From Candidatus Woesearchaeota archaeon (GTDB lineage: Archaea; Nanobdellota; Nanobdellia; SCGC-AAA011-G17; JACPNG01): a DNA stretch of 43,937 nt. Made by a program: the position numbers and the translations under genes. Below are positions 1 through 43,937 of the stretch, one piece after another (position 1 is the stretch's first letter; each line of letters opens with the position of its first letter). The DNA lies in the NCBI GenBank assembly GCA_016203135.1, contig JACQNI010000006.1:1-43937 (forward strand). The letters run 5' to 3'. The notes below the pieces were generated by a model. The model saw only the letters and a program-made list of their open reading frames with translations, was not told the origin of the DNA and did no database searches.

Positions 1-7
1 CTTTATT

Positions 8-61
8 ATGGCAGCAAAAAGGAAAAGAAAAGCAAGCAGCGCAAAAAGAAAGAGAAGATAA
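8..61 (+). CDS. Very basic micro-ORF MAAKRKRKASSAKRKRR (17 aa), or the 3' end of a gene starting before the window
   Basis: ATG at 8, TAA at 59-61, followed by a T-rich tract. The frame is also open to the window start. Confidence 0.45.
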   Translation: MAAKRKRKASSAKRKRR

Positions 62-91
62 TTCTTCTCAAATCTAATTTCTTTATTTTTT

Positions 92-691
92 TTATTTTAT
101 TCTTAATAATTTTCCTTGTTTTCCTGGATTTATAACCCTGCAATTCTTGACCCAATCAACCTTGCTATCGTTCTCATGAAAATGACCACAGACAGCAAGA
201 ATAGGATTTACTTCTTCGATAAATTTTCTTATGGACTTGTTTCCGCGATGCTCTTTTGACCAAGGTAAATAATCTACTGCTGTTCCATAAACAGGGGCAT
301 GAGTTATTAAAATAATTTTATCGTCTTTTTTAATTATTTTTTTGAATTTTTTTGCTAAGTTATCAAATTCTTTGTCTTCCATTGAAAAACCGCTGCCGCC
401 ATATCCTAAAAATAGAAATCCATTTTTTCTTATGAAATCCTTGTGAATATATTTAAGATTTTTAAACTTGCCACATAGCTTTTTGAGTTCATTGTCCATT
501 TCATGGTTTCCTGGAATTATCAATGTTTCTTTATTAAGGTTATTTAACTCATTCAGGAATTTATTTAGATTAGAGCTAAAATTAGAAATATCTCCGGCAC
601 ATATGATTAAATCAGCAAGCTTGGATTTTTCCTTTATTCTCTTTAAAGCTTGCAAGTTTTCATGAAGGTCAACGAACGCCAGGATTTTCAT
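92..691 (-). CDS. Calcineurin-like metallophosphoesterase (Icc-related)
   Basis: Motifs DLH, AGD, PGNHE, THAP and GHFHE. Confidence 0.92.
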   Translation of the reverse strand: MKILAFVDLHENLQALKRIKEKSKLADLIICAGDISNFSSNLNKFLNELNNLNKETLIIPGNHEMDNELKKLCGKFKNLKYIHKDFIRKNGFLFLGYGGSGFSMEDKEFDNLAKKFKKIIKKDDKIILITHAPVYGTAVDYLPWSKEHRGNKSIRKFIEEVNPILAVCGHFHENDSKVDWVKNCRVINPGKQGKLLRIK

Positions 692-742
692 ATAATAATG
701 TTATAAGAAAGTTTTTTATACTTAACTAGTAAGTCAAAAACT

Positions 743-1819
743 ATGGTTCTGATGAATATATTCTTAACAGACTTTGTAAAGGGATTGATACCATTTCAGA
801 ATATCTATCTGAGGGCATTAATAATATTTTTTTTAATCACCTTGTTTCTTTATATTGTGATATTTTTAATAGATAGAGTAGTAAAAACCTTATTTTTAAA
901 AACTAAAACAACACTTGACGATGAGTTGTTTTCTGCTGTGGAAAAGCCATTTTATGCAATAGCATTTCTTGCTGGTTTATGGTTTGGAATTGATGTACTT
1001 GGAATAAATCAATCTATTTTGATGCACATAAACAGATTATTAATGGCATTTATTTTATTTGTATTGTTTTTTCCTGTGCATAGGATTACAAACATACTGA
1101 TAAACTATTGGTTTGGAAAATATACAAGAAGGATAAGGATAACAGTAGATGAAAAATTACTTCCAGTTTTAAATAGAGCTGTTAAGATAATTTATTTTAT
1201 AATCTTTATCTTGTTTATACTAAGGCTTTATCAAGTTGATGTAGGCCCTTTACTTGCAAGCCTGGGAATTGCTGGATTGGCTGTTGGATTGGCTTTACAA
1301 GATACTTTAAAAAATATATTTTCTGGGGCTTCTATTATCTCTGATAAGTCTATCGGGCTTGGAGACAGAATAAAATTGGAGTCAGGAGAGTCTGGAATTG
1401 TTAGGGATATAGGATTAAGAACAACAAGAATAGAAACTCCTGACAAAGAAATAATTATAGTTCCAAATTCGCAGCTTGCAAACAATCGAGTTTTAAATTA
1501 TTCACTGCCAAATCTTAGGACAAGGGTTAATGTTGATGTTGATGTTGGATATGGGGTTGATATTGACAAGGTTAAGAAATTATTGCTGGATTGTGTTAAG
1601 GTTTTGGATAAAGATGCTGTTGATAATAGCAAGGATATAGGAATTTATTTCATGAAGATGGGGGAATTTTCATTGACTTTTAGGCTTGTTGTTCCAATAA
1701 ATGATGTTCATCATAAGTTTTCAATTGAATCAAAGCTGAAGGAAGAAATATATAAAAGACTTAGGAAATCCAAGATAGAAATCCCTTTTCCTACGAGAAC
1801 TATTTACGTTAAAAAGTAG
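743..1819 (+). CDS. mscS: Small-conductance mechanosensitive channel (MscS family)
   Basis: Several N-terminal TM helices, LLASLGIAGLAVGLALQDTLKNIFSG, IGLRTTRI, IVPNS and C-terminal IEIPFP. Confidence 0.95.
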   Translation: MVLMNIFLTDFVKGLIPFQNIYLRALIIFFLITLFLYIVIFLIDRVVKTLFLKTKTTLDDELFSAVEKPFYAIAFLAGLWFGIDVLGINQSILMHINRLLMAFILFVLFFPVHRITNILINYWFGKYTRRIRITVDEKLLPVLNRAVKIIYFIIFILFILRLYQVDVGPLLASLGIAGLAVGLALQDTLKNIFSGASIISDKSIGLGDRIKLESGESGIVRDIGLRTTRIETPDKEIIIVPNSQLANNRVLNYSLPNLRTRVNVDVDVGYGVDIDKVKKLLLDCVKVLDKDAVDNSKDIGIYFMKMGEFSLTFRLVVPINDVHHKFSIESKLKEEIYKRLRKSKIEIPFPTRTIYVKK

Positions 1820-2618
1820 ATGCCTCTGAAAATTGAGTCTGTATTAACTGAAATTTACTTAATTTTTCTAAATCTTTACTAGATAATTTTCCATTTTTGA
1901 TTTTTACGTTAATAGCTCGTAAATATTTAGATACATTTAGAAATTCAACAACCTTTTTAGTTGATCTAAATCTTGTTGGAAAACCATAAATTTCAGTATC
2001 TTCAGGTTCAAAGTCTTTTATTCTATACAATTTAGTGCAATAGTTTGAAACAAATTTACAGAATTTATAAATTGATATTGGTTCTTCTGTAATTCCCTGA
2101 TACACCAGTAATTCAATATTGTCTGGTTTATTTCTTACTAATCCAATCATTGAAATAGGATTAGCATAATCAATTTTGAACCCTTTTAATTGAGTATTAT
2201 CTTCTTTTTCATATACTTTTCTTTCAAACTCGCTTGAAGAAGAATCCCTTAAATTTGTGTTAGCTATTCTTGCATTTAAATAATCAAAAATATCTCCATG
2301 TGATGGATGAAGATTTGATTTTGGAGGATGGAAATGTAAATGTATTAATCTGTAGAATAGGTAGGGTATGTGGTATCCGCTGTTTGGTTCATGTTTATGA
2401 CCTATAATCATATCTGAAGACGCTGTACGTTCTTCTCCTAAAACAGCCTTATTAACATAAGGTTGTGAAAAGGATTCATCTGTATAAACACTAAATCCAG
2501 ACTCTTTGTTATGTTCATAAGACAGGCTTGCAGCTCTATGAATTTCTCTAAGAAAATCCTCTCCACTTACTATATCTACTAACTTTATTTTCTTAGTCAT
2601 AAAATAATAGCTAAACAA
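1809..2618 (-). CDS. Hypothetical protein with JAB/MPN+ (JAMM)-like motif
   Basis: KESGF upstream of HFHPPKSNLHPSHGD, giving E...HxH-x8-S-xx-D. Confidence 0.6.
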   Translation of the reverse strand: MFSYYFMTKKIKLVDIVSGEDFLREIHRAASLSYEHNKESGFSVYTDESFSQPYVNKAVLGEERTASSDMIIGHKHEPNSGYHIPYLFYRLIHLHFHPPKSNLHPSHGDIFDYLNARIANTNLRDSSSSEFERKVYEKEDNTQLKGFKIDYANPISMIGLVRNKPDNIELLVYQGITEEPISIYKFCKFVSNYCTKLYRIKDFEPEDTEIYGFPTRFRSTKKVVEFLNVSKYLRAINVKIKNGKLSSKDLEKLSKFQLIQTQFSEASTF

Positions 2619-2666
2619 TAAAATTTATAAATTTATTCTTATTAGTTAGTGGTATTAAATGTAAAA

Positions 2667-3041
2667 ATGGTAGACTATCCGCTTGTGAATTGGCCTGAGA
2701 AATCAGGAGGTTATAAAGTAGTTCAATTTGATAGTGATGAGTATCCATATCTAAGATTTTCTATAAAATCTAAAGAATTTACAGATTTTCATCAATTTAT
2801 TCTAGAGAGATTTGCTAGAGAAATTGGTGTGGAATGTACAAAAATTTCTGGTCTATATGGATTAATACCCGCATTACCAACCAATGTTCCTTATAGAATG
2901 ATTGGAGCTGGAATATGTGATTTAAATCTTGAAAAACATATTGCTACTTTTGGTGGAAACAGTCGTGATTATACAATTGGAATAAATCAAGACCATCTAC
3001 AAAGATTTATGATGAAATTTCCTGAATGGCAAATCAGATGA
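2667..3041 (+). CDS. Small protein resembling the PHPT1/Janus/Ocnus phosphohistidine phosphatase fold
   Basis: ATG at 2667 is in frame with ORF 2649. Ordered motifs GGYKVV, LRF, FHQFI, GAG, FGGNSRDY, FPEW. Confidence 0.5.
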   Translation: MVDYPLVNWPEKSGGYKVVQFDSDEYPYLRFSIKSKEFTDFHQFILERFAREIGVECTKISGLYGLIPALPTNVPYRMIGAGICDLNLEKHIATFGGNSRDYTIGINQDHLQRFMMKFPEWQIR

Positions 3042-3156
3042 TTTCTTCTGGTATTGCTGAAAAAAATGAAGGTAATTCCAAATTATTTTAAGGAATATTT
3101 ATAAATTTGATGGTATTACCGACATAATAAAAGATTTTATCAGAACTTAAGATAAA

Positions 3157-3987
3157 ATGGAAATAAGATTTGCTGCATTATGGAATAGGATTGGAGCAAA
3201 AGAAGCTCATGAAGAAAAATTTGCTAAATTAGTTTCTATGTATTCAGAACCTCAAAGATTTTACCATAATATGGATCATGTTAAAAACTTGCTAGTGGAG
3301 TTAGATTCTGTAAAAAATCCATTTGGACTTCAACCTGATTTAGTTGAATTAGCGATTTGGTATCATGATGCTATTTACAACACTCGGGCTAAAGACAATG
3401 AAGAAAGAAGTGCACAATTGGCTTATGATGTTTGTATATCTGCTCAACTCCCAGAAACATTAGGTAAAAGAGTAAAAAACTTAATATTAGCAACTAAGCA
3501 TGATGTAGTTCCTAATGGAATAGATGCAAGAGTTTTGATAGATATTGATTTATCAATACTTGGAAAATCTCCTCAAGAATTTGATGAATATGAAAAAAAT
3601 ATTAGAAAAGAATACTCTTGGGTTCCTGAAGATAAATATAGAGAAGGAAGAAGTGCAATACTTAAAAGGTTTTTAGATAGAAGTGAGATATATTTAACTG
3701 ATTTTTTTAGGAGCAAATATGAAATACAAGCACGTGAAAATATCATTCATTCAATGAAAAAGCTGGAGAATAGTTCTACAGGAAGCTTGGAATCTAAATT
3801 GAGATTATCTGAGAGAGATATGAAGGATCTTCCAGAAGCAAGCATATTTAGCCATTGGTTAGAAGACGATACCAAAGAAAAACCTTATCCTGAAGCAGGC
3901 ATTGGATTATTCAGTAACTATGTGGAATCTTGTGAAAAAAAAGATCTTCCAGAAGCAAGTATATTTAGCCATTGGTCAGATGATTAA
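3157..3987 (+). CDS. HD-superfamily metal-dependent phosphohydrolase with repeated C-terminal extension
   Basis: RFYHNMDH, AIWYHDAIY, NEERSA, ILATKH, DIDLSILG, IRKEY. Confidence 0.9.
   Translation: MEIRFAALWNRIGAKEAHEEKFAKLVSMYSEPQRFYHNMDHVKNLLVELDSVKNPFGLQPDLVELAIWYHDAIYNTRAKDNEERSAQLAYDVCISAQLPETLGKRVKNLILATKHDVVPNGIDARVLIDIDLSILGKSPQEFDEYEKNIRKEYSWVPEDKYREGRSAILKRFLDRSEIYLTDFFRSKYEIQARENIIHSMKKLENSSTGSLESKLRLSERDMKDLPEASIFSHWLEDDTKEKPYPEAGIGLFSNYVESCEKKDLPEASIFSHWSDD
3826..3984 (+). repeat. Coding direct repeat (DLPEASIFSHW twice), 117-nt period
   Basis: gatcttccagaagcaagYatatttagccattggt starts at 3826 and at 3943. Confidence 0.9.
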
Positions 3988-4161
3988 TTTTTCTAAATTC
4001 TTTGTTGGTGTCCACTTTCTATTTTATGGTTTTTGAAAATTACATTTAAAATTAATCTAGAGATCCCGGTTTGCAAATTCTTTTATCTTTAAATGTTGAA
4101 TCAAGAAAAAAAATAGAAAAATTATTCTGCAAGGCTTTGAGGAATATAAAAGTAAATGTCT

Positions 4162-4266
4162 TTATTCTAAATATCCTACCATGAATGCCTCTTCCCATGC
4201 AGCCAATTCATCGTCTTCAACCATCTCTTGAAGCAACTCCTCCATGTAAACATCATTTTCTCTCAT
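4162..4266 (-). CDS. Acidic micro-protein MRENDVYMEELLQEMVEDDELAAWEEAFMVGYLE (34 aa)
   Basis: SD GAGGTGA just upstream of the ATG at 4266, TAA at 4162-4164. Missed by the ORF track. Confidence 0.75.
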   Translation of the reverse strand: MRENDVYMEELLQEMVEDDELAAWEEAFMVGYLE

Positions 4267-4345
4267 TTTTATCACCTCTTTTTAATGGTAGATTTACTAA
4301 TGTTTTGCTCAGCAATGAGCTTATTGTCTTCATGCTTGTATCCAT
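4253..4345 (-). CDS. Micro-ORF MDTSMKTISSLLSKTLVNLPLKRGDKNERK (30 aa)
   Basis: SD AGGAGGTGG before the ATG at 4345. Its TGA lies just inside the next micro-ORF, suggesting translational coupling. Confidence 0.55.
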   Translation of the reverse strand: MDTSMKTISSLLSKTLVNLPLKRGDKNERK

Positions 4346-4374
4346 ATCATCCACCTCCTTTGATATGTTCTAGG

Positions 4375-4463
4375 ATAGAGCTCACGCTATATTCATTCAA
4401 CTATTAGCTCTATGCCAAGAATTTTCTTAACTCTTAATATTCATAGGAAAATTTATTTATAAA
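4375..4463 (-). promoter_or_regulatory. Putative TATA box and 5' leader hairpin of the micro-ORF pair
   Basis: TTTATAAA at 4456-4463. Inverted repeat atagagct (4375-4382) / agctctat (4406-4413). Confidence 0.45.
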
Positions 4464-4517
4464 TCCTGCGGGTATGTTGTCGCGAGTGTCGTCTAGGAAT
4501 ATACTAGAAAATATACT

Positions 4518-5585
4518 TTAGAATTCAACTAATTTTTTATCAACACACCTTAAATTATAGGTTTTTCCACCTTTTTTAGAAATAACTTCGTCTAAAAAAA
4601 TAACCTTATTCTTTGCCAATTCCTTTATCTTTCTTTGAAATGTTCTAATACTTTTATCATTTTTTTTCTTGTATTCTTCATATATTTCTAAAATATCTTT
4701 ATTTACATTGTTTTTAATAAGCTCAACGATTTCTTTTTCTTCTTCATCCAGTTCTAATGGAATTTTTATCTTGTAGTTTTTCAGCCTTGATACTGCTTCT
4801 TGTGAATGCTCTAAAGTTATTTTTTTTGATGATTTTTCTTCTGCAATGTTTCCTGACTCTTGTAATAAAAAAAGTCCTGTTCTTATGTCTTGAACTTCAT
4901 GGCTTTTTTTAGCAATAACCTCAAACGCATCCTGAGAAAATGCATCTTTTACAAATGCATATTTTTTCCTTTCATTAAGGATATCCTTTGTCTGCTCATA
5001 ATTATATGGCTTAAATTCCAGTTCAGACAATGAAAGCCTTGATTTTAATCTTGCATCTAAGCCGATTAAAAATTTTTTATCATTGGTTATGAAAAAAATG
5101 CATTTTCTGTAGATATCTTCAAGTAAATTGTATATGGTTTGAAAATCACTTAATTTATCTACTTCGTCTAGGACTATGACTGCAGATTTTTTATTCAATC
5201 TTGTTTTAATTTCTTCAAATAATTCATCTGTGCCTTTGTTATGGGTAAATTTATAGCCTAATTGATGGCATATCTCTATTGCCATCTTATGGGAGGTATC
5301 CTTTTTCCAGCAGTTTATGTAAATTGTTTCTATCTCATCTGTTTTTTCATTCAATTCATTCAATACATGAATTAAGCTCACTGTTTTTCCTATTCCTGGC
5401 TGTCCGAAAATAAAAAGATTTTTTCCAGATCTTTTTTCAAACAATGGTTTTATGCAAGAGGCTATGAAATGCTGCTGATTTTCCCTATGAGGAACAAGCT
5501 TTGGCTGATAATCATATGATAACATATGTTCATTAAGAAATAAAGATTCATTGTTTATTGAAAAGTCCTTAAATAGATTGCCCAT
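4518..5585 (-). CDS. cdc6: Cdc6/Orc1 AAA+ replication initiator
   Basis: N-terminal LSYDYQPKLVPHRE, Walker A GQPGIGKT, YINCW, Walker B LDEVD, PYNYEQ, C-terminal wHTH-like region. Confidence 0.93.
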   Translation of the reverse strand: MGNLFKDFSINNESLFLNEHMLSYDYQPKLVPHRENQQHFIASCIKPLFEKRSGKNLFIFGQPGIGKTVSLIHVLNELNEKTDEIETIYINCWKKDTSHKMAIEICHQLGYKFTHNKGTDELFEEIKTRLNKKSAVIVLDEVDKLSDFQTIYNLLEDIYRKCIFFITNDKKFLIGLDARLKSRLSLSELEFKPYNYEQTKDILNERKKYAFVKDAFSQDAFEVIAKKSHEVQDIRTGLFLLQESGNIAEEKSSKKITLEHSQEAVSRLKNYKIKIPLELDEEEKEIVELIKNNVNKDILEIYEEYKKKNDKSIRTFQRKIKELAKNKVIFLDEVISKKGGKTYNLRCVDKKLVEF

Positions 5586-5713
5586 AATGGCATTGATATT
5601 ATAATATTTTTAATGTTTTCTATTTATTCTAGACTAGGTTTCTCCTGATGGGGAATTGATTTTTAGTGAAGCGTTGTGAAGTAAAAATTGGCGAAGAGTT
5701 GGACGTTAACATA

Positions 5714-6115
5714 TTAAGAATTACCAGATAGTTTTGCTTCTTGTACCATTCTATTCCATTCTCTTGGAGAGTAATGTCCCACCTTTTTTAAAGCTGATCT
5801 TTGTGCATTTAGAGGTATGACCTGCCGTGGTCCACTAATCCTAGATTCTCCAAATTGTTTGTAAGTTTCATTGAGATAATAAATAGTATCAGGTGTTTCA
5901 TGAGGATCGGCTCGAACAAAATATGAGAGTGGGACTATAGGGATTCCAATCACTCCATTTTGGTCCAATCTAATATACATATACCTAATATTATCAAGTT
6001 CAACAATGTCGCCTGGAGCAAGTCCATTCCATTTATTTTCTCTTATATATCTTCGTAATTTTATATGGTTTCTTACTTCTCCAACAACTTTATCAATTAT
6101 ATTATCTAGGTTCAT
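5714..6115 (-). CDS. Hypothetical protein
   Basis: 133-aa ORF overlapping the stop of the upstream gene. No motif recognised. Confidence 0.7.
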   Translation of the reverse strand: MNLDNIIDKVVGEVRNHIKLRRYIRENKWNGLAPGDIVELDNIRYMYIRLDQNGVIGIPIVPLSYFVRADPHETPDTIYYLNETYKQFGESRISGPRQVIPLNAQRSALKKVGHYSPREWNRMVQEAKLSGNS

Positions 6116-6726
6116 TTTACAAGAGGTTTTAATGCAACAATCTTGCTTTCTTCAACTTTACCTGCTAATATTACATTATCAGAAGGAGTGAAATCATTTG
6201 CTGGCTCTTTACTTTCTATGGTTATGACTATCCTGTAATCTCTACTTGAATCTAATAGGTTTACAGGCCAGTCAACTTCATCATTGCTGCCTATTTGGGC
6301 AAATTTAGCAGAGAAAGGATCATCGCTTATCACTTTATTATCTTGATCTACAATATAACCGTTTTCATCTATATTAAATTTACCAGTGCTTATCTTTGCA
6401 ATAGCTTCATCGTCTTTAAATTCAACTATCCAGCCTTCATATAGATTATTAGATAATGGCTTTAGGCCTTCAAAACCAAGGATTATTAAATCATTTTTGT
6501 CATCATTACTGCTTGTTATTGTTGCAAAACCTAATATGCCTTCTAGACTGAATTCTTCTTTTGTCTCAGTAACTTTTTCTATAGGGTTTACTGGAATTTC
6601 TTGAACTGAGCTTGAAGTTATACTTTTAAAACTTATATTATCTGAAGCAATAAAGTAACCAACGACTAGACCTATTATTAGGAAAAGTATAGAATATTTA
6701 AATCTAAGCTTGTTTATCAGTCTCAT
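6112..6726 (-). CDS. Membrane-anchored protein with RskA/anti-sigma-like extracellular beta domain
   Basis: N-terminal TM helix, then LKPL...YEGWIV...ISTGKF...IVITIE...PS...L.G. Confidence 0.6.
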   Translation of the reverse strand: MRLINKLRFKYSILFLIIGLVVGYFIASDNISFKSITSSSVQEIPVNPIEKVTETKEEFSLEGILGFATITSSNDDKNDLIILGFEGLKPLSNNLYEGWIVEFKDDEAIAKISTGKFNIDENGYIVDQDNKVISDDPFSAKFAQIGSNDEVDWPVNLLDSSRDYRIVITIESKEPANDFTPSDNVILAGKVEESKIVALKPLVK

Positions 6727-6809
6727 TTTTTAATATAATTGAGAGAGTTTATATATAAACTTTTATCTGTTTTATAATGATTATCACATTACCTTGATTA
6801 AAGAATATA

Positions 6810-7187
6810 TTAATCTTTCTTTTTGCTTCTAAATGTAGAAGCTAGGTCTATTATATACTTGCCGTCTTCAAGCCTATAGACAAGTGGTTTCCCTTTAAAC
6901 AATTCAACAACATCAAGCTGGTACTTGCCTGGCTCTAATACCCTTATGGATTCAAGATCAAGGACAACTGGGCTTTCATCCCCTTCAATGCCTATAAGCT
7001 CAAAAACATCCTTTTCAATCTGGATTTTTTCTTCTGGAGTAAGGTTCTTGACTATTTCTTCTGCTTCTTTTAGCTGATTTTCCTTGATAAAGAAAAAGAA
7101 CTTTCCACCACATTCATTGCAACCTTTAAGAAGATTAACACTACCATCTGGATAAATTATATTGCACTTGACACACTGGTGAGGCAT
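6810..7187 (-). CDS. oapC: Zn-ribbon protein OapC/ArvC (DUF2072)
   Basis: MPHQCVKC...LLKGCNECGGKFF, LESIRVLEPGKYQLDV, GKYIIDL. Confidence 0.88.
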   Translation of the reverse strand: MPHQCVKCNIIYPDGSVNLLKGCNECGGKFFFFIKENQLKEAEEIVKNLTPEEKIQIEKDVFELIGIEGDESPVVLDLESIRVLEPGKYQLDVVELFKGKPLVYRLEDGKYIIDLASTFRSKKKD

Positions 7188-7570
7188 TATCTCCTCCTTT
7201 TTCTTATTTTGTCTACAGTGAACAATTGAACCTTTGTTGGATCTTTTCTAATCTCTTTTATAATAGCTGCAGGACCGATGATTGTAAATCCTTGCCTGTT
7301 GCCTACTAACAAGCTAACCATACCAGCTTTAAACTTGCTGATAAGGCCATAGTCTTCTTCTGCTTTAATTGTACATAATTCAATTCCTTTAAATGATTTG
7401 GTCACATTTTCCATTGTTCTTTCAATCAATGCAGCTTCTTCATTAGACCTAAGCTTTCCTTCTACTAGGACTATTTTGTTTTCCTTGACAAGATCTAAAA
7501 TTTTCTTAATCTTGCCAGAAGTTGTCAAATTATTAATTTCTTTGTATGGGATAAACTGCAAAGTTAACAT
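7187..7570 (-). CDS. oapB: OapB/ArvB (DUF2073)
   Basis: KIKKILDLVKENKIVLVEGKL..EEAALIERTM, FKGIE, TIIGPA. Middle gene of the triplet. Confidence 0.88.
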   Translation of the reverse strand: MLTLQFIPYKEINNLTTSGKIKKILDLVKENKIVLVEGKLRSNEEAALIERTMENVTKSFKGIELCTIKAEEDYGLISKFKAGMVSLLVGNRQGFTIIGPAAIIKEIRKDPTKVQLFTVDKIRKRRR

Positions 7571-8208
7571 TATTTTATCACCCTAAACAAGCTTTCATAA
7601 AATTCTTCTATGTTATTTCCATTTAATGCTGAAACTCCAATCACTTCATATTGGGGAAATGCATCTTCAATGGCTTTCAAGTTAGATTTTTTTAAATCTA
7701 CTTTATTTCCTATAACCAAAACAGGGATGTTTCTTGCTTGTAAATTTCCTAAAATAGTTAAATTTACTTGGGAATATGGATTTTTTGTGCTGTCTAAAAC
7801 AACTAAAACACAGTCCATATTGTCAAGCCATTTTATTGCTTCTATGACACCTTTTGTTGCTTCTTTTGCTCGTTTTTTTGCTTCCTTGACAGACATCCTA
7901 TGCTTTAAAAAGTCTTCATAATCAATTCTTGTCGCTATTCCCGGGGTATCTACAAGATTAAAGCTGATGCTTTTACCTTTTTTTGATTTTATTTCTACTT
8001 TCTCTTTGATTTTTATCTCTCTTGTTTCATGTGGGATACTAGAAACAATGCCCATTTCTTCTCCGATCCAATCAACACAGATTTTGTTTGCTAAACTAGT
8101 TTTTCCAGAATTAACAGGGCCGTATAGGCCTAATTTAATATTTTTCTTTTGCTTAAATATATTGTTTAACACCCTTTTTATGAAATCACCTATGCGAATA
8201 ATCATCAT
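7570..8208 (-). CDS. oapA: Small Era-like GTPase OapA/ArvA
   Basis: GPVNSGKTS, PHETR, DTPG, AKEATKGVIEAIKWL, NKVDL, SAL. Confidence 0.9.
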   Translation of the reverse strand: MMIIRIGDFIKRVLNNIFKQKKNIKLGLYGPVNSGKTSLANKICVDWIGEEMGIVSSIPHETREIKIKEKVEIKSKKGKSISFNLVDTPGIATRIDYEDFLKHRMSVKEAKKRAKEATKGVIEAIKWLDNMDCVLVVLDSTKNPYSQVNLTILGNLQARNIPVLVIGNKVDLKKSNLKAIEDAFPQYEVIGVSALNGNNIEEFYESLFRVIK

Positions 8209-8319
8209 TAAAATAAATGAGTTAGTATATTATTAAGCTTTTCGGTGATATTTTAACAATACTATGAAAAACTGGAAATCTATATAAAGTTTGTAATATA
8301 ATCTTTTTTTGATATAACT

Positions 8320-9102
8320 ATGAAGGCTAAAATCTTAAGCTATGAAAGTAAGTTACGAGAGAGAATTATAGAAGGCTTTATAGAACAAATTGGAAACAAG
8401 AATAGACAGGCATCAGATGTAGCAGATTCATTTTATACATTAATGATGGATGATCCTATTTCAGCTATAAATAAATTAACTTCCTATATTGAACAGGCAA
8501 GAGATGTTAATGAAAACAGATACTTTGTAGAAGCAATTGCTGGCGGCCCAAATCATGATTGGACTGGGCCAATGTTAGATATTGTTGGGATAGTCTACCC
8601 TTCGTTAGAAAGAGAAGCAAGAATAAATGGTTTGGAAAAAATCCTTAATTTTCTTGACGGTCTAAATTATTTTAATTCACAATCTAATGTTGAATTGATT
8701 AATGAACCGTGGCTTGTTGCTGATATAGTGATAAATCGTTCATTATACTGGTGTGGATATGAAGAATATACAAAACTTCTTAAGGGCAATAGAACTTGGC
8801 GAGAACTTGAACCGCATATGAAATCAATTAGGAGTGCATTTTGGTTGGCCATAACAGTTACAATACCAGAGTATTCTTCGCTTGAATTAAGAACAGATTT
8901 TTATAAAGAATTCCCTACTTTAATAGATAGAACAAAAGATGCCATCGCTGCTATTACATTTAACCATGCACAAAATGCTAATAAAAGGGATGGAACTATA
9001 GTTGAAGATTATATTCAAAAAAGCTTATCTAAATATGATCCTTTATTCCATAATCCTATAAGGAAAAAAATGGAAGAGGAAAAATGGATAAGGTTTATCT
9101 AG
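8320..9102 (+). CDS. Hypothetical, probably helical protein
   Basis: 260-aa ORF with an upstream TATA-like tatataaa. No family recognised. Confidence 0.75.
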   Translation: MKAKILSYESKLRERIIEGFIEQIGNKNRQASDVADSFYTLMMDDPISAINKLTSYIEQARDVNENRYFVEAIAGGPNHDWTGPMLDIVGIVYPSLEREARINGLEKILNFLDGLNYFNSQSNVELINEPWLVADIVINRSLYWCGYEEYTKLLKGNRTWRELEPHMKSIRSAFWLAITVTIPEYSSLELRTDFYKEFPTLIDRTKDAIAAITFNHAQNANKRDGTIVEDYIQKSLSKYDPLFHNPIRKKMEEEKWIRFI

Positions 9103-9130
9103 AAAACTTGTTAAAATAATGAGAATAGAA

Positions 9131-9748
9131 TTATTTAATTGCTTCTTCGTATATTCTGCTGACTTCATCTCTATTTAGAATATTCCAGAAAGCTGATATG
9201 TATTCTGGTCTTTTATTTTGATATTTTAAATAATAGGCATGCTCCCATAAATCCAAGCCTATCAAAGATATAAAACCTTGGGATATTGGAGAGTCTTGAT
9301 TTGGGGTTGTTATTATTTCTAATTTTTTATCTTTTAAGACAAGCCAGCACCAACCAGATCCAAATAATGCCGTTGCTTTATTTGAAAATTCCTCCATGAA
9401 TTTTTCTCTGCTGCCAAATTTTTTTTCTATCGCAGCTTTTAATTTTGGACTTGGATCTGTTTTTTTTAGAGTTAATATTTTCCAGAAAAATGAATGATTT
9501 AAATGACCTCCACCATGGTTTCTGACTAAGGTTCTTATGTCTTCTGGGATTGAATTTAAATTTTTAAGCAAATCTTCAACCTTCTTTTTTTGCAATTCAG
9601 GATATTTCTCCAAGGCAGCATTTAACTTATCAACATAAGTTTGATGATGTTTTGTATAATGGATTTCCATTGTCTTTGCATCTATGAAAGGCTCTAAGGC
9701 ATTATAAGAATAGGGTAATTTTGGCAATTCATGCTTCATAATCATCAC
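9131..9748 (-). CDS. sod: Fe/Mn superoxide dismutase
   Basis: [42 protein letters not shown]. Confidence 0.97.
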
Positions 9749-9831
9749 TTATTTTTATATAAATATTGATTACTTTTATAGTTTTCTGTTTTAAGCGACA
9801 ACTTTAAATATATTTTGATTTTTAAGATTAT

Positions 9832-10188
9832 ATGAAATTCGATGAGGATATCCCAAATCCAATTGTGATTACATTTAATCCATTAGATATTCAAGATGAT
9901 GAGAACCGTTTGGTTAAAAAAGTATTTGTGGATGATATTGCAAGAACCTTATGGCTTGGGATCAGATCGAGACATATTACTGATCAATATTTTCATCAAA
10001 AATGCTTAAATTTAGCAGATAAAATTAGAAAAGATGGAGTTCCAAATTCTGATGAAGATTTAAAATCGCTTTTACATAGGTATATTGGTTATGGATATGC
10101 GTCTTTAGAATTTTCTGGTAAATTATTGCCTTATATCAAAGGGGAAAATAAATTAGAATATAAGGTAATAGAAACTGAAGATAATTGA
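9832..10188 (+). CDS. Hypothetical protein
   Basis: 118-aa ORF with tttaaata about 25 nt upstream. Confidence 0.7.
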   Translation: MKFDEDIPNPIVITFNPLDIQDDENRLVKKVFVDDIARTLWLGIRSRHITDQYFHQKCLNLADKIRKDGVPNSDEDLKSLLHRYIGYGYASLEFSGKLLPYIKGENKLEYKVIETEDN

Positions 10189-10244
10189 TTTAACATATAG
10201 TTTGATACAAAACTTTTTAAAGTTAGTTCTCTTTGATAAATAAA

Positions 10245-13200
10245 ATGATTTTAAAAGATTTAAAACAAATAGATGAAGTAACTTGGGAGATTCCTACTAG
10301 TTTTAAGAAAGGCATGTTAGTTCCTGCTAGAATAATTGCTACAAAGAAGCTTTTTGATGCAATGGATGATGGGGTTTTTGAGCAAATCACTAATGTAGCT
10401 ATGTTACCTGGAGTTCAAAATTATGTAATAGCTATGAGTGACTCTCACTTTGGCTATGGTTTTCCTGTTGGAGGAGTTGCTGCTATGGATTTAGAAGAAG
10501 GAGTTATTTCTCCTGGCGGAATCGGTTTTGATATAAATTGTTTAGCTAAAGGATCTAGAATTTTGACAAAGCATGGATATACTAAAAAAATAGAAGAATT
10601 TGAGAAAGAGTTTTATAAAGAGAATTTAATAACAATTGATCTTAAGAAAAAAAATGAAGATTCTTCTCAACCAGTTCTTTTTATGAAAAAACCAGTAAAT
10701 AAAGAAAAGGTTTATAGATTTATTACAAAAAGTGGAAAAGAAGTAATTGTTACAGAAGATCATCCTATATATACTAAAACTGGAATGAAAATAAGCAAAG
10801 ATCTTCGAGAAGGCAATGAAATTGCAGTTTTCCCATTTGAAGGAGTCCCTTATGAAAAACCAGAAGATGATTTTTTAATTACAGAAGAAGAATTTAAAGA
10901 ATTTATTAAAGATAGAAGCTTAACTTCACAAATTCAGGTAGTTAACATTTTAAAAGAAAAGGGATTATTACCTTTAGTTAGATCTTCTGATAAGTTGCCT
11001 TATTTAATAAAACTGATTGGATTTCTAACTGGAGATGGGAATATTACCTTTACTAAAAAAACACAGAGTATATCTTTTTATGCCAATGAAGAAGATTTAG
11101 GAGATATAAGAAAAGATGTAACAGCTTTAGGATTTACACCATCAAGAATACGGGCTAGAACTAGGAAACATAGCATAAAAACTAGATATGATTTAATTGA
11201 ATTTGAGAGAACAGAATATTCTTTTACTTCAATGTCTAGTGCATTAATTTTGCTCTTAAAATTTCTTGAAGCTCCATTGGGGAAAAAAACAGAATTAGAT
11301 TTTAGAATACCAAAATGGTTATTTAAATGTCCTTTATGGCAAAAAAGACTTTATTTAGCTACTTTATTTGGAGCGGAATTATCAAGCCCTTCAACCAAGA
11401 AAAATCTTGGATATACTTTTAATACTCCCACTTTATCTATGAATAAACATGAAGATCATATCAATTCTGGTTTTGAATTTTTAAACGATATTAAAAGAAT
11501 ATTGGACGAACTTAGCATAAAGACAAGGGAGATATCAATAAGGGATGAATATGATGGTTTAACTGGGAAAACTTATAGATTACGTCTTTTTATTTCAGAC
11601 GAATCTATGCTAGACTTATATAAATATGTTAATATAGAATATAATAAAAAGAAAAGGTTTCTGGCTAATCTGGCTTTACAATATTTAACCTTAAAAAAGA
11701 AGATAATTGAAGAAAGAGTAAAGATACAGAAACAAGTAATCCTTCTTTATAATAATGGAATGAAAAGCAGCGAGATCTATGAAAAGTTTTCTTCTGAACA
11801 CATTAACAAAAGATTTTTGCAAAGATCTTTGTTTGAAGGTAGAAAGACAAGTCCTAGAATTGCTTACAATTTTATTAGCTTTAATGATTTTGTTGAGAAA
11901 TATGCTTTAAATCAATCTGGAGTAGTTTGGGATTTTATAGAGAAGAAAGAAGAAGTTCAATATTCTGATTGGGTATATGATTTTACTGTTGACAATAAAT
12001 CTCATAATTTTATTGCAAATAATTTGGTTGTATCAAATTGTGGGATGAAGATTTTAAGAACAAACTTAACAATAAAAGATGTCAAGCCAAAAATAAAAGA
12101 AATTGTTCATGAATTATTTGATTCAGTTCCTACTGGAGTTGGGGCTTCTTCAAAATTAAAATTAACAGACTCTGAAATAGATGAATTATCTAGATATGGA
12201 GTAAAGTGGTGTGTAGATAATGGATATGGATGGAAAAATGATGACAAAAAAATAGAGGAGCATGGATACATCAAATGGGCCGATCCAAGCAAAGTCAGTC
12301 AAGAAGCAAGGAATAGGGGAAGAAAACAAGTAGGAACTCTAGGAAGTGGAAATCATTACCTAGAAGTTCAATTTACAAAACCAGAATTTATTTTTGATGA
12401 AAAAATTGCTAATGGATTTGGGATTAATGGAAATGATCAGATACTTATAATGGTGCATTGTGGATCAAGAGGATTTGGGCATCAAATTGCAACTGATTAT
12501 TTAAAAATATTTGATAAGGCCATGAAAAAATATAATATTACTATTCCAGATAGGGAATTAAGTTGTGCTCCTTTGAATACTAAGGAAGGACAAGATTATG
12601 TTGGCGCAATGACTTGTGCGGCTAATTATGCCTTTGCAAATAGACAGATGATAATACATAATGTAAGAGAAGCATTTAGTAAAGTCTTTAAACAATCTGC
12701 AGAAGATATGGAAATGGAAATAATTTATGATGTTGCACATAACATTGCAAAAATTGAAAAGTATAAGGTTGATGGAAGACTAAAGGAATTATTAATACAT
12801 AGAAAAGGGGCAACCAGAAGTTTTGGACCTGGAAATGAAGAGCTATGGGGGAATTATTCTAAATATGGACAGCCAGTTATTGTAGGAGGGAGTATGGAAA
12901 CTGGATCTTATTTATTGGTTGGAACTAAGAAAGCAGAAGAGACAACTTTTGGAAGCACTTTGCATGGATCTGGAAGAACAATGTCCAGAACAAAGGCTAA
13001 AGGAATGGTAAGGGGAGATAAATTGCAAAGAGACATGGAAGAAAGGGGAATATATGTTAAGGCTGCATCAATGCCTGGATTGGCTGAAGAGGCTGGATTG
13101 GCTTACAAAGATATAAATGAGGTTGTCAAGTCTGTTGAACTAGCTGGAATTTCAAAACCTGTTGTAAAATTATCTCCTCTTGGAAATATCAAAGGCACTG

Positions 13201-13268
13201 CTGGTTTTAATATTATAAACTTGTTTTTTTTATTACTGGTTGCTTTATCTTTGATCTCAATTCTGTAA
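10245..13268 (+). CDS. rtcB: RNA-splicing/repair ligase RtcB containing an intein
   Basis: DSHFGYGFPVG, GFDIN/CG, GTLGSGNHYLE, HCGSRG, YDVAHN, HRKGATR, HGSGR, AEEA..AYK, PLGNIKG. Start ATG 10245 preferred over TTG 10233. Confidence 0.97.
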   Translation: MILKDLKQIDEVTWEIPTSFKKGMLVPARIIATKKLFDAMDDGVFEQITNVAMLPGVQNYVIAMSDSHFGYGFPVGGVAAMDLEEGVISPGGIGFDINCLAKGSRILTKHGYTKKIEEFEKEFYKENLITIDLKKKNEDSSQPVLFMKKPVNKEKVYRFITKSGKEVIVTEDHPIYTKTGMKISKDLREGNEIAVFPFEGVPYEKPEDDFLITEEEFKEFIKDRSLTSQIQVVNILKEKGLLPLVRSSDKLPYLIKLIGFLTGDGNITFTKKTQSISFYANEEDLGDIRKDVTALGFTPSRIRARTRKHSIKTRYDLIEFERTEYSFTSMSSALILLLKFLEAPLGKKTELDFRIPKWLFKCPLWQKRLYLATLFGAELSSPSTKKNLGYTFNTPTLSMNKHEDHINSGFEFLNDIKRILDELSIKTREISIRDEYDGLTGKTYRLRLFISDESMLDLYKYVNIEYNKKKRFLANLALQYLTLKKKIIEERVKIQKQVILLYNNGMKSSEIYEKFSSEHINKRFLQRSLFEGRKTSPRIAYNFISFNDFVEKYALNQSGVVWDFIEKKEEVQYSDWVYDFTVDNKSHNFIANNLVVSNCGMKILRTNLTIKDVKPKIKEIVHELFDSVPTGVGASSKLKLTDSEIDELSRYGVKWCVDNGYGWKNDDKKIEEHGYIKWADPSKVSQEARNRGRKQVGTLGSGNHYLEVQFTKPEFIFDEKIANGFGINGNDQILIMVHCGSRGFGHQIATDYLKIFDKAMKKYNITIPDRELSCAPLNTKEGQDYVGAMTCAANYAFANRQMIIHNVREAFSKVFKQSAEDMEMEIIYDVAHNIAKIEKYKVDGRLKELLIHRKGATRSFGPGNEELWGNYSKYGQPVIVGGSMETGSYLLVGTKKAEETTFGSTLHGSGRTMSRTKAKGMVRGDKLQRDMEERGIYVKAASMPGLAEEAGLAYKDINEVVKSVELAGISKPVVKLSPLGNIKGTAGFNIINLFFLLLVALSLISIL
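10539..12038 (+). mobile_element. 500-aa intein with LAGLIDADG homing endonuclease in rtcB
   Basis: Starts CLAKGSRILT. Block B VTEDHP, endonuclease motifs LIGFLTGDG and YLATLFGAEL, ends VYDFTV...HNFIANNLVVSN. The +1 residue is the RtcB metal-ligand Cys. Confidence 0.95.
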
Positions 13269-13322
13269 CTTTATAGTGATAATAAAAGAAAAGTTTATAA
13301 ATTAAATTATATTGCTTGTAAA

Positions 13323-13787
13323 ATGATTAAAAAAGTCAAAAAGCCACATGTTTGGTATAAACCAATTAGTCGATTATATGCTAGTGCTTTAGATGAAAAA
13401 CTTTTTGGATTAGCCTATTTGAAGCCGATACATGAATTAGTTGATAGAACAATTTTTAGTGGATTGGAGGAGACTCTTACGCCTGATTTTTATAGGAGTT
13501 TAGTGAAAACTGCAATGGAGAAAGCAGGCTACCCATTAGAACTTTCAGATGAAGTATCTAATCTAGTGGCTAAATATATTGAGAATAATTTTTCTAATGA
13601 GATGTTTTTTATAGGAAGTAGATCAGAACATAAACCATCGAGAGAAGAACTTGTTAAGTTATTTGAAGAAAATTATGGAAATATAACCGCTATGTCAAAG
13701 TCATTAGGAACTAATAGGGTAGCTATATATAAATTGTTAAAAGACCATGGAATTAATCTTAAGAGACTAAAAACTGTGAATAGATAG
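13323..13787 (+). CDS. Protein with C-terminal Fis-type HTH
   Basis: LFEENYGNITAMSKSLGTNRVAIYKLLKDHGI. Confidence 0.7.
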   Translation: MIKKVKKPHVWYKPISRLYASALDEKLFGLAYLKPIHELVDRTIFSGLEETLTPDFYRSLVKTAMEKAGYPLELSDEVSNLVAKYIENNFSNEMFFIGSRSEHKPSREELVKLFEENYGNITAMSKSLGTNRVAIYKLLKDHGINLKRLKTVNR

Positions 13788-13898
13788 GTAAAATAAAATG
13801 ATTGGCTTATTTCTATTGTTAACATAGATATATTTTAATATTAAATAAATTTAGCCTAATATAGAAAGCCTTTTAAGATTAATAGTTATTTTTTTTCT

Positions 13899-14330
13899 AT
13901 GGAACAAGGATATAAATTTTTAGAGGATGAAGCAACAGCAGACATAGCTTTTGAGGCTAATGGGAAAGACTTGAATGAATTATTTGAAAACTGTTGTTTA
14001 GCTGTTACTGAGATAATGGTTGATCTAAATGATGTAAATCCGATAATAAGGAAGGAATCAAAAAAAAGCAATGAAAGCATAGAAGACTTGCTTTATGATT
14101 TATTATCTGAGGTTGTTACTTTAAAAGACTCTGAGTCTTTATTGTTCAGGCAGTTTATTATTAGAATCAACAAAGAAGGAAATAAATATGTTATGAATGC
14201 TGCATTTTATGGAGAACAAATAAGCAATGAAATGAATTTAAAAATAGATGTCAAGGCAATAACTCTGCATGAATTTAACATCAAGAAAGAAGAAAAATTA
14301 TGGAAGGCGCATATAATTGTTGATATCTAG
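13899..14330 (+). CDS. Archease (RtcB cofactor)
   Basis: YKFLE..ATADIAFEANG, DVKAITLH, C-terminal VDI. Near rtcB. Confidence 0.93.
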   Translation: MEQGYKFLEDEATADIAFEANGKDLNELFENCCLAVTEIMVDLNDVNPIIRKESKKSNESIEDLLYDLLSEVVTLKDSESLLFRQFIIRINKEGNKYVMNAAFYGEQISNEMNLKIDVKAITLHEFNIKKEEKLWKAHIIVDI

Positions 14331-14731
14331 TTTCTCCAGATCCATATCCTTACAATTTTAGGTTGCTGGTTTTCTAATGTTGAAGTTATAAATACATCTG
14401 TAAGATAAACAGACCTGTCAAAAGGAGTATCTGCAAGGCAGTTTGTTGTCTCGCATATCTTGAACGTATGATCAAAACCAGCTGGAATATTATTTGATAT
14501 TGTATTTTTAATCAAATCTGAATTTTCACATAATGGATTATTTATAACGCAATCCCTAATCAGTTCATTGCTTGAGATTTCTTTTATTATAAAATTTTGG
14601 GCGTTTTTAACTACAGGAGGGGTTTTAGGATCTTCAATGCTTCTGTCTGGAATTATTGTATAAATAAATACAAGTATGGCAACTATTGCTATAACAGCTT
14701 CTAGAGTTTTAATATAGGCTTTTTTATCCAT
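14327..14731 (-). CDS. Prepilin-like protein (class III signal peptide)
   Basis: MDKKA/YIKTLEAVIAIVAILVFI. Confidence 0.75.
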   Translation of the reverse strand: MDKKAYIKTLEAVIAIVAILVFIYTIIPDRSIEDPKTPPVVKNAQNFIIKEISSNELIRDCVINNPLCENSDLIKNTISNNIPAGFDHTFKICETTNCLADTPFDRSVYLTDVFITSTLENQQPKIVRIWIWRN

Positions 14732-14732
14732 G

Positions 14733-15500
14733 TTACCAGACTCTAAAGTTAATTACTACTTCTTTTTTAGTGCCATCTTTAAGCAATATTGTATCTTTTA
14801 TATCCTTAACAAAAATATTTTCCTCATCTGGATCTGATGTCTTAAATATATAAATGATGTCGCTTTCCTGATAATTAAAGCTTGCAGAATCTATAACATT
14901 GATCATTAGCCCGTTTGTTTCTGGATAATTAAATCTTTTTCTTAGGTCTGTTTCTTGTTTTAGGAGATCTAGTTTTTCTTGATTTATACCGCTTATTGTT
15001 TCTACTGTACCAAATTTATAATTGAATTGGTTATTTGACTCTTGTAAAATAATTCTTTGATCTTGGCTGACTGGCAAATTGTCATAATTTGCATCTTGCA
15101 TATATAATAACCAAAATAAATTTTTAAAATTATTTCCTTTTATTGCCACATCAAAATTCATGTTGCTATTTGCATTCAAATTAAGATCAAATGGAACTTG
15201 ACTATTATCTTTATCTGTTAATGTAAAATCTTCTTCATTGCCTGTAAATGGAAAATTATTATTAAAAATAATTTGGAATTTGTAATTGCCATCTGAACTT
15301 GAAGTATTAATGAATAAAGGTGTTTTTTCTAGGTCATGATAGGTATAGTCTTTGAATCCGCTTTCTAGAATAGTCAATAAAATAGTTCTGTCTGAGGTTT
15401 CTTCAAGGCCAGGCTGTACAAATATGAGCAATGACATTATATATATGATGAATATGCCCATGCTTATTGCCCAGTCAATATGGGAAGCTCCTTTACTCAT
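14733..15500 (-). CDS. Prepilin-like/minor pilin
   Basis: MSKG/ASHIDWAISMGIFIIYIMSLLIF, within the pilus operon. Confidence 0.7.
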   Translation of the reverse strand: MSKGASHIDWAISMGIFIIYIMSLLIFVQPGLEETSDRTILLTILESGFKDYTYHDLEKTPLFINTSSSDGNYKFQIIFNNNFPFTGNEEDFTLTDKDNSQVPFDLNLNANSNMNFDVAIKGNNFKNLFWLLYMQDANYDNLPVSQDQRIILQESNNQFNYKFGTVETISGINQEKLDLLKQETDLRKRFNYPETNGLMINVIDSASFNYQESDIIYIFKTSDPDEENIFVKDIKDTILLKDGTKKEVVINFRVW

Positions 15501-16345
15501 TATATGCCTCCTTTTACTGTTGTAATAACCAATGTTGCTATCGTTATTAAATATATTGAATGCAACAAGCCTTGTTTTAATGTACCTTCTGAAAATTTGC
15601 CTATCATTATCCCTGTGAAAAAACCTTCTATTATAACAAGACCAAAGAAAATGTTATCAAGACTTATTGGCTCAGAAGAACCTATTACTCCTTCTTTTAG
15701 ACCTATGCCTGCTAGACCTCCGGCTAATCCAGTTTTGTTTAATTCTGGAAATAATTTTAGCTGCAAAACCAGCATCACTATTATAAAAACAAAAAAGACA
15801 ATATAGCCCTGGACTATTTGGGGATGAACACTTGCTTTTCTTTCTTCTTTTATTTTTTTTATATTAAGAACAGATTCTGTTACTGAGTCAAGAACATTTT
15901 CTATATCTCCTCCTGACCTTTCAGCTTCCATTACTATTGAAATAGATCTTTTTATTACAGGGCTTTTTGTATTATTTCCAAAGTTAAATAATGCCTCTTG
16001 AATAGGAATGCCCCATTCAATCTGATTTGCTAATTTTTTAACATAAGGACTTAAACCTCCGAAATCTCCCCTTGCTGTTTCTATTATTGCTGTTGGTATA
16101 GGAATTCCAGATTTTACTGTACTGACAAGGGTTCTTACAAATTCTAAAAACTTGGTTTCTATTTCTTTTTGCCTGTTCATTTCTTTTAGGAAGTCAAGCC
16201 AGAACTGAAGCCAGCTTATGCTTATTGCCAATACTATTAATGAAAAGAACCATCTTGTTTTCATGAAATATAAAAAATCTAGAAGCAAGATAATTAATCC
16301 TATTGAAATTCCCATCAAATATATTTTTCTGAATTTAAGCTTCAT
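15500..16345 (-). CDS. Type IV pilus platform protein (T2SS F/TadC-like)
   Basis: VKSGIPI, LSPYVKKLANQIEWGIP, ERSGGDIENVL, FTGIMIGKFSEG, plus TM helices. Confidence 0.92.
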   Translation of the reverse strand: MKLKFRKIYLMGISIGLIILLLDFLYFMKTRWFFSLIVLAISISWLQFWLDFLKEMNRQKEIETKFLEFVRTLVSTVKSGIPIPTAIIETARGDFGGLSPYVKKLANQIEWGIPIQEALFNFGNNTKSPVIKRSISIVMEAERSGGDIENVLDSVTESVLNIKKIKEERKASVHPQIVQGYIVFFVFIIVMLVLQLKLFPELNKTGLAGGLAGIGLKEGVIGSSEPISLDNIFFGLVIIEGFFTGIMIGKFSEGTLKQGLLHSIYLITIATLVITTVKGGI

Positions 16346-16346
16346 T

Positions 16347-17636
16347 TTAATCTTTTAACTGAACTGAATTTAAAAACAATAAAAATGCCCCGTTTAATAA
16401 TGGAATAACAAAATATGTTCCGGCTATTGCAAGGGATCTTATACTAAATCCAAATATTTTGCCTCCTAATAGCTGAATTATAGCTAATGTAACAAAGAAT
16501 AGCAAAGGGGCTGCTATCAATATTCCTGTATAGATATCTGAGTAAGTGCTTATTGCTTCTATGTATTTTTTTCTTTCTAGTTTGTATGTCTCCATCAAGT
16601 CAGATGATTTTGCATTTAGATATTCTTTTAGGCTTCCTCCTGATTCTGTTGTAGAAACTATACCCATTAATAATTCAGCAAAAGGCTTTGAAGGGGTTGT
16701 TGAAGCGACGTTTTTTAATGCGGTATTTAGATCATAACCCATTAGATTAACATAATTAATTATTTTTTTTATTTCCCCTTTAAGGCCTTCATATTCCTCT
16801 GAATTTAAGACCATGTTGAACATTGCAATTGGCTGTGCACCTGAAGCAGAGACAGCGGCCATGTGCATAACAACAAATGGAAGATCATCTTTTATCTTGC
16901 GCTTTTTATTGTTTAATGACAAGTATGGATAGTAATACATTGCTGAAAAAACAGATATTGAAAACAATATTGAAGCTAACAATGAGGTTAATACAGAAAT
17001 AATTATGTTGCCTTTTATTATAATGCTGAAGATTATGGCTGAAACTATAAAAGATATCAGGCTTGAAAAAATCATTGAGCTTACATATGTCTTAGACAAA
17101 ATCCTGACATCGGATGACTTTAATGATGAAAGCAGATTTTCAAAGAAATTTGGGAACTTGTTTATTAAATTTAGACTTTGTTTTTCGAATATGTGATTTG
17201 ATATTTTTCCATAAAGATTTGTTTCATATATGGTATATTCTTTTACTTCTACATTTTTTTTATCTTTTAAACCTGAAATAACTTCCTTAAGATATTCTGA
17301 ATCAATGCCAGCATAATCTGGCTTTTGTTTTAAACTTAGGCTTGACTTAACATCTGGGGAGATATGATTAAAAAGAGAAGTATTTTTTCTTTCTATTTCA
17401 CTAATTAGATCAAGAACTTTATTATTGTAAAATCTTACAAGGTCTTCTTTTTTATAACCCTTAAGGACTTTATCCAGTAATGCTTTGTATGACTCTTTGC
17501 TTATTTCTTTTTTCTTAAGCTTATTGTTTAAATCTTCTATATACGCTTGTAATTTAACCCTATAATTATTGTACTTATTTGCTTCTTCTGACAAGGATAT
17601 TATTTCCTTGCATGTATTCCTTAGATCATTTAGCAT
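16347..17636 (-). CDS. Type IV pilus platform protein (T2SS F/TadC/FlaJ-like) with N-terminal coiled coil
   Basis: DLPFVVMHMAAVSASG, VNLMGYDLNTALK, TTESGGSLKEYL. Confidence 0.9.
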   Translation of the reverse strand: MLNDLRNTCKEIISLSEEANKYNNYRVKLQAYIEDLNNKLKKKEISKESYKALLDKVLKGYKKEDLVRFYNNKVLDLISEIERKNTSLFNHISPDVKSSLSLKQKPDYAGIDSEYLKEVISGLKDKKNVEVKEYTIYETNLYGKISNHIFEKQSLNLINKFPNFFENLLSSLKSSDVRILSKTYVSSMIFSSLISFIVSAIIFSIIIKGNIIISVLTSLLASILFSISVFSAMYYYPYLSLNNKKRKIKDDLPFVVMHMAAVSASGAQPIAMFNMVLNSEEYEGLKGEIKKIINYVNLMGYDLNTALKNVASTTPSKPFAELLMGIVSTTESGGSLKEYLNAKSSDLMETYKLERKKYIEAISTYSDIYTGILIAAPLLFFVTLAIIQLLGGKIFGFSIRSLAIAGTYFVIPLLNGAFLLFLNSVQLKD

Positions 17637-17811
17637 TTTTATCTGAATCTATTAATTCTTTTATCTCCTTATCATTATCTTGGATCAAAGAATGAATTTT
17701 TCTTTCTAATTCAATTATCTTTTTCTTATTCTTTTTTTTATCCAGCAGGCCTTCAAGGGAATAAGAAATTTCTATGATAGTTTTAGAGTTCTGCTTTATT
17801 CCATCAAACAT
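17626..17811 (-). CDS. Small coiled-coil-like protein in the pilus operon
   Basis: 61-aa ORF that exactly fills the gap between the ATPase and platform genes. Confidence 0.55.
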   Translation of the reverse strand: MFDGIKQNSKTIIEISYSLEGLLDKKKNKKKIIELERKIHSLIQDNDKEIKELIDSDKNAK

Positions 17812-17812
17812 T

Positions 17813-19402
17813 TTACTCTATTCCAAATTTTTTTAAAATATATTTTGGATCCTTGTAATATAGATTTATGACTTCACTGACTTCTTTAAATCCAAACATG
17901 TGATTTTGATACATCTTTAAAAGCAAAATGGTTCTTCTTCTAAATTCATTCTTTAAGTTTTGCACAGGAATGCCTTTTTCTTTTGATATTTTATCAAACA
18001 TTTTGTTATTTGGATCAAAGTAAAATTTGTCCTTGATTGGATCCCTGAAGAAAGACCTGTTTTTTCCTATACTTTCCTTTCCCACTTTAAGTATTTCATC
18101 AATTTCATATATTTTTCTGGCTGAAGATCCCTCTTGTTTTACTTCCCCTATTATTATAACAGCGTCTAAAGATTCTATTAATGCTGGGGATAAATTTATC
18201 GGCTCTGTCTCAAGTCTTCGCACCATTGATTCTACTGATTCTGCGTGCATTGTAGCCATTGTTGGGTGTCCAGAGCTTGCTCCTTGAAACAATACAAAGG
18301 CTTCTTCTCCCCTTATTTCTCCAACAATAACATAATCAGGCCTTTGCCTAAAACTTTCCTTTAATAGATCAAAAAGACTCACTTCGCCATGTTTTTGGCC
18401 TAGGATATTTGACAAGCCAAAACCCATTCTTGCAACACTTGGTAGCCAGTTTTTATGCATCAATTGTATTTCTCTTGTATCTTCTATTGAAACTATTCTT
18501 GAAGATGGCTGAATAAAAAAGGCAATGGCATTAAGAAGGGTGGTTTTACCGCTTCCTGTACCACCGATGACCATTATGTTTGATTGGTTTTCTATTAATA
18601 TCCAGATATAAGCCAGGATTTCTGGAGAGGCTGTTCTGAATTCTATAAGTTTTATTGGAGTCCAGGGTTCTCGAGTAAATTTTCTAATGCTAAATGTAGG
18701 ACCTCTTGAAGATATGTCTTCTGAATATGTTGCGTTAGTCCTAGATCCGTCTGGTAGTACTCCGTCTAACAATGGATTTGCATAGGAGACATACTTCCCG
18801 CATTTTTGGGCTAATTTTTCTACAAAACCTCGAAGCTTATTATTGTCTTCAAAGGAAATATTTGTCCTTATATTCCTGAATTTTCTATGAACTATATAGA
18901 TAGGAAACTTTGCACCATTGCATTCTATATCTTCAATGTAATAATCCTTAAGCAGGGACTCAATTTCATTCATACCAACAAAATCTCTATAAATATAATA
19001 CATTATTTTTATCAAAGATTCTTTGCTTATTTTTATTCCTAATTCGTTTAACAAAACATTGACATTTTTTTCCAAGTAACCTATTATTGCTTCTACACTA
19101 TTTATGCCAACTAAACTTATATTGATAAGCTCTTTAATTCCGGTTTCTAATTTTTTTAATATATCTTTTTCAGCATCACTCAACATTGGCTCTTCTACAG
19201 AATAAACAAGTTCGCTGCTTTCATGATCCCAGTATATATGGGCATAGGTATAGGGGGGAAGTAGAGGATATTTTAGATCAATTTTTGTCTTGTCTTGGAA
19301 TTCAGGAAGGTCTATAATCTGCGGATTTAAATCTATTTTAAACTCTGTTATTATCTCGGTTTTTTCATCTTCTTTTTTTTTAAATAGACTAAGTAATTTC
19401 AT
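17813..19402 (-). CDS. Type IV pilus assembly ATPase (VirB11/FlaI/TadA family)
   Basis: IEDIECNG, FSIRKF, GGTGSGKTT, SIEDTRE, RQRPDYVIVGEIRG, GHPTMATMH. Confidence 0.96.
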   Translation of the reverse strand: MKLLSLFKKKEDEKTEIITEFKIDLNPQIIDLPEFQDKTKIDLKYPLLPPYTYAHIYWDHESSELVYSVEEPMLSDAEKDILKKLETGIKELINISLVGINSVEAIIGYLEKNVNVLLNELGIKISKESLIKIMYYIYRDFVGMNEIESLLKDYYIEDIECNGAKFPIYIVHRKFRNIRTNISFEDNNKLRGFVEKLAQKCGKYVSYANPLLDGVLPDGSRTNATYSEDISSRGPTFSIRKFTREPWTPIKLIEFRTASPEILAYIWILIENQSNIMVIGGTGSGKTTLLNAIAFFIQPSSRIVSIEDTREIQLMHKNWLPSVARMGFGLSNILGQKHGEVSLFDLLKESFRQRPDYVIVGEIRGEEAFVLFQGASSGHPTMATMHAESVESMVRRLETEPINLSPALIESLDAVIIIGEVKQEGSSARKIYEIDEILKVGKESIGKNRSFFRDPIKDKFYFDPNNKMFDKISKEKGIPVQNLKNEFRRRTILLLKMYQNHMFGFKEVSEVINLYYKDPKYILKKFGIE

Positions 19403-19447
19403 ATTCCCCTTTTAAAGAAAAAAGCAGTTGATTACTTAAATAGCTTT

Positions 19448-19981
19448 CTATTTAATTGTTAATTTGATGACTGGAATGTTGTTGCTGTAAGCCCCAGTAT
19501 GCTCTATTAGAAGAGTGTATGTTCCGGTTAAGCTATTGTCATATTCACTTTCAAGATTTAATATTGCTATATTTTCATATTTTAGTTTTATAGATAGAAG
19601 ATACTCATCTTTTACATTTGTTTCTTTGCTTGTTAATATCAAAGCACCCTCGTTGAAATCAATATTGCTTTCCATGGCCTTGTATTTTGTCTTCAGCTGC
19701 CAGATTATCTCATTTGTGTTTTCATCTATGATCAATTCCCCTTTATCAATATTTAATGGGGATAAAAATCTCTTGCTTCCTGTACCTTCTGTAGATACTG
19801 TTTTTATATTGTCATCTATTGCATATAATAATTCTTTTGTTTGTATGAATGTATTTCTATCTCTGAGCTTTTCTATCAATGGAACAACAGCTGAAAGAAT
19901 TATTGTTATTATTATAATTCCCAGGGCTATGTAAAGAACTGCTGAAATCCAAATATCCCCTTTTTTCATAGGATAGTTCAA
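19448..19981 (-). CDS. Prepilin-like protein
   Basis: MKKG/DIWISAVLYIALGIIIITIIL. Confidence 0.8.
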   Translation of the reverse strand: MNYPMKKGDIWISAVLYIALGIIIITIILSAVVPLIEKLRDRNTFIQTKELLYAIDDNIKTVSTEGTGSKRFLSPLNIDKGELIIDENTNEIIWQLKTKYKAMESNIDFNEGALILTSKETNVKDEYLLSIKLKYENIAILNLESEYDNSLTGTYTLLIEHTGAYSNNIPVIKLTIK

Positions 19982-20004
19982 GTATAATGATATATAAAGT
20001 TTTT

Positions 20005-20481
20005 CTAACAGGGGCTTAGACTTTGTTCATTTAAATTGCCAAAGGATTTTATATCTTGGGAACAAGAAATAACTTTGTTGTTAAGCTTTACTTTAGCTAC
20101 AATCTCAATGAATTTTATATCAGCTTCTGAGCTATACTTAAAGGAATCAATTTTAAATTTTTCAATCTTATAATCTATATCATTTTGGGATACTTTATCA
20201 AGGCTTTTATAGGATCTAATTAAGAATCCTTCTAGATCTAGATCTGCATTGTTACTTAGGGTTACTTTAACTGAATCGTCTATATAACATGCGTTAGTTA
20301 TCTCGAAATTAATGTTATTCAAGCAGTAGATTCTTTGTGAGGATATATCCTCTGTTTGTTCTTTTAGATCTAATGTATAGTTTTTAACCCAGACAAGGAC
20401 TGTTATTGTGACCATGATTGTGAAGGAGACTATAAGAAAGGTCACAAAAAGATTATCAAGCCCTTTTTTCATTATATTCAT
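20005..20481 (-). CDS. Prepilin-like protein
   Basis: MKKG/LDNLFVTFLIVSFTIMVTITVLVW. Confidence 0.8.
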   Translation of the reverse strand: MNIMKKGLDNLFVTFLIVSFTIMVTITVLVWVKNYTLDLKEQTEDISSQRIYCLNNINFEITNACYIDDSVKVTLSNNADLDLEGFLIRSYKSLDKVSQNDIDYKIEKFKIDSFKYSSEADIKFIEIVAKVKLNNKVISCSQDIKSFGNLNEQSLSPC

Positions 20482-20509
20482 ATAAATAAATTTTATATAA
20501 AACTTTTTA

Positions 20510-20980
20510 TTATTGTGATAGAATAAATGCTTCTATATGCTTTGCTGAACATGGAACATAATAGCCTTTGGCTACCTTAAGCCATGGGATTATATCTATA
20601 GAATTTATGTTTTCTATGCTTTCAGCAGGTTTAACTACATATTGTCTGATGCTTAAACTATCTAATTTATCAAAACTGCTAGTAGCAAAACCTTGAATTC
20701 CAACTCTAAAAGTAAATTTTTCAATGGCTTTGTTTTTTGCATTTTTTAATGTCACAACTATTTCATCAGCTTGTTTATATGAGTTTACTACTTCAAGTTG
20801 GATATTCTCGCATTCAAGCTGTTTTTCTGCCAGTTTGCCTTGCTTTTCAGCTTTTTCTTGAATATAATTTCTTCCCCATAATATTACAAATACCAAAAGA
20901 GCTATCACAAAACCAATTAAAAGAACTGTTGCAATCTGTTCTGATATCCCTTTTTTGTTTAAGCGCAATTTGCCGTACAT
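20510..20980 (-). CDS. Archaeal pilin (probable major pilin)
   Basis: LNKKG/ISEQIATVLLIGFVIALLVFVILW. Start likely the ATG at 20980. Confidence 0.85.
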   Translation of the reverse strand: MYGKLRLNKKGISEQIATVLLIGFVIALLVFVILWGRNYIQEKAEKQGKLAEKQLECENIQLEVVNSYKQADEIVVTLKNAKNKAIEKFTFRVGIQGFATSSFDKLDSLSIRQYVVKPAESIENINSIDIIPWLKVAKGYYVPCSAKHIEAFILSQ

Positions 20981-21672
20981 TTTATTTTCCAGCAGCATGG
21001 ATCTTTATTTGAACAAGCATTTTCATTTTTAAACTTATTGCAGAAGCCTTCTATGGTTTTCTGCTCTTCGCCTGTTGAGAAGCCTTCTCCACCTATGAAA
21101 ACCTTTCTTTGGTCTTTTGCTTCTTCCTTGCTGACAATAATCAGCTGTGGCCTATTGCTGACTTCAAATGCATACCATAAACCATCTATGTAAATCCATA
21201 TTCTTTCCTTATAATCTATCTTTTTAAGACAATCTCCGACTTCACCGTATTCTATATCGCTTTCAAAATTAAAACCTTGAAAGTTAACAACTGCACCAAC
21301 CTTATCATAACAACCCTCAATTATATATGAATTTGAACCATCATCTACTATAATTTGACTATCCATAAAATTGCCAATATGAATCATATTATCAAAACCA
21401 AAGGCATAGATAAGGTTAAAATTAGGGTTTTGTGATTTTGAATAGGAAGTAAACAAAGATGTGAAAGTAAAAAAACTTTTTGATACGTCTGATTCCGTGA
21501 TTATCAATGAATTTACAAATCTTGCACTTTCATCTTCATAATTTTGAGAGAGCTTTTCAAAATCATCTTCTAATTTTTCCTGGACAACAAAATTTGGCCT
21601 TAGGGCTAGAATGAAAATGACTAGGCTGATGATTACTGCTGCAAGAATATATATCTGACCTCTCTTATTCAT
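20959..21672 (-). CDS. Prepilin-like protein with Cys-rich C-terminus
   Basis: MNKRG/QIYILAAVIISLVIFIL, six Cys at the C-terminus. Confidence 0.8.
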   Translation of the reverse strand: MNKRGQIYILAAVIISLVIFILALRPNFVVQEKLEDDFEKLSQNYEDESARFVNSLIITESDVSKSFFTFTSLFTSYSKSQNPNFNLIYAFGFDNMIHIGNFMDSQIIVDDGSNSYIIEGCYDKVGAVVNFQGFNFESDIEYGEVGDCLKKIDYKERIWIYIDGLWYAFEVSNRPQLIIVSKEEAKDQRKVFIGGEGFSTGEEQKTIEGFCNKFKNENACSNKDPCCWKIKCTANCA

Positions 21673-21696
21673 ATTCTGTTTGTCATTTTATACTAT

Positions 21697-22308
21697 TTAA
21701 ACATTTCTCAAATGTTTTTTAATGTTGTTATATATTTCAATAACTTTCTTGTCTGCGTTTATTTCAATCAGCATTTTTAGATGCTTGTAATGCCTTATAA
21801 CTGCTAGGGTTTTTTTATTGTATAATTTTATTCTGTTATTTATTGCTTTGGAATAATCATCTGGCCTTTTTACTAGGGTTTTTTTACACTTGTCGCATTT
21901 CAAATCATGTCTTGGCTTTTTAGTCAAAAGATTATAAGTCATGCCACATGAACATATCCTTCTATTTTTTAACCTGTTAATTATTGTTTTCTTATCTATT
22001 TTTAATAAAAATACTTTGTCTAGCTTAACTTTTTTATCCAGGAATATTGCTTCTGATAAATCTCTTGGATAACCATCAATGACAAAGTTTTTCTGCTTAA
22101 TATTTTTAAGAACAATTTTGTTTGCTATTATATTTGGGGCAAAATTTCCTTTTTTAAGCAGGTTATTTACATAAGTATTTAATTTTTTATCCTTTATATT
22201 TCTTAAAGAAGCTCCTACTGCAATTATTGGAATCTTTAAATCTTTATTAATGAGTTCAATCTGTGTACCTTTTCCTGATCCAGGAGGACCTAGTATAGCG
22301 ATTTTCAT
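21697..22308 (-). CDS. adk: Adenylate kinase, bacterial-type with Zn-binding LID
   Basis: GPPGSGKGTQ, DGYPR, RRICSCG...CDKC, RPDD. Confidence 0.92.
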   Translation of the reverse strand: MKIAILGPPGSGKGTQIELINKDLKIPIIAVGASLRNIKDKKLNTYVNNLLKKGNFAPNIIANKIVLKNIKQKNFVIDGYPRDLSEAIFLDKKVKLDKVFLLKIDKKTIINRLKNRRICSCGMTYNLLTKKPRHDLKCDKCKKTLVKRPDDYSKAINNRIKLYNKKTLAVIRHYKHLKMLIEINADKKVIEIYNNIKKHLRNV

Positions 22309-22784
22309 CCAAAATAAACATCGGAAAATTTCTCTTCCTCTTCTTTACTCCAAGCTTCCTCCATTTTTGAAGCTATTTTTTTAACTTTAATTTTTATATC
22401 ATTAAAATTTTTAAAAACATCATTTATGAAGCCAACATCAAGATTAATATCTGGATCTATGTCTATTTTTAACCCTTTTCTATCTAACTGCATTAATTTT
22501 CTCATAACCTTTAATGCCTCTTGCTTTTCTTCATCTGTGAAAAACCTGTTTTCGTGGGTGCTTATGACTGATGATGAGGCTGGATGCAAAATACCATCTA
22601 AGATTCTTATAAAAAAACCTATCTTTTCATTTATTCTTCTTCTTATTGCTCGAATTAAGAATTTTTCATTTATGTCTTGAATACTGCTGATTTCAAATTC
22701 CTTGTCTAAGACATCAAAGTCTGGAAGCTTGTGTTTTTTACTTAATAGCTGATATTCCTTTTTAATATCTATGTCCTGTTTCAT
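22305..22784 (-). CDS. Hypothetical protein
   Basis: Start likely ATG 22784 (MKQDIDI); the longer ORF call runs into the element end. Stop overlaps the adk start. Confidence 0.75.
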   Translation of the reverse strand: MKQDIDIKKEYQLLSKKHKLPDFDVLDKEFEISSIQDINEKFLIRAIRRRINEKIGFFIRILDGILHPASSSVISTHENRFFTDEEKQEALKVMRKLMQLDRKGLKIDIDPDINLDVGFINDVFKNFNDIKIKVKKIASKMEEAWSKEEEEKFSDVYFG

Positions 22785-22820
22785 GAAATATATGGCTGGA
22801 ATTAACTTAAAAATCTTTTC

Positions 22821-22881
22821 TTTTATGAGGCTTTGCACATAAACTAAGTTCTGCACATAAATAAAAACCATTTGCAAATTA
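22821..22881 (+). repeat. Left end: 27-bp inverted repeat plus subterminal 9-mers
   Basis: ttttatgaggctttgcacataaactaa; 9-mers at 22834, 22852 and 22873. Confidence 0.85.
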
Positions 22882-22978
22882 AATTATTTTCTATATAAAT
22901 ATATAAAAATCAATAAAATTTTTGGGTTACTAAGGGGTGTAGATAAAAGATTAAATAACCTAAAAACATATACTAAAT

Positions 22979-24069
22979 ATGTATATTACAAAGACGATAA
23001 AGGCTTCTGTTATTGAGTTAACTAAGTCAAAAAAAGAGCTTCTTGATAATGATTATTTCAATTATCAATGGTGGATGATATTTGGAATAGATAACGGTCT
23101 ATTGAGTTGTTTTAAAGCTCAGAAAGGCTTTAAACAAGAAATAATCAAGTATAGAGAATATCCATTGCCTTTATGGTCTAAATTGATTAAAGATTGGTTT
23201 AGGATTAGAAATACCAAACTAACTAAAAACTGGATTAAAATACCTAATAGTAAGAAAAAAGGCATAGGTCTATGGCTTCCTTTGAAGTTTCATCAAGAAT
23301 TGCCTAAAAAGTTTAAGTTAAAAGATTCTTTTTTAGTTAGGAAAAATAACAAATATTACATTCATTTCTATGTAGAAGTTGAATGTGGTGAACAATATAT
23401 TCCTAAGAATATAGTTGGAATAGATTTTGGAATTAAGAATCCAGTCACATTAGTAGATATAAATACAAAAGAAACTAGATTCTTAGGCAAAGAATTAAAA
23501 CAAGTAAAAGGAAAATATTATCATTTAAGAAAAAAGCTAGGTAATAGCAAAAATTTAAGGTTAATTAAGAAAATAAAAGATAAAGAGAAAAGAAAAGTTA
23601 ATTCTTTATTACATAGACTATCTAAAAATATAGTAAATGATGCATATAATAATAAATCTACTATTGTTTTAGGGAAATTAAAGGATCTAAAGAGAAATAA
23701 AGGAAGATATTTCAATAGGAAGTTATCTAGTTTTTCTTATTTAGATTAACAAGTTATATAGAGTATAAGGCAAAGTTAAAAGGGGTTCCTGTAATCAAAG
23801 TATCTGAAGTAAATACATCTAAAACTTGTAATGTCTGTGGCATTACTGGCAAGAGAACTAAGAATTGGTTTATTTGTGGGTGTGGTTATGAAGACAATGC
23901 AGATAGAAATGCAGCCTTTAATATAGGCAAACGGGGTCTTAGCTATATGCTAGGATCAGGGGTAAATGCTTTTGCCCAAAGTTCATCAATAGTGGTAGAC
24001 CCTTATCAACCCAAGTTGAATGAACAAGCGCATACCTTAAATAATGTGCAAGTTTGTAATTTGCATTAA
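22979..24069 (+). pseudogene. tnpB: Compact TnpB RNA-guided nuclease with a 1-nt frameshift at about 23741
   Basis: RuvC-I VGIDFG and LHRLSKNIV in the first frame. After tat tt aga tta, a second frame reads RLTSYIEYKAKLKGVPVIKVSEVNTSKTCNVCG...FICGCGYEDNADRNAAFNI to TAA at 24069. Confidence 0.9.
23960..24055 (+). ncRNA. Putative omegaRNA (reRNA) scaffold overlapping the tnpB 3' end
   Basis: Three consecutive stems: gggtaaa/tttgccc (23960-23977), gttcatcaa/ttgaatgaac (23981-24025), gcgcat/atgtgc (24028-24049), then AAGTT. The position is typical for TnpB guide scaffolds. Confidence 0.5.
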
Positions 24070-24102
24070 AAGGGATTAATTTATGTGCAAAGCTTCATAA
24101 AA
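24042..24102 (-). repeat. Right end: 27-bp inverted repeat plus subterminal 9-mers
   Basis: ttaatttatgtgcaaagcttcataaaa; 9-mers at 24042-24050, 24057-24065 and 24081-24089. Confidence 0.85.
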
Positions 24103-24770
24103 TGTTAATATATAAAAACTTGATTTTGATCGGAACCTCTCATATTTCAATAGAAAGCATAAAACAAGTAGAACAAGTTATTCTTGATAAAAATCCGGAT
24201 ATTGTAGCCCTAGAACTAGATAGATCAAGGCTCCAAAGTCTTTTTTCTAAGCATAAAAAGCCTTCAATTAAAGACATTAGGAAAATAGGTGTTAAAGGCT
24301 TTATTTTCTCATTGATTGGCCATTATGCAGAGAAAAAACTTGGTGAAATTGTAAATGTCAAGCCTGGCTCAGAAATGATTAAGGCAATTGAAACAGCTAA
24401 AAAAACAAATTCAAAAGTTGCTCTAATAGATCAAGACATAAGGGTTACTTTAAAAAAAATTTCAGATAGATTAACCTATAAGGAAAAACTCAGGTTTATC
24501 TCTGACTTATTTAAAGGAATTTTTATAAGGCAAAAAATAGAATTTGATTTGAAAAAAGTTCCAGAGAAAAAGATAATAGATAAGCTTACAAAAGAATTAC
24601 AGAAAAGATATCCAACATTATACGAAGTATTAATAAGTGAGAGAAATTTAATATTAGCAAAGAACTTGCATAGATTATTAAAAACAGAAAAAACAATCGT
24701 TGGAATTGTTGGCGCTGGTCATGAACAAGAAATAATTAATATCATCAAAGACTTAGATAAAAATGTTTGA
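24102..24770 (+). CDS. traB: TraB/GumN (PrgY) family protein
   Basis: IGTSHIS, PDIVALELD..R, PGSEM, LIDQDI, LISERN, GIVGAGH. Confidence 0.92.
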   Translation: MLIYKNLILIGTSHISIESIKQVEQVILDKNPDIVALELDRSRLQSLFSKHKKPSIKDIRKIGVKGFIFSLIGHYAEKKLGEIVNVKPGSEMIKAIETAKKTNSKVALIDQDIRVTLKKISDRLTYKEKLRFISDLFKGIFIRQKIEFDLKKVPEKKIIDKLTKELQKRYPTLYEVLISERNLILAKNLHRLLKTEKTIVGIVGAGHEQEIINIIKDLDKNV

Positions 24771-25467
24771 TGAAAAAGAGTTAAACAATATTTTTGCAAC
24801 AATCATTGTAATTGCAATAGTCTTCGCTTTTGATGATAAAAGGCAAGTATTTCAATTAGGCTTTTGGGCTCTAAATTTCTTGAAGATATTGTTATTTTCT
24901 ATGATTGTTGTGTTTTCCTATGAGCTTGCACAAAAATTTACAGCAAGATTATATAAAGCAAGAACATTTCATGAAATAAACTACAATATAAGGCTTTTTA
25001 AAAAATCAAAAAGTTTTCCAGTAACAATATTTATCGCATTCTTATCAACCATCTTTAGCAATGGAAGGTTTTACTTTGCTTCTATTAAAAAAACAGAAGT
25101 GATATTAGATAAAAAACTGATAGGAAAGCCGTATCAATTTCTAAGGGAATTTGATGTTGCTAAAATAATTTCCTCAGGTCCATTATTTACAATATTTCTA
25201 GCAGCCTTAGTATCTTCAATAAAACTTCCAGGTCTTGACTCATTAGAATTAATGCTGATAGCCTATTCAATATACAATATCTTGCCTATTCCGCCTTTAG
25301 ACGGCTCAAAAATTTTCTTTAACTCACTTCCCTTATTCATCCTCTCTTTTATATTCATAATATTAACTTCCCTTTTACTATTCTTTATTCCATCCCTGCC
25401 AACAATAGTAATCTCAGTAATAGTTTCTCTGATTTTTTTCTTTATGATATTAAAAAGATTAAATTAG
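24763..25467 (+). CDS. M50/site-2-protease-like membrane protein with degenerate active site
   Basis: SGP and NILPIPPLDGSKIF are present, but the HExxH position reads YELAQ. Confidence 0.75.
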   Translation: MFDEKELNNIFATIIVIAIVFAFDDKRQVFQLGFWALNFLKILLFSMIVVFSYELAQKFTARLYKARTFHEINYNIRLFKKSKSFPVTIFIAFLSTIFSNGRFYFASIKKTEVILDKKLIGKPYQFLREFDVAKIISSGPLFTIFLAALVSSIKLPGLDSLELMLIAYSIYNILPIPPLDGSKIFFNSLPLFILSFIFIILTSLLLFFIPSLPTIVISVIVSLIFFFMILKRLN

Positions 25468-25737
25468 GCTAATTATGCCTTTTTGTATAAACCAGAAAAC
25501 CGCAACCCAAGTAAATGGAGAAAACAATCCAAACAAGCCCAATATAAAAAAAGCCCCGCCAACAAGATCTACAAAGCTTGCTATATTTGTCAAGAAAAAA
25601 ATACTTTTTAATAAAAACAAAATAAATACAAAAATTGATGCACTTTTTAAAAAAGGCATATTAAAAAAATCAAAATATAATGCTACTAAAGCAATTCCAG
25701 TCAAAATATCCAATAACCCAAATGCATATTTTATCAT
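25459..25737 (-). CDS. Small membrane protein
   Basis: MIKYAFGLLDILTG..., about four hydrophobic segments, C-terminal QKGIISLI. Confidence 0.7.
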   Translation of the reverse strand: MIKYAFGLLDILTGIALVALYFDFFNMPFLKSASIFVFILFLLKSIFFLTNIASFVDLVGGAFFILGLFGLFSPFTWVAVFWFIQKGIISLI

Positions 25738-25788
25738 CAAAACTCGATTTAAAGAAGGTATATAAAGATTCCCCTCTTTTATCATAAA

Positions 25789-27294
25789 ATGCACTCTCTT
25801 GTTAACATAACCCCCAGAGAATACCAAGAAAAGATATTTGAAACCTGCAAAGATAAAAATACTTTAGTGATTTTGCCTACAGGCATAGGAAAAACACTTC
25901 TTTCAATATTATTAACTGTCCATAGATTAAATCAATTTCCAAACAGCAAAGCAATGATTTGCTCCCCGACAAAACCCCTCTGCAATCAGCATTTGAAAAC
26001 ATTCATGGAAAAAACAACCATAGAAAAAGATAAAATAATTTTATATACTGGAATGATAAAACCAGAAGAAAGAGAAAAAATATTTCAAAAAGCAACAGTG
26101 ATTATAGCTACCCCCCAAACCATAGAAAAAGACTTGGAAAACAATAGGATATCTCTAAAGAATTTTTCAGTTTTAACAATAGATGAAGCTCATCGTTCTA
26201 GAATGGATTATGCAAATACAGCAGTGGCAAAATATTACTTTTCTCAAGCAGAAAACCCAAGATTGCTTGCCTTGACTGCTTCTCCAGGTGCTTCAAAGGA
26301 AAAAATAGATGAGATCATGAAAAACCTAAGTATAGAAGTCGTTGAAATAAGAACAGAAAAAGATGAAGCAATAAAGGAATATGTCCAAGAGAAAAAAATA
26401 ACCTGGATAGAAGTAGAGCTGCCAAAAGAGCTTAATGACTTGGCAAAAAAAATAGAAAATGTTTACAAGGAAAAAATAAAAAAGCTAAGGAATTTTGGCA
26501 TTACAAAACCATCAAGCATAATCAGCAAAAAGGATTTAATTATGTTTCAAAGTTTAATGCAAAGAGAAATAAGGCGTGGTAACAACTCTGCATTTGCAGC
26601 AATATCCTTAATAGCTCAATGCCTTAAATTAAGCCATGCAATAGAGCTTCTAGAAACCCAGGGTTTAAAGCAGTTTGATGAGTTTATGTTAAAACTTTCC
26701 CAAGAAAAGACTAAAGCAGCTAAATCTATAATGTCTGACAAAGAGATACAAGAAACCCTGCCTGTTACTTTGTCTTTAATTGAAAGAAATGTATTGCATC
26801 CAAAACTAATCGAGTTAAAGTCTATTGTAAGAAATCTTATCCAAGAAAACAAAGACATAAAAATAATGGTTTTTGCTAATTACAGAAATACAGTAAAAGA
26901 AATAGTTTCATTCCTTAAAGATATCCCTGGAATTAATCCTGTCAAGTTGCTTGGTCAAAAAGAAGGCATTACCCAAAAAAAACAATTGCAAACAATAAAT
27001 GATTTTGAACAAGGCAAGTATAATGTTCTTATAGGAACTTCTATTATGGAAGAAGGCATAGACATCCTTGGTGGCGCTGAAACAGCAATATTTTATGATG
27101 CTGTTCCAAGTGAAATTAGAAGAATTCAAAGATCAGGAAGAGTCGGCAGAACAAAATCAGGAAGTATTATCTGCCTTATTACCAAGGATACAAGAGACGA
27201 AGCCTATAGATGGGTTTCTTATAGAAAAGAAAAAAAGATGCATGACTTGATTAAAAACATCCAAGACGAAGGAAAAAAACTTTCAGAGTTTTAA
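25789..27294 (+). CDS. hef: Hef/FANCM-type DEAH helicase (helicase part only)
   Basis: PREYQ, LPTGIGKT, PTKPL, DEAHR, LTASPG, HPKL, EEGIDI, QRSGRVGR, TRDEAY. Confidence 0.93.
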   Translation: MHSLVNITPREYQEKIFETCKDKNTLVILPTGIGKTLLSILLTVHRLNQFPNSKAMICSPTKPLCNQHLKTFMEKTTIEKDKIILYTGMIKPEEREKIFQKATVIIATPQTIEKDLENNRISLKNFSVLTIDEAHRSRMDYANTAVAKYYFSQAENPRLLALTASPGASKEKIDEIMKNLSIEVVEIRTEKDEAIKEYVQEKKITWIEVELPKELNDLAKKIENVYKEKIKKLRNFGITKPSSIISKKDLIMFQSLMQREIRRGNNSAFAAISLIAQCLKLSHAIELLETQGLKQFDEFMLKLSQEKTKAAKSIMSDKEIQETLPVTLSLIERNVLHPKLIELKSIVRNLIQENKDIKIMVFANYRNTVKEIVSFLKDIPGINPVKLLGQKEGITQKKQLQTINDFEQGKYNVLIGTSIMEEGIDILGGAETAIFYDAVPSEIRRIQRSGRVGRTKSGSIICLITKDTRDEAYRWVSYRKEKKMHDLIKNIQDEGKKLSEF

Positions 27295-27295
27295 G

Positions 27296-27934
27296 TTATT
27301 CTATCTTGATTGAATCACACCATTCCTTGCTGTATATCCTGTTAAGCTTTTTATTCAGTTCCTTTTTCGTGCCCTCAATCAAATATATTAAACAACCCTT
27401 ATTGTTCTTCTTGTCTATTTCCTTTGACAATAAATGATACTTTCTTATTCCATTTGCCAATGATTTTTCTACTTCTTTTGTATTCACAATTCCGTGCATG
27501 TTTATTATTATCTTTCTTTTATAAGATCCAAGTCCTTTTTTCTCAAGCTGCTTGTCAAATATTATTACAGACCAGACTAAAACATAAAGGGTTATACCTA
27601 TAACATATTGCCCTGCCCCGATTATCAATCCAAGTATTGCAAAAACCCACAGGCTTGCAGCAGTGGTAAAGCCAAATATCTTATCTGTATTTCTTATCAA
27701 AGCCCCTGCCCCTAAAAAACCTATTCCGGTTACAATGGCTCCAAAAACAGGTAAAAAATTTTCTGGTTGCAATGAAATAGTTGCAAGAGTTAACGCACAG
27801 CTTCCAACAGAGACAAATATAAAAGTGCCAAAGCCAACAGACTTATTTGATTTTTGCCTGTCTAATCCAAATAGATAGGCAAATACAAATGTTATTAGCA
27901 ATCTAATTAGTAATTGAGTTATTTCCACATTCAA
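27296..27934 (-). CDS. MgtC/SapB family membrane protein with soluble C-terminal domain
   Basis: GLDRQ...VGFGTF, IVTGIGFLGAGALI, GFTTAASLW. GAGG SD before the TTG start. Confidence 0.9.
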   Translation of the reverse strand: MNVEITQLLIRLLITFVFAYLFGLDRQKSNKSVGFGTFIFVSVGSCALTLATISLQPENFLPVFGAIVTGIGFLGAGALIRNTDKIFGFTTAASLWVFAILGLIIGAGQYVIGITLYVLVWSVIIFDKQLEKKGLGSYKRKIIINMHGIVNTKEVEKSLANGIRKYHLLSKEIDKKNNKGCLIYLIEGTKKELNKKLNRIYSKEWCDSIKIE

Positions 27935-27953
27935 AACCTCTTAAAAATTTAAT

Positions 27954-28664
27954 TCAGGCAACAAGTTCCAGTTTTTTGTATATCTCTTTTTCCCTTTCAG
28001 CAACTTTAACTAATTTATTGCTGGCATTTCTTTCATATCTTCTATTAACCCCAATAACTCCTTTAGCAGGATCATATTTAAAGAAAAACTCTTCCAATAA
28101 TCCATCTCCATTAAAATGAGTAACTTTCCCCATTCCAAAATCTGTATAAGCGCTTCTCTTTATTTGAAATGCCTCTGTATGATCATATGCAGCAGGAAGC
28201 CTGACAGCTAATCTAGTTTTCAGGCCAATTAAATCAAGACTTTTTTCTCCATTATATGAAACAAAATCCTTTGGCAATCTATCCTCAAGTTTAAATTGAT
28301 TTGGGAGGGTATTTGGATTATTGTTTATCTCAGCAACCCTCATAATTCTGCCATTCTTACTGTCATATATATAAGCCCCATCGCTATTTCTTTGATTTGA
28401 AATGTAACGTAAAAAATCTTCATTGCTTCTTACTTCATAAAATTCTTCTGGCTTGTGATTTATTACTTTCTTTTCATATAATCTATCAACCAAAGTATCC
28501 CCGTTAGCCATGATAAGAAGTCCTTTATACCATTCACATTCTTCTTCTCCTTCTTCATGCGGCTTGCCCTCGCTATTAATAACTCTTCCATTTTTAATGT
28601 GTTTTAGCACCTTTTCTAGGTTTACATTAGAATGATAATTAACAAGTAAATTGAATATGTCCAT
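27954..28664 (-). CDS. Hypothetical protein resembling a divergent DisA_N/DAC domain
   Basis: SDGAYIYD...GRI, GLKTRLA (compare GTRHRAA), GKVTHF. Confidence 0.5.
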   Translation of the reverse strand: MDIFNLLVNYHSNVNLEKVLKHIKNGRVINSEGKPHEEGEEECEWYKGLLIMANGDTLVDRLYEKKVINHKPEEFYEVRSNEDFLRYISNQRNSDGAYIYDSKNGRIMRVAEINNNPNTLPNQFKLEDRLPKDFVSYNGEKSLDLIGLKTRLAVRLPAAYDHTEAFQIKRSAYTDFGMGKVTHFNGDGLLEEFFFKYDPAKGVIGVNRRYERNASNKLVKVAEREKEIYKKLELVA

Positions 28665-28770
28665 AACTATTAAAAGGGATATTTACCTATTTATAACTAT
28701 CTGGAAATTTTTTTTATTTTCTTCCATAAAAATAGAAAATTTTATTAAATAATAAAAAAATTAGGTTATA

Positions 28771-29781
28771 ATGGCTAAAATAGATTACAATTTGCTATAT
28801 TTAAAAGCAGAAAACGCAAGAACTTCCCTTAAAGAACTATCTAATTATCTAAAAAAATCCCCTCAAAGGCTAAAATACTCCTTATCAGTCTTAGAAAAAG
28901 ACAAAGTAATAAGAGATCCATATTGTGTCTTTGATTATTCCTATTTCGGTTTAATTCTATTCAGGGTTTATTTTAAAGGCGGTTATATAAGCGATCAAGA
29001 TAAAGTCCGTATAATTAAAGAATTATCCAATAATGCCTATGTAACCTCAATATACGAGTTAACTGGTGAATTTGATCTTGCTGTTGAATTTGCCTCTCCA
29101 AACCCATCAAAATTCAACAAGGAGTTAAAAAGAATTTCAACATTAACCCCTACTTTAAATGATTATAAAATTGTATTAAATGTTGTTACTTATCTATATC
29201 CAATGCATTACTTGACTAACTCTCAAAATCTTCATCGTTTAAACATTGAAAGAATAATTGGAGGAGACAGAGATAGAGAAAGTTTCAATGAGAATGAAAT
29301 GATTTTGATAAAAAATATGCTGTTAAATCCAACAATGAATTTTACAGACCTGGCTATTAAATCTGATTTAAATATAAAAACAGTAAAGTCAATCTTAAAA
29401 AATCTTAAGAAAAGAAATATAATAAAATCTTTTAAGTATATCATTGACACAAATTCTTTGGGAATAAATAAGTTCAGGTTATTTTTAAAATTACATAACT
29501 TAAGCGTTGAAAGAGAAGCCCAATTAATGGGTTATATGTTGAATACAAAAGAAATAATTCAAGTAAACAAAACAGTCGGCGACTGGGACATGGAATTAGA
29601 CATAGAATCTCCAGATAAAACTAGATCTCGTTATATAATAAGACAAGTAAGGGAAGAATTCAAAGATCTGATAGAAAGGTTTAATATTATTGAATTTTAT
29701 ACCTATTACAAAAGATCATTTCTTCCATTGTATTTGTTCAAAGAAGAGAAAAAACATGACAAAAATAATAGTAGACCATAG
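28771..29781 (+). CDS. Tandem Lrp/AsnC-family transcriptional regulator
   Basis: Two HTH+RAM units: ENARTSLKELS...GEFDLAV and NPTMNFTDLA...VGDWDMELDI. Confidence 0.9.
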   Translation: MAKIDYNLLYLKAENARTSLKELSNYLKKSPQRLKYSLSVLEKDKVIRDPYCVFDYSYFGLILFRVYFKGGYISDQDKVRIIKELSNNAYVTSIYELTGEFDLAVEFASPNPSKFNKELKRISTLTPTLNDYKIVLNVVTYLYPMHYLTNSQNLHRLNIERIIGGDRDRESFNENEMILIKNMLLNPTMNFTDLAIKSDLNIKTVKSILKNLKKRNIIKSFKYIIDTNSLGINKFRLFLKLHNLSVEREAQLMGYMLNTKEIIQVNKTVGDWDMELDIESPDKTRSRYIIRQVREEFKDLIERFNIIEFYTYYKRSFLPLYLFKEEKKHDKNNSRP

Positions 29782-30415
29782 AGAAGACAAGGAAATTATA
29801 AGAGAGCTTACAAAACAAGGTTTAGATATAGAAATAAAACAGCTTGCTGTTGCTGATTTTATTATCCAAACAAAAGACAATGAAGGCAATATAAAAGACT
29901 TAGCTGTTGAAAGAAAGTCTCAGATGGATTTTATAAATTCAATAATAGACAAAAGGCTTGTTACTCAATTGATTAATTTAAAAGAATATTATCCATTGCA
30001 GCTATTAATCATTGAAGGCTCAAGAAACATATTTGCTATAAGAAACTTTCATCCTAATGCAATTCGAGGAATGCTCGCTTCAATAGCAATAGACTTTCAA
30101 GTTCCAGTAATTTATACAAAAAATTTTAGGGATACAGCTTCTTTTTTAAACATAATTGCAAAAAGGCTTGAAAAGCAAAGAAAAAATTTCAGTTTAGTTA
30201 AAAAAGTAAAGCCTTTAACATTAAAGGAACAACAAGAATTTTTAATTGAATCTCTGCCTGGAATAGGTCCAAGTCTATCAAAGGAATTGCTAAAAAAATT
30301 TGGCTCTGTTAAAAAAATTATAAATGCTTCTGAAGAAAAATTAATTAAAGTTCCAAAGATAGGAAAGAAAAAAGCAGAAGCTATAAAAAAAGTTTTGGAT
30401 GAAAAATATGTTTAA
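29756..30415 (+). CDS. ERCC4/XPF structure-specific nuclease with (HhH)2 domain
   Basis: IIVDHRE, ADFII, VERKS..DF..SIIDKRL, IEG, LPGIG, VPKIG. ATG at 29756. Confidence 0.92.
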   Translation: MTKIIVDHREDKEIIRELTKQGLDIEIKQLAVADFIIQTKDNEGNIKDLAVERKSQMDFINSIIDKRLVTQLINLKEYYPLQLLIIEGSRNIFAIRNFHPNAIRGMLASIAIDFQVPVIYTKNFRDTASFLNIIAKRLEKQRKNFSLVKKVKPLTLKEQQEFLIESLPGIGPSLSKELLKKFGSVKKIINASEEKLIKVPKIGKKKAEAIKKVLDEKYV

Positions 30416-30420
30416 AATTA

Positions 30421-30738
30421 TTAATCATTTAAGTATGCTCTACTCGCTTTTCGTTGTATTTCTTCATAAGATTTCAATCTAAAATTTTCACCAGTTAAAT
30501 CCTTATACATTTTATAAAGCATAGAAAGCGGTATTTTATAAGACACCCTACGCCAATATGGAGCTTCCGAATCAAAATTCTTTGCCCTTTCTTCTTTAGT
30601 AATAAAAACCAATTGGTCTTTTTTAATACTCTCAATTGTAGCTTCAGTTAAAATTTCTTCTAAAGTTATAATTTCTACATCTCCATTAGGATATTCTAAA
30701 ACTTCATCTGAAGCATCTAATCTAATTGCTTTTTCCAT
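30421..30738 (-). CDS. Hypothetical protein
   Basis: Start likely ATG 30738 (MEKAIRLD), with TTTATAAA upstream. Confidence 0.65.
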   Translation of the reverse strand: MEKAIRLDASDEVLEYPNGDVEIITLEEILTEATIESIKKDQLVFITKEERAKNFDSEAPYWRRVSYKIPLSMLYKMYKDLTGENFRLKSYEEIQRKASRAYLND

Positions 30739-30971
30739 ATTTAAGAATAATAGGAGAATATTTATAAAATGAGTTGATTTAATATTTTTACGGACCCCAT
30801 TTCGGTTCATTATAATAGAAAATAAAGAGCGGGCAACAGAAATCTTCACTAAATTAAAGCAGGTTTGGAATTTATATTAAGAAATGGCGTCTATATTGTA
30901 GTCTTTTAGAAGTGGTTAATAAACAAAAGATTTAAATACTTGTTGTTGTTATCTAAAGTAAGGATATTAAA

Positions 30972-31361
30972 ATGGGATTAGACTTAACAATTATACCCTT
31001 AAGCCATGGAAGAGCCTTAAGTGGCTCGATATTAGGTTATGATAGCTTAAACTTTGTCAGAGATTATAGAATTTTTGCTCAAATTGCAGATGTTGATGGA
31101 AAATCAGCAATTCCAGAGGGGGACATTGAAGCAATAGTTTGTACTTATCCATTACCTCCTGGAGTAAAAGTTGGAATATATGGGGATAATGGTATTAGGC
31201 ATACAAGAAAAAATCCATATGGAGAAGAAATGGTATACGCAACTGCTAGAGAGATGAGAAAACTTAGTCTTCCAGAAGATGTTTCTCCATCAAATAAAGC
31301 AATTATGGCTTACATTAAAGCTCTTCAGAGAGATACTCCAATAATTTTGGAGTGGAGATAA
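30972..31361 (+). CDS. Hypothetical accessory protein
   Basis: 129-aa ORF starting MGLDL with tttaaata upstream. G-rich against the local skew. Confidence 0.75.
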   Translation: MGLDLTIIPLSHGRALSGSILGYDSLNFVRDYRIFAQIADVDGKSAIPEGDIEAIVCTYPLPPGVKVGIYGDNGIRHTRKNPYGEEMVYATAREMRKLSLPEDVSPSNKAIMAYIKALQRDTPIILEWR

Positions 31362-31514
31362 ATCTCTCGTTAAACTCTTTTATTTTTTGACCATTCATTA
31401 TAATTTCTTTTTTGTGCCATTTGATTAATTAGCCATAAGCTAAAACTATAAAGATTATCCCAAGTACAATAACCACTAAATAAAGTTTTAAGTGATTTTA
31501 AATATTTTATTCAA

Positions 31515-32054
31515 TTAATCTTCTAAACCATAACCCTTCACAACCCCATACTTAGGTCCATCCTTGCTCAAAACACTTTTATACAATTTAAACTCACTAA
31601 CTTCAAATTCTCCAGTAACTTTTACTTTTCCAATTTTTTTCAGAAACTTCTCTTTGTCCTTAACAAATTTAACCCTTCCCAGAGTCAAATGGCTGTGAAA
31701 GCTTTTTTCTCTTGGAAACATTGTTAGTAATTTATTGTCAATCTCATTCTGAAGATCAATTACATTTTTGCTTGGATTTAACTCAACAAAAACAACCCTT
31801 ATGAAATTCTTGCTTGGGAAAACACCAATTTTATCAAGTCTTATTTTAAATCTTTTAAAGTTTACCTCTTCAAGTTTTTTCATGATCTCTTTTAAAGCAA
31901 TCTCATCAACGTTTCCAAGGAATTTCAAAGTGCAATGCAGGTTTTTTTTAGCAACCCATTTTATTTTCTCATTCTCAGAATATAATTCTTTTTGTATCTC
32001 TTCAAGTTGATTCTTCAAAGAAACAGGAATGTCAAAAGCAATAAAGCATCTCAT
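31515..32054 (-). CDS. thpR: RNA 2',3'-cyclic phosphodiesterase (2H/LigT family)
   Basis: MRCFIA, LHCTLKFLG, SHLTLGRVK, SVLSKDGPKY. Confidence 0.95.
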   Translation of the reverse strand: MRCFIAFDIPVSLKNQLEEIQKELYSENEKIKWVAKKNLHCTLKFLGNVDEIALKEIMKKLEEVNFKRFKIRLDKIGVFPSKNFIRVVFVELNPSKNVIDLQNEIDNKLLTMFPREKSFHSHLTLGRVKFVKDKEKFLKKIGKVKVTGEFEVSEFKLYKSVLSKDGPKYGVVKGYGLED

Positions 32055-32056
32055 TC

Positions 32057-33175
32057 TTAGCCAAACATGTTCATGTGATCCTTTTCTTCTTCTTCCTTGA
32101 TCTTTTTTATTGCATCCAAGAAATCATTCATTGTTACCTTAGTTCTATTCTCTCTTATAGCAAAATATCCAGCCTCAGTAGCTATTGCCCTTATTTCAGC
32201 ACCAGACATTTCTTTCATTTGTTTAAGCAGTATGTCAAAATCTATCTTCTCAATGTTCATATCCCTTGTATGTATCTTAAAAATTTCTTTTATTCCTTCT
32301 TCATCAGGCAAAGGAACTTCAATCAATCTGTCAAATCTCCCAGGCCTTAGCAAAGCCTGGTCCAAAACATCAGCCCTGTTAGTTGCCCCAATTACTTTTA
32401 CATTATCCAAGTGTTCAAACCCGTCAATCTCGCTTAATAATTGTATAAATGTCCTTTCAACTTCTCTCTCACCGCTTGTTCCTACATCTAATCTTTCAGA
32501 AGCCAAAGCATCTATTTCATCTATGAAAACAATGCTTGGAGATCTTTCTCTTGCAAGTTTAAAAATTGACTTGACTAATTTAGCCCCTTCTCCAATAAAT
32601 TTCTGGTTTAACTCTGAAGCTATGACTTCTATGAATGTTGCATTTGTAGAAGCAGCAACTGCTTTTGCCAATAAAGTCTTTCCACTTCCAGGAGGCCCAT
32701 AAAGCAGTATTCCTTTGCTTGGTTTTATCCCAACCTTCTTGAATATATCTGGATTCTTTAAAGGCAATTCAATAACCTCTTTTAATTCCATTATCTGATC
32801 CCTTAAGCCACCAACATCATTCCATGCAATATTTGGCTTCTCAATGTTTATGAATTGCTCGGCATCATCACTATTTGGCTTGTCTAATCTATCTACAACA
32901 GTTAATGATCTTTGTTCCACCATGACAAGATCATTTATCTTTATCTTGTCCATTAACTCATCAAGAATATTAACAAAAAACAAATTTCCATTTGGAAGCC
33001 TTATTACTACCTTTTTTTTATCCTTGTATAATTTCCTTACCTCGCAAACAATCAACGGCCTTGACTTAAACTTGTCAATCTCTTTTCTCAAGTAACTAAC
33101 AGTAGCCTTTAGCATATCATTGTCAATATCTAAGGAAAAATCTTCACTAGCAACCTTATGAACTTTAGTTTCCAT
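32057..33175 (-). CDS. pan: Proteasome-activating nucleotidase
   Basis: Coiled coil plus OB domain, DVGGL, ELPLKNP, GPPGSGKT, KFIGEG, IDEID, ATNR, RPGRFDR, C-terminal MFG. Confidence 0.95.
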   Translation of the reverse strand: METKVHKVASEDFSLDIDNDMLKATVSYLRKEIDKFKSRPLIVCEVRKLYKDKKKVVIRLPNGNLFFVNILDELMDKIKINDLVMVEQRSLTVVDRLDKPNSDDAEQFINIEKPNIAWNDVGGLRDQIMELKEVIELPLKNPDIFKKVGIKPSKGILLYGPPGSGKTLLAKAVAASTNATFIEVIASELNQKFIGEGAKLVKSIFKLARERSPSIVFIDEIDALASERLDVGTSGEREVERTFIQLLSEIDGFEHLDNVKVIGATNRADVLDQALLRPGRFDRLIEVPLPDEEGIKEIFKIHTRDMNIEKIDFDILLKQMKEMSGAEIRAIATEAGYFAIRENRTKVTMNDFLDAIKKIKEEEEKDHMNMFG

Positions 33176-33215
33176 ATTTTTAGTGTTTTAAATGTTCTTA
33201 AATAGCTTATGCTTG

Positions 33216-34229
33216 CTAATTTATAAAATTATCCCCTAATTCCTTTAAAATATCCCTATTCTTCTCAAAGTATTTTCTAGCCTTAGAAAAGATATTTATT
33301 ACTTCAGAGCTTACAGCCATCTTCAAGTCAGCTGGATGTAATTTCTTGCTCGCAAAAGTCTTTTCAAGATCATTATATTCTTTAAATAAAACATCTCCCC
33401 CATATTTCTTGTCTCTTGCTATTTTAATTTTCTTGTTTACAGGAAAAACAATAAACTTAGCTAATTGCAAAACAGGATTTTCAGCTATAACCCCTTCAGG
33501 ACAATAAGCATTTTTAATTTTAGATTTAATATCTTCTTCCTTGTCATATATCTTGATATGACTTTCTTTTATTGAAGCGCTCATCTTAGTTCCAGGTCCT
33601 TTCAAGCTTGCAATTAAAGGAGTCATTACTTCAACCCTTTGTTTATATCCAATACTTGGCAAAAATTCCCTTGCATAAGCCAATATATGCCTTTGATCTA
33701 TACCCCCAAGTTGTATATCAACATTAAGGTATTCCTCATCTAAAGCCTGCATCAAAGGATATATCAATTCAGAAACTTTAGGATTCTTCATTCTTGTTAC
33801 TTCTGAAGCAGCCCTAGTAGATCTTGCAACAGTTGTGATTGTAGAGAGTTTTAATATATCTAAAACATATTTATCCTTAAGCTCAAAACTGCTTCCATAT
33901 ACAAACTCAGGTTTTTTATCCCAAGGAAATGCCAATTCTATGCATTTTTTATAGTAATCAGCAACAACATCTATTCTATCCCATCCAGTTTTTAAATCAT
34001 CTAAAGCAGCATGAATGTTCGCAATCAAAATTTTATTTTTTATTCCTGCCTTGTCAAAATCAAATAGCTTGCTTAAAGGAACTAAATAAGCAATATGAAA
34101 GGGTCCAGTTGGAGCAGTTCCATAATAAGAAGTTATTTTCTTGTTTTTTAAAAGTTCTCTAAGTTCATTTTCAGTTAATATCTCCTGGGTATTTCTTTTT
34201 ACCAGTTCAAATTTCTGATTTAGGTCCAT
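33216..34229 (-). CDS. tyrS: Tyrosine--tRNA ligase (archaeal type)
   Basis: YYGTAPTG..HIAY, YPLMQALD, GGIDQR, KMSAS, LHPADLK. Confidence 0.96.
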   Translation of the reverse strand: MDLNQKFELVKRNTQEILTENELRELLKNKKITSYYGTAPTGPFHIAYLVPLSKLFDFDKAGIKNKILIANIHAALDDLKTGWDRIDVVADYYKKCIELAFPWDKKPEFVYGSSFELKDKYVLDILKLSTITTVARSTRAASEVTRMKNPKVSELIYPLMQALDEEYLNVDIQLGGIDQRHILAYAREFLPSIGYKQRVEVMTPLIASLKGPGTKMSASIKESHIKIYDKEEDIKSKIKNAYCPEGVIAENPVLQLAKFIVFPVNKKIKIARDKKYGGDVLFKEYNDLEKTFASKKLHPADLKMAVSSEVINIFSKARKYFEKNRDILKELGDNFIN

Positions 34230-34273
34230 AAATTAAAAAAGTAAGTCGATATTATTAAATATATCGCTTGTCT

Positions 34274-34293
34274 CGGAAATTCTTCGGTTTTTC
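34274..34293 (+). promoter_or_regulatory. Putative operator, copy 1
   Basis: cggaaattcttcggtttttc, ending 40 nt before ATG 34333. Matches copy 2 at 17/20. Confidence 0.5.
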
Positions 34294-34332
34294 CATGTTT
34301 AAGTTTATTAACCACTTTTCTTTGTTTAAACA

Positions 34333-34680
34333 ATGGATGAAAAATCACTCTACTCATTATCCCTAATAAGTTTCCTAATCGGATTGTTTTTACTAATAAT
34401 CATTTCTGAAAAAATAGATATTTCAGAGTCAAATATATCTTCTTTATCAAGCCTGAAGCCAGGAGAAAAAGTAAAGGTTAAAGGCATAGTTACAAGTTCA
34501 ACAGCCTTGGAAAATTTTATGTTATTAAATATTCAAGATAAAACTGGCAATATAACTATCGTAGCTTTTAATACAAAGGATGTAAAAATAAACAAGAACG
34601 ATGTAATAGAAGCAAAAGGAGAAATAGTCTTATACAAAAACCGAGTGGAAATCGAAGCTTCAAGCATTAAGATTTTCTAG
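34333..34680 (+). CDS. Membrane-anchored OB-fold protein
   Basis: N-terminal TM helix, VKVKGIV, IQDKTGNI, GEIVLYKNRVEI. Confidence 0.85.
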   Translation: MDEKSLYSLSLISFLIGLFLLIIISEKIDISESNISSLSSLKPGEKVKVKGIVTSSTALENFMLLNIQDKTGNITIVAFNTKDVKINKNDVIEAKGEIVLYKNRVEIEASSIKIF

Positions 34681-34686
34681 TCAATC

Positions 34687-34706
34687 CGGAAATTTTTCAG
34701 TATTTC
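34687..34706 (+). promoter_or_regulatory. Putative operator, copy 2
   Basis: cggaaatttttcagtatttc, ending 41 nt before ATG 34747. Confidence 0.5.
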
Positions 34707-34746
34707 TTGATAAACAAATATAAAGCTTAATAATCTCAAGTAATAT

Positions 34747-35941
34747 ATGTATGAAATATTAATCTCAATTTTAATAGGTATCTCTGCCGGAATAATAACC
34801 GGCTTGATTCCCAGGCATTCATACTAATCTTGTTGCTGTTTTAATGATCTCCCTTTCTAACTACTTATTAAAAATTTTCTCTCCGTTAGATCTAGTGATT
34901 ATCATTTTATCCATGGCAATAACAAATACATTTTTAGATTCAATCCCATCCATTTTTCTTGGAGCCCCAGATACATCTACTTCTATTTCTATCTTGCCAG
35001 GCCACAGATTATTAATGAAAGGCAAAGGCTTTGAAGCAGTAATCCTTTCATTGATCGGATCTTCAATATCCTTGCTAATAGTCATAGCATTATTTCCATT
35101 TACATTAAAAATAATAAAGATTGGATATCCAATAATAGAAAGATACATAGCTTATATCTTGATATCTGCAAGTGTTATTTTTATTATTAAAGAAAAAAAA
35201 TCCAAATTTCTGGCTTTTCTGCTATTTTTAAGTTCAGGAATACTAGGAATTGTTTCATTTTCCCTAGGCATTAAAGACGTTCTTTTTCCAATGCTTTCTG
35301 GCTTGTTTGGAATAAGCACATTATTGACTAGTTTAAACAACAATACAAAAATCCCAAATCAAATTATCTCATATCCAAAAATTACAAACAAGGAAAAAAT
35401 AACAGTTTTCTCTTCAATTTTCATCTCAAGTTTTTTTACAACAGTTCTTCCTGGTTTTAGTTCAGCCGAAGCATCTTCAATAGGAACATCAATATTCAAG
35501 AATATCAAAGGCAATTTATTTCTTGTCTTGGCTAGCGGAATAAACACATCAAGCATGATCTTAAGCATATTTACATTATATGCTATAGACAAGGCAAGAA
35601 ATGGTGCTGTAGTTGCCATATCAAGAATAATAGAAAACCTTAATCAAAACAATTTTATTTTATTGATTTCAGTTTCTTTAATCTCTTCTTCTATTGCAAT
35701 TCTGCTTGCGATAAACATTACAAAGTACATATCAAAAATAATTCCAAAGATAAATTACAATTTTTTATGCATTTCAATAATAATCTTTATTTCTGGATTA
35801 GTAATTATATTGTCTGGTTTTTATGGTTTCCTTGTTTTAGTAACTTCAACCTTTCTTGGAATAATTCCCCAAACAAAAAACATTGCAAGAAGTCATTTAA
35901 TGGGCTGTATACTTTTGCCAGTAATCTTGTATTTTATCTAG
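34747..35941 (+). CDS. TctA/DUF112 family permease with a +1 frameshift near codon 22
   Basis: TFLDSIPSIFLGAP, LPGHRLL..G.G, DKARNG. The conserved GIITGLIPGIH.N N-terminus is restored only by removing one C from ccc at 34810-34812. Confidence 0.8.
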
Positions 35942-38900
35942 ACTTTTTAGTCTTTTTCTTAGTTTTTAATATTTGTTCCTTTTTATTGCCGACTTTAATG
36001 GTCTCTGTAATTTTTTTATTATTAGTGGTTGTTTTTTTCTTTTTAACTTCTTTTTTTTCAGAGATTTTTCTTTTAGCAGCTTCAAGCTTTTTAACTTCCT
36101 TTTCAACTTTAACTTCAGGAGTCTTAAATAATATCTCTGGTGTTTTTATTTCAACTTTTTTAAACGACTTTGAATAATTCAATGCATTTCCTATGTCTTT
36201 TAAATTCCATCCAGCAGCCAATAGTTTATTTCTTATCTCTTCCTCGCTTACTCCCTTTTGTATGTTTAGCTTAGCATATTCATAAAGCCTATCCAAAACC
36301 TGTTTTCTCTTTACTACCTTCTCAGCATATTTAAATGATTCATCTATTTCATCTTGATTCCATCCAGCATCAAGTGAAGCCCTTCTTATCTCCTCCTTAT
36401 CCCTGCCCCTTTCTAAGCTTATTTTCACATAATCATTTAGCTGATTTATATTTGAATGTTTTTGCAGGACATTTTCAACATTCTTGAAAGAGCTTGCTAT
36501 TTTTTTATTCAGCTCATTAAAGTCTGGCTTTTCTCCCAAAAATAATTTTTTATTTTCCTGTTTTGTTTTTCTTTTTTTCATGGCAAAATAATAAGCAAGA
36601 ACTAAGATCAATAATAAGGCAGCTAAAATTCCGACTACTGTCCAAATAGATCCACCCTTGCTTTCCTTGCAATCACTAGGACAGTTAGTGCTATCTTCTC
36701 TATATCCATTTCCAAAGTCATCACAATTTCCATTTTCATTGCATACTGGCAATGAATCATCTCCATCATTAGTTCCATCATTATCTGTATCAGGATTATT
36801 TGGATCTGTTCCTGCTTCAACTTCTTCACTATCTGTTAATCCATCATTATCACTATCTCTTCCTGGACCTTCAGATATTCCACAATCACTAGGACAATTA
36901 CTGCTGGTCTCTCCAAGAGTGCAACTTCCGTCCCCGCATACTTTTGCCCCAGTATCACTGATGCATATACCATCAGTTTTACAAACCTTTCCAGCAGGAC
37001 ATCCACATAAAGAGCATTTCTCTTCTAAAACCCCAGATCTGCAGAAAAATGGCTTGTCATCAGAACACTCACTAAATGTTGTTCCATCTCCACATTCAAA
37101 GTCATCTGTTACTTGACAACTTGTATCATTTAAATCAACAAAATTATTGCAATCATTATCCAAGACATCATCGCAACTTTCTTCAGGGCTTTCATAATCG
37201 TCTATGTTATTATACTTACATTCCCCCCATAAACTATTGATGCATGTTTGATTGAATCCCTTACAAACCCCAAATTGTTTAACACATAATCTTGTTGTTA
37301 AATTCACTTGTATTCCTGTGCTATTGTTTCTAACAGCACAAGGACATCCTTCATCAGCACTTCCCTCACAGTTATTATCTAATCCATCAAAACAAACCTC
37401 TGCTGTAGGTCCAATTACACCAATGCAAGTACTCCCCCATAATCCATTGCTTTCACATCTCTGTACTCCAGCATTGCATATTCCAACAGAATTCCCACAA
37501 GACCTAGTAGTTCCAGCCACACATGGACCACATCCTTCATCAACAACATTATCGCAATCATTATCTTGATTATCACAAACTTCTAGACTTGGATATTTAA
37601 CCCCAACGCATTCACCCCATACAGCCCCAATAGAACTTTGAACACATTGCTGCATTCCTTGAATGCAAGCATTTGTTCCTCCGCAAGTCCTTATTTGATT
37701 TAATGTGCATTGTGGGCATCCTTCGTCTGAACTTCCATCACAGTCATTATCTAAATTATCCCCACAGAATTCAATTCCAGGATTTACTGAATTTTTGCAC
37801 TCACCCCATTCTCCTATTCCTTGACTGTTTACATTAATACAAGATTGAAGGCCATAACTACAAATTCCAACATCGCTTCCACATTGTTTTGTCTGATCCT
37901 TCACACAAGAATTACAACCTTCATTTATGCTTCCATCACAATCATTATCTAAATCATCATTGCATACCTCAGCACCATACTTAGGAATACTTGTATAATC
38001 ACATCCAGGCCACCTGCTATTTGTACATATTTCAAGAGAACCCTGGCAAACCCCTAATTGTTTAGGGCAGCTCTGTCTTTCTCCATTTGTACATTGTTGG
38101 CCAAGTGTACAGCTAGGATCAGCCTTAATACATTGGCCATATTTACTATTCGTCTGACAAGATCTAATATATTCACATTCTTTTGCATCAGGAACTTGTT
38201 GTTCATTTGGATAACACCTTATTTTATCATTTTGATTGCATTCAGCGCATTGAGTTGTATCTAAAGATTTGCAATTAACACAAGTTAAAGTTCCAGAAAC
38301 AAAATCATCAAATAATTTATCTCCATCTGCTTTAAGGCTTGTACAAGTTAAGCTTCCAGCAAATTTGCTTCCATCACATATTTCTCCTTGATCTATATTT
38401 CCATTGCCACATTGAGAAGGATCATTCTTTGGTAAGCATTCACTAAAATCAAAATTACATTTATTTGTTTGACTTGGAGGAATACATTTCAAAGTTCCAC
38501 CAGTAAGTCCAGGGAAATCAGTACATTTTTTATTGTTTAAATCTACATCATCACAAGACTCTCCAGTTTCTTGTATTTTATTGCCACAAACCGGAGTAGT
38601 TATTACACCACCTTCACATTGACTAGAATCATAAGATAAACAATCAGCTTTGCATTTTAATTGTCCTGATTTAAATGCTAAACTTTGACAAGTTTTTCCA
38701 TCTAAATCAGTTCCATCACAAGTTTCTCCCTTTTCCTTGACATTATTTGGACAAACTGGTTTTGTACAACTGCTGAAATCAAAATTGCAATTATTGCATT
38801 TTAATTGTCCTCCCAAGTAATTATCAAACTCAGGAGCACATGTCTTCCCTCCTAAATCAGTTCCATCACAAGCTTCTCCAGGATTTATTACCCCATTATT

Positions 38901-41288
38901 ATTACAGGTTGGGTTTGGTGTACATGTACTAAAATCAAAATTACTACAATCAGCTTTGCATTTTAAATTTCCTCCTGTAAATCCAGTAAAAGTAGTACAT
39001 TGTTTATTATCTAAGTCAGCTCTATCACATATTTCATTACCTTCTTTTATATTATTGCCACATGTTGATGGAGGTAATATTGTAGTCCCTTGACAAATTA
39101 CAGAGTAAACTCCAGGTTCAGTAACTGTTGCTTCTGCTTTTCCACTAACAATATTTGTTTGTAAAATTTGCCATGAAAAGCATTGGCTTGAAGTATATCC
39201 ATATTTAACTAACTTAATTTTATCTGTCTGGCAATTTGCTGAGTTATCATAACTTAAACTTAATTTTGTATTGCAGTTTCCAACATAATAAGACAATCCC
39301 GCTATGAGGTTATTACAATCTTCTTTATCAACTCCAAGAGGATTAGTTTCACAATTTCCTTTTGTTATAGTTGGTATAAATAATCTACATTCATTATTTA
39401 CTGCAAATCCAGTTATTTCTTTAACAGCTGCCCCAGTTGCAGGACATCCACTTGGTTGACCTGGATTTTGCTTGTTAAAACTAAAAGTAAATGTTTGTTG
39501 TTTTGTCCCCCTTGCTACATTAAGAACAACACTTTGGAAATCAGCAAGATTTTGAGATTTAAACGTAACAACATAAGTTAAATCCACAGAATGAGCAGAT
39601 GTAGAAGTTGTTAATGCATTGCTATTATCTGAAATTGTTATCTGTTCTTGGGATAATATCGGAGCCCCAATATCATTATATCCTATTGGCACTTGATTGA
39701 AAACAGCATCTGCCCTATAATTGCAATTTGTATCTGCTTGCACATTCAAAACAGTCCCTTGTGTAAGTTGAAGTATTTCATTAGAACCACTCGAAGTTCC
39801 GCCAGTCCCTGGATTAGGATTAATTGCTATAATGCCATCATTTGAAACACATTTATGCTGACCTAAATCATATATATCATTAGCCCCACAGCAATATCCA
39901 GCAATATATCTTCCATTGCAAGCATAAGTACATATAGCTTTTTTCCCATCAGCTACCTTGCAAGCACTTCCAGTCAAGCTACAACTTTGGCACCTATAAT
40001 TGCTACTGCAAGTGCTAGTGCAAGTTCCAACTAAATCTTGGCTTATAGTGCTACATTGACTTTGTTGTCCGCATCCTTTTTGTTGTGCTCCCCCAATTAC
40101 ATTCCCACCGCCACCAATTACTGGATCGCTTGCTGGTATGCATTCAACACAATTTCCAAGGCTGTTGCAATAGGGTGTTGCTCCAGAACATTGAACATCA
40201 TTCGTGCATTTTGTTTGTGGTGCACAATCACTATCCTGATTGTCTTTATTTCCATCGCAGTCATTATCCAAACTATCAGTACATCTTGTTTCTTTTTGCT
40301 CTGTTGGAATACATACTTGAGATTTTATACACTTCCCTTGTGAACAGGTTAATCCTTGGGAGCAGGTTAAAACTCCAGGGTCTGTTCTAGAACTACAACA
40401 ATCCTGGTTTTCATTTCCGCAAGTTGTAGAAGCTATGCAAAGATTATCTATGCAAGTTAATCCTTGATTGCAAGTTGCAGGTCCAAAAACAGATCTTGGT
40501 CTACAGCATTCTTGTCCAGAAGCACCACAAGTTAGTGTTGTTGTACTTATGCATTTTCCACTACTTGAATCCCATTTTTCTCCTTGTCCGCATATATAAA
40601 ATTTTCCGCATGAAATTGTTAGTAAATTACCAGATAAAGTCTCACCAACCTTCAACTTCGCGTTATATATTCCAGTGATATAAGCTGAAGGAATTATGTT
40701 TTGATTAAGTTCTGAAAAAGATCCAGAGCTATCTGTCCTAACTTTACTTTCAAATTTTGGTTCACCTTCAGAGTTTCCGTAAGAATTTATTAAAGTATAT
40801 TCTTTATTTGCAATACCTTTGCTTATATCAATTTTGATATTTGCCGGATCGCCAACATTTCTAACAGGAACCCCATCAGAATTAAGAGGACTCCCACCAC
40901 TAACCAAACAGCTTACAGAAGGAGGAACACAAGCGCCATTTTTACATTCAAACCCATTGGCACAATCCTGATCTGTAGATAAAGCGTCTGTATTTTCATT
41001 ATTGCAATAAAATTCATTAACAGTATCTCCATCAACACAGCCATCAATATATAAAACTTCAGATGTGCTGCCATCATCATAAACATATTCAACAGAAACT
41101 TCTCCCTTAACACCAATATTAAAACCATTGTCAGTCTCTGCTAAGCAGGTTGACTGAACTAATTTTGGACAAAATAATTCAAAACCAGAACCATCACACC
41201 AAAAAGGAGCAGCTTTTACATCACTTACAAAAATTATTCCAAATAGCAAAATAACAAATACAAAGATCAAACCATTTTTTTTAATCAT
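35934..41288 (-). CDS. Giant Cys-rich single-pass cell-surface protein (1784 aa)
   Basis: Signal peptide, CGN..E.GE.CD repeats, E.C.D.LDNDCDG..DEGC repeats, TSP3-like DSDNDGL...DTDNDG, TM IWTVVGILAALLLILVLAYYFAM, basic tail with two AGWN repeats. Confidence 0.92.
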   Translation of the reverse strand: MIKKNGLIFVFVILLFGIIFVSDVKAAPFWCDGSGFELFCPKLVQSTCLAETDNGFNIGVKGEVSVEYVYDDGSTSEVLYIDGCVDGDTVNEFYCNNENTDALSTDQDCANGFECKNGACVPPSVSCLVSGGSPLNSDGVPVRNVGDPANIKIDISKGIANKEYTLINSYGNSEGEPKFESKVRTDSSGSFSELNQNIIPSAYITGIYNAKLKVGETLSGNLLTISCGKFYICGQGEKWDSSSGKCISTTTLTCGASGQECCRPRSVFGPATCNQGLTCIDNLCIASTTCGNENQDCCSSRTDPGVLTCSQGLTCSQGKCIKSQVCIPTEQKETRCTDSLDNDCDGNKDNQDSDCAPQTKCTNDVQCSGATPYCNSLGNCVECIPASDPVIGGGGNVIGGAQQKGCGQQSQCSTISQDLVGTCTSTCSSNYRCQSCSLTGSACKVADGKKAICTYACNGRYIAGYCCGANDIYDLGQHKCVSNDGIIAINPNPGTGGTSSGSNEILQLTQGTVLNVQADTNCNYRADAVFNQVPIGYNDIGAPILSQEQITISDNSNALTTSTSAHSVDLTYVVTFKSQNLADFQSVVLNVARGTKQQTFTFSFNKQNPGQPSGCPATGAAVKEITGFAVNNECRLFIPTITKGNCETNPLGVDKEDCNNLIAGLSYYVGNCNTKLSLSYDNSANCQTDKIKLVKYGYTSSQCFSWQILQTNIVSGKAEATVTEPGVYSVICQGTTILPPSTCGNNIKEGNEICDRADLDNKQCTTFTGFTGGNLKCKADCSNFDFSTCTPNPTCNNNGVINPGEACDGTDLGGKTCAPEFDNYLGGQLKCNNCNFDFSSCTKPVCPNNVKEKGETCDGTDLDGKTCQSLAFKSGQLKCKADCLSYDSSQCEGGVITTPVCGNKIQETGESCDDVDLNNKKCTDFPGLTGGTLKCIPPSQTNKCNFDFSECLPKNDPSQCGNGNIDQGEICDGSKFAGSLTCTSLKADGDKLFDDFVSGTLTCVNCKSLDTTQCAECNQNDKIRCYPNEQQVPDAKECEYIRSCQTNSKYGQCIKADPSCTLGQQCTNGERQSCPKQLGVCQGSLEICTNSRWPGCDYTSIPKYGAEVCNDDLDNDCDGSINEGCNSCVKDQTKQCGSDVGICSYGLQSCINVNSQGIGEWGECKNSVNPGIEFCGDNLDNDCDGSSDEGCPQCTLNQIRTCGGTNACIQGMQQCVQSSIGAVWGECVGVKYPSLEVCDNQDNDCDNVVDEGCGPCVAGTTRSCGNSVGICNAGVQRCESNGLWGSTCIGVIGPTAEVCFDGLDNNCEGSADEGCPCAVRNNSTGIQVNLTTRLCVKQFGVCKGFNQTCINSLWGECKYNNIDDYESPEESCDDVLDNDCNNFVDLNDTSCQVTDDFECGDGTTFSECSDDKPFFCRSGVLEEKCSLCGCPAGKVCKTDGICISDTGAKVCGDGSCTLGETSSNCPSDCGISEGPGRDSDNDGLTDSEEVEAGTDPNNPDTDNDGTNDGDDSLPVCNENGNCDDFGNGYREDSTNCPSDCKESKGGSIWTVVGILAALLLILVLAYYFAMKKRKTKQENKKLFLGEKPDFNELNKKIASSFKNVENVLQKHSNINQLNDYVKISLERGRDKEEIRRASLDAGWNQDEIDESFKYAEKVVKRKQVLDRLYEYAKLNIQKGVSEEEIRNKLLAAGWNLKDIGNALNYSKSFKKVEIKTPEILFKTPEVKVEKEVKKLEAAKRKISEKKEVKKKKTTTNNKKITETIKVGNKKEQILKTKKKTKKSR

Positions 41289-41803
41289 ATAAACTCATGC
41301 TCCACAATTATTGGTTTTAAAACATCCCTATTCCCATCAACTACAACAACAGCTTCATAATAAACAACTACTTCAGCTCGTTTATAGGCATAAAAATCAA
41401 CAACATTTCCATTTTCATCAACATATCTATCTTGTTCTAGACTTCCATAAATTCTATAATCATCAACTTCTTCTACATTAGCATTAACACTAAATTCATT
41501 TGGAGCTTCAACATTTCTAAATTTTTCATTGACTTCCTCTTGGCATTGATTTATATTTTCATTCATATAGTCAACTAAAAAAACTTCAGCGTTTTGAACA
41601 TTTCCTTTAAATCCTTCATTTCCAACGCTATCTTCAACTAAATTTTTCACGCAATCTTCCATATAATCTTGTACATCTTCAGTTCTTGCAGATTGTAAAC
41701 CACCAAAACTAATCGGTTTGATTAAATAAACAAAAGCGATTATAACAACTAGAACTATTCCTAGAATAACAAATATAGATACCTGTCCCCTTTTGTTCAT
41801 CAT
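41285..41803 (-). CDS. Prepilin-like protein
   Basis: NKRG/QVSIFVILGIVLVVIIAF. Stop overlaps the start of the giant gene. Confidence 0.8.
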   Translation of the reverse strand: MMNKRGQVSIFVILGIVLVVIIAFVYLIKPISFGGLQSARTEDVQDYMEDCVKNLVEDSVGNEGFKGNVQNAEVFLVDYMNENINQCQEEVNEKFRNVEAPNEFSVNANVEEVDDYRIYGSLEQDRYVDENGNVVDFYAYKRAEVVVYYEAVVVVDGNRDVLKPIIVEHEFI

Positions 41804-41832
41804 CTAATTTTAATAATAAAAGATATATAAAC

Positions 41833-43937
41833 TTAACTAAACCATTTAACCAAATCCCTTTGAACTTCCTTCTCTTTGCCAAAAACGCTTTCTATTCTTT
41901 TTTTAGTCAATTCTAATGTTTGTTTCAAATATAATGGTAAATCATATTTTTCAGCTAGTTCAATGCTTGGTTCTAGGTATTTTACTATGCTTCCCTCAGA
42001 AACAGTAAAAATAATTCTGCCCTTGCACTTTACGCAGTTTCCCGTTAACGGCGGTCTTCTATATTTCATATTGCAATCAACACATCTAAAGCCCTGCATT
42101 CCAAATTTTCTTAGGTTTCCTTTTATATCTCTGATGAAATGTCTTTCTATTATCAGCCTTGCAACATCACTTTCATCTACTGCCCTTATCTTCTCAGCCA
42201 AGCCCATCTGCCCCCTTACCTTATCAATCATGGTTGGAATTGATTTATAAGCGCTGCATCTAACCCCCATATTTATGTCAGAAGTATTATGTGTAAACAT
42301 CAGTCCTTGATATTGCTCTGGTTTATTCAATGTTTCTTTATACACTTTTACTTTTACATCAAAAGGAGATCCGTAATTTAAGGCAGTTTCATAAAGTTCC
42401 AAAGGATATTTGCTTGCAATGTCCAGGTCATATATCATATCGTCTACCTCGCTAGGAATAAGTCTTGATGTCAAAACCAATGGTGCGTCTTGTGTAGTTC
42501 CCCTGTGGCTTGGCAAGTATTTTCTAGAAAAATTTAACAATCCATCCATTAATAATAAAACACAGGCTTCATCCCCGTCACATCTTGTATTTATTATTTG
42601 TTCGCCCCATAAGATATTTTTATCCTCTTGGCTTTTCCAATCTATTTCCACGCAATAAGAATTTCTCTTTTTTTTAATGATTTCAACTTTCTTAACATAA
42701 TCTGTAAAATAGTCGCTATTTGCCTGTAGAGGGATAAGCCTGTTATTAAATTTAATGTTTCTCTTGTCCATTTCTTTTAACGAATCAAGCTTTATGGATT
42801 TTATCCTGCTATTTAACCTAAGTATTCTTTTAAGGTTAGTGGCATCTATCCCATTAATGATTAAATGATTTAGAATATGTTTTTTAGGTTCTCTTCCCAA
42901 TAATTTATATATGTTCAATACTTTCCTTCCAGGCAATCTTGGTTTGGTGGTAAGGTATCTACAAAAAATCTCAAAGCGGTTTAACAATAAAGAAATGTCA
43001 TCAAGTAAAGACCTATTCACAGAATAAAAAGCAACAAAGTTTCTTTTTTTTGTAGAAATAATTGAACCATCTCCATCAAGGTAAGCCGAAATAAATTCTA
43101 TTATCAAATCTTTATCCAAGCCATATACAAAACTAGGAACTCTCTTTTCATAGGCATTTTTGCCAATTTTAAAGCAATCATTAAATAAGTGGTATAAGAG
43201 CTTGCTACATATTGTAATTTTAGAATTATCTTCTCCCAAATTTGTCTTAAGACTAAAAACTTTTTTGATGGTTGAAATTAAGTCATTTTGAAGGTCTTTT
43301 TCACACACCCTAAAACAAATTTGGCTTACTTGTTTGTTGCTTCTAGAATAACCTTCAGCAAGATAATAGCCAAGAATTCTCATTAAGCCTTTGTTTAAGT
43401 TCAAATTAACTGGAAATTCATGTTTGCTAAACATAAACCTCAGCTTGGTTCCATTTTCTAAATCCTCGATCTTAACCAAACCAAGATTAATTAATTTTTC
43501 TAGATGATAAATTGTTACATATTCGCTTAGTCTTTTGATATTAATTTGGGATCCAAAATTTTTTTTGATGCCTTCAAGATTATCTCTAAAAAGAGTGTAA
43601 AAAAAATGTTCTTGCCCTTTTATTAAGATCTTCTTTTTTGTTCTATCATCCAAATTCTCAATAAAAAGTTCTGCCAAATTCAAATTGTTTTTAAAATCGA
43701 AATCTAGGTTTAGCTTAGATAATGTGGCAACCCTATCACCAACTTTTGCCTCTTTTGCATTCTTAAATTTAAAGTTACCCCTCTCGTCTAAATACATAAA
43801 TTTATGTGTTTTTGTCATTAGGTATTCTCTATTCGAAGTAGTTATTATTTTTACCCATTCTTTATTAACTGGCCCTTTAATGAAGTACCTTATTTTCTTA
43901 AATATCAATTTCTTGCTATTGGGGGCTATCCCAAGGC
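41833..43937 (-). CDS. polC: DNA polymerase D large subunit DP2, 3' part (5'-truncated by the window)
   Basis: CDGDEA..LLLMDGLLNFS, DAPLVL, HFIRDIKGNLR, FRCVDC...YRRPPL...CVKC, TVSEGSIVKY, PIP box QRDLVKWF. Frame open to the window edge. Confidence 0.96.
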   Translation of the reverse strand, partial: LGIAPNSKKLIFKKIRYFIKGPVNKEWVKIITTSNREYLMTKTHKFMYLDERGNFKFKNAKEAKVGDRVATLSKLNLDFDFKNNLNLAELFIENLDDRTKKKILIKGQEHFFYTLFRDNLEGIKKNFGSQINIKRLSEYVTIYHLEKLINLGLVKIEDLENGTKLRFMFSKHEFPVNLNLNKGLMRILGYYLAEGYSRSNKQVSQICFRVCEKDLQNDLISTIKKVFSLKTNLGEDNSKITICSKLLYHLFNDCFKIGKNAYEKRVPSFVYGLDKDLIIEFISAYLDGDGSIISTKKRNFVAFYSVNRSLLDDISLLLNRFEIFCRYLTTKPRLPGRKVLNIYKLLGREPKKHILNHLIINGIDATNLKRILRLNSRIKSIKLDSLKEMDKRNIKFNNRLIPLQANSDYFTDYVKKVEIIKKKRNSYCVEIDWKSQEDKNILWGEQIINTRCDGDEACVLLLMDGLLNFSRKYLPSHRGTTQDAPLVLTSRLIPSEVDDMIYDLDIASKYPLELYETALNYGSPFDVKVKVYKETLNKPEQYQGLMFTHNTSDINMGVRCSAYKSIPTMIDKVRGQMGLAEKIRAVDESDVARLIIERHFIRDIKGNLRKFGMQGFRCVDCNMKYRRPPLTGNCVKCKGRIIFTVSEGSIVKYLEPSIELAEKYDLPLYLKQTLELTKKRIESVFGKEKEVQRDLVKWFS
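42583..43937 (-). mobile_element. LAGLIDADG intein in DP2 with an atypical C-terminus (N-terminus outside the window)
   Basis: Block B MTKTH, endonuclease motifs ILGYYLAEG and FISAYLDGDG, block F SYCVEI, junction GEQIINTR/CDGDE. Confidence 0.9.

Follow-up and report, generated by a model that had tools for sequence, protein, structure and literature searches.

The window analysed here, a 43,937-nt stretch from the genome of a Candidatus Woesearchaeota archaeon, holds between a leftward-read gene and traB a 1,266-bp element (22829-24094, GGCTTTGCAC…GTGCAAAGCT) with tnpB as its sole cargo, as the preliminary description had stated. A search of the genome for further copies turned up a second one on two other contigs (C18:8869-9452 and C6:10492-10809). 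The element ends were set by this copy, whose homology with the window begins at 22829 and ends at 24094, and by copies in related genomes. The left terminal inverted repeat, GGCTTTGCACATAAACTAA (22829-22847, plus strand), starts at the homology boundary with C18 and recurs as the same end in many genomes, and the right one, AGCTTTGCACATAAATTAA when read inward (24076-24094, minus strand), stops at the homology boundary with C6, the termini reading GGCTTTG...CAAAGCT. Among the related copies compared, the first base was usually G at left ends and A at right ends, with G087, G147_C9, G057, and G043 as exceptions that carry G at the right end. Longer arms had been proposed earlier (22821-22847 and 24076-24102), and these do agree at 25 of 27 positions, a match not reached in 200 first-order Markov shuffles of 22700-24250 (maximum 24, in 3 shuffles). 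As an element end, only the inner 19 bp of these arms hold, while the outer 8 bp (TTTTATGA / TCATAAAA) lie beyond the homology with the second copy.

Inside each end lie three TGCA(C/A)AT(A/T)A sites, as had been noted before. Those of the left end (starting at 22834, 22852, and 22873; 22834-22882, plus strand) are direct repeats in the same layout as in the left ends of transposase-bearing relatives, and are putative binding sites of the transposase. The degenerate 9-mer is infrequent in the 912-kb genome, with only 80 occurrences on both strands. Several left ends of the tnpB type, such as those of G029, G162, and G179, lack the second and third sites, which are therefore not required in all members.

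The tnpB gene is preceded by a canonical archaeal promoter consisting of an A-rich BRE, GATAAAAG, and a TATA box, ATTAAATA, starting 29 nt before the ATG (22942-22957, plus strand); of the 814 ORF upstream regions in this genome, 77 have a TATA 8-mer that starts at -29. The reading frame itself is broken, which had been overlooked in the preliminary description: one base is missing at 23738-23746 relative to intact homologues (...SFSYYKLT...), splitting the gene into an N-terminal part of 256 aa with a premature stop after the frameshift (22979-23749, plus strand; Pfam OrfB_IS605, E 6.9e-8) and a C-terminal part in another frame with the RuvC-II/III motifs and the zinc finger (23743-24072, plus strand; Cas12f1-like_TNB, E 7.2e-21), whose stop codon is 22 nt short of the terminus of the element. 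Contigs from four DNA runs that cover the frameshift site show no insertion or deletion there. Programmed frameshifting is unlikely, because the frames of the homologues are continuous and no canonical slippery heptamer is present here. Across the two frames the protein contains GIDFG, IEYKA, NADRNAA, and CNVCG...CGCG, which I take to be the RuvC-like D, E, and D motifs and the zinc finger, and its best solved relatives are TnpB/Cas12f chains in the PDB. The TnpB of this particular copy is probably inactive.

Overlapping the 3' end of tnpB and reaching into the right terminal repeat is a structured module (23938-24094, plus strand), which is predicted from its covariation to act as an ωRNA-like RNA. 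It comprises stem 0 (23938-23954), stem A (23959-23977), stem B (23981-23986 with 24020-24025), a conserved AAGCGC (24026-24031), hairpin C (24046-24066; seen in 19 of 20), and a long-range helix with its 3' arm within the terminal repeat (24028-24032 with 24084-24088). Pairing was found in 93.8% of cells as opposed to 78.9% in shuffles (0 of 500 shuffles as high), and 63 cells were changed on both sides compared to 20.7 in shuffles; the long-range helix with the terminal repeat, although conserved, shows no covariation. An Rfam scan of 22700-24250 matched no family; its sole row (E 0.19) was for a snoRNA model and reached 20 bits where the gathering score is 72, and was put down to chance.

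I regard it as improbable that TnpB is a decaying, functionless passenger of an otherwise real element and that the 3' structure serves transposition as DNA and not as RNA. The frameshift in this copy would fit such decay, as would the M or R that aligns with the RuvC-II glutamate in some homologues (G227, G147, G087), and the accessible text of PMC13565253 argues that a nuclease brings little benefit to cut-and-paste DDE elements; covariation alone, moreover, cannot tell the strand or the chemistry of a structure. Against decay, most homologues at 40-77% identity keep full-length open frames, the gene has a canonical promoter, and the structure, like known ωRNAs, lies across the 3' end of tnpB, and it persists in MITEs of 270-320 bp.

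The same ends bound three classes of element, namely MITEs of 77–320 bp, tnpB-only elements of ~1.2–1.3 kb, and transposase-bearing elements of 5–8.5 kb. Of 240 genomes of the order, 136 contain the end pattern GCTTTGCACATAAA (<=1 mismatch); a reversed control pattern gave few matches. Four elements of 5-8.5 kb with these ends encode a DDE_Tnp_1 transposase (PF01609, E 7e-17 to 5e-22). The best NCBIfam model for these proteins is transpos_IS5_2, at 115-126.5 bits and thus under its cut-off of 140 bits, and their best matches among plasmid proteins are annotated as IS5 family at ~27% identity. This transposase family is present in 57 of the 240 genomes and has no match in the present one (93% complete, 92 contigs). 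Candidates for the autonomous partner suspected earlier occur in related genomes but were not found in this assembly. A weak transposase-like remnant occurs at C51:26125-26202 (E 8e-5, 26 residues, two stops). A scan of genome contigs with GGCTTTGCACATAAA gave at least 120 stretches; among the matches listed, most were single bacterial hits that are probably due to chance, and several records were Woesearchaeota, Pacearchaeota, or Nanoarchaeota.

The ends are likewise shared among tnpB homologues at 40-77% identity. Of 20 homologue loci that were fetched, seven had both ends, three had one, and ten had none (<=3 mismatches), three of these ten being distant homologues of ~30%. With terminal inverted repeats, a target duplication, and ends in common with elements that encode a DDE transposase, the earlier proposal of a TnpB inside a non-autonomous DDE-type element stands. 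Neither of the two outcomes that had been named as refuting it, repeat clusters kept by relatives that lack tnpB or ordinary IS605/IS607 ends around homologous tnpB loci, was borne out. It is very unlikely that an ordinary tnpB element of the IS605/IS1341 or IS607 type landed by chance in a pre-existing MITE, with repeats unrelated to tnpB. MITEs of the same family without tnpB do exist, and the left end of the element is closer to transposase-type ends than to those of its nearest tnpB relatives, which suggests mosaicism. However, the tnpB frame runs so close to the right terminus that a separate IS605-type right end would have no space, TnpBs with an identity of only 40-46% are framed by ends in the same arrangement, the covarying module closes in a helix with the terminal repeat, and the 270-320-bp MITEs retain this module. 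Nor does the genome, at 93% completeness, hold a match to Y1 (HUH) TnpA (PF01797) or an IS607-type serine transposase, which would have an N-terminal DNA-binding domain; the sole resolvase of the genome has its catalytic domain at the N-terminus and is encoded on another contig (C31). Multi-site ends of the IS607 type were considered in the light of the available portion of PMC6188088 and set aside, given that this sole resolvase is of the wrong type and that duplications are present.

Direct 9-bp repeats of variable sequence flank the related copies: 11 of 18 end pairs agreed at 9 of 9 positions, and one each at 8/9, 7/9, and 6/9, in a tally for which the ends of G057 were oriented by flank motif and the left end of G147_C51 was one base off. 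The TA duplication proposed earlier is at odds with this. In the window, the left flanking 9-mer CTTTTATGA (22820-22828) has its partner beside the right end of the other copy on C6, where AGCT is followed by CTTTTATGA, and the right flanking 9-mer TCATAAAAT (24095-24103), which overlaps the start codon of traB at 24102, has its partner beside the left end of the C18 copy. The ambiguity that had been ascribed to palindromic flanks thus comes down to two different target-site duplications, left-hand CTTTTATGA and right-hand TCATAAAAT, swapped between two copies. A host palindrome as the target was also considered, but the genome has no family of TTTTATGA/TCATAAAA palindromes and two swapped duplications were preferred.

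Deleting the element had been thought to restore the intergenic region upstream of traB, but in 15 of 15 relatives of the family the divergent neighbour of traB is the orthologue of the C18 gene, and the window's contig join is therefore either recombinant or an assembly chimera. Orthologues of the genes left of the element are not beside traB in any of these 15 relatives, and the empty site, as reconstructed, is colinear with all of them. The window's left-flank gene, followed up in search of a second empty site, is present in 7 of 16 relatives, where the C6 genes, traB, and the C18 gene never lie beside it. The two flanks would derive from two different insertions, joined either by recombination between two copies or in a chimeric contig. 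The sequencing runs listed as containing this stretch are four DNA runs from one study, with no RNA run among them. Among the matches listed, no contig from these DNA runs spans the whole element, and for this reason a real inversion and a chimeric contig both stay in play for the linkage of the flanks. Genome annotation should not rely on the way the contig is joined at this element. For the G029 copy, a comparison of its flanking DNA with three genomes of its genus in search of the empty site gave only short matches at chance level.

The boundaries and duplications also bear on the affiliation first proposed for the element, an IS630/Tc1-mariner- or Tn7/Mu/IS21-like transposon with TG(22826)...CA(24097) ends, a TA duplication, and arrays of transposase sites, which is now scarcely credible. 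Repeated subterminal sites do occur at both ends of this copy and the TA dinucleotides are present at the positions named. But the second copy parts from the window at precisely 22829 and 24094, two positions that fall within the proposed termini; the variable 9-bp duplications and the IS5-like DDE_Tnp_1 partner speak against IS630/Tc1-mariner, and the GGCTTTG...CAAAGCT termini, along with the absence of repeated sites from several relatives, speak against Tn7/Mu/IS21. A reading of the repeat clusters as operators of the host, placed in the promoter region of traB with tnpB between them by chance, can be dismissed almost outright, since for all their repeated motif and promoter-region location, both clusters are missing from the colinear site in all 15 relatives with a traB locus, and the same ends recur with target duplications at unrelated loci in the 136 genomes mentioned above.

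On its left side, the element lies directly upstream of the promoter of the leftward gene, a host BRE/TATA promoter with AAAAGA and TTTTTAAG on the minus strand (22786-22819), and the ATG of this gene (22784-22782) reads away from the element 44 nt from its left end. The position was compared across 34 left ends, 15 of them without an internal gene and chosen from 64 for a GG(C/G)TTTGCA start and the look of a true end; the other ends among the 64 were excluded from the 34-site counts, in which G057 was oriented by flank motif. At 14 of the 34 sites, the start of an ORF reading away from the element lies 44-61 nt from the left end. Recounting only those ends whose orientation is defined by a gene (19 left and 20 right ends), a TATA-like 8-mer with a T-run was found in 14 of 19 left flanks as opposed to 2 of 20 right flanks. 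Among the transposase-bearing elements, the promoter-like flank is on the right in G057, and the flanks of G043 are unmatched.

The best explanation, and one that I consider highly probable, is that window positions 22829-24094 are a non-autonomous transposon of IS5-family lineage (DDE_Tnp_1, GGCTTTG termini, 9-bp duplication) with tnpB and an ωRNA-like module as cargo; this confidence is a joint one and extends to the identity of the element, its mobilisation in trans, its target, the RNA module, the TAM, the role of TnpB, and the origin of the flanks. Such an element would be moved in trans by the transposase of the larger elements with the same ends in related genomes, and the family inserts just ahead of the BRE/TATA core promoter of an adjacent gene, its left end beside the promoter. 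The tnpB 3' end and the ωRNA scaffold would extend into the right terminal repeat, which would build the last helix of the scaffold, and the predicted guide would consist of the flanking duplication and host DNA. Judging from the flanks, the candidate TAM is the T-rich complement of the BRE (TTTY), just 5' of the duplication in the empty site. By analogy with IS605, TnpB-ωRNA may cut unoccupied alleles and in this way drive copying of the element into them.

A more far-reaching reading can only be put forward tentatively, as all of its parts have to hold at once and I think it somewhat likelier that at least one of them fails: in this family, an IS5-type DDE transposon and an OMEGA system may have fused and adapted to one another in DPANN-type archaea, combining promoter-edge targeting, an ωRNA helix built from the terminal inverted repeat, and a TTTY TAM. 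Insertion would then be fixed both in orientation and in position, the latter being the upstream edge of BRE/TATA, maybe via the promoter sequence or via bound TBP/TFB, and the ωRNA of TnpB would have taken over the terminal inverted repeat for the helix next to its guide. With the BRE complement as the TAM, the nuclease would therefore recognise exactly the empty target sites of the family. If true, promoter-edge targeting would amount to a safe-haven strategy like that of the Pol III-directed retroelements of eukaryotes. It may be a separate, new property: within the source excerpts covered by a literature search, no description of an archaeal insertion sequence targeting BRE/TATA was found.

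TnpB is normally tied to the scarless transposition of IS605 and IS607, and its service to cut-and-paste DDE elements is discussed as an open point in the accessible sections of a 2026 review (PMC13565253). The family described here is a compact natural case, with transposase-bearing members, members with only tnpB and the predicted ωRNA, and MITEs with only the latter all in related genomes. Its boundaries are clear and its target site is sharply defined, and the terminal repeat appears to serve as the base onto which the predicted ωRNA is built. Mobilisation in trans, a role in homing, and the logic of TAM and guide are thereby directly testable.

In having terminal inverted repeats and a target duplication, the element differs from IS200/IS605 and IS607, as had been recognised from the outset; the available portions of PMC13565253 and PMC6188088 describe those families as having neither. 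The bases directly at the left end differ between copies, unlike the fixed TAM of IS200/IS605. Shared with IS200/IS605 (including solo tnpB of the IS1341 type) and IS607 are a tnpB with a module, here a predicted ωRNA-like one, that overlaps its 3' end and continues to the right end, and short derivatives that keep this module. Fanzor, which is eukaryotic or viral, and Cas12k, which is nuclease-dead and directs insertion, are likewise TnpB-derived RNA-guided proteins within DDE-type transposons (eukaryotic DDE transposons and Tn7-like CAST, respectively). The TnpB here keeps its nuclease motifs, unlike Cas12k, and nothing points to RNA-guided insertion because relatives without tnpB use the same target sites.

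TnpB in DDE elements has already been published, and the novelty claimed in the preliminary description was too strong: the available text of Altae-Tran et al. (2023, PNAS; PMC10691335) describes six DDE-associated TnpB branches (DDE-1 to DDE-6) with inverted terminal repeats, in which solo TnpBs share ends with transposase-bearing elements, implying mobilisation in trans. In common with those, as far as they are described there, the present elements have a TnpB within an inverted-repeat transposon, a tnpB 3' end <250 bp from the transposon end, and solo tnpB copies that share ends with transposase-bearing elements. The family is hence a variant of this published concept and may itself be one of DDE-1 to DDE-6. 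The hosts here are small-genome archaea, with related records from Woesearchaeota, Pacearchaeota, or Nanoarchaeota among the matches listed. As DDE partners, the accessible text of PMC13565253 names ISL2, IS630, and IS1031; the partner here has GGCTTTG ends and a 9-bp duplication. ISVa2, a bacterial IS5-like element on pJM1 with GGCTTTGTTGCTTAAATCG as its repeat and CCTCTGAAC as its duplication, resembles the present elements in the GGCTTTG start and in the duplication length of 9 bp. GGCTTTG termini with a 9-bp duplication are features of the IS903-like group of IS5, and, by comparison via ISVa2, both are found here. The archaeal elements and IS5/ISVa2 have DDE_Tnp_1 in common, at a protein identity to bacterial transposases of ~27%, but the archaeal elements, unlike IS5/ISVa2, have extra subterminal sites, often carry cargo, and are inserted beside BRE/TATA promoters.

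The element is real, and the inverted repeat reported for it in a preliminary description was borne out, with positions 22821-22847 and 24076-24102 matching at 25 of 27 positions, a score that 200 first-order Markov shuffles of 22700-24250 never attained (maximum 24, in three shuffles). The three TGCA(C/A)AT(A/T)A sites described for each end were present at both ends, and this degenerate 9-mer has only 80 occurrences on both strands of the whole genome (912,243 bp, 31% G+C). This genome contains a second copy of the element, split over the ends of two other contigs: its left part (C18:8869-9452) corresponds to window positions 22829-23417 at 88% identity, and its right part (C6:10492-10809, minus strand) to 23750-24094 at 90% identity. 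Because homology between the two copies begins at 22829 and stops at 24094, the element is delimited as GGCTTTGCAC...GTGCAAAGCT, 1,266 bp in length. Only the inner part of the 27-bp repeat thus belongs to the element end, the outer 8 bp being flank outside the second-copy homology, and the termini proposed initially, TG(22826)...CA(24097), give way to limits that fall inside them. A possible solo end, GGCTTTGCACATTTA with two mismatches, lies at C47:151 of the same genome.

The window copy is flanked by CTTTTATGA on the left and TCATAAAAT on the right, and the other copy carries TCATAAAAT before its C18 left end and CTTTTATGA after its C6 right end. Instead of a TA target duplication, as first suggested, related copies show 9-bp direct repeats, for example GAGATATCC in G029 and TATCCACCT in G030, two genomes of the same order. 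Comparing the 9-mers of 18 end pairs, 11 agreed at 9/9, one each at 8/9, 7/9, and 6/9, and four at 2/9, the latter being both copies of this genome, the G043 copy, and one pair taken one base out of register, for which TATTCTACT is seen by eye at both sides. Given the 9-bp duplications in relatives and the swapped 9-mers of the two copies, the window flanks are therefore the duplications of two insertions, and the supposedly palindromic flanks are a left duplication from one insertion and a right duplication from another. These two duplications are near reverse complements (8/9), which I read as a putative common target preference. The unmatched 9-mers of the G043 locus L057, GGCTTTAAG versus GTAATTAAG (read inward), may be the product of another exchange between copies.

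In 15/15 family relatives, the divergent neighbour of traB, the gene to the right of the element, is orthologous to C18_8535-8846, the two subsequent C18 genes come after it, and none of the genes of the window's left side was found beside traB in these 15. Simple deletion of the element, by which the upstream site of traB had been reconstructed, consequently joins the wrong neighbour to traB. An empty site could nevertheless be recovered by linking the C18 flank to the right flank of the window through a single TCATAAAAT; the result is colinear with the intergenic region of the relatives, ...TATTTAAAGATTTC-N9..-ATG. The order of genes on the two sides of the element (left of 22829, right of 24094) reflects inversion or misassembly, the contig join being either a true recombinant, produced by inversion between copies in opposite orientation, or an assembly chimera, formed at a repeat whose two copies do not differ in the middle. 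In contigs from the DNA runs, the two right-end junctions and the left junction of the window were seen at similar depth, and none of the contigs compared spanned the whole element.

The 14-mer GCTTTGCACATAAA (at most one mismatch) was found in 136 of the 240 genomes of the order, and its reversed control in only a handful. Elements bounded by these ends comprise MITEs (short copies without tnpB or transposase) of 77 bp, 135 bp, and 270-320 bp, tnpB-only elements of about 1.2-1.3 kb, and elements of 5-8.5 kb in G051, G057, G043, and G134. In the long elements, the gene closest to the right end encodes a protein of 328-402 aa that matches DDE_Tnp_1 (E 7e-17 to 5e-22); among NCBIfam models it scores best against transpos_IS5_2, where its 115-126.5 bits fall short of the cut-off of 140, and its best plasmid matches are annotated as IS5-family (~27% identity). 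This archaeal transposase family occurs in 57 of the 240 genomes, including the tnpB-element carriers G029, G162, G058, G030, G087, and G026, and in the inspected tnpB-carrying genomes it was either on a different contig from the tnpB copies or at a large distance from them. Putative autonomous partners with the same ends occur in related genomes, but no such DDE transposase was found in the host genome itself (93% complete). Among 20 further tnpB loci, seven had both ends, three had one, and ten had none (at most three mismatches); six of the seven two-ended loci showed a matching 9-bp duplication (G234 at 7/9), and three of the ten endless loci hold distant ~30% homologues. Because of the ends held in common with DDE_Tnp_1 elements, the 9-bp duplication, and the homologue loci, the element is assigned to an IS5-family lineage as a non-autonomous member. 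This supersedes the suggested likeness to IS630/Tc1-mariner and Tn7/Mu, while the separation from IS200/IS605 and IS607 holds: no Y1 transposase was found in the genome, and its sole resolvase starts with the catalytic domain and is hence not of IS607 type.

Several further loci were recorded. L056 (G057:C31:28347-34971, 6.6 kb) and L058 (G134:C12:2891-11358, 8.5 kb) have the same ends and cargo beyond the transposase, with a cytosine-C5 methyltransferase-like ORF (FCGxGG motif by eye) and large ATPase-like ORFs, and may be transposons with restriction or defence genes. The 77-bp MITEs L014 1478-1554 (G009:C28) and L065 (G128:C1, about 524-599) contain little beyond two ends and TGCA sites, the former flanked by the 9-bp duplication TTTGCCACA. 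L010 (G001:C36, about 842-1573, minus strand) has a typical three-site left end followed by an ORF (MGYLFIDVET..., DEDD-type exonuclease-like motif by eye) rather than tnpB, and no second end was found in this locus. At C51:26125-26202 of the host genome, a remnant of 26 residues that resembles a transposase and contains stops adjoins an apparent tRNA 3' end.

As first described, tnpB is the only sizeable gene between the arms. Its product matches OrfB_IS605 (E 6.9e-8) and Cas12f1-like_TNB (E 7.2e-21) in Pfam, and the closest solved structures are TnpB/Cas12f chains. The nuclease gene of the window copy is broken: frame 1 covers 22979-23749, a second frame stays open between 23731 and a stop at 24070-24072, and alignment with intact homologues places one missing base between ...SFSY and (K/R)LT...EYKA. 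The frameshift is not confined to this assembly, since contigs built independently from four DNA runs, all of one study, have no insertion or deletion where they cross this position. A TATA box, ATTAAATA (22950-22957), begins at exactly -29 relative to the ATG. Of the 240 genomes, 30 contain homologues, in a close clade at 60-77% identity and a second at 40-46%. The RuvC-II glutamate column (IEYKA) holds M or R in three homologues of alignment A2 (G227, G147, and G087), which may be a rearranged catalytic site like those in Altae-Tran et al. The host genome also has a second, intact, and unrelated tnpB (378 aa; C26:1106-2242, minus strand) beside ribosomal-protein-like genes, near which no GGCTTTGCAC-type end was found at up to three mismatches.

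The final 175 nt of 20 elements (17 with tnpB, three MITEs) were aligned, and RNAalifold predicted four helices. Paired cells amounted to 93.8% versus 78.9% in shuffles (0/500 as high), cells changed on both sides to 63 versus 20.7, and sliding the partners by 1-3 columns left 24-51% of cells paired. Covariation was strongest in stem B (23981-23986 with 24020-24025). All but one of the 20 sequences also contain a hairpin with a TTGTA-type loop (24046-24066), and a terminal-repeat helix (24028-24032 with 24084-24088), conserved and without covariation, pairs AAGC(A/G)C after stem B with TGTGC in the repeat. The module matched no Rfam family, and the 270-320-bp MITEs keep it without tnpB. The predicted structured region overlaps the tnpB 3' end and reaches the transposon end, an ωRNA-like layout, and DDE-associated TnpBs are described with the same closeness of tnpB 3' end and transposon end in Altae-Tran et al. 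2023 (PMC10691335).

With elements oriented by their internal gene, left-end flanks carried information at -23 to -10, with consensus TTTATAAAG-TTT(C/T), and right-end flanks carried none. A TATA-like A/T 8-mer plus T-run was present in 14/19 left flanks versus 2/20 right flanks, one exception being G057 (L056), whose promoter-like flank is at the right, transposase-proximal end. On the opposite strand this motif reads as an A-rich BRE and then a TATA box. Among 814 ORF upstream regions of the host genome, 77 have a TATA 8-mer beginning at -29 relative to the ATG, with an A-rich stretch ahead of it, and this regular spacing with a BRE implies mostly leaderless mRNAs. At 14 of 34 sites, 44-61 nt separate the left end from the start of an ORF that reads away from it. 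Motif and spacing together place the left end at the upstream border of the BRE of a leaderless neighbour, ~45 nt ahead of that gene's start, which holds for both insertions of this genome; at traB the motif belongs to the host, as relatives lacking the element have it too. In compact genomes, selection against insertions that disrupt genes could add to this pattern, yet the fixed register and orientation bias point to promoter-edge targeting.

From trans-mobilisation onward I infer the following steps. The IS5-type transposase of larger relatives would move the element in trans, recognising the termini of ~17 bp, perhaps together with the additional TGCA sites, and each insertion would leave a 9-bp duplication immediately before a core promoter. 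tnpB would be transcribed from its own canonical promoter, the putative ωRNA scaffold finishing with the terminal repeat and the guide consisting of duplication plus host flank. TTTY before the guide-matching sequence of an unoccupied site is a plausible TAM, and TnpB may cut empty alleles and so help the element to be copied, in the way suggested for IS605.

The reading of a TnpB within a non-autonomous DDE-type element stands, but this central idea is already in print, because Altae-Tran et al. 2023 (PMC10691335) report six DDE-transposase-associated TnpB branches, all with inverted terminal repeats, and some solo TnpBs with near-identical ends, suggesting mobilisation in trans. A 2026 review (PMC13565253) names ISL2, IS630, and IS1031 as DDE partners and calls the benefit of OMEGA to DDE elements unclear. 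No description was found in the literature searched of a GGCTTTG-ended, 9-bp-duplication lineage in DPANN-type archaea (supplementary data may bear on it), of a terminal repeat used in an RNA scaffold, or of promoter-edge targeting. The interest of the family lies in its TAM, guide, and target logic, which are testable. ISVa2 of pJM1, among the best plasmid matches, has the terminal repeat GGCTTTGTTGCTTAAATCG and the 9-bp duplication CCTCTGAAC. IS903 also starts with GGCTTTG and generates a 9-bp duplication.

What the first reader, a model, noticed from the sequence alone, without database searches (positions are those of the whole stretch)
42571..42670. PolD DP2 intein with a non-canonical C-terminal junction (IINTR/CDGDE)
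Seen: codons aat aca aga tgt gac ggg gat gaa give N-T-R-C-D-G-D-E. There is no penultimate His, and the block F His is absent (EDKNILW). Known: inteins at this DP2 site sit directly before the Cys of the catalytic CDGDE motif and end in Asn or Gln, whose cyclisation releases the intein; Arg cannot do this. DP2 is normally essential, so splicing should still occur. Inference: either the junction is shifted two residues (Asn terminal, Thr as +1), changing the sequence next to the polymerase active site, or the intein uses undescribed chemistry.
Basis: partly seen in the sequence, partly recalled or inferred. Interest (0 to 1): 0.75.

Follow-up and report, generated by a model that had tools for sequence, protein, structure and literature searches.

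The report
DNA polymerase intein ending in arginine
The self-removing protein insert (intein) in this small archaeon's only detected replicative DNA polymerase ends in arginine rather than asparagine or glutamine, as do about a hundred related inteins, so they probably finish protein splicing in an undescribed way.

Summary
On the minus strand, the DP2 gene reads ..Q-I-I-N-T-R|C-D-G-D-E (Arg codon 42583-42585, Cys+1 42580-42582). There is no penultimate His, and Lys replaces the block F His.

- The N-junction lies on another contig of the same genome and reads RRD|C. Intein-free relatives read RRDCDGDE, so the exteins are unshifted.
- In 96 Arg-ending relatives, position -2 is T 39, I 31, A 11, V 5, L 4, F 4, S 1, M 1, and position -3 is N 58, Q 27, T 7, S 4.

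Only the final Arg is invariant (100 of 100 distinct sequences, four codons). These inteins form one clade, sister to Asn- or Gln-ending inteins at the same site. Cys1, block B Thr and His, and Cys+1 are invariant. Block F position 13 has become Lys or Arg, and block F position 4 is always Cys.

This genome shows one DP2 gene and no family B polymerase, so splicing is probably required. The last cleavage step must use an undescribed route. I favour Arg side-chain cyclisation; thiol attack is the main rival.

Six literature searches found no description. This scan noted the same lineage earlier on other genomes.

The parts
42583..43937 (-). C-terminal 451 residues of a 507-residue LAGLIDADG intein. 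The first 62 residues lie on contig C3 of the same genome, with a 20-nt overlap.
41833..42582 (-). PolD DP2 C-extein. It starts at Cys+1 of the catalytic CDGDE motif and includes the stop codon at 41833-41835.
   Evidence: PF24846 match on residues 451-572, E 4.5e-41
42583..42585 (-). Terminal Arg codon AGA (block G position 7), where Asn or Gln is expected.
   Evidence: Arg in 100 of 100 distinct clade members. Codons AGA, AGG, CGA and CGT in 10 loci.
42580..42582 (-). Cys+1 codon TGT, the C-extein nucleophile and first residue of CDGDE.
42586..42591 (-). Asn(-3) and Thr(-2), block G positions 5 and 6. Both positions vary across the clade.
   Evidence: -3 is N 58, Q 27, T 7, S 4; -2 is T 39, I 31, A 11, V 5, L 4, F 4, S 1, M 1 (of 96)
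42619..42621 (-). Lys at block F position 13, in place of the His that activates Asn or Gln cyclisation.
   Evidence: K 53, R 47 in the Arg group against H 63%, N 18% in the Asn/Gln group. Same 12-residue spacing to the terminus as His154 to Gln166 in the P. horikoshii PolII intein.
42622..42642 (-). Block F segment D-W-K-S-Q-E-D. It holds the roughly six-residue insertion found only in the Arg clade, together with conserved acidic residues.
42652..42654 (-). Cys at block F position 4 (in S-Y-C-V-E).
   Evidence: Cys in 100 of 100 Arg-ending inteins, against C 15, D 14, S 4 in the 33 Asn/Gln-ending ones.
43804..43815 (-). Block B T-K-T-H, holding Thr B:7 and His B:10, which activate the N-terminal junction.
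   Evidence: Thr and His each 100% in the Arg group.
43063..43374 (-). LAGLIDADG homing endonuclease core, with its two motifs at 43345-43374 and 43063-43092.
   Evidence: PF14528, E 4.7e-12

Best explanation
What it is. The window holds the C-terminal part of a 507-residue intein that carries a homing endonuclease. It sits in the only DP2 (PolD large subunit) gene found in this genome, at the classical RR(D/N)|CDGDE site. It belongs to one old, mobile clade of DP2 inteins whose last residue is always Arg.

Junctions. They are not shifted. The intein runs from Cys1 to Arg, and Cys+1 follows it.

Inferred mechanism. The intein is inferred to splice.
- Steps 1 and 2 (N-S acyl shift at Cys1, then transfer of the N-extein to Cys+1) are inferred to be canonical, because Cys1, Thr B:7, His B:10 and Cys+1 are invariant.
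- Step 3 (cutting the Arg-Cys bond) cannot be the described cyclisation of Asn, Gln, Asp or Glu.

Favoured route for step 3 (about 0.3 on its own). The N-epsilon of Arg attacks the residue's own backbone carbonyl and forms a six-membered delta-lactam.
- This has the same ring size and the same atom position as the N-epsilon-2 of Gln in the glutarimide route used by Gln-ending inteins at this site.
- It would be helped by the co-substituted Lys or Arg at F:13 and by the acidic cluster in block F.

The confidence given is for the general statement: a real, splicing-competent, Arg-ended intein with an undescribed step 3.
For: Shown.
- Unshifted junctions: RRD|CVYPK on contig C3 and ..IINTR|CDGDE in the window. 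The Pfam DP2 profile breaks at positions 176/177 on both pieces. Intein-free relatives read RRDCDGDE.
- Arg is terminal in 97 of the 120 proteins listed, out of 205 hits. That is 96 parsed plus P0084 read by eye. The rest are 17 Asn and 6 Gln.
- Arg is also terminal in 10 of 101 genomes of the order.
- Among 133 distinct inteins, the 100 Arg-ending ones form one bipartition with no exception. Local support is 0.979, with the last residue removed before tree building.
- Ten loci use four Arg codons from both codon families: AGA 5, AGG 3, CGA 1, CGT 1.
- In the Arg group, Cys1, Thr B:7, His B:10 and Cys+1 are each 100%.
- Linked changes: F:13 is K 53, R 47 against mostly His; F:4 is Cys in 100 of 100; there is a block F insertion and an extra invariant Trp.
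- A 193-residue mini-intein of the clade folds as a HINT domain (pLDDT 80.6). Its best PDB match is the P. abyssi PolII intein 2LCJ, E 3.3e-10.
- This genome shows one DP2 gene, DP1 next to it, and no match to family B polymerase profiles.
- Six other inteins of the same genome end in Asn followed by T, C or S.
- Source names place members in Pacearchaeota, Woesearchaeota, Micrarchaeota, Thermoplasmatales and Methanobacteriota. This fits autonomous splicing in varied hosts.

Inferred.
- The delta-lactam route rests on chemistry, not on any call.
- All 14 Gln-ending inteins at this site have Cys or Ser at F:4, never Asp. The Arg clade has Cys there, which fits descent from a Gln-ending type.
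- In the P. horikoshii PolII intein, the F:13 His lies 3.4 A from the terminal Gln and is thought to activate it (passages). That same position co-varies with the terminal residue here.
Against: - No splicing product, protein or transcript was observed, so splicing competence is inferred from conservation only.
- Cys+1 is also a catalytic-motif residue. Its conservation therefore says nothing about splicing.
- Guanidinium (pKa near 13.8, from general knowledge) is a very poor nucleophile unless deprotonated. No enzyme is known to me that cuts a peptide bond this way.
- Lys and Arg are interchangeable at F:13. That fits an electrostatic role better than a general base.
- F:4 Cys is invariant, and class 3 inteins use that Cys as a nucleophile on a backbone amide. 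This favours the thiol rival about equally.
- One clade member (L016) has an in-frame TAA in the endonuclease part.
- The genome is 93.4% complete, so a family B polymerase could be unassembled.
- The tree is unrooted, so an ancestral Gln is not shown.
- The coordinates of the structure model were not available to me, so no distances were measured.
Confidence: 0.65

Rival explanations
1. Thiol-mediated scission. The intein splices, but a cysteine thiol cuts the Arg-Cys bond. The thiol would be Cys F:4, or Cys1 once step 2 has freed it. This gives a thioester (thiolactone) at the intein C-terminus, which later hydrolyses. With Cys1 it could instead rearrange into a backbone-circular intein. Arg would only anchor the scissile bond in an acidic pocket.
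For: - F:4 is Cys in 100 of 100 Arg-ending inteins, against 15 of 33 Asn/Gln-ending ones.
- Class 3 inteins show that F:4 Cys can attack a backbone amide. F:4 matters at both junctions (passages).
- The Arg clade has conserved acidic residues in block F: E/D 100% at alignment column 58, and E/D at columns 60, 67 and 68.
Against: - F:4 Cys is also common in the Gln-ending inteins at this site (11 of 14). It may therefore simply be inherited.
- An anchoring residue would be expected to be Lys now and then, but Arg is found in 100 of 100.
- No intein is known to cut its C-terminal junction with a thiol.
Confidence: 0.25
2. No C-terminal cleavage. The intein is not fully removed. Either it stays as an inserted domain, or it only cuts its N-terminal junction, and PolD works with it. 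Alternatively DP2 is inactive in these hosts.
For: - Intein termini lie close together, so in principle a loop can carry an intein.
- Cys+1 conservation is explained by the catalytic motif alone.
- Nothing here shows a spliced product.
Against: - The site is one residue from the catalytic acidic triad.
- Cys1, Thr B:7 and His B:10 are 100% conserved over 100 distinct sequences with identity to the query down to 26%. Arg itself is held across four codons.
- The exteins stay open and conserved.
- This genome shows one DP2 gene and no family B polymerase.
- Invasion of new hosts by homing would be lethal without splicing.
Confidence: 0.1
3. Asn(-3) cyclises, Thr(-2) is the +1 nucleophile, and Thr-Arg stays in the mature polymerase.
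For: In the window itself the tail N-T-R-C would allow it, and I-I-N looks like the end of a block G.
Against: - Position -2 is I, A, V, L, F or M in 56 of 96 relatives. It is M, F or L in close relatives L014, L015, L020 and L034.
- Position -3 is Asn in only 58 of 96. P0084 has Met-Pro-Arg.
- The tail aligns without gaps to Asn/Gln-ending inteins, with Arg opposite Asn or Gln.
- None of the 6 intein-free DP2 genes read has two extra residues there.
Confidence: 0.03
4. A host factor (a protease or ligase acting in trans) cuts after Arg, so the intein does not complete splicing by itself.
For: A fixed Arg at the cleavage site resembles a protease P1 preference.
Against: - Source names place the clade in hosts of several archaeal phyla, and it has a patchy, mobile distribution (10 of 101 genomes in this order).
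- These are very small genomes.
- A trans factor would have to act only after branch formation.
Confidence: 0.05
5. Artefact: a sequencing or assembly error, or an unusual reading of the codon.
For: The gene is split over two contigs, and the break lies inside the intein.
Against: - Contigs from three studies agree at the junction.
- The two contigs overlap by 20 nt and are colinear with relatives.
- Arg is written with AGA, AGG, CGA and CGT in relatives.
- Six other inteins of this genome are canonical.
Confidence: 0.01

Closest known systems
PolII (DP2) inteins of Pyrococcus abyssi and P. horikoshii (PDB 2LCJ, 7OEC, 5BKH) and Methanoculleus marisnigri, which end in Gln
   Same: - Same host protein and same insertion point before the Cys of CDGDE.
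- Cys1 and Cys+1.
- HINT fold, with 2LCJ as the best PDB match.
- Block B T-x-x-H.
- A non-Asn terminus whose side chain carries a nitrogen at the epsilon position.
   Different: - The terminal residue is Arg, not Gln.
- F:13 is Lys or Arg, not His. His154 lies 3.4 A from Gln166 in the P. horikoshii intein.
- F:4 is Cys.
- There is a six-residue insertion in block F.
- The Pyrococcus inteins have been shown to splice (passages). This one has not been tested.
Asn- or Gln-ending LAGLIDADG inteins at the same DP2 site in related small archaea (loci L021-L033) and in Thermococcales, haloarchaea and Nanohaloarchaea (P0094-P0120)
   Same: Homologous inteins (26-39% identity to the query) with the same site, the same endonuclease type, and often Cys at F:4.
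   Different: - They end in Asn or Gln and lack the block F insertion.
- They fall on the other side of the single tree split.
Class 3 inteins (mycobacteriophage Bethlehem DnaB type)
   Same: An invariant Cys at block F position 4, a position shown there to act as a nucleophile on a backbone amide (passages).
   Different: - Class 3 inteins lack an N-terminal nucleophile, have Trp at B:12 and Thr at G:5, and still end in Asn.
- Here residue 1 is Cys, B:12 is Phe (F 65%, V 15%, I 14%) and the terminus is Arg.
Inteins with C-terminal Gln, Asp or Glu in other proteins (for example the Chilo iridescent virus RNR intein)
   Same: Natural departures from terminal Asn that still splice (review passages).
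   Different: Those side chains all carry a carbonyl that can form an imide or an anhydride. Arg does not.

Membership tests
Intein (HINT splicing domain, class 1) | HINT fold | tested here: met
   AlphaFold2 model of clade member L034 has pLDDT 80.6. Foldseek top hits are all inteins, led by 2LCJ at E 3.3e-10. The window itself scores 35.1 bits on PF14890, against a cut-off of 35.8, on a fragment that lacks block A.
Intein (HINT splicing domain, class 1) | Cys, Ser or Thr as first residue | tested here: met
   RRD|C on contig C3. Cys in 100% of 100 distinct clade members.
Intein (HINT splicing domain, class 1) | Block B Thr-x-x-His | tested here: met
   T-K-T-H at 43804-43815. Thr and His are each 100% in the clade.
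Intein (HINT splicing domain, class 1) | Cys, Ser or Thr as first C-extein residue | tested here: met
   Cys of CDGDE at 42580-42582.
Intein (HINT splicing domain, class 1) | C-terminal Asn (or Gln, Asp, Glu) that cyclises to cut the C-terminal junction | tested here: not met
   Arg (AGA) at 42583-42585. Arg in 100 of 100 distinct clade members. The list of known terminal residues comes from the review passages.
Intein (HINT splicing domain, class 1) | His at F:13 and at G:6 (frequent, not obligatory) | tested here: not met
   Lys at F:13 and Thr at G:6 in the window. The clade has K or R at F:13, and T, I, A, V, L or F at G:6.
Intein (HINT splicing domain, class 1) | Excision with ligation of the exteins | not testable with these tools
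   This needs expression and mass spectrometry.
DP2 (PolII) insertion-site allele | Insertion between RR(D/N) and CDGDE of the DP2 catalytic domain | tested here: met
   The PF24846 profile breaks at positions 176/177. Intein-free relatives read RRDCDGDE.
LAGLIDADG homing endonuclease | Two LAGLIDADG motifs and a PF14528 match | tested here: met
   PF14528, E 4.7e-12. Motifs at 43345-43374 and 43063-43092. Nuclease activity was not tested.
Class 3 intein | Non-nucleophilic first residue | tested here: not met
   Cys1.
Class 3 intein | Trp B:12, Cys F:4, Thr G:5 triplet | tested here: not met
   B:12 is Phe, F:4 is Cys, and G:5 is Asn in the window (Thr in 7% of the clade). The definition comes passages.

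The most novel reading that the evidence does not exclude
These DP2 inteins would be a further mechanistic class of protein splicing. In it, a C-terminal arginine itself breaks the last peptide bond by cyclising to a delta-lactam. That would be the first case of an Arg side chain acting as the cleaving nucleophile in a protein. If a thiol does the cut instead, the intein would leave as a thiolactone or as a backbone-circular protein.
Probability: 0.3. Interest if true: 0.9.

Novelty: new variant of a known kind. Interest (0 to 1): 0.8.

Why it matters
Cyclisation of a terminal Asn (rarely Gln, Asp or Glu) is treated as the common last cleavage step of all three intein classes. Here a large, old and mobile lineage sits in an essential polymerase and keeps Arg at that position. 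This means one of two things:
- a new self-cleavage chemistry exists; or
- a polymerase active site tolerates an unremoved 500-residue insert.

Either outcome can be tested with one cloned mini-intein. There are practical consequences too.
- Intein finders and annotators that require a terminal Asn or Gln will miss these inteins or trim them wrongly.
- A new C-terminal cleavage chemistry could be useful for protein engineering.

Tried and rejected
- **Asn(-3) cyclisation, followed by loss of the dipeptide or a long-range acyl shift.** I considered this after seeing N-x-R in the 10 loci of the order. I dropped it as a general route because position -3 is T, S or M in 12 of 97 wider relatives. 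Asn/Gln-ending inteins also carry T or S there.
- **One-residue shift of both junctions.** This was rejected because it leaves no nucleophile at either end.
- **Distances in the structure model.** The model coordinates are not exposed to scripts, so distances from Arg or Cys F:4 to the scissile bond could not be measured. The model served only for fold assignment.
- **Sequence search of the PDB.** A full clade member found only the endonuclease PI-PkoII (E 1.1e-10) and a CDC21 intein (E 2e-4). There is no close solved relative.
- **Rooting the tree.** Ranking the Asn/Gln-ending inteins by distance from the Arg clade's branch did not single out a sister group. Whether the ancestor ended in Gln or Asn therefore stays open.
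- **LAGLIDADG motif count by regular expression.** My expression was too strict (9 of 96), so I discarded the count. I rely instead on the Pfam domains listed for the hits.
- **Bridging the contig gap with reads.** The X1 contig runs only 19 nt past the window end, so it does not bridge to contig C3. The join rests on the 20-nt overlap and on colinearity with relatives.
- **Earlier scan notes by sequence.** This look-up found nothing.
- **Arg-ending RNR inteins.** Earlier scan notes mention such inteins in phages. I could not fetch or test them here.
Full report
**Observation**

The window is one whole contig (C88) of a 912,243-base, 92-contig genome rated 93.4% complete.

- On the minus strand, an ORF runs from the contig end to a stop at 41833 (700 residues, open at its 5' end).
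- Its tail reads ..G-E-Q-I-I-N-T-R-C-D-G-D-E, written CAA ATA ATA AAT ACA AGA TGT GAC GGG GAT GAA.
- Pfam places the DP2 catalytic domain from the Cys onward (profile positions 176-299, E 4.5e-41).
- Upstream of the Cys, Pfam finds a LAGLIDADG domain and an intein splicing domain.
- The penultimate residue is Thr.
- The residue 12 positions before the end, where PolII inteins have the block F His, is Lys.

**The other half of the gene**

The DP2 catalytic-domain profile hits the genome at only two places:

- contig C3, bases 184-723 (profile positions 5-177);
- the window (profile positions 176-299).

C3 ends ..HCMMRRD|CVYPK.. and then has 62 intein residues. Its last 20 nt are identical to the window's end. 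The joined intein has 507 residues and is colinear with relatives. DP1 lies next to DP2 on C3.

No match to either family B polymerase profile was found, with the caveat that the genome is incomplete. PolD is thus the only replicative polymerase detected.

**Are the junctions shifted?**

I searched 100 genomes of the same order.

- Ten of 101 genomes, counting this one, carry this intein type. All end I-[I/L]-N-x-R|CDGDE, with x = T, M, F or L, and all that could be read begin RRD|C.
- Thirteen carry a different intein at the same site that ends in Gln or Asn.
- The six intein-free genes that I read have RRDC[D/E]GDE.

So both exteins are complete, and Thr(-2) cannot be the +1 nucleophile.

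**Wider sample**

A database search with the intein part gave 205 hits at E <= 1e-10, of which the best 120 were listed.

- Of the 120, 97 end in Arg directly before C-D/E-G-D: 96 parsed by script plus P0084 read by eye.
- A further 17 end in Asn (16 parsed plus P0089) and 6 end in Gln.
- In the 96 parsed Arg-ending proteins, position -3 is N 58, Q 27, T 7, S 4.
- Position -2 is T 39, I 31, A 11, V 5, L 4, F 4, S 1, M 1. P0084 has Met-Pro-Arg.

Hence the Asn at -3, conserved in the window's subgroup, is not general. Asn/Gln-ending inteins have T, S or V at that position. Only the Arg is invariant.

Names given by the sources place Arg-ending members in Pacearchaeota, Woesearchaeota, Nanoarchaeia, Micrarchaeota, Thermoplasmatales and Methanobacteriota.

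**One clade under selection**

Of 137 parsed inteins, 133 are distinct: 100 end in Arg and 33 in Asn or Gln.

- A FastTree tree, built after removing the last residue, separates the two groups by a single branch. Local support is 0.979, with no exception.
- The Arg codon in ten loci is AGA 5, AGG 3, CGA 1, CGT 1 (L018 and L019 are nearly identical).
- In the Arg group, Cys1, Thr B:7, His B:10 and Cys+1 are each 100%.

Changes linked to Arg:

| Position | Arg group (100) | Asn/Gln group (33) |
|---|---|---|
| F:13 | K 53, R 47 | H 63%, N 18% |
| F:4 | C 100 | C 15, D 14, S 4 |
| Block F insertion (about six residues) | present | absent |
| Acidic residue at alignment column 58 | 100% | E 45%, N 45% |
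| Extra Trp in the N-terminal half | 100% | none (L, M, K or I instead) |

Within the Asn/Gln group, Asp at F:4 occurs only with Asn (14 of 14). All 14 Gln-ending inteins have Cys or Ser at F:4. This fits descent of the Arg clade from a Cys-F:4, Gln-ending type. Relatedness confounds this reading, and the tree is unrooted.

**Controls**

- Six other inteins of this genome end in Asn followed by T, C or S.
- A contig of run X1, which may be the source sample, is identical over 42300-43937.
- Contigs about 95% identical from two other studies span the junction. No listed difference falls at 42580-42591.
- One clade member (L016) has a TAA inside its endonuclease part.

**Fold**

An AlphaFold2 model of the 193-residue mini-intein member (L034, with 12 flanking residues on each side and an 18-row alignment) has pLDDT 80.6. 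The final strand ends just before the Arg. Foldseek finds inteins only, with the P. abyssi PolII intein first. No close relative has a solved structure by sequence search.

**Mechanism**

*Shown:* the anatomy and the conservation described above.

*Inferred:* the intein splices. The reasons are that the N-terminal machinery is invariant, the exteins remain intact, the host shows a single DP2 gene and no other replicative polymerase, and the element is patchy and carries an endonuclease in many hosts.

Steps 1 and 2 are probably canonical. Step 3 cannot be one of the cyclisations listed in the 2014 review, which names Asn, Gln, Asp and Glu (passages). The candidates, with my estimates, are:

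- **(a) Arg cyclisation, about 0.3.**
  - The N-epsilon of Arg attacks its own carbonyl and forms a six-membered delta-lactam.
  - That nitrogen sits at the same chain position as the N-epsilon-2 of Gln.
  - A first Gln-to-Arg mutant (one base change in a CAR codon) could therefore have kept some activity in the same pocket.
  - The partner position F:13 changed with it.
  - That activated Arg forms delta-lactams in peptide synthesis is my recollection, not a tool result.
- **(b) Thiol attack by Cys F:4 or Cys1, about 0.25.** Its precedent is class 3 chemistry (passages).
- **(c) No full excision, about 0.1.**
- **(d) A host factor, about 0.05.**
- **(f) An artefact, about 0.01.**

**Literature**

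Six full-text searches found no paper that describes an Arg-ending intein. I read passages of:

- the 2014 review, PMC4031507;
- the P. horikoshii PolII structure paper, PMC8229266;
- the class 3 paper, PMC2807308.

Subscription-only papers and supplements were not searched.

**Earlier notes of this scan**

Three earlier notes report Arg-ending DP2 inteins on other genomes, and others report Arg-Arg-ending phage RNR inteins. I re-derived the DP2 result independently here. The RNR claim is untested.

**Verdict**

This is a real feature. It is a member of a large, undescribed variant lineage of inteins whose final step is mechanistically unexplained.

Noticed in passing
window 10233-13268 (+): The RtcB tRNA-splicing ligase gene (PF01139, E 8e-164) is interrupted by a canonical intein that ends ..V-V-S-N|C at about 12038.
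   Followed up: partly
window 35934-41288 (-): A 1784-residue, very Cys-rich protein. It has a hydrophobic stretch near the N-terminus, many repeated Cys modules, a bacterial TSP3 repeat, a MopE-like metal-binding motif, a further hydrophobic stretch near the C-terminus and a Lys-rich tail. It is probably a giant surface protein.
   Followed up: partly
G000 contig C5, about 6605-6886 (+) (locus L005): Another intein of this genome ends ..T-K-N|C-F-P-Y-N-A-D-F-D-G-D-E. From recall, this looks like the catalytic loop of RNA polymerase subunit A', the counterpart of the DP2 site in the two-barrel fold.
   Followed up: no
L016 (genome G007, contig C1), intein endonuclease part: An in-frame TAA stands where relatives have Tyr (..N-A-*-T-K-K-V-P). 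This is a broken copy, a polymorphism or an error in one Arg-clade member.
   Followed up: partly
L028 (genome G043, contig C28): In this DP2 with a Gln-ending intein, the N-extein is out of frame just before the intein. The open frame is only 735 residues.
   Followed up: no
L032 (genome G075, contig C24): The C-extein reads C-D-A-D-E instead of C-D-G-D-E, after a Gln-ending intein. P0084 has C-D-G-D-Q-D after an Arg-ending one.
   Followed up: no
whole genome G000: No match to family B DNA polymerase profiles (PF00136, PF03104) in a genome rated 93.4% complete. There are fifteen matches to the intein splicing profile across the 0.9-Mb genome.
   Followed up: partly
window 42300-43830: Contigs about 95% identical occur in soil and groundwater metagenomes of two other studies (runs X5 and X6).
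   Followed up: partly
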